33,946 nt of DNA. Source: Bdellovibrionota bacterium. GTDB lineage: Bacteria; Bdellovibrionota_C; UBA2361. Of the stretch, positions 1 to 33,946 are shown piece after piece. The notes below the pieces were generated by a model. That model worked only from the letters and a program-made list of their open reading frames with translations. It made no database searches and was not told where the DNA came from. The stretch is taken from positions 1 to 33,946 of the forward strand of contig JBILDU010000026.1 in NCBI GenBank assembly GCA_044352465.1, written 5' to 3'. How positions within the stretch are numbered: the first letter of the stretch is position 1; each line of letters opens with the position of its first letter. The translations under genes were made by a program, and so were the position numbers.

Positions 1-81
1 ACCGGTGAGACGATCCAGATTTCGGCGAAGAAGCGTGTTCGCTTCACCGCTGCGAAGGCTTTGAAGGACGCGGTCCTCTAA
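1..81 (+). CDS. hup: HU/IHF-family DNA-binding protein, 3' end (partial)
   Basis: Frame 1 reads TGETIQISAKKRVRFTAAKALKDAVL*, the typical HU C-terminal arm and helix. Confidence 0.9.
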   Translation, partial: TGETIQISAKKRVRFTAAKALKDAVL

Positions 82-123
82 GCTGGGTCGGTAAGAAGCG
101 ATGGGTTTCCCATCGCTGAAGAG

Positions 124-156
124 CGCCGGGGAGGGAAACCTCTCCGGCGTTTTTTT
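124..156 (+). terminator. Rho-independent terminator after HU
   Basis: CGCCGGGGAGG-GAAA-CCTCTCCGGCG stem (one G-U) followed by T7. A second perfect hairpin AGCGATGGG-TTT-CCCATCGCT lies at 97-117. Confidence 0.9.
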
Positions 157-403
157 ATCGAAAATTGCTGTAGGGCCGTGCGAGTTTTTCGTATCTCCCT
201 CGATTCACAACGACTTCACGTCCGCTCCTGGCGTTCCGTGTAGATGAATGAGCGCCGATTTGTGAAGTATCGCCCCGCTCCCGCCCGATACATAAACGCC
301 GGGCTACTCAGTGAGCTGCCGGTCATTCGGTGGTCTTCACGCGATTAAGAGACGGCCCGACGGGCTGGGGTTACTTTGGTTGATAAAAAAAGGGGTGGGG
401 TAT

Positions 404-745
404 ATGGCGGTTCTGGCGCTGCGGGAAAATGAGAATCCGTCTCGGGGGGAGAGTGCGCTTCTAGAGCTTCAGTATCGGCTCGCCGCACGTTCGCCGGTGA
501 GCGCCGAAGACATTCGCAGTGCGGTCGCGGCCGACGCTGCGGCGCTCCGGTCGATGAGCCTCGTCGTACTTACAAAGCTCCTCGACTCGACCGCCATCCC
601 ACTTGAGCACGCTGATATCACCGCGATAGGGGGGCTTATTCGCGATGAGATGGTGAAGCTCCCCCTCGCCGAGCCCGAACTGTTTCTCAATTACGCCCAG
701 GCGGCGGTTATCTGCGTCAAGAGCGCCAGCAAGCGAGATACCTAG
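404..745 (+). CDS. hypothetical protein (113 aa, helical)
   Basis: ATG at 404 preceded by G-rich AGGGGTGGGG. Protein-like composition, no motif recognised. Confidence 0.6.
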   Translation: MAVLALRENENPSRGESALLELQYRLAARSPVSAEDIRSAVAADAAALRSMSLVVLTKLLDSTAIPLEHADITAIGGLIRDEMVKLPLAEPELFLNYAQAAVICVKSASKRDT

Positions 746-1256
746 AGCACGAAACATAGAGTTGTTCACCCGGGCTCTTCTTCGCGTTGCGTCAGGTGCC
801 TGCGCTTCGCTCCGGTGCCCGGGCTGCCGGGCAGCCACTGGTAGCGTGCTAGTACGTGGCAACTAGCTATGTTGCTGAGATGATGAGTTTATGAGAGAGA
901 ATGTCATCGGCATCGCCCCGCTTTGAGAACACCAGGGCGGTATCGGCGTTCAGCCCCCAGTGATTCCCTGGGTTAACCGCGCGGCTCGCACCGCCGAAGC
1001 TCCCCAAGTCCGTTGATGCCTACCGTCGTGTTCCTAGCTCCTACGCCTGGCTTATCCACTCGTATGCCCGGGAAGCTGCATGGCTCCAAACTCCGGGGTG
1101 ATACTTCGCTTATCAAAACAACTCGATCGAGCGAGGGAGTTGCCACGCACCAACATTTGGGGATGTCGCGCCATAAAGGCGCGCCGGAGCGTAAACCCGA
1201 TTGGTGCTCGTCCGCCGAACGTGGGTAGAATCGGGGGCAAGCGGAGTGGGGGAGCG

Positions 1257-1853
1257 ATGACTCAACGAGTGACGATCGGTTGGTGGTTACGGGTGTTTGC
1301 GGTCTGTGCGATTTTTGGGGCAGCGACGGCGGGTGGGGCGGAGCCGGCACCACCGGTGTGCCGCGATGAATTCTGCTTCGCCGCAGAGGCCGATGTCGTT
1401 GGTATGCCCTTAACACTGCGGGGGGTGAGCACCTTTCGATATTGGGGCTTTCGGGTCTATACCGGGGCTTTGTACCTGCCGACGACGGAGACATCAGCAG
1501 CGGCGGTTCTGGGGGAGACACCTAAGAAGCTCGTGCTCAGATACCATCGCAATGTGTCGGTCGATCAATTTGTGGAGAAGTCCGAGGAGGTCCTCGAAGA
1601 ACATCCTCAGTTCTCACCCGAGAAGATCCGTCCGTTTCTAAGCCGCATCAATGCGCTCTATGAGCCGGTGGAGAAAGGGGATGCCTACGCGATCACCTAC
1701 GACCCCATACCAGGAACGCTGAGCCTGTTCTTCAACGAACGACTGTTGGGCCAGATCCGCGATCGCGACTTTGCGCGAGCCTATTTCGGTATTTGGGTGT
1801 CCGATTATTCGGTGAGTAAGAGGTTCACCGACGAGTTGTTAGGCCGGGGGTGA
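1257..1853 (+). CDS. secreted chalcone-isomerase-like (Chalcone_3-type) protein
   Basis: GGAG before ATG 1257, signal peptide, LTLRGVSTFRYWGFRVYTGALY, VEKGD, FARAYFGIW and terminal LLG are characteristic of this family. Confidence 0.85.
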   Translation: MTQRVTIGWWLRVFAVCAIFGAATAGGAEPAPPVCRDEFCFAAEADVVGMPLTLRGVSTFRYWGFRVYTGALYLPTTETSAAAVLGETPKKLVLRYHRNVSVDQFVEKSEEVLEEHPQFSPEKIRPFLSRINALYEPVEKGDAYAITYDPIPGTLSLFFNERLLGQIRDRDFARAYFGIWVSDYSVSKRFTDELLGRG

Positions 1854-2043
1854 CGCGCGCCCTCTCCGGACGTGGTCAAAGGTTGCCCCCTGGAACAGCA
1901 GAATTGGAGATCTGCCGTCGATCTTTTGGGGTATGTCTCCAGGTTGGCGATGGGAGTTCGCCGTTAGATCTCTAGCTCGGTAGAAGCTAACAAGCCGCAG
2001 ATAGGACGCAACTCCCGCCTGCACATCGAGGAGTTCCAGGAGG

Positions 2044-2073
2044 TTGTTTAGGATCTCGAGGTCGGGGTAAAAT
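2044..2073 (+). promoter_or_regulatory. possible sigma70-type promoter upstream of the cassette
   Basis: TTGTTT (2044-2049), 18-bp spacer, TAAAAT (2068-2073). Confidence 0.35.
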
Positions 2074-2109
2074 CATGTGCCGAACTGGGGATCAATACTG
2101 TTAGGCCTC

Positions 2110-2565
2110 ATGGACAGTTCCTCGATCGCTCACCATATAACCGGCACATTTGCCGGCATTTATCCTCTATCCGCTTGGGGTGAGACTTCATTCTTCTACA
2201 ACCCTGGTCGCAAGCTACCTCGAGGCATCTACTTCGCTACGGTCAAGGACAAGGATGGAGACAATGACCGTGCATCCAACCTTCACCGCCCGGGCGTATT
2301 CCGCTTGAACTTTGGCATCAGCAAGCCCACCTATCGCTCTCTGTTCGGGCCGCCACCAGTACGGCCTCCCGCTGGTGGCGTCGTCGATACTGGGCATGAT
2401 TTTGCTACCTTGGATCAGCTCCTGCCCCACCCTGTGTATGGCTGGATGTCATGGGTTTGTGTCCTCAACCCCAGTGCCAGAACATTTAATACTGTCGAGC
2501 CGCTGCTGGCCGAAGCCTATGATCTGGCTGTCTCCAAGTTTGCCAAAAGGGCTTCGTGCGGCTGA
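2110..2565 (+). CDS. DUF6194-like hypothetical protein (cassette ORF)
   Basis: SAWGETSFFYNPG, YFATVKDKDGDNDRASNL, GVFRLNFGI and LLPHPVYGWMSWVCVLNPS match my recollection of DUF6194. Confidence 0.8.
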   Translation: MDSSSIAHHITGTFAGIYPLSAWGETSFFYNPGRKLPRGIYFATVKDKDGDNDRASNLHRPGVFRLNFGISKPTYRSLFGPPPVRPPAGGVVDTGHDFATLDQLLPHPVYGWMSWVCVLNPSARTFNTVEPLLAEAYDLAVSKFAKRASCG

Positions 2566-2566
2566 T

Positions 2567-2611
2567 GCCTCACATATCAGTCGAAAAGCTGTCGCGCCGA
2601 AGCATTTGATT
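2567..2611 (+). other. attC site, left half (R'', L'' and stem)
   Basis: GCCTCAC (R'', one change from GCCTAAC), 5-bp spacer ATATC, 8-nt L'' AGTCGAAA, then stem AGCTGTCGCGCC. Confidence 0.75.
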
Positions 2612-2719
2612 GTAACCGTCCACCCTCACCCGTCCTAGCGGATCTCCTCGACATCTGATCGAAGTGGTGCGTGAGCGAAGTGCTGCTTCCAGAGCCTCGG
2701 GGTGAGGGTGGACGGTTAC
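2612..2719. repeat. 108-bp unit with perfect 20-bp inverted repeats (MITE-like IS66 mini-element)
   Basis: GTAACCGTCCACCCTCACCC at 2612-2631 and its exact reverse complement at 2700-2719. Confidence 0.85.
2635..2706 (-). pseudogene. tnpC: IS66 TnpC transposase C-terminal remnant (23 codons)
   Basis: Minus strand reads LTPRLWKQHFAHAPLRSDVEEIR*, a recognisable IS66 TnpC C-terminus, with the stop 3 bp from the 20-bp terminal repeat. Confidence 0.75.
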
Positions 2720-2805
2720 GGCTTAGAGGCCCTCTGACCGTACGAAATGGCATTTTCCCGGAGAAGCACTAGAGATTTGTGCAGGCTCACTGAGGTCATC
2801 CTTAA

Positions 2806-2829
2806 GTACGGCTGGGGTTGGACGCTTAC
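2806..2829. mobile_element. additional isolated IS66 terminal repeat
   Basis: Reverse complement GTAAGCGTCCAACCCCAGCCGTAC, 19/24 identical to the end at 2612 and starting with the classic GTAAGCG. Confidence 0.7.
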
Positions 2830-2954
2830 GGGAAGGGCACCCCGCTGATCGTCGCCGCGGCCTCCCACCCTGTCAGAGCGCTAAGTGCGGTTACACGAGA
2901 GCCCAGGAGCACGTGTTCCCAGCGGTACGCTCACATGTGGCTTCCGAGCAGGCT

Positions 2955-3635
2955 TTAGTACGACCGTAGCTCACGACCACTTTCGATGGTAACCGACACC
3001 GACGAGCCTTTAGTCTGGATGCAACATTTGCCCTTGCAACCTGCTGTGCACCAGTTACCGCTCGTTGTGCATCCCCCGTTCTCTGAGATATCCCCTTCGA
3101 TCTTGCCACCAGCTTTTTCGCAAGCCTCTTTCAAGTTCGATTTACAAACTTGGTATGCGACGTCACAACTCGGGTCACCGAAGTCACCACCACCTCCGCA
3201 ATTAAGCGGAGTTTTGGGCTCCTTTCCCACAGCGGTCATCTCCGAACACGGATCTTTGCAATAGCATTTGTCGCCAGCCGGGTCGTACGTGCACTTCTTA
3301 TTTCCATTACAGGTCCCGCCGCACTGCGGCGCAGTAGCAGTGGGACAGGTCTCGGCGGGAGGTGGAGGAAGGGGATTGCACTTACAATAATTCGAATCAG
3401 TTGGGTGAACACCGCAGGTGGTACCCGCGGGACAGGTGCCGTTGCACTGACCATTTTCTTTCTTACAGGTCCACTGCCCCGGCTGATTGAGGCACTCACG
3501 TGGGAGAAGCTCCTTGTCTCCGCTCAAGATAGCCTCCTCAAGAAGGGTGGAGCAGTTCGCAACCTCGGGCTGCGCAAATGAGCTGCTGCTGCAGACGAAT
3601 ATCGCGACGAAACCGAGGACGACTTTTTTTAACAT
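2955..3635 (-). CDS. secreted cysteine-rich repeat protein (226 aa)
   Basis: Sec signal MLKKVVLGFVAIFVCSSSSFA, 24 Cys in the mature part, two tandem 6-Cys modules joined by a poly-Pro linker. Confidence 0.85.
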   Translation of the reverse strand: MLKKVVLGFVAIFVCSSSSFAQPEVANCSTLLEEAILSGDKELLPRECLNQPGQWTCKKENGQCNGTCPAGTTCGVHPTDSNYCKCNPLPPPPAETCPTATAPQCGGTCNGNKKCTYDPAGDKCYCKDPCSEMTAVGKEPKTPLNCGGGGDFGDPSCDVAYQVCKSNLKEACEKAGGKIEGDISENGGCTTSGNWCTAGCKGKCCIQTKGSSVSVTIESGRELRSY

Positions 3636-3983
3636 TCTTTACCCCGAAACACTGTTACCCGCTTGCCAGTATAGCTCATCGGATTGGGTCAACCAATCCA
3701 AAAACATCGCTCAACACAACGGAGTCGGTCGAGCCCTTCGTATGCTCGATCGATGAAGATCTCATAGTAAAAACAGACGATTAGTCGAGCCACGCGGTCA
3801 GGCTAGTAGGGTTAAAGTTCACCCACTCTCCCCAGGAACTCAAGCCTAGTTGCGATCGAGAAACTCCATTTATCTCTCTGATTTCCTTCGCGGTGATAGA
3901 GATTTCTCCGCCCCGCACCACGACTAAGAGCAACTTCTCCTTGAAACTCCCATAACACCTAAGAGTTTTGGGGATCGGGTTTT

Positions 3984-4511
3984 ATGCAGATTTCAGGCTT
4001 TCGGCCGCTCGCGGTAGCGGCTTTTCTGGCGCTTATGTCGCCCGCCGTAGCCTGGGGGACGTGCGAAACTGTGCCGAGTGCCGTTGCCGGTACCGAGCAG
4101 ATCCGGTGCGAGTCGGGTGTTGAGTTTAAGATCGTTGCCGCTCGTGTGGATGAACCCGCCGTCGCGAAAATGAAACTGCCCGGACCGTTCGGCACAATGG
4201 AGTTCACCGCGGCCTATGTTCGTCCAGGGGAGCTCGTTCGACTTGTTGGGGTTCAAAAAGGCGCGCGGGGGCCCGCCACACCAAAGCTCTACGCATTCCT
4301 CAAAGGCAATACCGTTCGCTGGATAACCTTGGTACAGACAACTGAAGGTGGAGCAACACGAACCGAGATTCGGCACAATTTAACCGGCGTCACCCGGGTG
4401 GAGCGCATACAGGGCGCGCTCGATCTCCCGGCCCCCACGAATCTCCGACTCATTGAACACCGTGTTGAGGCACCTCTCCCGGAGGCGGTCTATACGCGCC
4501 TGGGGCTGTAG
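3984..4511 (+). CDS. putative secreted hypothetical protein (175 aa)
   Basis: Signal-peptide-like N-terminus (RPLAVAAFLALMSPAVAWG), beta-strand-like sequence pattern, Cys pair near the mature N-terminus. Confidence 0.7.
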   Translation: MQISGFRPLAVAAFLALMSPAVAWGTCETVPSAVAGTEQIRCESGVEFKIVAARVDEPAVAKMKLPGPFGTMEFTAAYVRPGELVRLVGVQKGARGPATPKLYAFLKGNTVRWITLVQTTEGGATRTEIRHNLTGVTRVERIQGALDLPAPTNLRLIEHRVEAPLPEAVYTRLGL

Positions 4512-4531
4512 ACTAACGGCGTAGTGAAAGC

Positions 4532-4870
4532 TTAACCGGTATCGATGAGCCACATCGTTGATTGTTTCATGCCGACACCCTCAAACCCAAATCCACAAAT
4601 TATTGAAGCGAGTTCACGTCGCCCATCGGCGCAGCGTACTTCGAATCTTCCCCGTTCAAGGTGTTTCGCAAACACGCACCATCCGGTTCGATCCCAGAAT
4701 ACTCCCTTGAGGAGTTTACGGCGGCGGTTCACAAAGACGTAAAAATCTCCCGTCAATGGATCGGCATCCAGATGCGCTTTTACCGCTGCTACCAGTCCAT
4801 CAAACGAGCACCGCATATCGATCGGCTCGCCGTACGCAAAGATCTTCTTCGGTTCTCCCCGCCACCACAT
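4532..4870 (-). CDS. tnpB: IS66 family accessory protein TnpB (Orf2)
   Basis: PIDMRCSFDGL, DPLTGDFYVFVNRRR, WDRTGWCVFAKHLERGRF. ATG overlaps the tnpA stop (TGATG). C-terminus looks diverged. Confidence 0.9.
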   Translation of the reverse strand: MWWRGEPKKIFAYGEPIDMRCSFDGLVAAVKAHLDADPLTGDFYVFVNRRRKLLKGVFWDRTGWCVFAKHLERGRFEVRCADGRRELASIICGFGFEGVGMKQSTMWLIDTG

Positions 4871-5121
4871 CACTCACTCCGTACTCGAAGGGCCGTACCG
4901 TCTGGGAACACGAACTCGAGGGTCGTTTTCGTCCGGGTGGGTGGGGTGACCTCTGAAAACGCTCCGGTAAGCCGTTCCTGTTGAAGCTAGTATTGGAGTG
5001 TCGAGACCGAGACACCGGCGCCTTCACAAAAAGCGCGCTGCGTCTCCCCGCTCGCTCGGTACCGGGTAAGCATGGCTCACCGCCGGTCAGGGATTAATCG
5101 GTTCCTTCGCTCCTCGCTCAT
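4870..5121 (-). pseudogene. tnpA: IS66 family TnpA (HTH) with two in-frame stops
   Basis: MSEERRNRLIPDRR*AMLTRYRASGETQRAFCEGAGVSVSTLQY*LQQERL...LEFVFPDGTALRVRSE*. Stops at 5077-5079 and 4987-4989, the second at the conserved YW tryptophan. AGGAGG upstream. Confidence 0.85.
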
Positions 5122-5210
5122 AGTCCTCCTTAAAAGCTATCGGAGGGACTTCTCGCATGGGCGGTAGGGGCGCGGGAAGAACGGTGCGGGATGGGCGGTT
5201 ACACTTGATT

Positions 5211-5256
5211 TGATCATGTTCGAATTGGTACGACACTTTTCGCTGAAGCGTTATCG
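5211..5256 (+). other. attC site, right half (stem, L', R')
   Basis: GGTACGACACT, 7-nt L' TTTCGCT (5238-5244), 5-bp spacer GAAGC, GTT core at 5250. Reverse complement TCAGCGAAAAGTGTCGTACC pairs with 2577-2598 leaving two extra bases. Confidence 0.75.
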
Positions 5257-5423
5257 CTTGCGGAAGTTTCTATAGCCTTGGCTCCGCGAGAGGTGAATCT
5301 CATGGTCATTTGAGCAACACGACCAGTTGCCGCCTACCAGCATTCGAGCCGTATTGGCATCGCCACGATCGCATCGGAAGCCTTCCGCGAATCCTTGCTC
5401 ACGAAGGAGGCATCTAAATCCAA

Positions 5424-6233
5424 ATGGATATTCCCCCGGAGAACTCCTCCCCCTTTGGAAACGGCGTCATACGCCCAACAGCGCCTTTCCAATTCCAGGT
5501 GGTTGACTACGTTCCACAGCTCCGTCTTGGACTTCGGCTCGAGTGTGACCCGACTAATTTCATCGATCGCTACATCCTCGCAAACGGAATCTGGGAACCC
5601 CTCGTGTTGAGCGCGCTACATGCGCTCGTGAAGCCGGGAGACGTCTGTGTCGACGTTGGTGCGAACGCCGGCTACCTCTCGCTCGTCATGGCGGGGCTGG
5701 TCGGCGCTGCGGGTAAGGTTCTCTCGTTCGAACCGAATCGAGCGATCGTACCCAAATTTAGGAGAAATCTCGAGTTGAATCCAAGCCTACAGTCGAGGAT
5801 CGAGCTCCACACTACGGGACTTGGGCGAGAGGCTACTACTATGTTTCTTGCGCCCGACGAGAGCGAGATCGTGGGGAACGCGAGCCTCGTATCCTTGGCT
5901 GGAGCGATAACGACCGAATCCATCAGAGTGGAAACGCTCGACTCGCATCACCTCACGCGGGTTGACTGTATGAAGATCGATGTGGAAGGTATGGAGCTCG
6001 ATGTATTGATGGGGGCATCAAAGACCATCGCTGTATCGAGACCGGTCATCGTGTTCGAAACGTTACGAGCGCGGCCCCCCGAGCATCATCTCGTCGTGGC
6101 CAACTACCTGCGGGAGTTCGGCTACGGCATCTATTCCGTTGATTTTGAGGGGAAAAAATTTAAGCCGATAACGACCGCTCTGTTTCCCCAAGAGGACACC
6201 TACGCGATCCATCCAGCTCGGTTCAAACTATAA
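5424..6233 (+). CDS. FkbM family methyltransferase
   Basis: VDVGANAGYLS, VLSFEPN, MKIDVEGMELDVLMGA, RPVIVFE. AAGGAGG upstream. Confidence 0.92.
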   Translation: MDIPPENSSPFGNGVIRPTAPFQFQVVDYVPQLRLGLRLECDPTNFIDRYILANGIWEPLVLSALHALVKPGDVCVDVGANAGYLSLVMAGLVGAAGKVLSFEPNRAIVPKFRRNLELNPSLQSRIELHTTGLGREATTMFLAPDESEIVGNASLVSLAGAITTESIRVETLDSHHLTRVDCMKIDVEGMELDVLMGASKTIAVSRPVIVFETLRARPPEHHLVVANYLREFGYGIYSVDFEGKKFKPITTALFPQEDTYAIHPARFKL

Positions 6234-6334
6234 ACCGTTGAGGGGGAGCGGGGCATGCCTCGGCGCATGATCCCCACAGATTTGTCCTCTCGGGCTATAT
6301 TCTTTGTGGCGTCGCTTCCACCAAGTGCTCGAGC

Positions 6335-8527
6335 CTACGCCAAATTCTCCACCATAATCTCCGCGATGTCGCGCACCTCAAGGGCACCTTCGCGGTTCGT
6401 GAGTTTTACCCCGTCCTCGAGCATCTGCATGCAGAAGGGGCAGGCGGTGGCGATCCGGTTTGAGCCGGTTTCGGCGGCTTGGTCGACCCGGAGGGCGTTT
6501 ACCCGCTGACCTTTCTTCATATCCATGAAGAAGTGTCCGCCGCCTGCGCCGCAGCACATGCCTTTTTCGCGGCTTCGATCCATCTCGAGGATCGGGAGCC
6601 CCGTAGCGCGCCGCACGGTATCGCGGGGCGCTTCGTATTCGTTGTTGTAGCGGCCGAGATAACACGGGTCGTGCATCGTGTAGGTTTTCTCTGAATTGGG
6701 TTTCAGCGCGATCTTCTCTTCAGCCACGAGTCGCTTGAGGAGCACTGAGTGGTGGATGATCTCAGGACTCTTGCCTTCGCCGAGATTCCCAAAGTCGGGG
6801 TAGTCGTTTTTGATCGAGTTAAAGCAGTGAGGGCAGTTTGCGACGAGGGTCTGAAACCGGATCGATTTCAACGTCTCGATGTTTGATTTCGCGAGGGTCT
6901 GAAAAAGGTTCTCTTCCCCGAGTCGGCGCGCTGGATCGCCGGTGCACCCTTCCGCGGTGCCAAGAATCCCAAACGAAAGCCCCGCTTTGTTCATCAACGT
7001 CACCAGAGCACGGGCGATCTTTTGCTTTCTCGGATCAAATGCGGAGACGCAGCCGACCCAGTAGAGGTAGTCAACCGAATCGCCGGGCTTAAGGATCTTT
7101 ACGTTCAGCTCCTCGAGCCACTTAATCCGATCTTCTGGTGCACCGTACGGATTCCCCCGATTCTCAAGCGCCCGGAGCGTTGGTTGAGCCTCTGCAGGGA
7201 TCTCGCCCCGCATGAGCGCCATGTTACGCCGGTTTCCTACGATCATGCTGACATGGTCGATGCCCACCGGGCATACCTCCACACACGCCATACAGGTGGT
7301 GCAAGCCCAGAAGACATCGGGGTCCATCACATCGCCGGCGACTGTATCGTCAGCGGAACGACCGAGCACCCGCGGGGTCTCACGCACGAGCTCGTTTGCA
7401 CCCCGGTACGCTCCGTTAACGGAGTAACCCTCCGTGGCTTTTTCAACCCCACTCGAGGGAAGGAAAAAATCAAGGGTAAGAGCTTTGTCCACTGCTCGCA
7501 GGGGAGGGGGCAGTTTCGATGGGGCGAGTTTGCCCTCCGCAGCGAGAGCAAGGGCGTGATTCCGGGTATCGAGTACCATCCACTTCGGCGAGAGCGGCTT
7601 TCCGGAGATATATGCCGGGCAGTTATCTTGGCACCGACCACAACTTGTACATGCATCGAGGTCGAGGAGTTGTTTCCAGGTATAGTCTTTTATCGATCCA
7701 AGCCCGAGTGAAAACTCTTCGCCCGATTCCATCATCTTCTCAAGGTCGCCCGGTGACTGAAGCTGCGCCTTGCCACGGCCGGAGTCCCTGAAGTACAGGT
7801 TCGCTGAACTCGCCACGATGTGAAAGAACTTGGTGTACGGTGCGATCGCGATAACCGTGAAGACGGTGATCGTGTGGAACCACCATGTGAGGAAGTGGAG
7901 AAGTTTCGTACTCTCGGGGGAGAGTGCCCAGAAAAATTTGGCAAAGAGAAGTCCGACCGGGGACCAGAGGCGCCACGGGTCGTTTGTTGCGTGGATCCGC
8001 AAACCCTCGAGCACGAATCCTTGGACGCATAGGAGTACCAAAACGGTGAGCCCGAAAATCTCAGACGGGCGGCGATGCACGAGATCGGCCTTGGCGATGT
8101 AGCGTCGGTGAGCGAAAAGAGCACATCCGATAATCAGCCCAAGTCCAAAGAGGTCACTCAGGAGTGTGACGATGAGGTAGAAGTTACCCTCGTAGATCCG
8201 AATACCTAAGTCGTGGTCGATAAAGACCATCGTCGTCGTAAAAAGGAGGACTAAGAATCCAACGTAGATCAGGGTATGTGCTGCTGCCGGCAGGGGCTCG
8301 CGGACGGTGCCCCGTTGGAAAAGGCCGTGGGTGAAGAGGCTTTGAAATCGTTCAAGCCATCTCCCGGTGCGTTCCGGCGCGGGGCGACCGGAGGCCCAAA
8401 GCTCTGCGTGGCGAAAGACTCCCGCAAATCCGATGATGAGAGCGACCACCATCAGGGAATACATCACGACGACGTTCCCGAGGCTGCTCACGTTCCACAT
8501 GATCTCCCTTGTCGCCACTCCGCTCAT
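6335..8527 (-). CDS. membrane-bound Fe-S oxidoreductase (FadF/HdrD-like: TM domain, two 4Fe-4S motifs, two CCG domains)
   Basis: CTSCGRCQDNCP, CTTCMACVEVCP, WVGC, GCTGDPARRLG, CPHC, HDPCYLGR, CCGAGGG, ACPFC. Start placed at ATG 8527 behind GAAGGA. Confidence 0.9.
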   Translation of the reverse strand: MSGVATREIMWNVSSLGNVVVMYSLMVVALIIGFAGVFRHAELWASGRPAPERTGRWLERFQSLFTHGLFQRGTVREPLPAAAHTLIYVGFLVLLFTTTMVFIDHDLGIRIYEGNFYLIVTLLSDLFGLGLIIGCALFAHRRYIAKADLVHRRPSEIFGLTVLVLLCVQGFVLEGLRIHATNDPWRLWSPVGLLFAKFFWALSPESTKLLHFLTWWFHTITVFTVIAIAPYTKFFHIVASSANLYFRDSGRGKAQLQSPGDLEKMMESGEEFSLGLGSIKDYTWKQLLDLDACTSCGRCQDNCPAYISGKPLSPKWMVLDTRNHALALAAEGKLAPSKLPPPLRAVDKALTLDFFLPSSGVEKATEGYSVNGAYRGANELVRETPRVLGRSADDTVAGDVMDPDVFWACTTCMACVEVCPVGIDHVSMIVGNRRNMALMRGEIPAEAQPTLRALENRGNPYGAPEDRIKWLEELNVKILKPGDSVDYLYWVGCVSAFDPRKQKIARALVTLMNKAGLSFGILGTAEGCTGDPARRLGEENLFQTLAKSNIETLKSIRFQTLVANCPHCFNSIKNDYPDFGNLGEGKSPEIIHHSVLLKRLVAEEKIALKPNSEKTYTMHDPCYLGRYNNEYEAPRDTVRRATGLPILEMDRSREKGMCCGAGGGHFFMDMKKGQRVNALRVDQAAETGSNRIATACPFCMQMLEDGVKLTNREGALEVRDIAEIMVENLA

Positions 8528-8696
8528 CGTACGGTTCCTTCGTTTGCAGTCGTTACCGGGTGAGGCCGCGCCTAATCGTCGTACCCCATTAAACCACCCC
8601 CCTCGGCGGGAGCGAGCCCATCGTGCCACACGGATGACCGTTCTGGAAAGTTAGCTATTTTATTCAAAGGGTTATCAGGGGCGCTCGATACCTTCG

Positions 8697-8725
8697 TTGA
8701 CAACCTCTGAATCCGACCCCACAAT
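8697..8725 (+). promoter_or_regulatory. sigma70-type promoter for the CNNM/CorC gene
   Basis: TTGACA (8697-8702), 17 bp, CACAAT (8720-8725). Confidence 0.6.
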
Positions 8726-8908
8726 GACAAGAACGTAGGCCATAGAGCGCGGCGAAGACACCCGGGTAGAGTTAACTTATTTAACGTTTTTTATTAGTTA
8801 GCTGGGTGGGGGAGATGGTGCGGGCGTTAGACGACCCGCGATTTCCTTGGAAATTCGTCTTGGGCGACCCATTTTTATAGGTCGTCATCTGCGTATTGGT
8901 CGCGTCGC

Positions 8909-10321
8909 ATGGGTAGTGAACCTCCTCAAGTCCTTCTTATCGTTTTCGGCGTGAGCCTCGTTGCGGCGTACGTTTTTTTTGCGGCCGTGGCGGTTGTTAT
9001 TACCCGCAGCCGGACAAAAAGGCTTGACGAGCTCGTTGAGGCGAATCGCTTCGGAGCGGCCTCGGCAGCGTCGATAGCCCATAACGCCGATAGATATTTG
9101 CTGGTAACTCAATTCGGTAGCTTCCTTTCGGTCCTCCTTCTCGGTGGAGTCGGTCTCCAGTTCTGGCGCGAGGAGGTCTTCACCGATGGGCTTGCTTTAA
9201 GCGGGCTCCTTGAGATCGTCCTTAAGAGCGGCATCGTTGCCTCGGCCCTGGTGCTGACCCTCGGGGTTGCCCAGATAGCCAAGGCGTTTGCGTTTGCTCA
9301 CCCTGAATCGATCCTGTGCGCTCTGGCCCTCCCCATTCGAGCTTGGTCGACGTTCTCCCGCCCCGTAGCCTTTCTCCTCGTGGGTGGGCTCACGAAAGTG
9401 CTTCGTTTCCTAAAAGTCGATGCCCCTGCGGAACGTGAGTTCGGCGTCTCCGCCGATGAGATTAGTGAAATGGTCGAGCTCAGCAGTGAGGCGGGGGAGA
9501 TCGAAGAGGACGAGCGGGAGATGATCCAGAGTGTCATCACCCTCTCTGATACCGTTGTGCGTGAAGTCATGACTCCTCGCACCGATATCGTGGCGGTAAC
9601 CGGTGAGATGAGCCTCGATGAGGTTGTTGGGGTATTCGTGAAAGAGGGCCTGTCTCGTCTGCTGGTTATCGGGGATGAACTCGATGATGTGCAGGGAGTT
9701 TTGATTGCGAAGGACTTGATGCCCCTCGTGGGGAAGAGCGATCCGAAGTTCGATTTCTCCCGACTTGTTCGCCCGGTATTCTTTGTCCTGAACAACAAAA
9801 AAGTTGACGAGCTTCTCGCGGAATTCAAGCGGGAGGCGGTGCATTTCGCTGTTGTCCTCGACGAGCACGGTGGAGTGGATGGCCTAGTGACGGTCGAAGA
9901 TCTGCTCGAAGAGATCGTGGGTGATATCTTCGACGAACACGATGTCCCCGCCGACGAGCTCGATGTCGTCAGAACGAAGTCAGGTGATCTTTTAGTCTTA
10001 GGGAGCGCCCTTATTGAGGAGCTTAATCAGAGCCACGGGTTTGGATTCCCCACTGGGGAATACGACACGATTGCTGGTTTTGTCATCCACCATCTGGGCC
10101 GGATTCCGAGCGTCGGCGAGATTATAGAGGTTGATGGGGTACGGATTCGGGTCGAAGAGATAGCCCACAATCGGGTTATTCGCCTCCGCGTTATGTTCCG
10201 TAAGGCCTCAAAACAAATGAAGAAAGGTGCCGGTGTCGAAGCTGTCTCCGGTGGCGTCGCTGCTTTGTCGGATAAAAACGAGCTGATCGACGAACCTACT
10301 CGAATCGTCTTACCGCGCTGA
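8909..10321 (+). CDS. hemolysin-family CNNM (DUF21)-CBS-CorC Mg2+/Co2+ homeostasis protein
   Basis: N-terminal TM helices, VREVMTPRTDI, AVVLDEHGGVDGLVTVEDLLEEIVGDIFDE, YDTIAGFV. Confidence 0.92.
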   Translation: MGSEPPQVLLIVFGVSLVAAYVFFAAVAVVITRSRTKRLDELVEANRFGAASAASIAHNADRYLLVTQFGSFLSVLLLGGVGLQFWREEVFTDGLALSGLLEIVLKSGIVASALVLTLGVAQIAKAFAFAHPESILCALALPIRAWSTFSRPVAFLLVGGLTKVLRFLKVDAPAEREFGVSADEISEMVELSSEAGEIEEDEREMIQSVITLSDTVVREVMTPRTDIVAVTGEMSLDEVVGVFVKEGLSRLLVIGDELDDVQGVLIAKDLMPLVGKSDPKFDFSRLVRPVFFVLNNKKVDELLAEFKREAVHFAVVLDEHGGVDGLVTVEDLLEEIVGDIFDEHDVPADELDVVRTKSGDLLVLGSALIEELNQSHGFGFPTGEYDTIAGFVIHHLGRIPSVGEIIEVDGVRIRVEEIAHNRVIRLRVMFRKASKQMKKGAGVEAVSGGVAALSDKNELIDEPTRIVLPR

Positions 10322-10520
10322 TTCATCTACAGCAATACGGACTGGTGTCGCTCCCTCTAGAACGGGGGCGTTCCTAACCTTCTCTTTCCTTTAAGGAAGT
10401 TCCGCTGGGTGTTGGGCGGCGTGGGCTTCGGGGGTCTCGAAAGCAGTTGGATTCGAGTCGCTTCAGTTGGAAGGAGGGCTCGTGTTTTTTGCGAGCGCTG
10501 TTTGAATCTTTGAAGTCTCT

Positions 10521-10988
10521 ATGAGCGACGCGGAGAACACATCGGGACCGACCGGGGAAGGCGGAGCGGCGGCCGCGCCTGATCGTCCGGCACCAGCAGC
10601 GGCGGCCAAGCCCCCGGTAGCTCCCCGCGCCAGTGGTGACGAGGCGCCTCGTGGAGAAATGAGTGCCCAGACGCTCGGTCGGCTTATGGGGCTCGCTACG
10701 GTGAGTGAATTGAAACTCATCGAGGGAAAGATCGATCTCATCGCCTCCAAATTGAACAATATCATGGTCCGGGTCGACCGGATGAACGCGCTCTTTAACG
10801 CGATGCCGACCGGATCTGATCTCGAGCGGATCGATGTTCAGATCGGGGCTTTAAAGGGGCTTATTCGGGATTCCTTGACGCAGCTCGCCGTCAAAGAGGC
10901 CCCGAGTGAGCCGGCGGGCAAGAAGCCCGGAGGAAATATCGTGTCCAACGAGAAAGGGGAGGGGGATCCGACGACATCCTCGAAATAA
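10521..10988 (+). CDS. hypothetical protein with central coiled coil
   Basis: Ala/Pro-rich disordered ends, heptad-like core LKLIEGKIDLIASKLNNIMVRVDRM, in line with flanking + strand genes. Confidence 0.75.
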   Translation: MSDAENTSGPTGEGGAAAAPDRPAPAAAAKPPVAPRASGDEAPRGEMSAQTLGRLMGLATVSELKLIEGKIDLIASKLNNIMVRVDRMNALFNAMPTGSDLERIDVQIGALKGLIRDSLTQLAVKEAPSEPAGKKPGGNIVSNEKGEGDPTTSSK

Positions 10989-11042
10989 GGTCGTCACCGT
11001 GGTGCGAGGATCGCGCCCGGAGAAATGTGTAAGGAGTAGCAT

Positions 11043-11831
11043 ATGAGTGAAGAGAACAGGTCGTTAAGCGCGCAGGTCGAGACGATCGTCGTCCCCGATG
11101 GAAACGCCGAAGGGCGTGCGGCGAAGGGAAAAGCCCGGCAGAAGAGTTACGTTTTAGATCTGCGGATTCACAGCCCTGCCTCGCTCGGCTACCTTTCGAT
11201 CGAGGGGATCGATACTGCCCCAGCGCTCGTCCGACTCGCTAAAGTGAAAGGGCTCGATATCATCGCGGTCACGGACTTCAACAGCGGTCAGTTTATCGAT
11301 CGAATTACCGAAGCGGCGCAAGGCTCCCCGGTGACCGTGATCCCAGGGGTCGCGATTCGGTGTGTCCTGGGTGTGTGCGATGATGTGGTGTTAAGTTGCC
11401 TTTTCCCGGAAGGATTTACGGGCGCGCAGATCGAGAGTTTCCTCCGTGCAATCGAGGTACCGATGAGTGCGGCGGGTGATAAGTCGTATCTTGTACGGTT
11501 GCCGTTCGAGCGGATCCTCGCGGCTATTGAGGCGCACGGTGGTGTGGCGCTTCCGAGTCGAATGGATAAGACCCCACACCGTTTGGCGGCGATTCCAACC
11601 TTGGTTGAGAAATATGGATTTCGCGCTTTCGACCTCGCCTATGCCGATTCGATCCGGTTTTTTAAATCGAAGTGGCCGAAGATAAAATTCCAGCTCTTCA
11701 GCTTCTCGAATGCCCACGCACTTGCGCAGGTGGGCAGCCGTATTGCGAAGGTTAAGATGAGTGAGCCAGGCTTCACCGGCATAAAAGCGATGGTGGCCCG
11801 CGACGCCCTTGAGAGGGGGAGCGAGGCATAG
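11043..11831 (+). CDS. PHP-domain protein, probably catalytically inactive
   Basis: PHP motif scaffold DLRIHSPAS, AVTDFN, PGVAI, GGVALPSRMD, SNAH. AAGGAG RBS. Confidence 0.85.
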   Translation: MSEENRSLSAQVETIVVPDGNAEGRAAKGKARQKSYVLDLRIHSPASLGYLSIEGIDTAPALVRLAKVKGLDIIAVTDFNSGQFIDRITEAAQGSPVTVIPGVAIRCVLGVCDDVVLSCLFPEGFTGAQIESFLRAIEVPMSAAGDKSYLVRLPFERILAAIEAHGGVALPSRMDKTPHRLAAIPTLVEKYGFRAFDLAYADSIRFFKSKWPKIKFQLFSFSNAHALAQVGSRIAKVKMSEPGFTGIKAMVARDALERGSEA

Positions 11832-12175
11832 AAAACCTATTACTCCGTCCTCCGCCTGGTTTTCAGGTGAGTGAATTTTTTTAGGGAGTATAAGCGATAC
11901 GACTGTGGTAGCGCGCGTGTCAAAATCGGTCCGAAGCGAGCGGGCCGAGGTTGGGGAAGATGTAGGGAAGCCACTTGAGCGAGAGCGTCGGCTACCTCTC
12001 GGGGGCCGGCGAGCACTCGGGACAAAGCTGACGCCCCAGGTGAGGGGCGAACCGCCCTCGCGGAGGGGGAGATTGTTTAACGAGCTGTAGTCTCGCAAAT
12101 CAAAAAGTATTCGGTTCGGCGGAAGAGCCGAGGTGTGAGGCGAAGACGGGTGGGTGCCATCGCGGGGATGCCAGC

Positions 12176-13690
12176 GTGAGTTGGAACTGTTCCAAGAGTG
12201 CGGGGCGTTGCCGGTGGATAGTCGCGGCGATGCTCGCGGTCCTGCTCTACCTACCCACTGTGGGATTTGATTTCGTTTACGATGATGTCTTGCAGATTAC
12301 CCTCAACCCCCAAGTGAATGGCGGGAGTGAGCGGGGCTTCGGTGCTCTCTTTTCTGAGCCTACCCCACCGGGGAATCTCTACCGCCCCCTTGCAACCGCT
12401 TCATATCGAATTACTTTCATGCTGGGGGGGGGCGCCGCGTGGATCTTTCACCTCGTCAATGTGCTCCTCTACGGGGCGTGTGCGGCTTTGGTTTATGCGC
12501 TTTATCAGCGCTATCTAACGACGGGCGCGGCGTTCATTGCGGCGCTCCTCTTCGTCATTCATCCGATCCATGTGGAGGTGGTCGCTAATTCGATCGGTCG
12601 GGCGGAGCTTTTGGCCGCGCTCGGTGGTTTGAGTGGATTTCTACTTCTCACGGGGAGTGGGGGGATTCGACGAAGTGCTCTCGGTGCGGCACTCGTCTTT
12701 GGCGGAGCTTTAGCGAAGGAATCGACGTTGACGGTCTATCCTTTAGCGCTCGGCCTCGTCCTGTTGCGGGGGCGTGCGGAGCGACGGTATGGGTATGCGG
12801 TCACGCTCTTTCTCCTTTGTGGAGCTTTTGCCCTTATCTATGTGGCTTTGCGTGCACGGGCGCTTGGAGGCGCTCTCACCCTTACCAGCGATGGGGTGGC
12901 ATGGGTGGAAAATCCAGTTTTCCACCTCGAATTTTTTGAGCGACTCATCCCCTGTCTCAAGGTGCTGGGCGACTACGTGGCGCTTCTTCTCGTGCCTGTG
13001 CGGCTCTCAGCTGATTATTCGGCTGTGGTTGGCGAGTTTCATCACGAGGTGTATTCCCCGGTGGGCGCGCTGCGAATCGGGCTTTTCCTCCTCTACGTCG
13101 GGCTGGTGTGGCATTTTCGCCGTGAGCGCTGGGGCTTTCTCGGATGGTGGTTTCTGGGAGCCTTTCTACTCACTGCAAACCTCGTCGTGCCCATCGGAAC
13201 CATCATGGGGGAGCGGCTCGCGTTTCTCCCGAGCGTTGGATTTATCGGTTTTATGGTGGGGATGGCGGCGCACTTTCGGGACCGTTTCTCTCCGGCCCTC
13301 GTTCGTCTCTCGGTAGCCGGTGTCGTTCTATTTTTTTCGGTGCGCACCCTGGTTCGGATTCCTGTATGGCAGACCCAAGAGCGACTGCTCTCTCAAACGG
13401 TACTCGATCAACCGCGAAGCCCGAAGGCGCTCTATAATTATGGGGTCGAACTCTTCGTACGTCAGAGGGATCTCGCGGGAGCGGAGCGGGTTTTCTTGGC
13501 GGTGCTCTCTTTAGTACCGGATCATCTCTTGTCGCTCCAGTGTCTCGCCGATATCGCCCTTCAGCGGGGGGATGCAGTGAACCTTGAGCGGTGGTATCGC
13601 CGGATTCTTGAGTTAAGGCCGGGGGAGCCCTTGATCGAGGAACAGCTCAGGAAATTGCTCGAGATGCAGGCCGCGAAAGCGTCTGTGTAG
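12176..13690 (+). CDS. TMTC/DUF1736-like GT-C membrane glycosyltransferase with C-terminal TPRs
   Basis: DFVYDD, YRPL, HLVNVLL, HPIHVEVVANSIGRAELL, KE, LSADYS, ERLAFLPS, then TPR-like helices. Start codon uncertain. Confidence 0.85.
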   Translation: MSWNCSKSAGRCRWIVAAMLAVLLYLPTVGFDFVYDDVLQITLNPQVNGGSERGFGALFSEPTPPGNLYRPLATASYRITFMLGGGAAWIFHLVNVLLYGACAALVYALYQRYLTTGAAFIAALLFVIHPIHVEVVANSIGRAELLAALGGLSGFLLLTGSGGIRRSALGAALVFGGALAKESTLTVYPLALGLVLLRGRAERRYGYAVTLFLLCGAFALIYVALRARALGGALTLTSDGVAWVENPVFHLEFFERLIPCLKVLGDYVALLLVPVRLSADYSAVVGEFHHEVYSPVGALRIGLFLLYVGLVWHFRRERWGFLGWWFLGAFLLTANLVVPIGTIMGERLAFLPSVGFIGFMVGMAAHFRDRFSPALVRLSVAGVVLFFSVRTLVRIPVWQTQERLLSQTVLDQPRSPKALYNYGVELFVRQRDLAGAERVFLAVLSLVPDHLLSLQCLADIALQRGDAVNLERWYRRILELRPGEPLIEEQLRKLLEMQAAKASV

Positions 13691-13834
13691 AGCGGGGCTT
13701 TCATTGCCCCGATCCTCCTGCGGACCATCGAGACAGGGGTCGTTGCGGCGTTCGACGAACTTGCGCTACCTTCAACTCTGACAATCGGGATAATTGAACC
13801 AACCATTTCAGTAAAAAATCGGAAGCGGAGGCGT

Positions 13835-14245
13835 ATGGGGGTTAAGATTTCAGGGCGATATCTTGGGGATAAGAAAGTAGCGCTTACCCACGCTGATTCA
13901 GGGACTATCGTGACGACCGCAGCGCCGAAGGATAACGGCGGGGATGGGTCCTCTTTCTCACCGACCGACATGGTCGGTGCGGCGCTGGGTGCCTGCATGG
14001 TAACGATTATGGGGCTTATGGCCGAGCGAGAGGGCCTCTCTCTTCTTGGTACCTGGTTCGAGGTCGAAAAACATATGTCGGCGAGCCCACGTCGGATAGG
14101 TCATTTGCCGATGACGATTCACTTACCGGGGCACCTTTCCCCGGAGCAGCGTCTGAAGCTCGAACGCGGCGCCCATACCTGCCCGGTACACCACTCCCTT
14201 CATCCCGATATCAAGGTTGAAGTCGCATTTGTGTACGACGTGTAG
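13835..14245 (+). CDS. OsmC/YhfA family protein
   Basis: APKDNGGDGSSFSPTDMVGAALGAC and TCPVHHSLHP. Confidence 0.92.
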   Translation: MGVKISGRYLGDKKVALTHADSGTIVTTAAPKDNGGDGSSFSPTDMVGAALGACMVTIMGLMAEREGLSLLGTWFEVEKHMSASPRRIGHLPMTIHLPGHLSPEQRLKLERGAHTCPVHHSLHPDIKVEVAFVYDV

Positions 14246-14347
14246 GTTCACGATCGTTCTCTTTGTCGGGGCTGCAGCGAACTCTCTCCAAGCTTCGCCA
14301 CGGCCAAAAGCGGGCTTCTCTGTCACCGTGGGCGCAATGCCGCGACC

Positions 14348-14650
14348 TTAACCGTTTCCCAGCGCCAAGATCGCCTCGAGGCTATCATCTGGGGCGGTAC
14401 GATTGCGGCGCTCGAATCGACAGGTGGCGCACCGGTGAAGCAGCACCGTTTCGCCCCCCTTGACCTCGTAAGCAATCGGTTCCATCGGACCTTTGCACGG
14501 TGCAGCGCGATCTCCGGGGTTCACATCGACGTGTCGACTCCAGAGACAGTGGGGGCAGTGATTCGTGTACCCGTCGCCGTGAATCGTCGCACCACAGTGG
14601 AGGCAGGTAAATGATTCGATGCGGCGCTGAAAACGGCGAGAGTCGCTCAT
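14348..14650 (-). CDS. RNHCP domain-containing zinc-finger protein
   Basis: FTCLHCG, YTNHCPHCLWSRHVD, PGDRAAPCKGPMEP, HRCATC, NRTAPDD. The longer ORF overlapping dnaE is unlikely. Confidence 0.88.
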   Translation of the reverse strand: MSDSRRFQRRIESFTCLHCGATIHGDGYTNHCPHCLWSRHVDVNPGDRAAPCKGPMEPIAYEVKGGETVLLHRCATCRFERRNRTAPDDSLEAILALGNG

Positions 14651-14733
14651 ACGGGAGGGGTATCGCATGCTCGCGACGTGAGCAGCAATGGGGGGCTCGA
14701 AATGATTGGTAATATGTTGAATGTAATGAAAAA

Positions 14734-14759
14734 AATGACTAGCGATCGTGCTAGTCATT
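14734..14759. promoter_or_regulatory. perfect 10-bp inverted repeat between divergent RNHCP and dnaE genes
   Basis: AATGACTAGC-GATCGT-GCTAGTCATT, with an A-run on the left (T-run after the stem on the minus strand). Confidence 0.5.
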
Positions 14760-14818
14760 GGACGTCGTCTATAGTACTTTCTTTCGGTTAAAGTTGTTTT
14801 CCAGCCGGCACCTCGTTC

Positions 14819-17800
14819 ATGTCGAATCAGTTCGTTCACCTTCACCTGCACACTCAATATAGCCTTCTCGACGGCGCAAATAAGATACCCGACGTGCTTG
14901 AGCAGGCGCATAGGATGGGGCAGCCGGCGATCGCGATGACCGATCACGGCAACCTGCACGGGGCGATCGAGTTTTTCTCCGAGGCGAAAAAAATTGGGAT
15001 TAAGCCGATCCTCGGGTGTGAATTGTACGTCACGCCGACCTCACGGTTCGAGCGTAAGACGAAGGCGCAAGGGGGAGGGGGAACCCACCACATCACGGTT
15101 CTCGCGCAGAACCTCGAGGGTTATCACAACCTTTGTCGGCTCTCGAGTCTGGCGTTCAAGGAGGGGTTCTATTTTAAGCCGCGGGTCGATCACGAGTTGC
15201 TCGAGCGATATTCCGAAGGACTGGTGGTTCTCAGTGGGTGTTTAAACGGGGAGCTCGCGTCGGCGCTCAAATACGATGATCTCAAAGCCGCGCGTCAGGT
15301 CATCGAGTTCTATGCACTGAACTTCAAAGACCGTTTCTATCTCGAGGTGCAGCCCCACCCCATTCCGGAGCAGCGGAAGCTCAACCAAGGTTGCGTCGAG
15401 TTCGCCAAATCGATGGGCATACCTCTTGTCGCCACGACCGATTGTCACTACTCCGGCAAGGACGACCACTATGCTCAAGAGGTGCTCATGTGTGTCTCGA
15501 CGGGGAAGCAGGTCACTGACCCCGATCGATTGCGCCACGAGGGGGTGAATCTGCACCTTAAATCGTACGACGAGATGCTGGCTGAATTCGGAGATGTGTC
15601 CTACGCCGAGGAAGCGCTCCGCAATGCGCTCGCTATCGGCGAGACGTGTAACGTGAAGTTTGAGTTCAAGACCCACTTCATGCCCCAATTCGAAAGTGAT
15701 GGGCGACCGCTGATCGAGATGATGGCGGAGCGCGCCCGCGAGGGGTTGGTGCAGCGACTCGAGATTATCGCCGAGCAAACCCCGGACTGGAGCCCGGCGA
15801 AGAAGAAGGTATACGAGGATCGCCTCGAAGAGGAGATTCGGCTCATCGATAGGATGGGATTCGCGGGGTATTTCCTCGTGGTGTCCGACTTTATCGTGTG
15901 GGCGAAGAGCAACGGCGTGCCGGTGGGGCCGGGGCGGGGAAGTGCGGCGGGTTCGCTCGTGGCCTATGCGATGCGCATTACCGATATCGAGCCGATCGCC
16001 AACAAGTTGCTCTTCGAGCGGTTCTTGAATCCGGAGCGTGTCTCACTTCCCGATATCGACGTTGATTTCTGTATTAATGGTCGCGATCGAGTGGTGAAGT
16101 ACGTCGTCGAGAAGTACGGCAAGGAGAAAGTTGCACAGATCGCGACCTTCGGGACGTTGAAGGCTAAGGCGGCGATTAAAGACGTCGGTCGGGCTCTCGG
16201 GCTGAGTTACGCCGAGACCGATAAGGTCGCTCAGTTGGTGCCAGCTCCGCGGCAGGGTTTCGACTTTAGTCTTCCCGAGGCCCTCAAGATGGAGCCCCGC
16301 CTCGCCGAGTATGCGGCGAACGAGGGACGGGAGCTCATCGAGCTAGCTCAGAAGCTTGAGGGGCTTACTCGGCACACCTCGACCCACGCAGCGGGTGTCG
16401 TCATCGGTGATCGACCGTTAGTGGATCTCCTTCCCATGATGGTCGATAAGGACGGCAACGATGTGACCCAATACTCGATGAGCTACGTCGAGAAGATCGG
16501 GCTCGTGAAGTTCGACTTCCTGGGGCTCAAGACGCTCACCGTTATCCATACGGCGTTGCGGATCATCAAAGAAAGTCGGGGGATTGAGCTCAATCTGGAG
16601 ACTTTACCGCTCGGCGACTCGAAGACCTACGCGATCTTGTGCGCGGGGAATACGACCGGTGTTTTTCAGCTTGAATCCTCCGGTATCACCGAGATGACGA
16701 TGCGGCTGAAGCCCAACTGCTTTGATGATCTTGTCGCTATCTTGGCGCTTTATCGGCCGGGACCGCTCGATGCGGGGATGGTGGATCATTACATCGAACG
16801 CAAACACGGGCGACAGCCGGTCCAGTACCTTCATCCTTTGATGAAGAACTCCCTGTCGGACACCTATGGCATCATCCTCTATCAAGAGCAGATCATGCAG
16901 TTGGCGCGTGAGCTCGCGGGGTATTCGCTCGGCGAAGCAGACCTCCTTCGAAAAGCGATGGGTAAAAAGATCCCTGAGGAGATGGCGAAGCAACACGACC
17001 GTTTCGTTCAGGGTGCGGTGGAGCGGAAGATCGACAAACCCCTAGCGGAGGAGATCTTTAGCCAGATGGAGACGTTCGCACGGTACGGCTTCAATCGTTC
17101 TCACTCGGCTGCGTATGCGTTAGTTTCTTTTCAGACCGCCTATCTCAAAGCCCACTACGGGGTCGAATTCATGGCGGCGCTGATGTCGCACGAGATGGAG
17201 GATAGCGACAAGACCCTCAAGAACCTCAACGAGTGCCGGAAGCAAGGTATCGCGGTCCTTCCCCCCGATGTGAACATCAGTCTCGCCGGGTTCTCGGTCC
17301 ACGATGGAAAGGTCCGTTACGGGCTTGAAGCGGTCAAAGGAATCGGTGAAAAGGCGGTGCTCGCTGCGATCGCGGCGCGAGAGAAGGCACTGTTTACCGA
17401 TCTTGAGGACTTTTTGACCCGGGTTGATCTCCATGCCGTTAATCGGCGAGTGCTTGAAAGTCTTATCAAGTGTGGCGCTTTTGACTTCGCCGGGTTTTCA
17501 AGGCGAGAGCTCATTGATCGGCTCGAGGATGCTCTTGCCGCGGCGCAGTCGCTCCAACGAGAAAAAGATACCAATCAGATCTCTCTTTTCGGGGCGAGTT
17601 CCGTGGTATCGACCGTTCCCCGTCGTTCAACGAATCGACCGGAATGGCCGGTGAACCAGAAGCTGGCCTTTGAGCGAGAGGCGCTCGGGTTCTACATCTC
17701 TGGTCACCCCCTTGAAAAATTTAAGCTCGAGATTCGGAAGCTCGGTGCTATATCGGTGGCAGACGTGCGGGCAAAGACCCACCAATCGCAGGCGCGGGTG

Positions 17801-18292
17801 GCTGGAGTGGTGACCGCGCTGAAGCTGAAGAACACGAAGAAGGGCGATCGCTACGCCACGTTTACCCTGGAGGATTATTCGGGCACGGTCGAGACGATCG
17901 TGTGGCCTGATACCTACAAGAACGTCGCCCAAGTCCTTGCAGGTACCGACCCGGTTATCGTGGGTGGAAAGATCGACGTCACCGAGGAGCGGTGCACCTT
18001 TATTACCGACAAGATCGAATCGCTGACGGCGTTGCGCGATCGTCACGCGACGCAAGGGCTCTTGGTGCTTCGCGAGAACGACGATTACGAAGAGAGGCTC
18101 GATGCATTGCTCGGCGTATTTAAGCGGCACGCCGGGAGCTGCCCGGTGAAAGTCAAGATAGAGGTCGACGGCGTTGAGGTGTCGTTGATGCTCAAGGATA
18201 CACGCGAGGCTCCGGTGAGCGTGGTGCCGTCGGAGTCGTTGTGCGACGAGGTTGAGCAGCTTTTCGGGCGCCCGGTGTTGTCGTTTATGTAG
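14819..18292 (+). CDS. dnaE: DNA polymerase III subunit alpha
   Basis: FVHLHLHTQYSLLDGA, GPGRGSAAGS, PDIDVDF, KFDFLGL, YGFNRSH, QISLF clamp-binding motif, OB fold. No intein. Confidence 0.99.
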   Translation: MSNQFVHLHLHTQYSLLDGANKIPDVLEQAHRMGQPAIAMTDHGNLHGAIEFFSEAKKIGIKPILGCELYVTPTSRFERKTKAQGGGGTHHITVLAQNLEGYHNLCRLSSLAFKEGFYFKPRVDHELLERYSEGLVVLSGCLNGELASALKYDDLKAARQVIEFYALNFKDRFYLEVQPHPIPEQRKLNQGCVEFAKSMGIPLVATTDCHYSGKDDHYAQEVLMCVSTGKQVTDPDRLRHEGVNLHLKSYDEMLAEFGDVSYAEEALRNALAIGETCNVKFEFKTHFMPQFESDGRPLIEMMAERAREGLVQRLEIIAEQTPDWSPAKKKVYEDRLEEEIRLIDRMGFAGYFLVVSDFIVWAKSNGVPVGPGRGSAAGSLVAYAMRITDIEPIANKLLFERFLNPERVSLPDIDVDFCINGRDRVVKYVVEKYGKEKVAQIATFGTLKAKAAIKDVGRALGLSYAETDKVAQLVPAPRQGFDFSLPEALKMEPRLAEYAANEGRELIELAQKLEGLTRHTSTHAAGVVIGDRPLVDLLPMMVDKDGNDVTQYSMSYVEKIGLVKFDFLGLKTLTVIHTALRIIKESRGIELNLETLPLGDSKTYAILCAGNTTGVFQLESSGITEMTMRLKPNCFDDLVAILALYRPGPLDAGMVDHYIERKHGRQPVQYLHPLMKNSLSDTYGIILYQEQIMQLARELAGYSLGEADLLRKAMGKKIPEEMAKQHDRFVQGAVERKIDKPLAEEIFSQMETFARYGFNRSHSAAYALVSFQTAYLKAHYGVEFMAALMSHEMEDSDKTLKNLNECRKQGIAVLPPDVNISLAGFSVHDGKVRYGLEAVKGIGEKAVLAAIAAREKALFTDLEDFLTRVDLHAVNRRVLESLIKCGAFDFAGFSRRELIDRLEDALAAAQSLQREKDTNQISLFGASSVVSTVPRRSTNRPEWPVNQKLAFEREALGFYISGHPLEKFKLEIRKLGAISVADVRAKTHQSQARVAGVVTALKLKNTKKGDRYATFTLEDYSGTVETIVWPDTYKNVAQVLAGTDPVIVGGKIDVTEERCTFITDKIESLTALRDRHATQGLLVLRENDDYEERLDALLGVFKRHAGSCPVKVKIEVDGVEVSLMLKDTREAPVSVVPSESLCDEVEQLFGRPVLSFM

Positions 18293-18306
18293 GCAAGGGG
18301 AATCGT

Positions 18307-19377
18307 ATGAGTCGCGCAAAGGATACCGTATCGGTTCTTCCTCCACCGTGGATTACCCTCCTCGGGGCGATCGCCGTGGGGGTTTGGCTCATCGTCCAAC
18401 TAAAGGAGATCGTTGTTTTGTTGGTGGTCGCGTATGCGATCGCGTATATCATCGCGCCGTTGCTGGGGGGCCTCGAGCGGCGTCGAATTCCACGGTCGGT
18501 CGGCTTCTTTCTCATCGGCGGGGGCCTCGTCGTGGCGCTATTTCTGTTGGGGATCACGGCGATTCCAACTCTCGAGCGCGAGTATCAGAAGCTCGCAGCG
18601 AATCTCCCCCAGTACGTTGAGGTGGCACGCGAGCGGGTAGGGGGGCTGGTGACGACGCTGAAGGACCATCTTCCCGCGCGGTTTCTTCCAGCGCCGACTG
18701 AGACGGGGGCTCCGGCGATCCCCGGTGTGCCGAGCGGTGCAGTGGAGAAGCTTTTGCGGGGAGCCACGGCGGCGCTCCTCAGTGGGTATTCATTGACGTT
18801 AACGATTCTCAACCTGGCACTTCTCCCTTTTCTGACGTTCTACATAGCGGTCGATTTTAATGCCCTGCATCGGCAGGCGCTGGCCCTCTTTCCGATGGGG
18901 GCACGGCGGCGCGTGCGCGACATCGCTCTTGAAATCGATAGTTATGTGTCTGCGTTCGTGCGTGGCCAGTTTATGATCGGGACGATTTTGTTCCTCCTCT
19001 ACGGCGCGGGGCTGTGGTTCGTGGGGGTCGAACTTTGGCTTCTCCTCGCTCTGATCGCCGGTTTTGGCAACATCGTGCCGTATCTCGGCTTCCTCGCCGG
19101 GATCGTGCTGAGCACCTTGATGGCCCTGGTTACCTTCGGTGATTTTGCCCACGTTGTGCAGGTTTGGGTCGTCTTCGCGATCGTTCAGGGACTCGAAGGC
19201 ACGGTCATTACTCCGCGTATCTTAGGGGAGAAGGTCGGTCTTTCCCCCCTCGCCGTTATCCTTGCCCTCGTTGTGGGTGGACAATTGTTCGGTCTTTTGG
19301 GGGTTTTTCTGGCTGTTCCTGCCGCTGCGGCGCTCCGGGTGCTCGGCGGATATCTCCACGGTCGATTGGTCGGATAG
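18307..19377 (+). CDS. AI-2E family transporter
   Basis: Multi-TM protein, FVRGQ, NIVPYLG, LEGTVITPRILGEKVGLSP, GLLGVFLAVP. Confidence 0.93.
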   Translation: MSRAKDTVSVLPPPWITLLGAIAVGVWLIVQLKEIVVLLVVAYAIAYIIAPLLGGLERRRIPRSVGFFLIGGGLVVALFLLGITAIPTLEREYQKLAANLPQYVEVARERVGGLVTTLKDHLPARFLPAPTETGAPAIPGVPSGAVEKLLRGATAALLSGYSLTLTILNLALLPFLTFYIAVDFNALHRQALALFPMGARRRVRDIALEIDSYVSAFVRGQFMIGTILFLLYGAGLWFVGVELWLLLALIAGFGNIVPYLGFLAGIVLSTLMALVTFGDFAHVVQVWVVFAIVQGLEGTVITPRILGEKVGLSPLAVILALVVGGQLFGLLGVFLAVPAAAALRVLGGYLHGRLVG

Positions 19378-19444
19378 ATTGTCCGCGCGGTGACGATTTG
19401 AAAACGGGTGGCTCCTCCACGTATGATGCAAGGCTGAGAATTTT

Positions 19445-20323
19445 ATGATCGAGGCTGGTTTCAACGACTTCTTGTTTGATGCTCCGCAGGTCAGGCGTTT
19501 AATTCAACTTGCGATTGAGGAGGATCTGCCGGCCGGCGATGTAACGGCGGCTTTGACGATCCCGGCGGAGAAGCCGGGACGGGCAACGATCCTCGCGCGC
19601 GAGCCGTTGGTGGCGTGTGGAATCCCGATTGCACCGGCTGTCTTTCGGGAATTCGGTTGGTCGGCCGTTGTGGAGCCAAGCGTCGTTGAGGGGAGCCTTG
19701 TTGCGGCGGGGACACCGCTGGCGCGGATTTCGGCCCAGACTCGCCATATCGTCGCGGCTGAACGGATAATTCTCAATTTTATGCAACGTCTGTCGGGAGT
19801 CGCAACGGGGACTCGGCGGGTGGTCGACCAAGCCCACGGAGTCACGGTACTCGATACGCGGAAGACCACCCCGGGATGGCGGCTCCTTGAGAAATATGCG
19901 GTGCGGGTCGGTGGTGGAGCCAATCACCGCGGCAGCTTGAGCGATATGGTGTTGGTCAAGAACAACCATATCGCAGCGCACGGGGGAAATGTTCGGGAGA
20001 CGTTGCGGCGGGTATTCGGGGCGAAGCCGCTGTACCTTCCGGTCGAGGTAGAGGTTCGTTCCCTCGAAGAACTAACAGCGGCGCTCGAGTTTGAGGTAGC
20101 TGTTATCATGCTCGATAATATGCCGACCGCGCTTATCGCTGAAGCGCTCGCGCGGATTGGGGCGAAGCGGCCCGGGCTCCCGGTAGAGATCTCGGGAGGG
20201 GTAACCGTCGAGCGGCTGGCGGAGCTCGCGCGGGTTGGGGTGAAGCTTGTTTCAATGGGAGCGTTGACGACGCAAGCTCGCAACGTCGATATCTCTCTCC
20301 GACTCGAAGGGGGTGGCGTATGA
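19445..20323 (+). CDS. nadC: quinolinate phosphoribosyltransferase (nicotinate-nucleotide diphosphorylase)
   Basis: EEDLPAGDVT, ERIILN, DTRKTTPGWR, NHR, EVEV, IMLDN, SGG. Confidence 0.96.
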   Translation: MIEAGFNDFLFDAPQVRRLIQLAIEEDLPAGDVTAALTIPAEKPGRATILAREPLVACGIPIAPAVFREFGWSAVVEPSVVEGSLVAAGTPLARISAQTRHIVAAERIILNFMQRLSGVATGTRRVVDQAHGVTVLDTRKTTPGWRLLEKYAVRVGGGANHRGSLSDMVLVKNNHIAAHGGNVRETLRRVFGAKPLYLPVEVEVRSLEELTAALEFEVAVIMLDNMPTALIAEALARIGAKRPGLPVEISGGVTVERLAELARVGVKLVSMGALTTQARNVDISLRLEGGGV

Positions 20324-21102
20324 GTGGGGTTGATCCCGTACGTCTGACCGCGTGGGAGGCCCGCATCGTCGCTGGATTGCCGCGCGGGTGGCGGATCGAA
20401 TGCTACGGAGAGGTTTCCTCGACGATGGACGCCGCGCGGGCTTTGACGGTGCGGCCCGGTGAGGCTGCGCTCGTTATGGCGGAGCATCAGTCCCAGGGGC
20501 GGGGTCGACAAGGCCGCGCATGGGTAGGACCAGCGAGTGGGTTTCTCGGCACGTTTGTGTTTACGACCGGGCGGGAAGTTCAGTCCCTCGGGGGGTTCTC
20601 ACTTGCGGCGGGAGTCGCGGTTTACGAGCTCCTCCGCGAACTCGGGTGCGAGGTCGGGCTTAAGTGGCCAAACGATCTGATGACTCCTGATGGCCGTAAG
20701 GTCGGAGGGATTCTCGTGGAGCTCGTGCCGGCGGGGGATCTGACCACTCTACTGACCGGGATCGGGGTGAATCTTCTTGGTGAACCGACCGACGTCCCCG
20801 GGGTGACCTCGGTGGCGACGCTGGGTGGGGGAGCCCTTACTCCAGCCGACTTCGCCATCCGGCTGGCGGAGAAGCTTTGGCGTATCTGGGGTGAATTCGA
20901 GGCGCACGGATTGGCCGCGGTGCGACAGCGGTGGCTCGCCGCCGCGCTTTTCGTCGGAGCACCGATCGGGGTGGATCTCGGCCAAGAGACGGTGCGTGGA
21001 ATTTTCACTGGCATAGACTCGATCGGGCGGATGGTCCTCGACGTTGGCGGAAGTGCGCGGGTAGTGGCGGCCGGCCACATCGTTGAACGGCCCGGTTTAT
21101 AG
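20320..21102 (+). CDS. birA: biotin-[acetyl-CoA carboxylase] ligase (class I, no HTH)
   Basis: SSTMD, QSQGRGRQGRAW, LKWPNDL, KVGGILVE, GIGVN. ATGA overlap with nadC. Confidence 0.95.
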   Translation: MSGVDPVRLTAWEARIVAGLPRGWRIECYGEVSSTMDAARALTVRPGEAALVMAEHQSQGRGRQGRAWVGPASGFLGTFVFTTGREVQSLGGFSLAAGVAVYELLRELGCEVGLKWPNDLMTPDGRKVGGILVELVPAGDLTTLLTGIGVNLLGEPTDVPGVTSVATLGGGALTPADFAIRLAEKLWRIWGEFEAHGLAAVRQRWLAAALFVGAPIGVDLGQETVRGIFTGIDSIGRMVLDVGGSARVVAAGHIVERPGL

Positions 21103-21117
21103 AGGAAAAGGTGGGAT

Positions 21118-21888
21118 ATGTTACTCGTGATCGATATCGGCAACACCAACATCGTCATCGGTGGCTTTCGGGGCGAAGACCTGTTGTTCGAGTTCCGCTT
21201 GAAGACCGATCCGGGTCGAACGATCGATGAGTATTCGGCGCTCTTGTTTAGCTTGATCGATCGGAAACTTGGGCCGGGTGCTCATTTCTCCGAGTGCGTT
21301 ATCTCAAGCGTCGTGCCGCCACTGACAAATGATTTAGTGAGCCTCGTTGAGGAGAGTTTCGGGCTGAAGCCCCTGGTCGTTGGTCCAGGGATCAAAACCG
21401 GTCTCTCGATAAAGATCGCCAATCCGAGCACGGTAGGAGCGGATCGGGTCGTCAATGCGGTCGCAGCTAAGGTTCTCTTCGGTACGCCTGCGCTGGTCAT
21501 CGACTTTGGGACGGGGACGACCTTTGACTATATCGGCAAAGATGGGAGCTACGAGGGCGGAGTTATCTGTCCAGGCCCGTATATCGCCCTCGATGCGTTG
21601 GTGAAAAATACCGCCAAGCTTCCCCGTATCGAGTTTGTATGGCCGAAAAGCTTTGTTGGTCGTGACACCATTTCAGCGATGCAGGCCGGTGCGGTCGGCG
21701 GCTACGGCTGCATGGTCGACGGACTCGTTGATCGCATCGTTCAAGAGCTCGGGCCGATTGAGCATGTGGTTGCAACCGGCGGCCTCGGGCGGGTTTTCGC
21801 TGCCCATTCCACCCGTATTAAGCGCTACGATCCCCATCTGACCCTGAAGGGGATGCGAATATTGGCTGAGCTTAATCGAGAGGTGTAG
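21118..21888 (+). CDS. coaX: type III pantothenate kinase
   Basis: LLVIDIGNTNIV, SSVVP, VGADR, DFGTGTTFD, ATGG, LTLKG. Confidence 0.97.
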   Translation: MLLVIDIGNTNIVIGGFRGEDLLFEFRLKTDPGRTIDEYSALLFSLIDRKLGPGAHFSECVISSVVPPLTNDLVSLVEESFGLKPLVVGPGIKTGLSIKIANPSTVGADRVVNAVAAKVLFGTPALVIDFGTGTTFDYIGKDGSYEGGVICPGPYIALDALVKNTAKLPRIEFVWPKSFVGRDTISAMQAGAVGGYGCMVDGLVDRIVQELGPIEHVVATGGLGRVFAAHSTRIKRYDPHLTLKGMRILAELNREV

Positions 21889-21956
21889 AAATCCCCTCCA
21901 AGCTGCGAAGAGCCTGCTAAGCCGAACGAAGCTCGCCGGCGGACCAGATAAAAAAG

Positions 21957-23660
21957 CTAGAGATTCCGCTGTACCTCTTGGAGGACGGTGGGGAGCCGGG
22001 TAACGGGAGCTTCGCGGAAAAGACCGTTAGCGGCGCGAGCGATTTTCTCAAGATCGGAGAAATCGATTTCGTCTCGATCGATCCCCACGATGATGAGATT
22101 GACGTCGTACTGAACGAGCTTGGTGTTGAGCGAATCGATGAGTCCTTGGAGCGTTGATTCTGAGTTCTTGTCTTGGCCATCGGTGATGACGAGGATCGAC
22201 TTTCGGAACGAGCGGAGATCGGAGGATGCGATAAGTTCCATGGCCGCCCGGATGCCGTCATACACCGCGCTTCCGCCGAGCGACTGAATCGGATCGAGTG
22301 CGCGTATGACTGCGCCGCTATCGACCGAGAAAGGCGACTCCACCTTGGCGGTTGTTGAGAAGGTTACCAGCGCTTTCTTGTCTCGCTCGGGAAGTCGGGC
22401 CACCAAATTGCGGATAAAATCCTTCGACAGCCGCAAATTCTCCCCCTCCATACTCCCTGAGTTGTCGAGAACAACCGCGAGCGCTGCGGGACGTTTGAGT
22501 TCACCCCACCGCTCCGTCAGAAGCTTGAGTGCCGAGCCCTCTGCCGGCGGGAAGGTCTGCGAGAGTGCGCTGAGCTCTACTCCGAATTCGGGGGTGAGGG
22601 GGGGCACCGCTGCGGGTGAGTCCTTCAGGCGGAATCCTTTGGCTTGGGCGGCCTTCTGCGCCGCCGGGGAGGTCATCACTTCGCGGAAGAGCCGCAGGAT
22701 GGCTTGTTGGGCGGGTGTCACCCAATCGGCTTTCGAGGTGCACAGTTGATAGTCTTGTACCACCGAGCCCTCCTCAGGGTAGAGCGCCGTGAGCGCCGGT
22801 GCTCCCGGCGCGCGGTTGGCGTTATAGAGGGCAAGCTGCTGCTCGGTTGTCAGGGTGAAGCGGATTCGTTTCGTGGTAGCTCGAGCGGTGCGTTCGAGGA
22901 GGAATGCCTCGCTCAGACTGTAGTTTGAAACAACATCTTCGAACCGTTCGAGCCGCTTGAGGGTCAAGCCCCGTTCAATCCCGTCACCTGTCAGCGGTGC
23001 TGGGCTATTTGCCGCGAGGTAGGTGAGGAGGAGGAGGCTATCCATGCCGGAGACCGAGGCGTCCGGGGCTGCATGCGAGTAGGAGAGGTAGCCGGCATCG
23101 GGATTTTCGGCTGAGGTCGCCAGTTTGGACTCGAATATTTCCCGCCAAGAGAAGCGGTGGGTCGATGTATTAAAGAACTCCCGATTTTCAGGTCGAGTAG
23201 CTGCAACCACCGGGGTGCTAAAGAGCGGCAGGCAGTCGGTCTGTTCCGCGCCGAGTCCGTGGAGCGACGAATTGACGAGATTCACGAGCGAGGTCGAGGA
23301 GGTAAGCCACGCTTCATTTTTAAACTCCCCTGAGGCGATTTTACGCGCGGCGATGATCCCGATCTCGGAGATAAGTTCGATCGTTATCTTCGTTCCATCG
23401 GGGAGCACCGGGTGGGCCAGGTAGAGCTGCTCTTTGAGTTCGCTCAGGTAGCTACGCAGCTCCGGTCCATGGACGATCCGTATCGTTGCCGACTTCACTG
23501 CGGGGGCGGGCTCCTCCTGGCGCTCGCATCCCGCGAGAAGGAGAGCGCTTGCTGTCAGGGCAAGCAGACTGGAGACAAACGGGGTGGTTGGGCGGCATCT
23601 CCACCGCACTCGCTGTTCCTTCGTCACCATGTGGGGCACCTTTTCGTACTTCACGTCCAT
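21957..23660 (-). CDS. lipoprotein with solute-binding-like domain and C-terminal VWA domain
   Basis: Lipobox LLLAGC, SBP-like region (LYPEEGS), MIDAS DNSGSM, ITDG. Start codon uncertain (23660 or 23630). Confidence 0.85.
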   Translation of the reverse strand: MDVKYEKVPHMVTKEQRVRWRCRPTTPFVSSLLALTASALLLAGCERQEEPAPAVKSATIRIVHGPELRSYLSELKEQLYLAHPVLPDGTKITIELISEIGIIAARKIASGEFKNEAWLTSSTSLVNLVNSSLHGLGAEQTDCLPLFSTPVVAATRPENREFFNTSTHRFSWREIFESKLATSAENPDAGYLSYSHAAPDASVSGMDSLLLLTYLAANSPAPLTGDGIERGLTLKRLERFEDVVSNYSLSEAFLLERTARATTKRIRFTLTTEQQLALYNANRAPGAPALTALYPEEGSVVQDYQLCTSKADWVTPAQQAILRLFREVMTSPAAQKAAQAKGFRLKDSPAAVPPLTPEFGVELSALSQTFPPAEGSALKLLTERWGELKRPAALAVVLDNSGSMEGENLRLSKDFIRNLVARLPERDKKALVTFSTTAKVESPFSVDSGAVIRALDPIQSLGGSAVYDGIRAAMELIASSDLRSFRKSILVITDGQDKNSESTLQGLIDSLNTKLVQYDVNLIIVGIDRDEIDFSDLEKIARAANGLFREAPVTRLPTVLQEVQRNL

Positions 23661-23763
23661 TGCTCCAAACGTTGCCGGGGGCCGCGCGGCTCGCCGCGGT
23701 GTGTCTATTCATCTGCCGCGGCCATTTCCGGCCGCTACCGACCCTGCTTGGTCGTCGCGAAAA

Positions 23764-24804
23764 TCATCCTTCGCCGCTATCCTTCGCCCCCGGTTTCCCT
23801 AGGCGAAGAAGTGCTGCTAACGCGCGGTTCCACTGTCGCACTGGAACAGCAGGGTACCCCGCGTAGTCGCCTTTGGAGGTGATATCGCGCACGACACCCG
23901 AGCGGGAAGCAAAACGAGCGCCAGACGCAATCGAAATGTGATCCGCCACGCCAGCGCTACCTGCCAGGACCACCTGGTCGCCGATCACCGAACTCCCGGC
24001 GATGCCGACCTGTCCACACAGGATCGAGTGCCGCCCGATAACCGTGTTGTGACCGACTTGAACCAGATTGTCGATCTTTGTGCCAAGGCCGATCTTCGTC
24101 TCCCCAAAGGTCGCCCGGTCGATGCAGCTATTGGCTCCGATGTCGACCCGGTCGCCGAGCACCACGGTGCCCACCTGAGGGACCGGTGCAAGCCCGAGGG
24201 TAGGGTCGGGGGTGTATCCGAAGCCGTCCGCGCCTACTACCGCACCGTTCTGCACAAGCGAGTCGGCGCCAACAACGCACTCCTCTCGGATGATCGCACC
24301 GGAGTGGAGCACCGTGCGTGCCCCGATGTGCACTCCGGGGTAGAGAACAACATGGGGATGAATCACCACATCATCCTCAATCACGACTCGGGGACCGATC
24401 GATGAAAAAGCTCCGATCGTGACCCTTGCCCCTATTTTGGCGCCGGGGTCGACGTCTGCTTTCGGACTAATTCCTTGGGTGCGTTCCGCGCCCTCAAAAA
24501 AGAGCGGCACGACCTTGGTCATCGCAAGAACGGGGTCGGTGACAGCGATAAGCGGCATCGCAAGCGGAGTCGCTGGAGACACCGCGCGATGATCGACGAT
24601 GACCGCGCCACACCGGAGGTCAGCGAGCACCTTGGTGAGCTGTGGCGAGCTGGCGACACGGCTAAACGTGATGGCGTGGGGGGTCGGTGTGTCGAAGCTA
24701 CACAGACTGCTAATCGGGGTCGTCGCATCTCCGTGAACGACTCCGTTCACAACGCGTGCTATCTCGGAGAGGGGAATAGGAGTTGTAAGGTGTCGACGGG
24801 GCAT
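23764..24804 (-). CDS. lpxD: UDP-3-O-(3-hydroxyacyl)glucosamine N-acyltransferase
   Basis: Hexapeptide repeats, GADGFGY, VPQVG, IGANSCIDR, KIDNLVQVGHN. Confidence 0.96.
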   Translation of the reverse strand: MPRRHLTTPIPLSEIARVVNGVVHGDATTPISSLCSFDTPTPHAITFSRVASSPQLTKVLADLRCGAVIVDHRAVSPATPLAMPLIAVTDPVLAMTKVVPLFFEGAERTQGISPKADVDPGAKIGARVTIGAFSSIGPRVVIEDDVVIHPHVVLYPGVHIGARTVLHSGAIIREECVVGADSLVQNGAVVGADGFGYTPDPTLGLAPVPQVGTVVLGDRVDIGANSCIDRATFGETKIGLGTKIDNLVQVGHNTVIGRHSILCGQVGIAGSSVIGDQVVLAGSAGVADHISIASGARFASRSGVVRDITSKGDYAGYPAVPVRQWNRALAALLRLGKPGAKDSGEG

Positions 24805-24906
24805 CGCAACAACGCTTTTTGATTATTCGCCGAGTACTATAGGAAATCATACCCCTTATGGGAAGGAACGACCGCTCGGAAAGGGGGAACGCAGCCCAAG
24901 ACAAAC

Positions 24907-24938
24907 AAAAAAGCACTCACCCGTTTCCGAGTGAGTGC
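24907..24938 (-). terminator. Rho-independent terminator between tatC and lpxD
   Basis: Minus strand GCACTCACTCG-GAAA-CGGGTGAGTGC-TTTTTT. Confidence 0.9.
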
Positions 24939-25026
24939 CCCGTCTTCGGTAGAGTTTCGAACGCCAGCGGGAGCCATTCGGGAAGCTAAGAACGGGGAGG
25001 GATGGCAGCCCACCAACGAACCCTAC
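24907..25026 (-). ncRNA. candidate small RNA (~120 nt) with C-rich loop
   Basis: Own promoter, a long G-U-rich hairpin starting at the predicted +1, then the terminator. No convincing ORF. Confidence 0.55.
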
Positions 25027-25033
25027 TCTCTCT

Positions 25034-25062
25034 ATGATCATGGATTCAGGGGCGGGCGTCAA
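25034..25062 (-). promoter_or_regulatory. sigma70-type promoter of the candidate sRNA
   Basis: TTGACG (25062-25057), 17 bp, GATCAT (25039-25034). Confidence 0.5.
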
Positions 25063-25072
25063 TAAAACAACG

Positions 25073-25861
25073 TTACGTAGTTTTCGTATTCTCGCCGAGA
25101 GGTGACTGGGGAGCCTCTTTATCCGCTTCTGGGGAGGTGGCCGTATAGCGAACCACCAAGATGCTTAGTCCATAGAGGAGGAGTATCGGCCCCGCCATTA
25201 AAAACTGAGTAAGGACGTCTGGGGGGGTAAGGATCGCCGAGACGATAAAGATGATAACGATGGCGTAGCGGGCTCCCCCAATGAGGGTTTGGGCATCGAT
25301 GATACCGAGACGACCAAGAAAAAAGGCGATGACGGGGAGTTGGAACACCGCACCGAAACCAACGAGGCCTTGAACCATGAGCGCGAGATGCTCACTGATC
25401 CGTACGGTCGGGGTCACGCCGATCGAGATGTACTCCTCTCGAAAGAATTCAAAGGCGAAGGGGAAGACCCACCGGTAACAAAACCAGACCCCCAGGGTAA
25501 AGAGGGTCGTGGTGGAAAAGACGAATGGGAAAGCGAGTCGCCGCTCCCCGGCATAGAGACCTGGAGCGATGAAAAGCCATAGCTGGAGGAAAAGCACCGG
25601 GCTTGAGAGCACAATTCCGGCAAAAAAAGCGACTTTTAGTTTGAGGATGAATGCCTCGGCCAGGCCGGTACCGATGAGGATGTTGTCCGGAAAGGCATCA
25701 AAATAGGGGCGCGAGAGGAAATCAAATATCTCAGTGGTAAATGAATACGCAACGATGGCACCGACGAGGATGGCGAGCAAAGAATTGACGAGTCTGCGCC
25801 GCAGCTCGCGAAGATGCCCAAAGAGATCCATGTCACCGATTTCACGGGGCGGGGTAGACAT
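25073..25861 (-). CDS. tatC: twin-arginine translocase subunit TatC
   Basis: HLRELRRRL, EAFILKLK, QLWLFIAPGLY, FQLP, AILTPPDVLTQ. Confidence 0.97.
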   Translation of the reverse strand: MSTPPREIGDMDLFGHLRELRRRLVNSLLAILVGAIVAYSFTTEIFDFLSRPYFDAFPDNILIGTGLAEAFILKLKVAFFAGIVLSSPVLFLQLWLFIAPGLYAGERRLAFPFVFSTTTLFTLGVWFCYRWVFPFAFEFFREEYISIGVTPTVRISEHLALMVQGLVGFGAVFQLPVIAFFLGRLGIIDAQTLIGGARYAIVIIFIVSAILTPPDVLTQFLMAGPILLLYGLSILVVRYTATSPEADKEAPQSPLGENTKTT

Positions 25862-26176
25862 TTAAGCACCCTCTTTTTTCTCATCGGTTGATGGAGTACC
25901 GGAGGGCGATGGTGGCGGGGCGCTCTCCGGCGCCGCCGGCCTCGATTCCTCGACGGGCTGCAGGCTTGGCCGCATTGAGGTTAGCTCTCGCCGCGCTGAA
26001 TCCACCGGATTATAGACCGAATGGTAGAATTCACGGCGCAGCGAGTCAGAGGTACGTCTAAAATCTCCGGTCCATTTGCCGAAGCTCCGCGCGATCTCAG
26101 GCAATTTGTCGGGGCCAAAGACCAGTAACACGACGACGAAGATGACGATAAGCTCGGGGAGACTGACGCCGAACAC
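25862..26176 (-). CDS. tatB: twin-arginine translocase TatA/TatB-family subunit
   Basis: GTG start MFGVSLPELIVIFVVVLLVFGPDKLPEIAR, amphipathic helix, Pro-rich tail, abuts tatC. TatB versus TatA assignment is by position and the PDKLP motif. Confidence 0.85.
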   Translation of the reverse strand: MFGVSLPELIVIFVVVLLVFGPDKLPEIARSFGKWTGDFRRTSDSLRREFYHSVYNPVDSARRELTSMRPSLQPVEESRPAAPESAPPPSPSGTPSTDEKKEGA

Positions 26177-26304
26177 GGAGACACTCACGCTGGGATAGAC
26201 CGGTTCTGAGTATCGCACCGTTGTTTCGGCGTGCCAAGTGCGGGCGAGGGTAGGGAGGGAGCTTGGGGTGTGGTACGGTAGAGGACGGTTAAGTGGGGGA
26301 AGGT

Positions 26305-26694
26305 ATGAGTGATTTAGATTCGACGGTCAAACGGCTTGGGCTCGATAAAGTTCGTCGGCATCTCTTTTTGTGTACGGCACAAGATAAGCCGAAGTGCTGC
26401 TCCGCTGAGGAGGGTGTGAAGTCGTGGGAGTTTCTGAAGCGTCGGTTGGTGGAGTTGAATTTGGTCGATGGCGACCCTTCAGTCTATCGCACCCGTGTGG
26501 GGTGTTTTCGTGTATGTCGGGAGGGGCCGATCGCCGTTGTATACCCGGAGGGCGTGTGGTACCGCGGGTGTACCCCTGAGGTCTTGGAGCGGATTATTCA
26601 AGAGCACCTCATCAACGGGCGAGTGGTTGAGGAGTTCGCGTTTCATCGCAATTCGCTCAGCGAACCTGAGGCGCCGCAAGCTCGTTCGCAATAA
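26305..26694 (+). CDS. thioredoxin-like [2Fe-2S] ferredoxin
   Basis: HLFLC...[30 protein letters not shown]. Confidence 0.92.
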
Positions 26695-27751
26695 GCTTTG
26701 CAACCACCGCGGCGTCTCGTCGGAGGACGGTAACGTGACCGATTTTTCGACCCGGTTTGGAGCTCTTCCCGTAGAGATGTAGGTGGGCGCCGGGAACGTC
26801 GAGGAAGTTTGCCGGGGTTGGTTCCCCACCGATGAGATTAAACATGGTCCACTCCTCTCTCGCCGTGGTGGTGCCGAGAGGAAGTCCGGCGATGGCACGA
26901 AGGTGATTTTCAAATTGGCTCGTGGTCGCGCCCTCGATCGTCCAGTGACCGGAGTTGTGGACGCGGGGTGCCATCTCGTTCGCCACGAGGTGTCCCCCCC
27001 GCACAAAAAACTCGATAGTGAGGACACCGACGTAATCAAGCGCGTTGAGAATGCGTTGGCACAGATCCTCCGCTTCAAGCTGGAGGGCGGGCGTGAGTGC
27101 CGGCGCAGGTGCCTCGGTGCGAATGAGAATGCCGCTTGAATGATGGTTTTGCACGAGGGGATAGAAGCGAGTCTCCCCGGCGCGGCTTCGCACCGCAACG
27201 ATGGAGACCTCTCGCTCAAAGGAGATGAATTCCTCGGCGATGAGCTCGTTACCCCCGAGCTCCACGAAAGCTTGTGTAGCCTCGTGAACGGAATTGACCC
27301 TCCGCTGGCCTTTCCCATCGTACCCCTGCAGGGTGGTTTTTAACACCGCCGGCGATCCGACCTGCTCGAGGGCAGCTGCGAGATCCCCCGAACAGGTGAT
27401 CGGCGCGAAGCGTGGTGTCGGCACTCCGAGCGACTGAAAAAACGTTTTCTCGCGGATCCGATTTTGCCCGATCGCGAGAGCCTGGGGTGGTGGGTAGACC
27501 GGCCTCGTCGGTTCGATGCACTCGACCGCTTGAAGGGGGAGGTGTTCAAGTTCGTAGGTGACGACATCAACCTCTGCCGCGAACCGAGCGAGCATCGCGG
27601 TCTCATCGAAGGCGCCTCGGATGGTCGGGGCGATCCGAGAGGTCGGAGCGCCCTCCGTCGGTTCGTAGAACACAAAATCGAGGCCGAGGGGGTAGCCCGA
27701 GAGGGCTAACATTCGGCCGAGCTGTCCACCACCGAGGATGCCGATCTTCAT
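26657..27751 (-). CDS. purK: N5-CAIR synthetase
   Basis: [52 protein letters not shown]. Confidence 0.97.
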
Positions 27752-28299
27752 CGTCGTTTCTTTCTCGGGGCGGACCCTTTACCTGGCGTTCGCGGGTCGG
27801 GAACCGCCAGAACCTTGGCGGTTTGGGTGCGGCGCCTTTCCTTTAGGGCTCGCAGAATCGCGGGTCGACCGCGACCGACGATCGCTGCGGCGAGAAGTCC
27901 TGCGTTGGTGGCACCTGCTGGACCGATCGCCAGAGTGCCCACCGGGATTCCGGCAGGCATTTGGGCGATCGAGAGGAGTGAGTCGAGCCCTTTTAATGCC
28001 CGTGATTCGACGGGGACGCCGAGGACCGGCACCGTCGTCTTGCTCGCCGCCATCCCCGGAAGGTGGGCCGCGCCACCCGCTCCCGCAATGATGACTTCGA
28101 GTCCCCGTTGGGCGGCGTTCTCAGCGTATGCAAACAAAAGATCGGGGGTGCGGTGCGCCGATACGACCTTGACCTCGTAGGGAACTCCCACCTCACTGAG
28201 TACGACCGCGGCGTGCTCCATGGTCGGCCAGTCAGAGGTTGATCCCATGATGATGCCAACGATCGGAGGGGATGATGATTTACGACGTTGACGGGTCAT
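27748..28299 (-). CDS. purE: N5-CAIR mutase
   Basis: [39 protein letters not shown] overlap with purK. Confidence 0.97.
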
Positions 28300-28521
28300 G
28301 CGGGGAGGGCATTTTTAAAGTTTAGGCTCTCTGCGATCGTAGCGGTCATCTCTCTCTAAAGAATCATCGGGAAATGGCCGTCCCTAGGGATTTCCCTCCG
28401 GTGAGAGGTTTCGTAAGGGATCCAATTCACGCCGAATCCAACGTGCCCGCACAAAACGACTCAACCAAACCCTTTGCCTCAGCTCGGGATTTATCAGTGC
28501 AACTATACACCGTCAGGAGAA

Positions 28522-28550
28522 ATGGTAGGGCAGAATCGCGCGAGGGTCAA
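28522..28550 (-). promoter_or_regulatory. sigma70-type promoter upstream of purEK
   Basis: TTGACC (28550-28545), 17 bp, TACCAT (28527-28522). Confidence 0.55.
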
Positions 28551-28575
28551 CGCGATACGTACGCGCACTCGCCCC

Positions 28576-29286
28576 TTACGGGACGGTTTTTATCGTCACA
28601 CGGGCGAGGTGTTGATAAGCCGCGAATTCGGGGAACCACTGGGCGATACGGAGGCGCGCGGCTGACAGAGCACGATAGAGGCATGAGGCGGTGAGGGCCC
28701 GGGGGAGCACGAGCTCCGCTGGCGCGATCGATCCACGGAGTTCAACCGCCAGTTCGTGCGGGATTTCCGCGAGAAGCTCCAGGAGCCGGGCGCGGGTAAA
28801 GAAGTGGCGGTGGGTTCGATCAAGGATACCCCGGTGAGAGCGGTGGAAGAACCCAAGCGCTAACGGGATACGAACGCTCCAATGCGCAGTATTCGGAACC
28901 GAAATGAGTAGGCACCCGGTGGGGGAGAGGAGGTCAACCGCCTTGAGGAGAAGGTCGCGGGGGTCTTCGACATGCTCCAAAATATCGAGTAGGAGAATCG
29001 CATCGAATCGCTCCGTCCGATAGGCGGCGATATCTACTTCGATTCGAGCGTAGAGGGGAGCTGTTTCAGTGACCGTCGGCGGATCGTTTTCGACCGCATA
29101 TAACTCACTGAATCTGTGCTCTTTTAAGGTTGCCCCGATGACACCGCTCCCAGAGCCGATATCAAGGATACGCGTCAAAGGGGGCAGACTCTTCAGTTGC
29201 TCAGTCGCCCACCAATGGCTGGAGCCCAGATGGGGCTTCGCTACGTAGCGCGCAAAGCTCGGCAGGTCGGTTTGCGCTGGGTTCAT
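28576..29286 (-). CDS. class I SAM-dependent methyltransferase (glycan-modifying type)
   Basis: ILDIGSGSG, FDAILLLDILEHVEDP, ISVPN, GILDRTHRHFFT. ATGA overlap with the upstream GT2 gene. Confidence 0.9.
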   Translation of the reverse strand: MNPAQTDLPSFARYVAKPHLGSSHWWATEQLKSLPPLTRILDIGSGSGVIGATLKEHRFSELYAVENDPPTVTETAPLYARIEVDIAAYRTERFDAILLLDILEHVEDPRDLLLKAVDLLSPTGCLLISVPNTAHWSVRIPLALGFFHRSHRGILDRTHRHFFTRARLLELLAEIPHELAVELRGSIAPAELVLPRALTASCLYRALSAARLRIAQWFPEFAAYQHLARVTIKTVP

Positions 29287-30419
29287 CGGGGTGCGGTTTG
29301 GTCGAATATGGCCGCGCACGCCTCTGCTGGGAGCACCTCTCGTAAGACCTCTTCAAGCTCCAAAAACAGGCTCGGAAAAAATCTAAAATCTTCAAGCTTC
29401 TCAAGCCAGCTGAGTAAGTCGGCCCGCGGTCCATGGGACTGGAGCAGGGCCGCGCACCGAGTAAACGCCCACGGATTGTGCGGCCAAATCTCGCCGGCTC
29501 GTCGCAGGAGATTCTTAGCTGTCTGTAAATCGTGAGCCGCGGCCGCACGCTCCCCCTCCCGAATGAGACGATTCGATTCTTGGGCTATCGCGCGGGCGGT
29601 GTCCACCTCGGTGGCACCGGGAGGGAACGGCCACGCGCCGTCACCGAGGTACCACCAGTAGTCATCCCACGTGATAGTGTGGGGACCCCACCGTTGCGCA
29701 AAGCCGCGGACGTCGGTAACCGGGTATGAGCCGGGGGGGCTGAGTCGCAGGGTGACCGAGCCGTGGTGGTGCACCACCGAGCTCGGGATATAACGCGCCA
29801 ACATTCCCCGGGCCCCTATCTTAAGGCATAGATCGATATCTTCGAGCCCATCGAGGGAGAACCCTCCGACCGCTCGAAACACATCGCGGCGAAGAACCAC
29901 ACAAGCCCCCAACAGCGCTTGGTAGGTTCGCGCCTCATTTGCGGGTGGATGATCTCCGGGGAGTTCGTGATAAATCCCGCAGAATTTGTTGTAGCCGAAT
30001 ACATAACCCGCGTGATTAATTGTTCCGCTCGAGGGGTAGAGGAGTTTCGGCGCAACGATGCCGATCCCGGGCTTCTCGAGCTCGCGGAGAAGGGGCGTGA
30101 GCCAGCCCACTTGGGGTTCGGTGTCGTTGTTCAGGAATACCAGGAACTCCCCGCGCGCGAGCTCTGCGGCCCGATTACAAGCGGGGGAGAAGCCGGTGTT
30201 GGTGGGGAGTCGCTCAACCTGGAGAGCGGCCCACGCTGCCTGAAACTGGGCGAGTCCGCTCGATGTCTCGTCGGTAGACGCGTTGTCGACGACGATCACT
30301 TCGTACGGTATGTGGGGTTCGGTATTGCGGCGTATGGTCTCAAGGCAAGCCTGAGTGAACGTCCATTGGTTAAACACCGGGATAATTATCGATAGGTGCG
30401 GGGCGGGGGAAGACATCAT
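29283..30419 (-). CDS. family 2 glycosyltransferase with C-terminal TPR-like region
   Basis: SIIIPVFN, VVDNASTD, GFSPACN, FLNNDT, EDIDLC, helical C-terminus. Start uncertain. Confidence 0.92.
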   Translation of the reverse strand: MMSSPAPHLSIIIPVFNQWTFTQACLETIRRNTEPHIPYEVIVVDNASTDETSSGLAQFQAAWAALQVERLPTNTGFSPACNRAAELARGEFLVFLNNDTEPQVGWLTPLLRELEKPGIGIVAPKLLYPSSGTINHAGYVFGYNKFCGIYHELPGDHPPANEARTYQALLGACVVLRRDVFRAVGGFSLDGLEDIDLCLKIGARGMLARYIPSSVVHHHGSVTLRLSPPGSYPVTDVRGFAQRWGPHTITWDDYWWYLGDGAWPFPPGATEVDTARAIAQESNRLIREGERAAAAHDLQTAKNLLRRAGEIWPHNPWAFTRCAALLQSHGPRADLLSWLEKLEDFRFFPSLFLELEEVLREVLPAEACAAIFDQTAPR

Positions 30420-30572
30420 AGAGGTGGATCGCCTGTCGGGGTGACGGGATGGTTGAGGGCCCATCCAAAAGTCATGTTGCTTTCACGAAGTAAGATGCCG
30501 CGGAGGGAGGCCCCGGATTGATCAAAGTAGCGGCACCGCCCTCCTGAGGGGTCGAAGGGCGGTACCGACCGC

Positions 30573-31283
30573 TTAGTGGACGTTCGCTCGTTCAGCCTCC
30601 ATCCCATCGAGGAAACTCCAGAGCGCCGCACTCACGGTGTGGGCCGCCGCAAGAGCCTTGCCCTGCTCGCTCTCTGGAAGGGCATCGATGAGCTGCCGCG
30701 TCGCCTCGGCATGGTGCACATCGATCTCGGCATGCACCGTGAAGTATTCAAGGGTGCGAGGATCGTCTGCACCGTAAAACTTCTTGAGACCAGCGGCCTT
30801 GGTCAGCGCGACCTGTGGAATCTGTTGCTCGTAGGCAAACAACGCCCCGACGCCCTCGGCGTACGACGATTGGGCGAGGCGCATAAAGGTGTCGATGAGG
30901 TTCTGGGTTTCCGGCCGGAGCGTCTCTCCCGCGGCATCGGCTCGACTTGCGCCCATGCCCTCAGCGAATTGCAACCACAGCGCCGGATGATTCTTTGCTC
31001 CGTGTTCCTCGTCGATGAGGTTTTCAAGAAGGACCTGACGGCTCGCGATGTCACCACAGCAGGAGTGGGTTGCGCTTAAATAACGGGGAAAGGCGTTCAC
31101 ATGATGAAAGTACTGCTTCGAGTAGGTTTTAAGCACCTCTCGGGGAAGCTCACCCATCTCCCAAGCCCGATAGAAGGGGTGATGAAGCATCCCCTGGGGG
31201 CCGATCGCCGCGAGAAGTTTCGCGGAAAATCGAAGGGGCTCGGTAGGAGCCGGATTCGCTGATTTCGATTCGACTGTTTCCAT
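30573..31283 (-). CDS. CADD-family (PqqC/TenA-like) diiron protein, putative pABA synthase
   Basis: HHPFY, QYFHHVNAFPRYLS, ENLIDEE, HPALW, YEQQIP, KAAGL, YFTVHAEIDVHH. GGAG RBS. Confidence 0.88.
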   Translation of the reverse strand: METVESKSANPAPTEPLRFSAKLLAAIGPQGMLHHPFYRAWEMGELPREVLKTYSKQYFHHVNAFPRYLSATHSCCGDIASRQVLLENLIDEEHGAKNHPALWLQFAEGMGASRADAAGETLRPETQNLIDTFMRLAQSSYAEGVGALFAYEQQIPQVALTKAAGLKKFYGADDPRTLEYFTVHAEIDVHHAEATRQLIDALPESEQGKALAAAHTVSAALWSFLDGMEAERANVH

Positions 31284-31569
31284 GTTCGCTCCAGGGTGGT
31301 CCTTTCCTAAAGGTTTGCTCGCAAAGTGACGGTAGTAAAGCAACGGTGCGTGGTCATTGCGCTACGGCGGGGCTTTCCGGCGGGGCTCGAAAGTGATTTC
31401 AAAAGTCGGCTCCGACCCATGTCCGAATCGCTTCAAGTTTCGTTGGGGCCCGTTGAACTCCAGCTAAGCGAGACTCCAGCCAAACGTCGCAACACAGATG
31501 GTCCCGATAATTCGGAACGATTCTACTCCGGGCTCGCGCAACCGATCAATCAAAAGGTGGAGGGGCTTC

Positions 31570-32001
31570 TCAATACCTTTCCCGCCCGCCCGAGCGTCCA
31601 CCGTAAGGCACATCAAACGGTGGAAGCTCGGCTGGCTCGGGGGAGCGGAACTCGTCCTCAGGTAACGGGGGAAGCTGTTCCCCCCGGTCCCCGTAGGGGT
31701 CGGCGAACTCATCATCATCAGAGCGATCCCCCCGGTCGAATCGGCCGCTATCGCTCTCGTCTCGGTCGAATCGGTCACGCCGGGCAGCGGTCTCCCGTTC
31801 GCGCCGTTCTCGCTCGCGCCGGATCCGATCCCTTTGCGTTTCGTCGTCAGGGCTCATGTCATCGATCGCGGAGGATATCTCATCGATGCTCCGTCCGATT
31901 CGCTCCGCTGGACCCTCTGGTTTATGGATACACCCGCTCAGTGAGGCGATGCCGCTCAGTGAGACGATGAGGGTTGCGGCAACGAATATTCGGGCTCCCA
32001 T
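31570..32001 (-). CDS. small lipoprotein with R/E/D-rich disordered tail
   Basis: AGGAG RBS, lipobox SLSGC, EGPAERIGRSID motif, highly charged tail. Confidence 0.8.
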   Translation of the reverse strand: MGARIFVAATLIVSLSGIASLSGCIHKPEGPAERIGRSIDEISSAIDDMSPDDETQRDRIRRERERRERETAARRDRFDRDESDSGRFDRGDRSDDDEFADPYGDRGEQLPPLPEDEFRSPEPAELPPFDVPYGGRSGGRERY

Positions 32002-32215
32002 AGGTGCTCCTGTGGCGACGTGAATTGACCGCTCCGAGCATACGTCACCCCTTTGGGGAGCGAAACAGGGCGATTGGGCCGCTTTGAATGAAACCCTGGA
32101 AATGGGGTGAGAGAGGCCCCACCAAGCCATGACACTGCGGAAGAAAGCTGGTAGTCTCTCCCCAGAGCTTTTTCACCCGCACTCAACTGTGGTCAGCGGT
32201 AACGAGCCTTTATCC

Positions 32216-33601
32216 ATGTATAATTCAGCGCTGCGTTTTCATTTTACCGGTATCGGGGGCTCAGGAATGTCTGGCCTCGCCGAGATCTTACTTAACCTCG
32301 GTTTCCGGGTATCCGGATCCGACCAAAAGATAAGTGCCACGGTGGTACGGTTGCGCCAGCTCGGAGCTGAGGTTTTTGAAGGGCATGCGGCCGAGCATCT
32401 GCCCGAGGGGGCCTCGCTGCTCGTGTACTCTTCAGCGATCGAACCGACGAATCCCGAGATAATCGAGGCTGAGCGCCGGGGCCTCCCGATCGTACGCCGG
32501 GCTGAGGTGCTTGCTGAGTTAATGCGGCTCAAATATGGGGTTGGGGTTGCCGGTTCCCACGGCAAGACCACCACGACCAGTATGACGGCGGCGATCCTCG
32601 AACGTGGGGGACTCGATCCCACCGTTGTGATCGGCGGACAAGTGAAGTCGATCGGCTCGGGGGGGAAACTTGGCCGGAGCGATTATTTGGTCGCGGAGAC
32701 CGATGAGAGTGATCGGAGCTTTCTCCTCCTTCGCCCGACGATCGCGGTCGTCACGAACATCGACGCCGAGCATCTGAGTGCGTACGCGTCGCTGGCTGAG
32801 CTCGAGGAGTCGTTCGCTCAGTTCGTTCGTTCGGTTCCGTTCTATGGCCTCGCCGTGTTGTGTGTCGATGATCCTCGGGTGCGTGATCTGGCTGAGCGGT
32901 ATAGGGGGCGGAAGGTTACCTACGGACTCGCGCCACAGGCGCAGCTGCGCGCGCTTCATATTGAACCGCGGAGAGGTGGTACCTCGTTCGATGTGGTGAG
33001 GAACGGTGAGACCTTAACCCGCGTGAACCTCCCGATGCTTGGGCGGCATATCGTGGTGAATTCGTTGGCGGCTATCGCGGTGGGGCTTGAGTTCGGGATC
33101 CCTTCGGAGACGATCGCCCAAGCGCTCGGCGAATTCTCCGGAGTGAAGCGCCGGCTCGAAGTCTTGGGGGAATTCGGTGGCGTCACCGTGGTCAACGATT
33201 ATGGGCACCATCCGACCGAGGTAAAGGCGACCATCCAAGCGGTGCGCGCGGGGTGGGGGAACGAGTTGCGACGACTGCACGTGGTGTTTCAGCCGCATCG
33301 GTACACCCGCACCCGTGATTGCTTTGTGATGTTTCTCGATGCTTTCGGTGATTGCGATCGTCTCACGGTGACCGAGATTTATGCGGCGAGCGAGCCCCCG
33401 ATTGAGGGAATTACAGGGGAGGCGCTCGCCGGCGCCATCGCCCACCCCGCAGCCCGGTATATCAAAGATTTCGATGAGGTGCTGGCCAGCCTCGTGAGTG
33501 AAGTGGCGCCGGGTGATGTGATTGTATGCCTCGGCGCAGGCTCGATCGGTGGGTTTGCGGAGCGCCTTGCCAGCGAGCTGACGAAGCTCTCCAACGGCTA
33601 A
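32216..33601 (+). CDS. murC: UDP-N-acetylmuramate--L-alanine ligase
   Basis: HFTGIGGSGMSG, GSHGKTTTTS, ETDESD, VTNIDAEHL, GVKRR, DYGHHPTE, FQPHRYTR. Confidence 0.97.
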   Translation: MYNSALRFHFTGIGGSGMSGLAEILLNLGFRVSGSDQKISATVVRLRQLGAEVFEGHAAEHLPEGASLLVYSSAIEPTNPEIIEAERRGLPIVRRAEVLAELMRLKYGVGVAGSHGKTTTTSMTAAILERGGLDPTVVIGGQVKSIGSGGKLGRSDYLVAETDESDRSFLLLRPTIAVVTNIDAEHLSAYASLAELEESFAQFVRSVPFYGLAVLCVDDPRVRDLAERYRGRKVTYGLAPQAQLRALHIEPRRGGTSFDVVRNGETLTRVNLPMLGRHIVVNSLAAIAVGLEFGIPSETIAQALGEFSGVKRRLEVLGEFGGVTVVNDYGHHPTEVKATIQAVRAGWGNELRRLHVVFQPHRYTRTRDCFVMFLDAFGDCDRLTVTEIYAASEPPIEGITGEALAGAIAHPAARYIKDFDEVLASLVSEVAPGDVIVCLGAGSIGGFAERLASELTKLSNG

Positions 33602-33617
33602 GCTTCCCCGTGAGCAG

Positions 33618-33946
33618 ATGAGTATCCGACCCCTCCACGACATTATGACCCCCTTAGGGATACGTATGCGGTACGACGTCCCTGCTGCGGAGGTGACAAC
33701 CATCGCGGCGGGTGGCGTTCTGGGGGCTCTCTGTGAGCCGGAGAACGAGGAGCAGCTGGCGGAGCTCCTCCGTGCCTTATGGCAGGCCGGGGTCACCTAC
33801 CGAGTTCTGGGAGCGGGAAGTAATCTCCTCATCGACGATCGAGGTATCGCTGAATGTGTTATCCGCCTCGGTGCGGGTTTTCGGGCGATGAGTTTCGTTG
33901 GGGACGCAACGGTGCGGGTCGGTGCGGCGAGTGGGTTGATGCGGGT
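33618..33946 (+). CDS. murB: UDP-N-acetylenolpyruvoylglucosamine reductase, 5' part (partial)
   Basis: MSIRPLHD...TTIAAGG...VLGAGSNLLIDDRG...VRVGA, FAD-binding GxGSN motif, directly after murC. Confidence 0.9.
   Translation, partial: MSIRPLHDIMTPLGIRMRYDVPAAEVTTIAAGGVLGALCEPENEEQLAELLRALWQAGVTYRVLGAGSNLLIDDRGIAECVIRLGAGFRAMSFVGDATVRVGAASGLMR

Follow-up and report, generated by a model that had tools for sequence, protein, structure and literature searches.

The window analysed here is a DNA stretch of 33,946 nt whose host is probably a freshwater (lake) bacterium of the Bdellovibrionota, from an order rich in integrons. It carries a strain-variable islet in which a DUF6194 gene is followed by two halves of a putative attC site, kept apart by an IS66-related insert (Table 1). 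Re-reading of the sequence found the insert and both half-sites where the initial annotation had placed them. In the sister genome (G001), the place of the islet is taken by a 77-bp intergenic spacer between a terminator hairpin and a conserved CCG/4Fe-4S oxidoreductase gene, which faces the spacer with its 3' end and was assigned from the Pfam results for 6335-8629. The corresponding G001 contig (C138) aligned with positions 1-156 and 6335-8676 of the window only.

Table 1 Features of the islet and of the interrupted site (positions in the window).
Feature	Position	Strand	Evidence
Strain-variable islet, 6.2 kb, holding the cassette	157-6334		sister-genome comparison
Core site GTTAGGC, cassette 5' boundary, crossover between G and TT	2100-2106	+	sequence; homologous cassettes
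Predicted cassette ORF, DUF6194, 151 aa from ATG 2110	2110-2565	+	PF19694, E 3.9e-55; homologous loci
Putative attC 5' half: R'' GCCTCAC (2567-2573), spacer, L''/5' arm	2567-2611	+	fold, score, run contigs
Extrahelical bases on 5' arm: t 2581, c 2589	within 2567-2611	+	fold
Target 8-mer ATTTGATT closing the 5' half	2604-2611	+	sequence
tnpC-side IS66 end: inverted repeat 2612-2636 and last 20 tnpC codons 2647-2706	2612-2706	-	alignment
Three extra IS66-type termini, all tips rightward	2700-2894		end comparison
1.9 kb of single-copy DNA in place of the tnpC body	2707-4604		copy search, depth
Orphan ORF, 226 aa, 25 Cys, N-terminal signal-like segment	2955-3635	-	translation
Orphan ORF, 175 aa, N-terminal signal-like segment	3984-4511	+	translation
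tnpB (IS66 Orf2)	4574-4873	-	TnpB_IS66 profile; G001 copy
tnpA pseudogene, two in-frame stop codons	4873-5121	-	80/83 residues as in G001
tnpA-side IS66 inverted repeat	5178-5202	-	end comparison
Second target 8-mer ACTTGATT (5203-5210), then putative attC 3' half (5211-5256)	5203-5256	+	sequence, fold, runs
Putative attC 3' half: 3' arm, L', spacer, R' GTTATCG (5250-5256); cassette end = G 5250	5211-5256	+	

The DUF6194 gene runs from its ATG to a stop codon at 2563-2565; a mechanically called GTG start at 2077 falls outside the cassette boundary. At that boundary, TTAGGC (2101-2106) is the complement of the canonical R'' GCCTAAC, the cassette's own R'' reading GCCT(C)AC. The TTRRRY at the start of the cassette is therefore complementary to the cassette's R'', with the ORF occupying the interval between the two. 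Homologous cassettes (L028-L031) start at the same TTAGG, which is also where the upstream homology begins. A canonical 60-nt attC followed directly after the stop codon in 4 of the 13 homologous loci listed (L030, L031, L033, L061). Counted from the stop, the R'' of the window takes the same position as in the homologous cassettes (13 of 16 aligned letters, judged by eye), with GCCTCAC in place of their GCCTAAC. Of 61 genomes from the order, three carried the gene, and none of the four members of the family did. It shares 81-83% identity with genes from records under the titles Synechococcus, Moraxellaceae, Rubrivivax and Betaproteobacteria, among which are genes of canonical proteobacterial cassettes. 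On this distribution and these boundaries, it is an integron cassette gene, and it is promoterless. A second GTTAGGC at 1838-1844 hinted at an ORF-less cassette (1845-2100) ahead of DUF6194; neither a lineage covariance model (R1) nor a home-made scan detected an attC there.

IntI exceeded the family cut-off in 25 of the 61 order genomes; in this genome (completeness 94.9%) no integron integrase was found. R1, which recovered 20 non-training sites at 19-49 bits, gave four attC matches on other contigs of the genome. Beside the cassette, both R1 and the home-made scan found no second attC or attI in the window, which places the cassette neither with an IntI or attI nor in a cluster of at least two attC. 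With no integrase detected and no partner site next to it, the cassette is a stray. We take a lone attC of this kind to belong to the SALIN/CALIN classes of IntegronFinder.

Joining 2567-2611 to 5211-5256, that is, removing 2612-5210, gave a site of 91 nt. As claimed initially, it folds into a single long imperfect hairpin, with -15.1 kcal/mol (DNA parameters) and a z of -3.0; shuffled versions reached -7.9 +/- 2.4 kcal/mol, and 3 of 500 folded as well. Two bases remain unpaired, the t and the c on the 5' arm that had been named, and hence extrahelical bases lie on the R''/L'' arm of the palindrome. They are 8 nt apart, and the bulge-stem-bulge pattern is that of 20 lineage attC sites. The first bulge falls at the eighth base after AAC, unlike most lineage sites, where it is the ninth or tenth; one model site (L124) also has it at the eighth, so that this spacing is among the shortest in the lineage. 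The stem is not followed by a T-run. The terminal loop comprises nucleotides 45-47 of the site and the duplicated 8-mer nucleotides 38-45, which puts the insertion point in the 5' strand of the apical stem, extending into the loop. The 8-mer had been described as falling at the terminal loop; it does touch it, at nucleotide 45, but lies mostly on the 5' side, and its two copies are not fully identical.

With respect to the boxes, R' starts with GTT, with the crossover between G and TT, and GTTAT is usual in lineage sites. R'' departs from 5'-RYYYAAC-3' in having CAC for AAC, the latter being present in 20/20 model sites; as the homologous cassettes have GCCTAAC here, GCCTCAC is a one-letter decay of R''. 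R'' and R' are not complementary to each other, which is expected because the cassette is in linear form. Of the box scheme initially proposed, R' GTT was recovered, but not the complementarity of R'' and R' that the scheme implied.

The rebuilt site reached 16.6 with a home-made covariance-type attC score, lower than all 40 real sites (24.5-58.6); the change from AAC to CAC in R'' lowers the score by 7.7 bits. Random 91-mers scored -31.6 +/- 8.5, none of 6000 reaching 16.6, and random-letter hairpins of the same shape did so in one of 3000 cases. In the rebuilt islet, scanned on both strands, it was the only site above 8. A free scan of 300,000 strand-bases of the genome yielded seven loci reaching 16.6 (about once per 43 kb of strand), and the score is convincing only because the position of the site was fixed before scoring. 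Given the two half-sites as separate stretches, R1 returned noise only and no match. The similarity of the rebuilt site to the region after the closest Bdellovibrionota homologue was not significant (179 of 1000 shuffles scored as well), nor was that of the separate halves (224 and 602 of 1000). No sequence resembling either half was found in the rest of the genome.

A terminator-like or REP-like palindrome, rather than an attC, would account for an R'' without AAC, for the lack of a detected integrase or neighbouring attC, and for a score that is below real sites and recurs along the genome. We consider this quite improbable: the R'' and the 5' core site are placed as in homologous canonical cassettes, same-shape random hairpins rarely score as high, no T-run follows the stem, and neither half recurs in similar form in the genome. 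The attC identity claimed by the initial annotation is thus supported by descent and architecture, and weakened by the altered R'' and the low score; the hairpin is best described as a decayed attC.

The IS66 element occupies 2612-5202, with GTAACCGTCC beginning the end at 2612 and GGCGGTTAC closing the end at 5202. These ends show 73% complementarity to each other across 26 nt, and other IS66 copies, both here and in the sister genome, finish with this end sequence. The flanking 8-mers are identical in 7 of 8 positions and so form an imperfect duplication; by our own arithmetic, the chance of a match of at least 7/8 at fixed positions is ~4e-4. Inverted repeats starting with GTAA and an 8-bp duplication, here 7/8, are IS66 features, and 8-bp duplications were also found at three other IS66 copies of the order.

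Contigs from two public runs, X6 and X8, join 2605 to 5205 and skip 2599 nt; with 6 nt of ambiguity, this is the join 2611/5211, exactly the one that rebuilds the hairpin. The X8 contig (644 nt) extends 110 nt past the joint, and that of X6 37 nt. The two half-sites were once contiguous, and the undivided target is the empty allele; the target join, the ends and the duplication are likewise demonstrated here. Three alleles occur in the public runs, one lacking the cassette (its boundaries are uncertain), one whose cassette has an intact site and one whose cassette carries the insert, in agreement with the three layers of chromosome, cassette and IS66-derived element that had been proposed. In none of these runs was the site seen occupied by a full-length IS.

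Read depth and run contigs bear on whether the arrangement could be a chimeric metagenome assembly across IS66 repeats. The 598 nt of IS sequence at 4605-5202 are multi-copy and interrupt the contigs of all four runs, and one IS66 copy in the sister genome (G001:C85) lacks a second end and passes into an unrelated reading frame. The junction 4604/4605 was bridged by at least 31 nt in none of the listed run contigs, so the support for this right-hand link comes from the assembly together with the logic of the duplication. Parts of 2812-4615 were without cover in X6 and X8, to which we attach no weight. Against a chimera, a contig from the independent run X5 spans 1500-2931 with two differences, covering the cassette, the IS end, the junction at 2707 and the cargo, and the cargo is contiguous from 2653 to 4610 in X1 and X5. 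It is also single-copy: its depth in the runs is ~8x, as in the flanks, with 65-307x at the IS ends; in X1 the tnpC-side end has 65-76x and its neighbours about 8-10x. Since the halves belong to one target with one duplication, the two IS ends belong to one insert, and we regard a chimera as highly unlikely.

The IS66 portion of the insert shows 95% identity to a copy in G001 carrying tnpA, tnpB and tnpC, and tnpA and tnpB are 88-96% identical to the sister-genome copy. Across 100 aa, tnpB shares 88% of its residues with the G001 copy, and the similarity is lost over the last ~10 of them (from residue 90). DNA homology to other IS66 copies stops at 4605, leaving tnpB without its 3' end. From tnpC only the first 23 codons (4603-4671, overlapping tnpB) and the last 20 remain, so the IS66 set of tnpA, tnpB and the DDE transposase gene tnpC is incomplete. 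By its gene content, the inserted element is a defective IS66 derivative and no functional member of the family. At the other side, the IS66 copies part from the window sequence at 2707. The extra termini comprise a perfect inverted copy of 2612-2631 at 2700-2719 and others at 2810-2829 and 2878-2894. The orphan ORFs of the cargo matched no Pfam family; relatives in the order were found in 0/90 genomes for one and as a single weak match in 90 for the other, and the 175-aa ORF matched only itself among 5.8 billion clusters. The cargo has no second copy in this genome and no match in 90 other genomes of the order. Its base composition (0.553) is no different from the surroundings.

Our overall reading, to which we give a probability of about 80%, is that of a stray, decayed cassette later split by an IS66 element that is now defective. 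The cassette, a DUF6194 gene with its 91-nt attC, sits alone in the 6.2-kb variable islet, and its R'' has mutated from AAC to CAC. Later, an IS66-family element entered the AT-rich top of the attC hairpin, duplicating the 8-mer ATTTGATT. The inserted copy would then have decayed through stops in tnpA, loss of the tnpB 3' end and gutting of tnpC, and further IS66-end insertions or rearrangements inside tnpC may have produced the three extra termini and brought in the 1.9 kb of foreign DNA.

In mobile insertion cassettes (MICs) and 'transporter' IS, IS inverted repeats and a target duplication surround ORFs not involved in transposition. The 2.6-kb unit resembles these, and passenger-carrying IS, in that IS ends and a duplication enclose passenger ORFs with no working transposase. 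It might be a non-autonomous, cargo-carrying IS66 derivative that moved in as it is, with TnpC supplied in trans from full-length copies. Both its ends are IS66 inverted repeats flanked by a single 7/8 duplication. The sister genome and this one both have related copies that retain tnpC sequence, frameshifted or truncated in the assemblies, and a metagenome contig (L156) has an uninterrupted tnpC (536 aa). Other IS copies in the same samples continue into tnpC sequence, seen as loose ends at 2707 and 4605, and the runs show no full-length IS allele. Unlike in MICs, however, no second copy of the cargo was found in this genome, in 90 genomes of the order or by depth in four runs, remnants of tnpA and tnpB persist, and the extra, same-facing termini at 2719, 2829 and 2894 look like later debris and not like designed cargo. 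We consider arrival as such a unit doubtful, and gutting in place is slightly favoured over a finished composite jumping in. Regarding the "cargo element" named initially, the IS66 ends around foreign DNA were confirmed, but the unit is a gutted IS66 with extra ends, of which no second copy was found. Because of the 2.6 kb in its loop and the mutated R box, the interrupted site is very unlikely to fold and recombine. The earlier idea that the insertion froze the cassette is largely moot, as the genome (95% complete) has no detected integrase and no partner attC or attI was detected upstream.

The initial annotation had also raised the possibility of an IS66 subgroup preferring attC loops. Insertion at the top of a 91-nt hairpin would fit a lineage that generally targets attC sites or hairpin loops, its apical position then not being due to chance. 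Other families are known to home to attC, namely the IS1111-attC group and group IIC-attC introns, both cited in PMC12444791. However, R1 detected no attC at E<=1 near related IS66 ends or genes in 19 loci (47.5 kb). For comparison, 42 tnpC matches in 28 of 91 genomes were reduced to 20 regions, seven inverted-repeat pairs (eight with L156) and three clean 8-bp duplications; the pairs without duplication (L190, L195/L170, L200/L171, L204 and L156) were left out. None of these three insertions, a small sample from other IS66 subgroups, lay in a hairpin or attC-like site, the rebuilt targets having hairpin z values of 0.03, -1.15 and -0.72 and attC scores of -4.9, -1.7 and -0.3. A half-site weight-matrix scan placed 0/13 one-sided flanks above the window halves (5.3 and 6.2), with little power, as 7-10% of random 90-mers do as well. 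The end sequence of the window type is rare, with 12 ends in 5 of 124 genomes of a phylum sample plus the metagenome contig L156. This contig carries a full 2286-bp IS with no recognisable duplication and the only uninterrupted tnpC seen. Within this subgroup, the window insertion is the only one rebuilt with both flanks and a duplication. A general preference for attC or hairpins is therefore hardly credible, although the comparison is small and partly drawn from other subgroups, and chance best explains why the element landed at the hairpin tip, with some help perhaps from the gene being left intact. Fainter still is the prospect that a rare IS66 lineage might select extruded or single-stranded attC-hairpin tips, with gutted derivatives then riding into cassettes; if true, integron cassettes would be carriers of transposon cargo.

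Compared with known systems, the locus is like an integron cassette in its promoterless ORF bounded by TTRRRY and a complementary R'', its imperfect palindrome, in which the extrahelical bases fall on the 5' arm of the top strand, its R' GTT, and the presence of the same gene in canonical cassettes elsewhere. It is unlike one in its R'' CAC, in having no neighbouring attC/attI and no IntI found, and in its interrupted site. The insert shares with the IS66 family the inverted repeats, the 8-bp duplication and the similarity of tnpA/tnpB to the sister-genome copy, and differs in its nearly absent tnpC, the two stops in tnpA, the 1.9 kb of unrelated DNA and the three supernumerary termini inside. 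IS1111-attC IS and group IIC-attC introns also lie inside attC sites (Tetu & Holmes 2008 and Post & Hall 2009, cited in PMC12444791; PMC3001079). Those elements have a DEDD transposase or a reverse transcriptase and occupy a fixed position and orientation in many attC, with no 8-bp duplication, whereas the window has IS66 TnpA/TnpB, of a DDE IS, and a single event with no sign of preference. The repeated insertion at one attC position that marks attC-homing elements is thus not seen here. An earlier report of IS66 inside attC was not found in the accessible text of the literature mentioning both terms.

In essence, one mobile element has landed in another, an ordinary event that reveals no new mechanism. 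It adds IS66 to the element families found inside attC sites, and the attC remains recognisable across a 2.6-kb interruption. It also provides a population-verified case of stray cassette decay, in which an R-box point mutation would have been followed by IS invasion of the hairpin, and the pre-insertion allele is still circulating.

The window is the entire contig C124 of a 3.13 Mb genome in 170 contigs, with a completeness of 94.9%. In the sister genome G001, the sequences matching 1-156 and 6335-8676 are separated by only 77 bp, so that 157-6334 represents a 6.2-kb islet. This strain-variable stretch, absent from G001, is flanked by convergent conserved genes. The ORF located 5′ of the split hairpin encodes a DUF6194 protein. 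Its gene was found in 3 of 61 genomes of the order, including the source genome, and in none of four family members. Proteins 81-83% identical were found in records titled Synechococcus, Bdellovibrionota, Moraxellaceae, Rubrivivax and Betaproteobacteria. This distribution fits a mobile cassette.

The flanks were examined for 13 of 80 retrieved DUF6194 loci (the eleven best-ranked, plus L045 and L107). At four of them (L030, L031, L033 and L061), a textbook, canonical 60-nt attC begins two letters past the stop codon, with the form GCCTAAC-AATTC-ATTCAAGC ... GCTTAAC ... GTTAGGC. Upstream, similarity to the window sets in at the TTAGG within the core site, which reads GTTAGG in L028, L030 and L031 and ATTAGG in L029. 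The window has the same cassette boundary frame as its homologues, with one letter of the R'' box altered. Its R'' complements the TTAGGC at its own cassette start rather than R' at 5250, as expected for a linear cassette. Comparison with these cassettes supports the hairpin as a probable attC by descent. The longest ORF starts at a GTG at 2077, before the 2100/2101 boundary of the cassette (window 2077-2109); the DUF6194 homologues begin at the ATG corresponding to 2110. A second GTTAGGC lies at 1838-1844, within the end of the chalcone-isomerase-like ORF. The closest homologue from the same order (L002/L029) kept a canonical R''-spacer-L'' (GCCTAAC AATTC ATTCAAGC) 3′ of its DUF6194 gene, with an upstream core site ATTAGGC. 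Downstream of the gene, a matching 3′ half was not found and the attC covariance model R1 gave no match. This copy is apparently also a decaying cassette.

The initial annotation had placed an attC hairpin here, split at its apex by an IS66-bounded cargo element. We removed 2612-5210 by script and joined 2567-2611 to 5211-5256. The resulting 91-nt site folded into a single long imperfect hairpin of -15.1 kcal/mol (DNA parameters), compared with -7.9 ± 2.4 kcal/mol for shuffled versions, 3 of 500 of which were as low. With 50 nt added on each side of the join, the fold z-score was -4.1. The loop is formed by nt 45-47, the duplicated 8-mer by nt 38-45, and every small bulge is on the 5′ arm. The split hairpin was confirmed at the predicted place.

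That the halves were formerly contiguous is directly proven by public sequencing runs. Contigs of four runs were aligned to 1500-6400. Two runs from different studies, X8 and X6, had one contig each running from 2605 directly into 5205. The X8 contig (644 nt) has 534 and 110 nt on either side of the joint, with 8 and 6 differences, and the X6 contig reaches 37 nt past it. Both skip 2599 nt (ambiguity of 6 nt), a gap that exactly matches the element together with one 8-mer, and the placement of the joint implies ATTTGATT as the undivided target. The proposed layering of chromosome, cassette and IS66 element is supported. An X5 contig covering 1500-2931 with 2 differences connects the cassette to the IS end and to the first part of the foreign DNA in an independent sample. 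X6 also holds a more abundant, more distant strain (66 differences in ~1000 nt, roughly 93% identical), in which ~1864 is joined to ~5274 with unknown letters between. This strain appears to have neither the cassette nor the 237 nt preceding it, the boundaries being unreliable.

The order is integron-rich, IntI (TIGR02249) being above the cut-off in 25 of 61 genomes. R1 was trained on 20 sites, from arrays adjoining IntI genes and from homologous cassettes, with 17 pairs. On 16 control loci it recognized 23 sites at E ≤ 0.1, 20 of them outside the training set (19-49 bits). The best match on the uninterrupted window had E = 4, and the two half-sites, run apart, gave no match. A home-made score of pair and single-column log-odds, using the same alignment as R1 and at most 2 indels, stood in for R1. 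It gave 32.8-58.6 for the 20 training sites (leave-one-out), 24.5-46.4 for 20 other real sites and 16.6 for the rebuilt site, where the CAC in R'' costs 7.7 bits. Random 91-mers of the genome scored -31.6 ± 8.5, with none of 6000 reaching 16.6, a score attained by 1 of 3000 same-shape hairpins with random letters. On both strands of the rebuilt islet, the rebuilt site was the sole GTT-anchored candidate above 8. When 300,000 strand-bases of the genome were scanned freely, 9 windows at 7 loci scored at least 16.6, so the score alone is insufficient for a genome-wide search; it is persuasive only in combination with a pre-defined place.

The attC sites of the lineage have 3-5 unpaired letters past R'', 4-5 pairs, a bulge, 5-7 pairs and a second bulge, and the rebuilt site agrees with this architecture. 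Its first bulge is the 8th letter past the R'' triplet, as in locus L124, the 9th or 10th being found in most lineage sites. The attC assignment stands by descent and architecture, but the site is decayed, with its altered R'' and a score below that of real sites (24.5-58.6). No other attC was found in the islet, and IntI was not found in the genome, whether the family model or tblastn with two IntI proteins of the lineage was used; the cassette is thus lone and stranded. It may have been placed by IntI at a secondary GTT site or have come in on a larger piece. Elsewhere in the source genome R1 found four sites: C101:33609-33707 (44.8 bits), C101:34397-34452 (33 bits), C86:2227-2283 (30 bits) and a weak one, C71:17645-17699 (22.7 bits). 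The C101 pair resembles a small attC cluster for which the assembly has no integrase gene; the ~690 nt it flanks may carry small reverse-strand toxin-antitoxin ORFs, a guess from the raw sequence.

Features of the islet, the cassette and the IS66 insert
Feature	Position	Details
Islet borders	157-6334	a terminator on one side, the end of a conserved oxidoreductase gene on the other
Islet contents	157-6334	unassigned ORFs; chalcone-isomerase-like gene; cassette; FkbM-type methyltransferase gene
Cassette boundaries	2100-2106; 2110; 2563-2565; 2567-2573	GTTAGGC; ATG; stop; GCCTCAC
Flanking 8-mers	2604-2611; 5203-5210	ATTTGATT; ACTTGATT; 7/8 letters identical
IS66-type inverted-repeat ends	2612 (start); 5202 (end)	GTAACCGTCC; GGCGGTTAC
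tnpC end	2706-2647	last 20 codons of L156 tnpC align, E 0.011; adjoins end at 2612
Further IS66-type termini	2700-2719; 2810-2829; 2878-2894	same orientation, at start of the 1.9 kb
Orphan ORF	2955-3635	minus strand; 226 aa, 25 cysteines, hydrophobic N-terminus
Orphan ORF	3984-4511	175 aa, hydrophobic N-terminus
tnpC start	4671-4603	23 codons retained
tnpB		88% identical to G001 copy over 100 residues; divergent from ~residue 90
tnpA	5121-4873	80/83 identical to G001 copy; two in-frame stops

The end sequence of the element also closes other IS66 copies, on C97, C150 and C153 of the source genome and in G001. We compared the genes of the insert with the G001 copy (tnpA of 83 aa, tnpB of 107 aa, then tnpC), and used the metagenome contig L156 (2286 bp, tnpC of 536 aa) as full-length reference. 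In place of the expected ~1.5 kb tnpC there were 1898 nt (2707-4604). Run X1 had a depth of 65-307x at 2484-2811 and 4616-5271, and of 6-8x, as in the flanks, at 2812-4615. Other run contigs part from the window sequence precisely at 2707 and 4605; both results agree with 2707-4604 replacing the tnpC body. The terminus at 2700-2719 is a perfect inverted copy of 2612-2631. Neither family nor relatives were found for the two orphan ORFs, the 226-aa one being unmatched in Pfam and lacking a relative among 90 genomes of the order. The 226-aa ORF has a signal-like N-terminus and cysteines in repeated C-x-C and C-x3-C patterns.

We read the "cargo element", a gutted IS66, as a defective copy decayed in place: further IS66-end events inside tnpC would have gutted the resident copy. 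The IS66 ends of the 2.6-kb cargo element first described hold, as does the duplication, with 7 of 8 letters; a second copy of the 1.9-kb stretch was absent from the source genome and 90 other genomes of the order. Transposition of the composite as a unit, with TnpC supplied in trans, is the less likely alternative. IS66-type ends were also seen stacked or abutting: three facing the same way within 200 nt at 2700-2894, GTAAGCC immediately before GTAACCG in L156:194-207, and GGCTAC followed by GGTAAGC near 6675 of C149 in the source genome. IS66 elements may tend to insert beside each other's ends. In L117 (G001:C85, ~2100-2380), the tnpC frame of an IS66 copy continues stop-free into non-transposase-like sequence, which may reflect truncation of the copy or a chimeric assembly at the repeat.

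The suggested preference of an IS66 subgroup for attC loops found no support. R1 found no attC in the vicinity of related IS66 ends and genes (19 loci). In a half-site scan, none of 13 one-sided flanks outscored the two halves of the site itself, a level that 7-10% of random 90-mers also attain. Among 91 genomes, 28 gave a total of 42 tnpC matches, and 20 regions fetched from these included three IS66 copies (L189, L191 and L194) with clean 8-bp duplications; five copies with inverted repeats but without duplication were excluded from the target test. The three rebuilt targets folded no better than shuffles (z of -1.15, -0.72 and 0.03, respectively) and scored -1.7, -0.3 and -4.9 as attC. The base composition of the other insertion flanks had nothing in common. 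Most simply, the insertion at the hairpin apex is due to chance. The elements described as homing to attC in the parts of the literature consulted are the IS1111-attC group and the group IIC-attC introns (PMC12444791, PMC3001079, PMC11187229); in the part of PMC4859172 consulted, attC and IS66 are listed together as features of one genome. Overall, the reader's observation was right and unusually well borne out, and IS66 in this attC adds an example to a known type of event.

Follow-up and report, generated by a model that had tools for sequence, protein, structure and literature searches.

Positions 2612-5202 of the 33,946-bp contig analyzed here (the window) hold a 2591-bp IS66 derivative, not a functional member of that family, which has lost its DDE transposase and encloses two non-IS genes. 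At roughly even confidence, we regard it as the fossil of a non-autonomous compound or 'tIS66-like' IS66 element that arrived whole in a single insertion and degraded thereafter. It cannot move autonomously today, and would probably be a poor substrate even for a supplied transposase. Three pieces can be distinguished under this reading: an IS66 left arm with the left inverted repeat (IRL), a dead tnpA and a 3′-truncated tnpB; a 1.9-kb middle section of ordinary DNA carrying two putative secreted-protein genes; and a right arm of IS66 end remnants, namely a mini-element of 108 bp and, at 2829, a solo terminus. The features are:

2612-5202, minus strand: whole element, 2591 bp, with IS66-type ends
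5179-5202, minus strand: IRL, GTAACCGCCCATCCCGCACCGTTC, with two substitutions private to this copy
2612-2635, minus strand: right inverted repeat (IRR), reading inward GTAACCGTCCACCCTCACCCGTCC, assigned by end sequence comparison
2604-2611: flanking 8-mer ATTTGATT adjoining the right end, one copy of the target duplication
5203-5210: flanking 8-mer ACTTGATT adjoining the left end, the other copy
4870-5121, minus strand: tnpA pseudogene, with two nonsense codons
4532-4873, minus strand: tnpB open reading frame, 113 aa, IS66-derived only at 4605-4873, its final 23 codons being unrelated
2635-2706, minus strand: tnpC tail, the last 23 codons and stop (LTPRLWKQHFAHAPLRSDVEEIR*), assigned by comparison of TnpC C-termini
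2612-2719, minus strand: mini-element, 108 bp, comprising an extra left-type terminus (2700-2719), the tnpC tail and IRR
2806-2829, minus strand: third left-type IS66 terminus, GTAAGCGTCCAACCCCAGCCGTAC, matching IRR at 19 of 24 positions (counted by hand)
2955-3635, minus strand: cargo gene 1, for a protein of 226 aa that is rich in cysteine and has a signal-like sequence at its N-terminus, called by codon score and remote homologues
3984-4511, plus strand: cargo gene 2, a 175-aa orphan (ORF175) with a signal-like N-terminus, convergent with tnpB

IS66 terminal inverted repeats are approximately 20-30 bp long and start with GTAA (ISfinder). Read on the minus strand, the left end begins at 5202 with GTAACCGCCCATCCCGCACCG and the right end finishes at 2612 with ...GGGTGAGGGTGGACGGTTAC; these outer ends are identical at 17 of 24 positions (counted by hand), as expected of IS66 terminal repeats. 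The first 14 nt of IRR are the same as in other IS66 ends of this genome and of a same-genus genome, and the two IRL substitutions are seen in no other aligned copy. The flanks ATTTGATT and ACTTGATT are identical at seven of eight positions, consistent with the 8-bp target duplication given for the IS66 family in the available text of PMC3281130. By our own arithmetic, seven or more matches in this fixed register have a chance probability of 25/65536 (approximately 4e-4), or approximately 1e-3 if the flanks are AT-rich. A first-pass annotation had recognized both ends and the 7/8 duplication, and the end and flank sequences bear this out; they show that a single DDE-type insertion used the outermost pair of ends (5202 and 2612) jointly and left an 8-bp target duplication.

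Both IS66 accessory genes, tnpA and tnpB, are represented within these ends, albeit with tnpA dead. The tnpA pseudogene, correctly called as such at first pass, has in-frame stops at 5079-5077 (TGA) and 4989-4987 (TAG), where the other aligned copies (4/5) carry CGA and TGG; the genome also has an intact paralogue, which passes the NCBIfam IS66 TnpA model NF047593. The tnpB frame matches PF05717 (E 7.9e-24, over model positions 2-84 of 101 only) and NCBIfam NF033819 (E 1.2e-22), and its homology to a 95%-identical same-genus copy ends at 4605, with foreign sequence from 4604. It is therefore 3′-truncated: an IS66-type tnpB is present as first annotated, but its 3′ end has been replaced.

For tnpC, the proposal that only the last 23 codons persist holds up. 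The C-terminus matches that of relatives, an intact TnpC of a same-class genome ending in ...LTPRLWKQHFAAVPLRSAIDH, and in relatives the stop codon is followed by a short spacer and then GGACGGTTAC, in the same order as here. No match to the DDE transposase TnpC (PF03050) is found anywhere in the contig. The region reported as about 1.8 kb without tnpC does lack it, but the non-IS stretch measures 1885 bp (4604-2720). Neither an inner IRR nor the body of tnpC has left a visible trace there, and tblastn of TnpC pieces from the same-genus copy and from contig C85 against the cargo interior yields nothing significant. We nonetheless infer that the element once contained tnpC. The similarity in length to an intact IS66, to which the first-pass annotation had drawn attention, is a coincidence, because intact relatives with both ends paired are 2221-2377 bp long (7 of 16 loci examined).

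Two further IS66 termini, at 2719 and 2829, lie inside the element and were overlooked in the first reading. The 2719 terminus is oriented toward the tnpC tail, so that 2612-2719 is two-ended, and its inverted repeats are perfect (20/20 nt); relatives lack such repeats at their intact right ends, where the best exact inverted repeat is 0-6 nt. The 2829 terminus shares its first 14 nt exactly with each end of an IS66 contig of 2354 bp from a same-class genome. Exact GTAASCGYCCA termini occur four times in the 34-kb window, all four within the 2.6-kb element, for which we calculate approximately 0.006 by chance; genome-wide there are 10, against 7.1 expected. Set against the usual MITE features (short and non-coding, with terminal inverted repeats, a target duplication of its own and multiple copies), the 108-bp unit gives a mixed picture: its 20-nt repeats are perfect, no matching 8-bp flanks surround 2612-2719 alone, and the genome holds no second full copy, the nearest being a 97-bp remnant in C19 (72% identity) and a lone repeat in C26. 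An inner-repeat match in genome G001 (contig C212) sits inside an ordinary coding region and is attributed to chance. An origin of the 20-nt repeat by template-switch extension of a native hairpin was dropped, because tnpC homology is absent upstream of 2719 and relatives lack such a hairpin.

The interior is thus no clean replacement of the transposase by cargo, as first supposed, and the two inner termini point to a compound or nested history, not a simple cassette. In our preferred reading, an IS66 mini-element would have lain close to a then-complete IS66 and supplied the right end with which the latter paired its left end, a pairing modelled on the supposed origin of tIS66 elements such as ISPa75 (so far as that is set out in the available text), and the intervening DNA with both genes would have been co-transported between the paired ends. 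A later deletion starting within tnpB would have removed tnpC, with point mutations afterwards in tnpA, IRL and one base of the duplication.

The cargo is, by prediction, a pair of small exported proteins, one rich in potentially disulfide-forming cysteines. The claim of two secreted-protein passengers stands in that both frames are non-IS with signal-like N-termini (judged by eye); the second, however, is on the plus strand. Both frames have their best codon score in the annotated frame, and the cargo composition looks native (GC 0.552 versus 0.573 for the genome). The cysteine-rich protein has three remote homologues in which the cysteines are conserved, and its alignment finds no relative in genome or metagenome contigs; ORF175 has no homologue in protein collections, metagenome contigs or 124 phylum genomes. 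Neither matches Pfam (E≤0.01) or PADLOC, and each has one sub-threshold NCBIfam row far under curated cut-offs (E 0.088 for the cysteine-rich frame, at 11.9 bits against a 517-bit cut-off, and E 0.053 for ORF175). The ORF175 AlphaFold model is all-beta and too poor for structure search (mean pLDDT 54.5). The cysteine-rich model (pLDDT 62.5) has no Foldseek match at E≤1e-3, and its best VIA hits (Z 7.2) are generic small alpha/beta domains at background level. A LolA-like relationship of the cargo (Atlas, score 0.80) was rejected as resting on chance-level leads. Promoter and terminator scans are at chance level, and Rfam finds nothing at positions 1-7000.

The structure is not an assembly artefact, because contigs from other lake metagenomes (X2 605-2931 and 5131-5627, X8 4203-4678, X9 4393-4627) extend across both junctions as well as the internal breakpoint. 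Two contigs of run X11 start matching exactly at 2612 with a different flank, and one X11 contig matches to approximately 2705 before running on as tnpC-like coding sequence; elsewhere in this community, a right end at least 95% alike is joined to a different flank and to a longer stretch of tnpC. Four lake-metagenome runs contain no empty site and no alternative or excision joint. Bins without coverage in X8, X9 and X11 are due to low depth and carry no evidential weight.

No second copy of the cargo or its junctions was found in the source genome, 124 phylum genomes, or protein and contig collections; the cargo is in one of the 124, the source genome itself, where it occurs once. The first-pass annotation had suggested looking for the same pair between IS66 ends at other loci and for an intact parent IS66 by way of the element's ends, and neither appeared. 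The lack of a further copy counts against movement together with the cargo. Right-end DNA identifies no parent in 91 genomes of the order, nor does an exact 20-mer in genome contigs, and the 95%-complete draft genome has no full-length tnpC, only five partial matches at three loci. The element is located in the spacer between a DUF6194 gene and an FkbM gene. The nearest relative, of the same genus, lacks the entire 157-6334 stretch (6.2 kb) and so offers no ancestral site for comparison; DUF6194 neighbourhoods in two other genomes (G069 and G074) share the DUF6194 gene only, with no empty site.

IS66 copies of this type in five other places in the genome, and one in the same genus, are truncated on the right side, each at a different point, which suggests that deletion within these elements is common here. 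On contigs C4 and C153 the left arms directly adjoin ordinary genes with no right end near. Three IS66-remnant loci (in the window, C150 and C85) lie beside or around signal-peptide reading frames without a Pfam family, and in C150 two inverted left arms bracket such a frame.

Among the closest described systems are tIS66 elements (PMC12888890), insertion sequences of the IS66 family that hold passenger genes, as ISPa75 does with fosZ. From the available text of that source, ISPa75 has an IRL and IRR of different IS66 lineages, from which its authors infer capture between two IS66 ends, and is known in many copies with ten different duplications; in tIS66 elements tnpA-tnpB-tnpC is complete, and the passenger lies downstream of an intact tnpC and ahead of IRR. 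The element described here shares with them, as there portrayed, ends starting GTAA(G/C)CGTCC, the accessory genes tnpA and tnpB, internal genes not concerned with transposition, and a target duplication. It differs in having 23 tnpC codons, a dead tnpA and a truncated tnpB where the tIS66 DDE transposase is intact; in placing the cargo at the tnpC position, with truncated tnpB on one side and the tnpC tail on the other; and in being single-copy, unlike ISPa75.

Two further kinds of system are comparable. Mobile insertion cassettes are clean elements, present in several copies, whose mobilization has been demonstrated; like them, this element has IS-type ends around passengers and no transposase, so that any movement would depend on one supplied in trans, and unlike them it retains dead IS genes and inner termini, derives from another IS family and is found at a single site. 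The example in the available text of PMC3281130 is the IS231-derived MIC231 of Bacillus cereus. The literature retrieved on mobile insertion cassettes that mentions IS66 describes no IS66-derived cassette, and in the available text of that on IS66 with non-autonomous elements or MITEs, IS66 is named only in tables. Compound transposons and MITE-flanked units similarly have ordinary DNA between two IS-derived pieces whose outer ends are jointly used; the arms here differ from theirs in being a 108-bp mini-element and a truncated IS, in direct orientation, with one functional-looking right end in common.

A possible alternative, clearly less probable than the compound fossil, is that a plain, complete IS66 inserted and made the duplication, and that the cargo never transposed. 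The mini-element and another IS66 would have landed inside, with recombination between the two tnpC tails and further deletions or replacements gutting the interior and bringing in the 1.9 kb. Such insertion and in situ remodelling fits the 8-bp duplication equally well; the duplication proves only that the outer ends once moved together, nested termini do exist, and right-side truncation at varied points is seen in all other IS66 copies of this type examined. It requires, however, an extra unspecified event to account for 1.9 kb of non-IS DNA; the cargo lies outside the inner termini, both of which have their interiors toward the right end; and no strain in which an intact IS66 occupies this position is found, albeit in four runs only.

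The first-pass annotation had favoured a mobile-insertion-cassette-like element, mobilized today by a TnpC encoded elsewhere and spreading secreted-protein genes, which we consider improbable. Both ends and a duplication are present, and the lake community does contain the closely similar right end with more tnpC. Metagenome-derived draft genomes tend to lose intact repeated IS copies, and the helper may for that reason be unassembled. Against this are the single copy in all searches, the draft genome without a full-length tnpC, the four runs without empty-site or excision joints, and the two private IRL substitutions and one duplication mismatch, which suggest an old, inactive insertion. Least probable of all, by a small step, is a truncated left arm and unrelated right-end debris flanking native genes, as the left arms of C4 and C153 and the native cargo composition might suggest, for the 7/8 match would then be accidental at the exact IS66 register, with a chance that stays below 1e-2 even allowing three possible end pairs.

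As a fossil, this decayed IS66 is not particularly unusual: its cargo-carrying kind is known, and passenger-carrying IS66 elements have been published already (PMC12888890, available text). As it stands, the element is a well-documented fossil that aids annotation of the locus, in a genome whose IS66 copies are heavily nested and truncated, and it answers no open question. It is conceivable, if improbable, that IS66 ends repeatedly capture and shuffle fast-evolving orphan exported-protein genes in uncultured freshwater Bdellovibrionota, diversifying the predator secretome. Should the cargo indeed have travelled between IS66 ends, the range of passenger IS66 elements would extend past resistance genes in Pseudomonas to orphan exported proteins of an uncultured predatory lineage, and the locus would provide a worked example of the decay of a passenger IS66 into a transposase-less cassette.

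On the minus strand, the element at 2612..5202 runs from GTAACCGCCCATCCCGCACCG at 5202 to GGGTGAGGGTGGACGGTTAC at 2612. The 8-mers just outside, ACTTGATT (5203-5210) and ATTTGATT (2604-2611), are identical at 7/8 positions, and 8 bp is the target duplication listed for IS66 members in a table in PMC3281130. By our own arithmetic, the chance of a 7/8 match at fixed register is ~4e-4, or ~1e-3 with AT-rich flanks. Because of this flanking duplication, 5202 and 2612 are very likely both ends of a single insertion, and the end sequences and 8-mers bear out the first-pass annotation on this point. In alignment, two positions within the first 12 nt of the left end are unlike other copies. The features of the element are as follows.

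5202, 2829 and 2719 (minus) and 2612 (plus): exact GTAASCGYCCA sites, from a motif search of the window
5121-4870, minus: tnpA, with nonsense codons 15 (TGA) and 45 (TAG)
4873-4532, minus: tnpB ORF, 113 aa (PF05717, E 7.9e-24; NF033819, E 1.2e-22)
3984-4511, plus: cargo gene 2 (ORF175), 175 aa, N-terminus MQISGFRPLAVAAFLALMSPAVAWG
2955-3635, minus: cargo gene 1, 226 aa, cysteine-rich, N-terminus MLKKVVLGFVAIFVCSSSSFAQP
2706-2635, minus: tnpC tail, LTPRLWKQHFAHAPLRSDVEEIR then stop

In the left arm, two in-frame nonsense codons make tnpA a pseudogene, as claimed; the other 4/5 aligned copies have CGA and TGG at those positions, and an intact paralogue on contig C153 of the same draft genome scores above the NCBIfam cut-off for IS66 TnpA (34.6 bits, cut-off 28; E 2.1e-8). 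The adjacent ORF is an IS66 tnpB, as had been annotated, with the exception of its 3′ end: the model match is limited to positions 2-84 of 101, and because similarity to a copy in G001 (a genome of the same genus), 95% identical over 4605-5202, stops there, the last 23 codons are unrelated sequence beyond a break at 4604/4605.

The identification of the tail as the last 23 codons of tnpC proved exact on comparison with the TnpC C-termini of relatives: a 566-aa intact TnpC frame from a same-class genome terminates in HLLTPRLWKQHFAAVPLRSAIDH and others in DLTPIRWKELFAHQPLKSHLEMQ and DLTPLRWKELFAQKTMRSDLD, with GGACG(G/C)TTAC 10-60 nt past each of these ends. Two inner IS66 termini, at 2719 and 2829, were overlooked in the first reading. 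All four exact GTAASCGYCCA sites in the 33.9-kb window lie inside the element, where ~0.006 are expected per 2.6 kb (genome-wide, 10 exact sites vs 7.1 expected from base composition). The 2829 terminus (GTAAGCGTCCAACC...) shares its first 14 nt with each end of an IS66 contig, 2354 bp long, in a same-class genome. A perfect 20-nt inverted repeat links 2700-2719 and 2612-2631, and since the interior of the 2719 terminus points toward the tail, 2612-2719 is a two-ended mini-element of 108 bp. No internal repeat of that kind exists in the intact right ends of relatives (best exact one, 0-6 nt), and the 8 bp outside each inner terminus do not match those beyond 2612.

Between the arms, the stretch described as ~1.8 kb without tnpC is 1885 bp (4604-2720) with no detectable tnpC remnant and a GC content of 0.552 (genome, 0.573). 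The two secreted-protein passenger genes claimed for it correspond to two ORFs with signal-like N-termini, judged by eye, and the annotated frames give the best codon scores (Cys-rich ORF, -0.008 vs -0.24 and -0.45; ORF175, 0.178 vs -0.23 and -0.25). Pfam and PADLOC return nothing for either, NCBIfam gives one sub-threshold row each, well under curated cut-offs, and structure prediction with fold searches gave no lead to function. A word-seeded search through 5.8 billion proteins matched each to itself alone. For the Cys-rich protein, HMMER against 1.84 billion representatives turned up three remote relatives, at 49% (E 1.2e-34), 41% (E 2.8e-16) and 40% (E 1.4e-7) identity; because of these relatives and the 29 invariant columns of their alignment, mostly cysteines (19/29), the protein is, on sequence comparison, a member of a real, small family. 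ORF175, which matched only itself both in the word-seeded search and among 124 phylum genomes, appears on that basis to be an orphan.

The structure is not an assembly artefact, as judged from Logan contigs of four other runs. One X2 contig spans 605-2931 with 2 differences, reading from both inner termini through the tail and across the right junction; another (5131-5627) crosses the left junction; and the 4604/4605 break is crossed in X8 (4203-4678) and X9 (4393-4627). X2 may be the source sample itself, and window DNA is found in lake and freshwater metagenome runs. The four runs yield no joint, hence no empty site, deletion form or cargo-free form, such contigs showing presence and not absence. 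In X11, two contigs begin matching exactly at 2612 with another flank, and one matches to ~2705 and then becomes tnpC-like, with ...THPISDVDL ahead of TPRLWK (own translation, 30 unaligned letters); the X11 community thus holds an IS66 whose right end is at least 95% alike and which has more of tnpC.

Relatives offer no empty or ancestral site, because G001 lacks the whole of 157-6334: window 1-156 and 6335 onward are separated there by 77 bp, between the terminator after an HU-like gene and the end of an Fe-S oxidoreductase gene. Besides the IS66 element, the missing 6.2 kb carries genes for a DUF6194 protein, a chalcone-isomerase-like protein and an FkbM-type methyltransferase, as well as an unknown ORF; no repeats were seen on its flanks. 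The DUF6194 gene (2077-2565) is patchy and accessory-like in distribution, being present in 3/124 phylum genomes with unrelated neighbours; its protein has an 82%-identical counterpart in G069, a genome of another family.

In the same genome (3.13 Mb, 170 contigs, 94.9% complete; the window is C124), only the left arm, 4605-5202, is repeated: six further places carry it at 87-92% identity, and each copy stops at its own point or where the contig ends. The G001 copy likewise lacks the tnpC end. All assembled copies of this IS66 type (C150, C4, C153, C137 and C149, and C85 of G001) are right-truncated, at differing points or a contig end, with no cognate right end attached to any. Full-length tnpC is absent from the draft, with PF03050 giving five partial matches at three loci; this is weak evidence of absence, because intact repeated IS copies are the likeliest to drop from such a draft. 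No second copy of the cargo turned up in the genome, 31 relatives (DNA level), protein searches or the 124 phylum genomes.

Other IS66 remnants lie near ORFs or repeats. On C150 (3763-7227), two inverted left arms bracket a 499-aa ORF (4485-5981, minus) outside any Pfam family, its N-terminus signal-like; the second arm, within which the contig ends, has a 394-aa open frame fusing TnpB (PF05717) in frame to the first half of the DDE domain (PF03050, 2-156 of 284). On C85 of the same genome (~15440-17270), a tnpC C-terminal fragment lies between ORFs of 175 aa and 196 aa, both signal-like at the N-terminus and without a Pfam family. C19 (10246-10342) has a solo 97-bp remnant of a right end (72% identity to window 2612-2708), which keeps ~33 codons of the tnpC end directly after a 526-aa membrane-protein ORF. 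After the end remnants on C26 (11907-12188) and C153 (~5540-5720) come short GC-rich repeats of hairpin type (GTAGCCCCGGTACAGGGG), probably a REP-like family.

We give roughly even credence to a history in which the element inserted together with its cargo: an IS66 left end would have paired with the right end of a nearby mini-element, the DNA between the paired ends would have been transported along, and tnpC would subsequently have been lost through deletion. This would account for the inner termini, because they lie at the cargo's right edge, facing the right end. Remodelling of a plain IS66 in situ, through nested insertions and tail-to-tail recombination, fits the duplication equally but requires a further event to bring the cargo in, and we regard it as possible though rather unlikely. 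Present-day mobilisation in trans is improbable, and chance juxtaposition slightly more so.

The proposed likeness to mobile insertion cassettes, the IS231-group counterpart without transposase (PMC3281130), stands for IS66 ends enclosing cargo without tnpC; it does not extend to copy number, since such cassettes are multi-copy whereas the element is single. No IS66-derived cassette without transposase was described in the literature searched. Passenger genes are carried by 7/25 Pseudomonas IS66 entries in ISfinder, termed "tIS66" (PMC12888890), from which the element differs because tnpC is absent. Insertion as a unit with its cargo would resemble the way in which ISPa75, with ends from two different IS66 lineages, is proposed to have arisen (PMC12888890). 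We class the element as a passenger-carrying IS66 that has decayed.

Follow-up and report, generated by a model that had tools for sequence, protein, structure and literature searches.

The window, by which we mean the whole 33,946-nt stretch of DNA analysed here, carries tatA/B (26218-25862), tatC (25861-25073) and lpxD (24804-23764) on its minus strand, and a gene check bore out the names that the original prediction had given to tatC and lpxD. The element that is the subject of this report occupies positions 25062-24907 of the same strand, starts 11 nt past the tatC stop codon, and consists of a promoter-like site, a G-U-rich long hairpin and a terminator capped by GAAA and ending in a U run. 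Upstream of the element lies tatC, as it does in only a minority of the relatives; downstream lies lpxD, a conserved neighbour. Beyond lpxD, again on the minus strand, the product of the next gene (21957-23660) is 567 aa long, contains a VWA domain and gives a weak match to a solute-binding protein. In other Gram-negative bacteria lpxD is usually followed by fabZ-lpxA, which do not follow it in the window.

A promoter scan placed the -35 region of the element at 25057-25068 of the minus strand, where the T-rich GTTTTA (25068-25063) runs into the hexamer TTGACG (25062-25057), and the -10 hexamer GATCAT at 25034-25039, after a spacer of 17 nt. The predicted 5' end of the RNA lies at about 25029-25026. 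Across positions 24500-25400, two promoter-like sites were found where 0.3 were expected from shuffles. In the minimum-energy fold, an interrupted, G-U-rich long hairpin spans 24951-25029 and bears a single-stranded apical loop of 24 nt (24978-25001), closed by the arms GCCAU and AUGGC. Two boxes can be distinguished in this region: box 1, (U)CCCUCCCC, at 25002-24994, of which CCCUCCCC itself opens the loop at 25001-24994, and box 2, AGCUUCCC, at 24987-24980. A short single-stranded linker of the CCGAAGAC type (24942-24950), in which our alignment shows a ACCGAAACU-like sequence to be kept in many homologues, leads from the main hairpin to an intrinsic terminator at 24907-24941. The terminator comprises a GGGGCAC...GUGC stem of 14 bp (24941-24910), a GAAA loop and a U run that ends at 24907, and marks the predicted 3' end of the RNA. 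The original prediction had described each of these parts on the minus strand (TTGACG-17-GATCAT, the long G-U hairpin, a 24-nt loop starting with the box 1 sequence and the GAAA-capped terminator), and all of them lie where it had placed them.

The fold energy of the element is -51.8 kcal/mol (z = -2.5), and five of 200 shuffled sequences fold as well or better; taken alone, the single-sequence fold is only modestly unusual. So modest a z score, together with a position only 11 nt after the tatC stop in the window, would fit a reading in which there is no separate RNA gene at all, but rather the 3' UTR of tatC with its terminator, a chance fold or a small protein gene. The element nevertheless stands above chance, because genomes throughout the order carry the same architecture, once each, its stems covary and its loop is invariant, as set out below.

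A search of the whole window against Rfam 15, whose families include 6C, RsaE, 6S, SRP, tmRNA and RNase P, gave no match at the gathering score. At E <= 10, the region 24700-25200 drew three junk matches, to two miRNA families and one CRISPR repeat, all of them on the terminator and far below the cut-offs. We rejected 6S RNA as an identity for the element, because the large loop is apical rather than an internal bubble and the predicted RNA is 118-148 nt long among 62 homologues, against about 180 nt for 6S RNA; the 6S model (RF00013), which responds in only five of 14 control genomes, had no match at the element or anywhere in the genome. SRP RNA, of which a genome normally has one copy, was likewise rejected, the genome having its own RF00169 match elsewhere (54.4 bits, positions 68579-68672 of contig C97). 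A dispersed repeat or mobile element could also be dismissed, since the window's own genome (a 3.13-Mb assembly, 94.9% complete) has a single copy and each positive genome a single model match.

The distribution of the element was examined at several depths. In a DNA search of 60 relatives, identity in the loop region was 75-96% for many families belonging to the same order, which was not true of the flanks. When 185,579 species genomes were scanned for the exact pattern, 44 matches came up, 43 of them in metagenome-assembled genomes labelled Bdellovibrionota, Bdellovibrionales, Oligoflexia, more loosely as delta-/Proteobacteria, or simply as 'Bacterium'. The remaining match, on a Paeniglutamicibacter contig (L043), was set aside as due to chance, the surrounding architecture being absent. 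For a sample of the phylum we used 124 genomes, 91 from the order and 33 from other orders of the class. At E <= 0.001, a covariance model, R1 (138 positions, 35 pairs), had exactly one match in each of 66 genomes among the 91 from the order; at E <= 0.01 it had none in the 33 others. The loop motif CCCTCCCC-N3-12-GCTTCCC was present in 70 of the 91 genomes and in two of the 33 outside the order; a reversed-pattern control gave seven matches over the 124 genomes.

Some of these matches were discarded. Model matches without the loop were treated as false, namely a terminator-only match in genome G024 (L117), which is one of the 66, those at L131 (G035), both in L132 (G028), and a minus-strand match in L102. 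The motif matches in the two genomes outside the order (G096 and G120) were attributed to chance, a judgement made from the matched letters only, as were second motif sites in two genomes (G043 and G085), where the hairpin is absent, and six motif matches in viral contigs, where the architecture is absent.

Seven motif-positive genomes were missed by R1. The five that were inspected (G007, G009, G026, G006 and G031) all have the hairpin, the -35/-10 pair and the U run; the other two (G027 and G037) are counted by loop motif alone. With model and motif combined, the RNA is found in 72 of the 91 genomes and in 16 of the 21 families of the order. Neither approach found it in families f8, f10, f14, f20 and f21, which together hold ten genomes. 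Several of these ten are small (1.5-2.5 Mb), and in three of them (G011, G013 and G023) no such element is seen in the region upstream of lpxD. Four of the inspected genomes represent a minimal form, in which the main hairpin leads directly into the U run and the inspected locus has no second hairpin (L138 in G007, L134 in G026, L155 in G006 and L153 in G031). In these variants, which are missed or weakly scored by the two-hairpin covariance model, the loop-bearing hairpin seems to double as the terminator. Judged from the genomes, the element is a conserved RNA family outside Rfam that is specific to a single order of uncultured bacteria, most of them from fresh water.

The structure was assessed with two alignments, A1, which holds 45 distinct sequences, and A3, a model-based alignment of the 62 distinct homologues. 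When folded singly with the loop held unpaired, all 45 A1 sequences took one common shape, in which a long hairpin encloses the loop and a terminator hairpin follows, and these single-sequence folds, which are independent of the model, agree with the covariance model. Paired cells made up 86.2% of A3, compared with 61.8% in column shuffles and 36-44% when the partners were slid by 1-3 columns. The covariation score of A3 was 0.642, against 0.230 for the shuffles, and was reached by none of 500; slid versions scored no more than 0.149. Changes on both sides were seen in 32 of the 35 A3 pairs, among them every one of the 23 main-hairpin pairs, in an alignment that was fitted to the model, that draws more than half of its 62 sequences from a single family (f9), and in which relatedness inflates such counts. 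Pairing fell to 76.4% on the complementary strand, and G-U cells (253) greatly outnumbered A-C cells (53) in A3; this strand therefore suits the fold better. RNAalifold, applied to a plain MAFFT alignment, recovered the terminator only, and the main stem comes from a structure voted from the single-sequence folds and from realignment with the covariance model.

The conserved letters are concentrated in three places. Among the 45 sequences, the near-invariant columns are box 1, UCCCUCCCC, box 2, (CUU)AGCUUCCC, and a GGGGC at the 5' base of the terminator. The terminator stem covaries while its GGGGC base is nearly invariant, and the four G's are conserved beyond the need of the stem. The apical loop measures 24-30 nt across the homologues, and at least 16 of its nucleotides stay the same between families in which stem sequence has diverged completely. 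We regard the loop as the functional part of the RNA, because the hairpin varies freely as long as it stays paired, the loop does not, and the minimal variants keep just the hairpin, the loop and the U run. No conserved reading frame was found across box 2, the best frame being open in 26 of the 62 sequences, and the RNA is, by prediction, non-coding.

The region in front of the RNA is conserved as well. In 60 of the 62 homologues, TTGAC(A/G/C) stands 17-18 nt before (C/G)AT(C/A)AT and is preceded by GTTYTA, and a genome scan found this extended motif to be unique in the window's own genome. The upstream gene, by contrast, varies: it encodes a protein of about 330 aa at 38 loci and TatC at 11, and differs from locus to locus at the remaining 13. 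Because the promoter is conserved while the upstream genes vary, it would belong to the RNA and not to the 3' UTR of another gene. The RNA is thus predicted to be an independently transcribed species of about 120-130 nt, with its own sigma-70-type promoter and its own intrinsic terminator.

Two features of these loci may be recorded in passing. The upstream protein of about 330 aa is conserved and lies on the strand of the RNA (for example L080:446-1438(+), L124:2272-3213(-) and L109:2245-2886(-), with 35 further loci); no Pfam family was found in the three representatives tested. The promoters themselves carry additional sequence in some lineages. Many of those in genus g11 (e.g. L088-L095) read TGTTT(T/G)-TTGAC-(G/A/C)CAAACA around the -35 position, and the imperfect inverted repeat TGTTT...AAACA could be an operator for a dimeric regulator. 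In several families CCCGAT or CCCCAT is found just before the -10 hexamer, which we take to be reminiscent of sigma-32-type -10 regions; a looser sigma-32-like promoter pattern, searched in the window's own genome, gave no informative gene set. The window's own promoter has neither the right half-site of the repeat nor the CCC.

Taken with the rest of the evidence, the variable upstream gene makes it highly improbable that the element is a tatC 3' UTR with its terminator, a chance fold or a small protein gene. The RNA and its promoter are conserved although TatC is encoded upstream at only those 11 of the 62 loci; the covariation is strong and there is no conserved frame; and the element is single-copy, hence not a repeat. 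The original prediction of an unannotated, lineage-specific sRNA gene is therefore well borne out, with 72 positive genomes in the order, no model match in the 33 genomes elsewhere and no Rfam match. Nor was any of the outcomes seen that it had named as refuting: the promoter kept in nearly all homologues beside differing upstream genes would indicate a 5' end independent of the tatC 3' UTR, stem and loop are conserved, the stems covarying around an invariant loop, and the RNA matches no known Rfam family and is no dispersed repeat.

It is on the downstream side that the gene neighbourhood is constant. An ORF of at least 100 aa lies within 700 nt downstream at 57 of the 62 loci, and at 50 of these 57 it is lpxD, on the same strand as the RNA. 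In family f2 (five loci: L108-L111 and L113) the RNA does not adjoin lpxD; instead, a convergent threonine ammonia-lyase gene ends 3-29 nt after the terminator, which may serve both the RNA and that gene. The loop of the f2 RNA reads CUCUCCCCUCCCCCUUACUUAGCUUCCCC. The other two downstream ORFs had no NCBIfam match at E <= 1e-10. The RNA is tied to lpxD and not to tatC, an association that the original prediction had missed, and the tightness of the linkage suggests a functional or regulatory tie to the envelope and lipid A synthesis.

This linkage brings in a different explanation, namely that the element acts in cis on lpxD, as a 5' leader or an attenuator, or that the RNA has a dual function. 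In that case transcription would stop at the terminator unless a signal permitted read-through into lpxD; the signal could be a factor that binds the C-rich loop, or pairing between the loop CCCC and the terminator-base GGGG, and the terminated product could act in trans. Such a role would account for a same-strand lpxD that stays in place downstream while the upstream genes vary, and the spacer between the terminator and the lpxD start (22-339 nt, median 103.5 nt) can be as short as 22 nt. In addition, hardly any variation is seen in the GGGG at the terminator base or in the CCCC of the loop, a hint that the loop may act within its own molecule. Several observations speak against it, however. 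At the five f2 loci the RNA is not a 5' leader, because the gene that follows is convergent and there is nothing to lead. In the window, a promoter-like site, TTCCCA-17-TATAGT, was found by the promoter scan at 24836-24864 of the minus strand, in the spacer between the terminator and lpxD and outside the RNA, with the -10-like TATAGT 32 nt before the lpxD ATG. Among the 50 loci with lpxD downstream (within L075-L130), 31 have a TANNNT hexamer with its end 5-9 nt ahead of the lpxD start, compared with eight at a control offset, and an SD-like motif precedes lpxD at only four, all of these counts depending on gene starts, of lpxD as of other genes, that were called by crude in-house heuristics. 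It appears that lpxD has its own promoter and that its mRNA is often leaderless.

The terminators, which are strong and conserved, long, GC-rich and followed by 5-10 U, do not favour a leader either. When truncated transcripts were folded with a method blind to pseudoknots, the 5' arm of the terminator paired with the loop in only five of 62 cases, and no antiterminator pairing recurred consistently. A riboswitch or attenuator would always have a same-strand gene downstream and no promoter in between, and this is not the arrangement found here. The f2 arrangement and the separate lpxD promoter together favour a stand-alone sRNA, and we consider a leader, attenuator or dual-function RNA unlikely. 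Some room is left for a role in cis, because a purely trans-acting RNA does not explain why lpxD should be the downstream gene at so many loci.

We lean towards a stand-alone, trans-acting sRNA that would work through a seed in its loop. CCUCC is the core of the anti-Shine-Dalgarno sequence; it is contained in box 1, and both boxes end in UCCC or UCCCC. Our model is one in which the long covarying hairpin would do nothing but present the 24-30-nt loop, with the exposed boxes UCCCUCCCC and AGCUUCCC holding the anti-Shine-Dalgarno core. As seeds acting in trans, the boxes would pair with G-rich mRNA segments, for example ribosome-binding sites of the GGGAGG type, and the pairing would alter the translation or stability of those mRNAs. 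It would proceed without Hfq or ProQ, as in other sRNAs with C-rich loops. Models for Hfq (TIGR02383) and ProQ (PF04352) detected neither protein in the window's own genome, which at 94.9% completeness does not prove their absence. The 16S rRNA (RF00177) was not found in the assembly, and the organism's own anti-Shine-Dalgarno sequence could not be read from it.

The search for targets of such a seed covered the window's own genome, with 2355 crude gene calls. GGGAGG or GGAGGG occurs before 125 crude gene starts, compared with 85 internal control windows, so that a pool of possible pairing sites exists. SD-like motifs in general precede 35.5% of the crude gene starts and 17.5% of the internal control windows. 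Runs of at least six G's were not enriched before gene starts (62, against 65 internal windows), and RNAduplex of the loop gave no enrichment at start regions, with a mean of -18.4 kcal/mol for starts and -20.6 kcal/mol for internal windows. Exact complements of at least 9 nt to the loop were found at 583 sites that form no coherent gene set, and a search of the same genome for bipartite G-rich patterns returned nothing. Of three start-proximal candidates, one is a Kup potassium transporter, one a Cache-domain protein and one an unknown protein; they are unrelated to one another and should be regarded as leads only. The claim of a lineage-specific base-pairing regulator has thus fared unevenly: the lineage-specific sRNA gene stands, whereas target prediction in the window's own genome gave no target, and the pairing is something that we infer.

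That the target searches found nothing would be expected if the partner of the loop were a protein or the RNA a decoy. The loop might bind a protein that recognizes C-rich single strands (of the KH type, or Rho), or might mimic the 3' end of 16S rRNA, as the CCUCC in box 1 would allow, and so titrate a factor. An invariant loop on diverged stems is what one would expect of a seed, and equally of a site for a single conserved macromolecular partner. On the other hand, the gene neighbourhood ties no candidate protein to the RNA, the upstream genes being variable. Known sponge RNAs carry many sites, unlike the single binding site per RNA and the single gene copy seen here. We judge a protein-binding or decoy function to be quite unlikely.

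A more elaborate scheme would join several of these elements. In it, the locus would serve two purposes and tie lipid A synthesis to a broader regulon. The amount of transcription arriving at the leaderless lpxD would be determined by the promoter and terminator of the RNA, and the released RNA of about 125 nt, whose loop would mimic the 16S anti-Shine-Dalgarno end, would compete with ribosomes for mRNAs with strong SD leaders. In a lineage where lpxD and many other genes seem to have no SD, expression would in this way shift between SD-led and leaderless messages. We offer this as a speculation and think it decidedly doubtful.

As a candidate trans-acting sRNA, the RNA resembles the known sRNAs with C-rich loops, namely 6C, RsaE/RoxS, RepG and the cuckoo/CcsR RNAs, and is a member of none of these families, because it has no Rfam match, carries both boxes in one large apical loop, is single-copy, occurs in another lineage and is linked to lpxD. 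The 6C RNA has two hairpins, each with a C-rich loop. The RNA described here has instead one long hairpin, with both boxes in a single loop and a separate terminator, and differs from 6C RNA in phylum and in loop sequence. The C-rich hairpin loops of 6C RNA, from Actinobacteria, are described as pairing with several mRNAs without an RNA chaperone (PMC6486639). Our RNA is similarly a small RNA conserved across a lineage, with a C-rich loop, in a genome where Hfq was not detected. In the Firmicutes, the unpaired C-rich motifs of RsaE/RoxS are reported to pair with G-rich regions of their targets (PMC6158497, PMC5419742). The two have in common their own promoter and terminator and a broad conservation within the lineage, but differ in architecture and in lineage; the targets of RsaE are genes of central metabolism, and the linkage to lpxD has no counterpart there.

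Helicobacter pylori has no Hfq, and the loop of its RepG RNA is C/U-rich and is at the same time the loop of the terminator. In the RNA family described here, the seed-bearing loop is the terminator loop only in the single-hairpin variants. RepG is described as targeting a G-repeat in an mRNA leader and thereby controlling an LPS-biosynthesis gene (PMC8295292), and here, too, a C-rich loop lies beside a lipid A gene. We found no similarity between the two in sequence or model, however, and the window's own genome shows no excess of G-repeats ahead of its gene starts. The cuckoo/CcsR RNAs occur in several tandem or dispersed copies, whereas our RNA is strictly single-copy and linked to lpxD. 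In the published descriptions, those alphaproteobacterial RNAs have hairpin loops with an anti-SD-like CCUCCUCCC motif (PMC4615179, PMC8034643) and are linked to DUF1127 genes (PMC8034643).

A literature search on small RNAs of Bdellovibrionota, Bdellovibrio and Oligoflexia and on lpxD turned up nothing on this RNA, nor any description of a regulatory RNA from this lineage. What would be new is the RNA family and its linkage to lpxD; sRNAs with C-rich loops are a kind already known.

Overall, with single-copy conservation across an order, strong covariation and its own predicted promoter and terminator, the RNA family meets the usual standards for a database entry. Its host lineage is known only from metagenome-assembled genomes, and the RNA would offer a way into the study of post-transcriptional control in bacteria whose genome, in the assembly searched, yielded neither Hfq nor ProQ. 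The near-constant place of the RNA before lpxD points to outer-membrane and lipid A homeostasis, and the presence of an invariant, anti-SD-like loop beside an apparently leaderless lpxD raises the question of how the balance between SD-led and leaderless translation may be set in these organisms.
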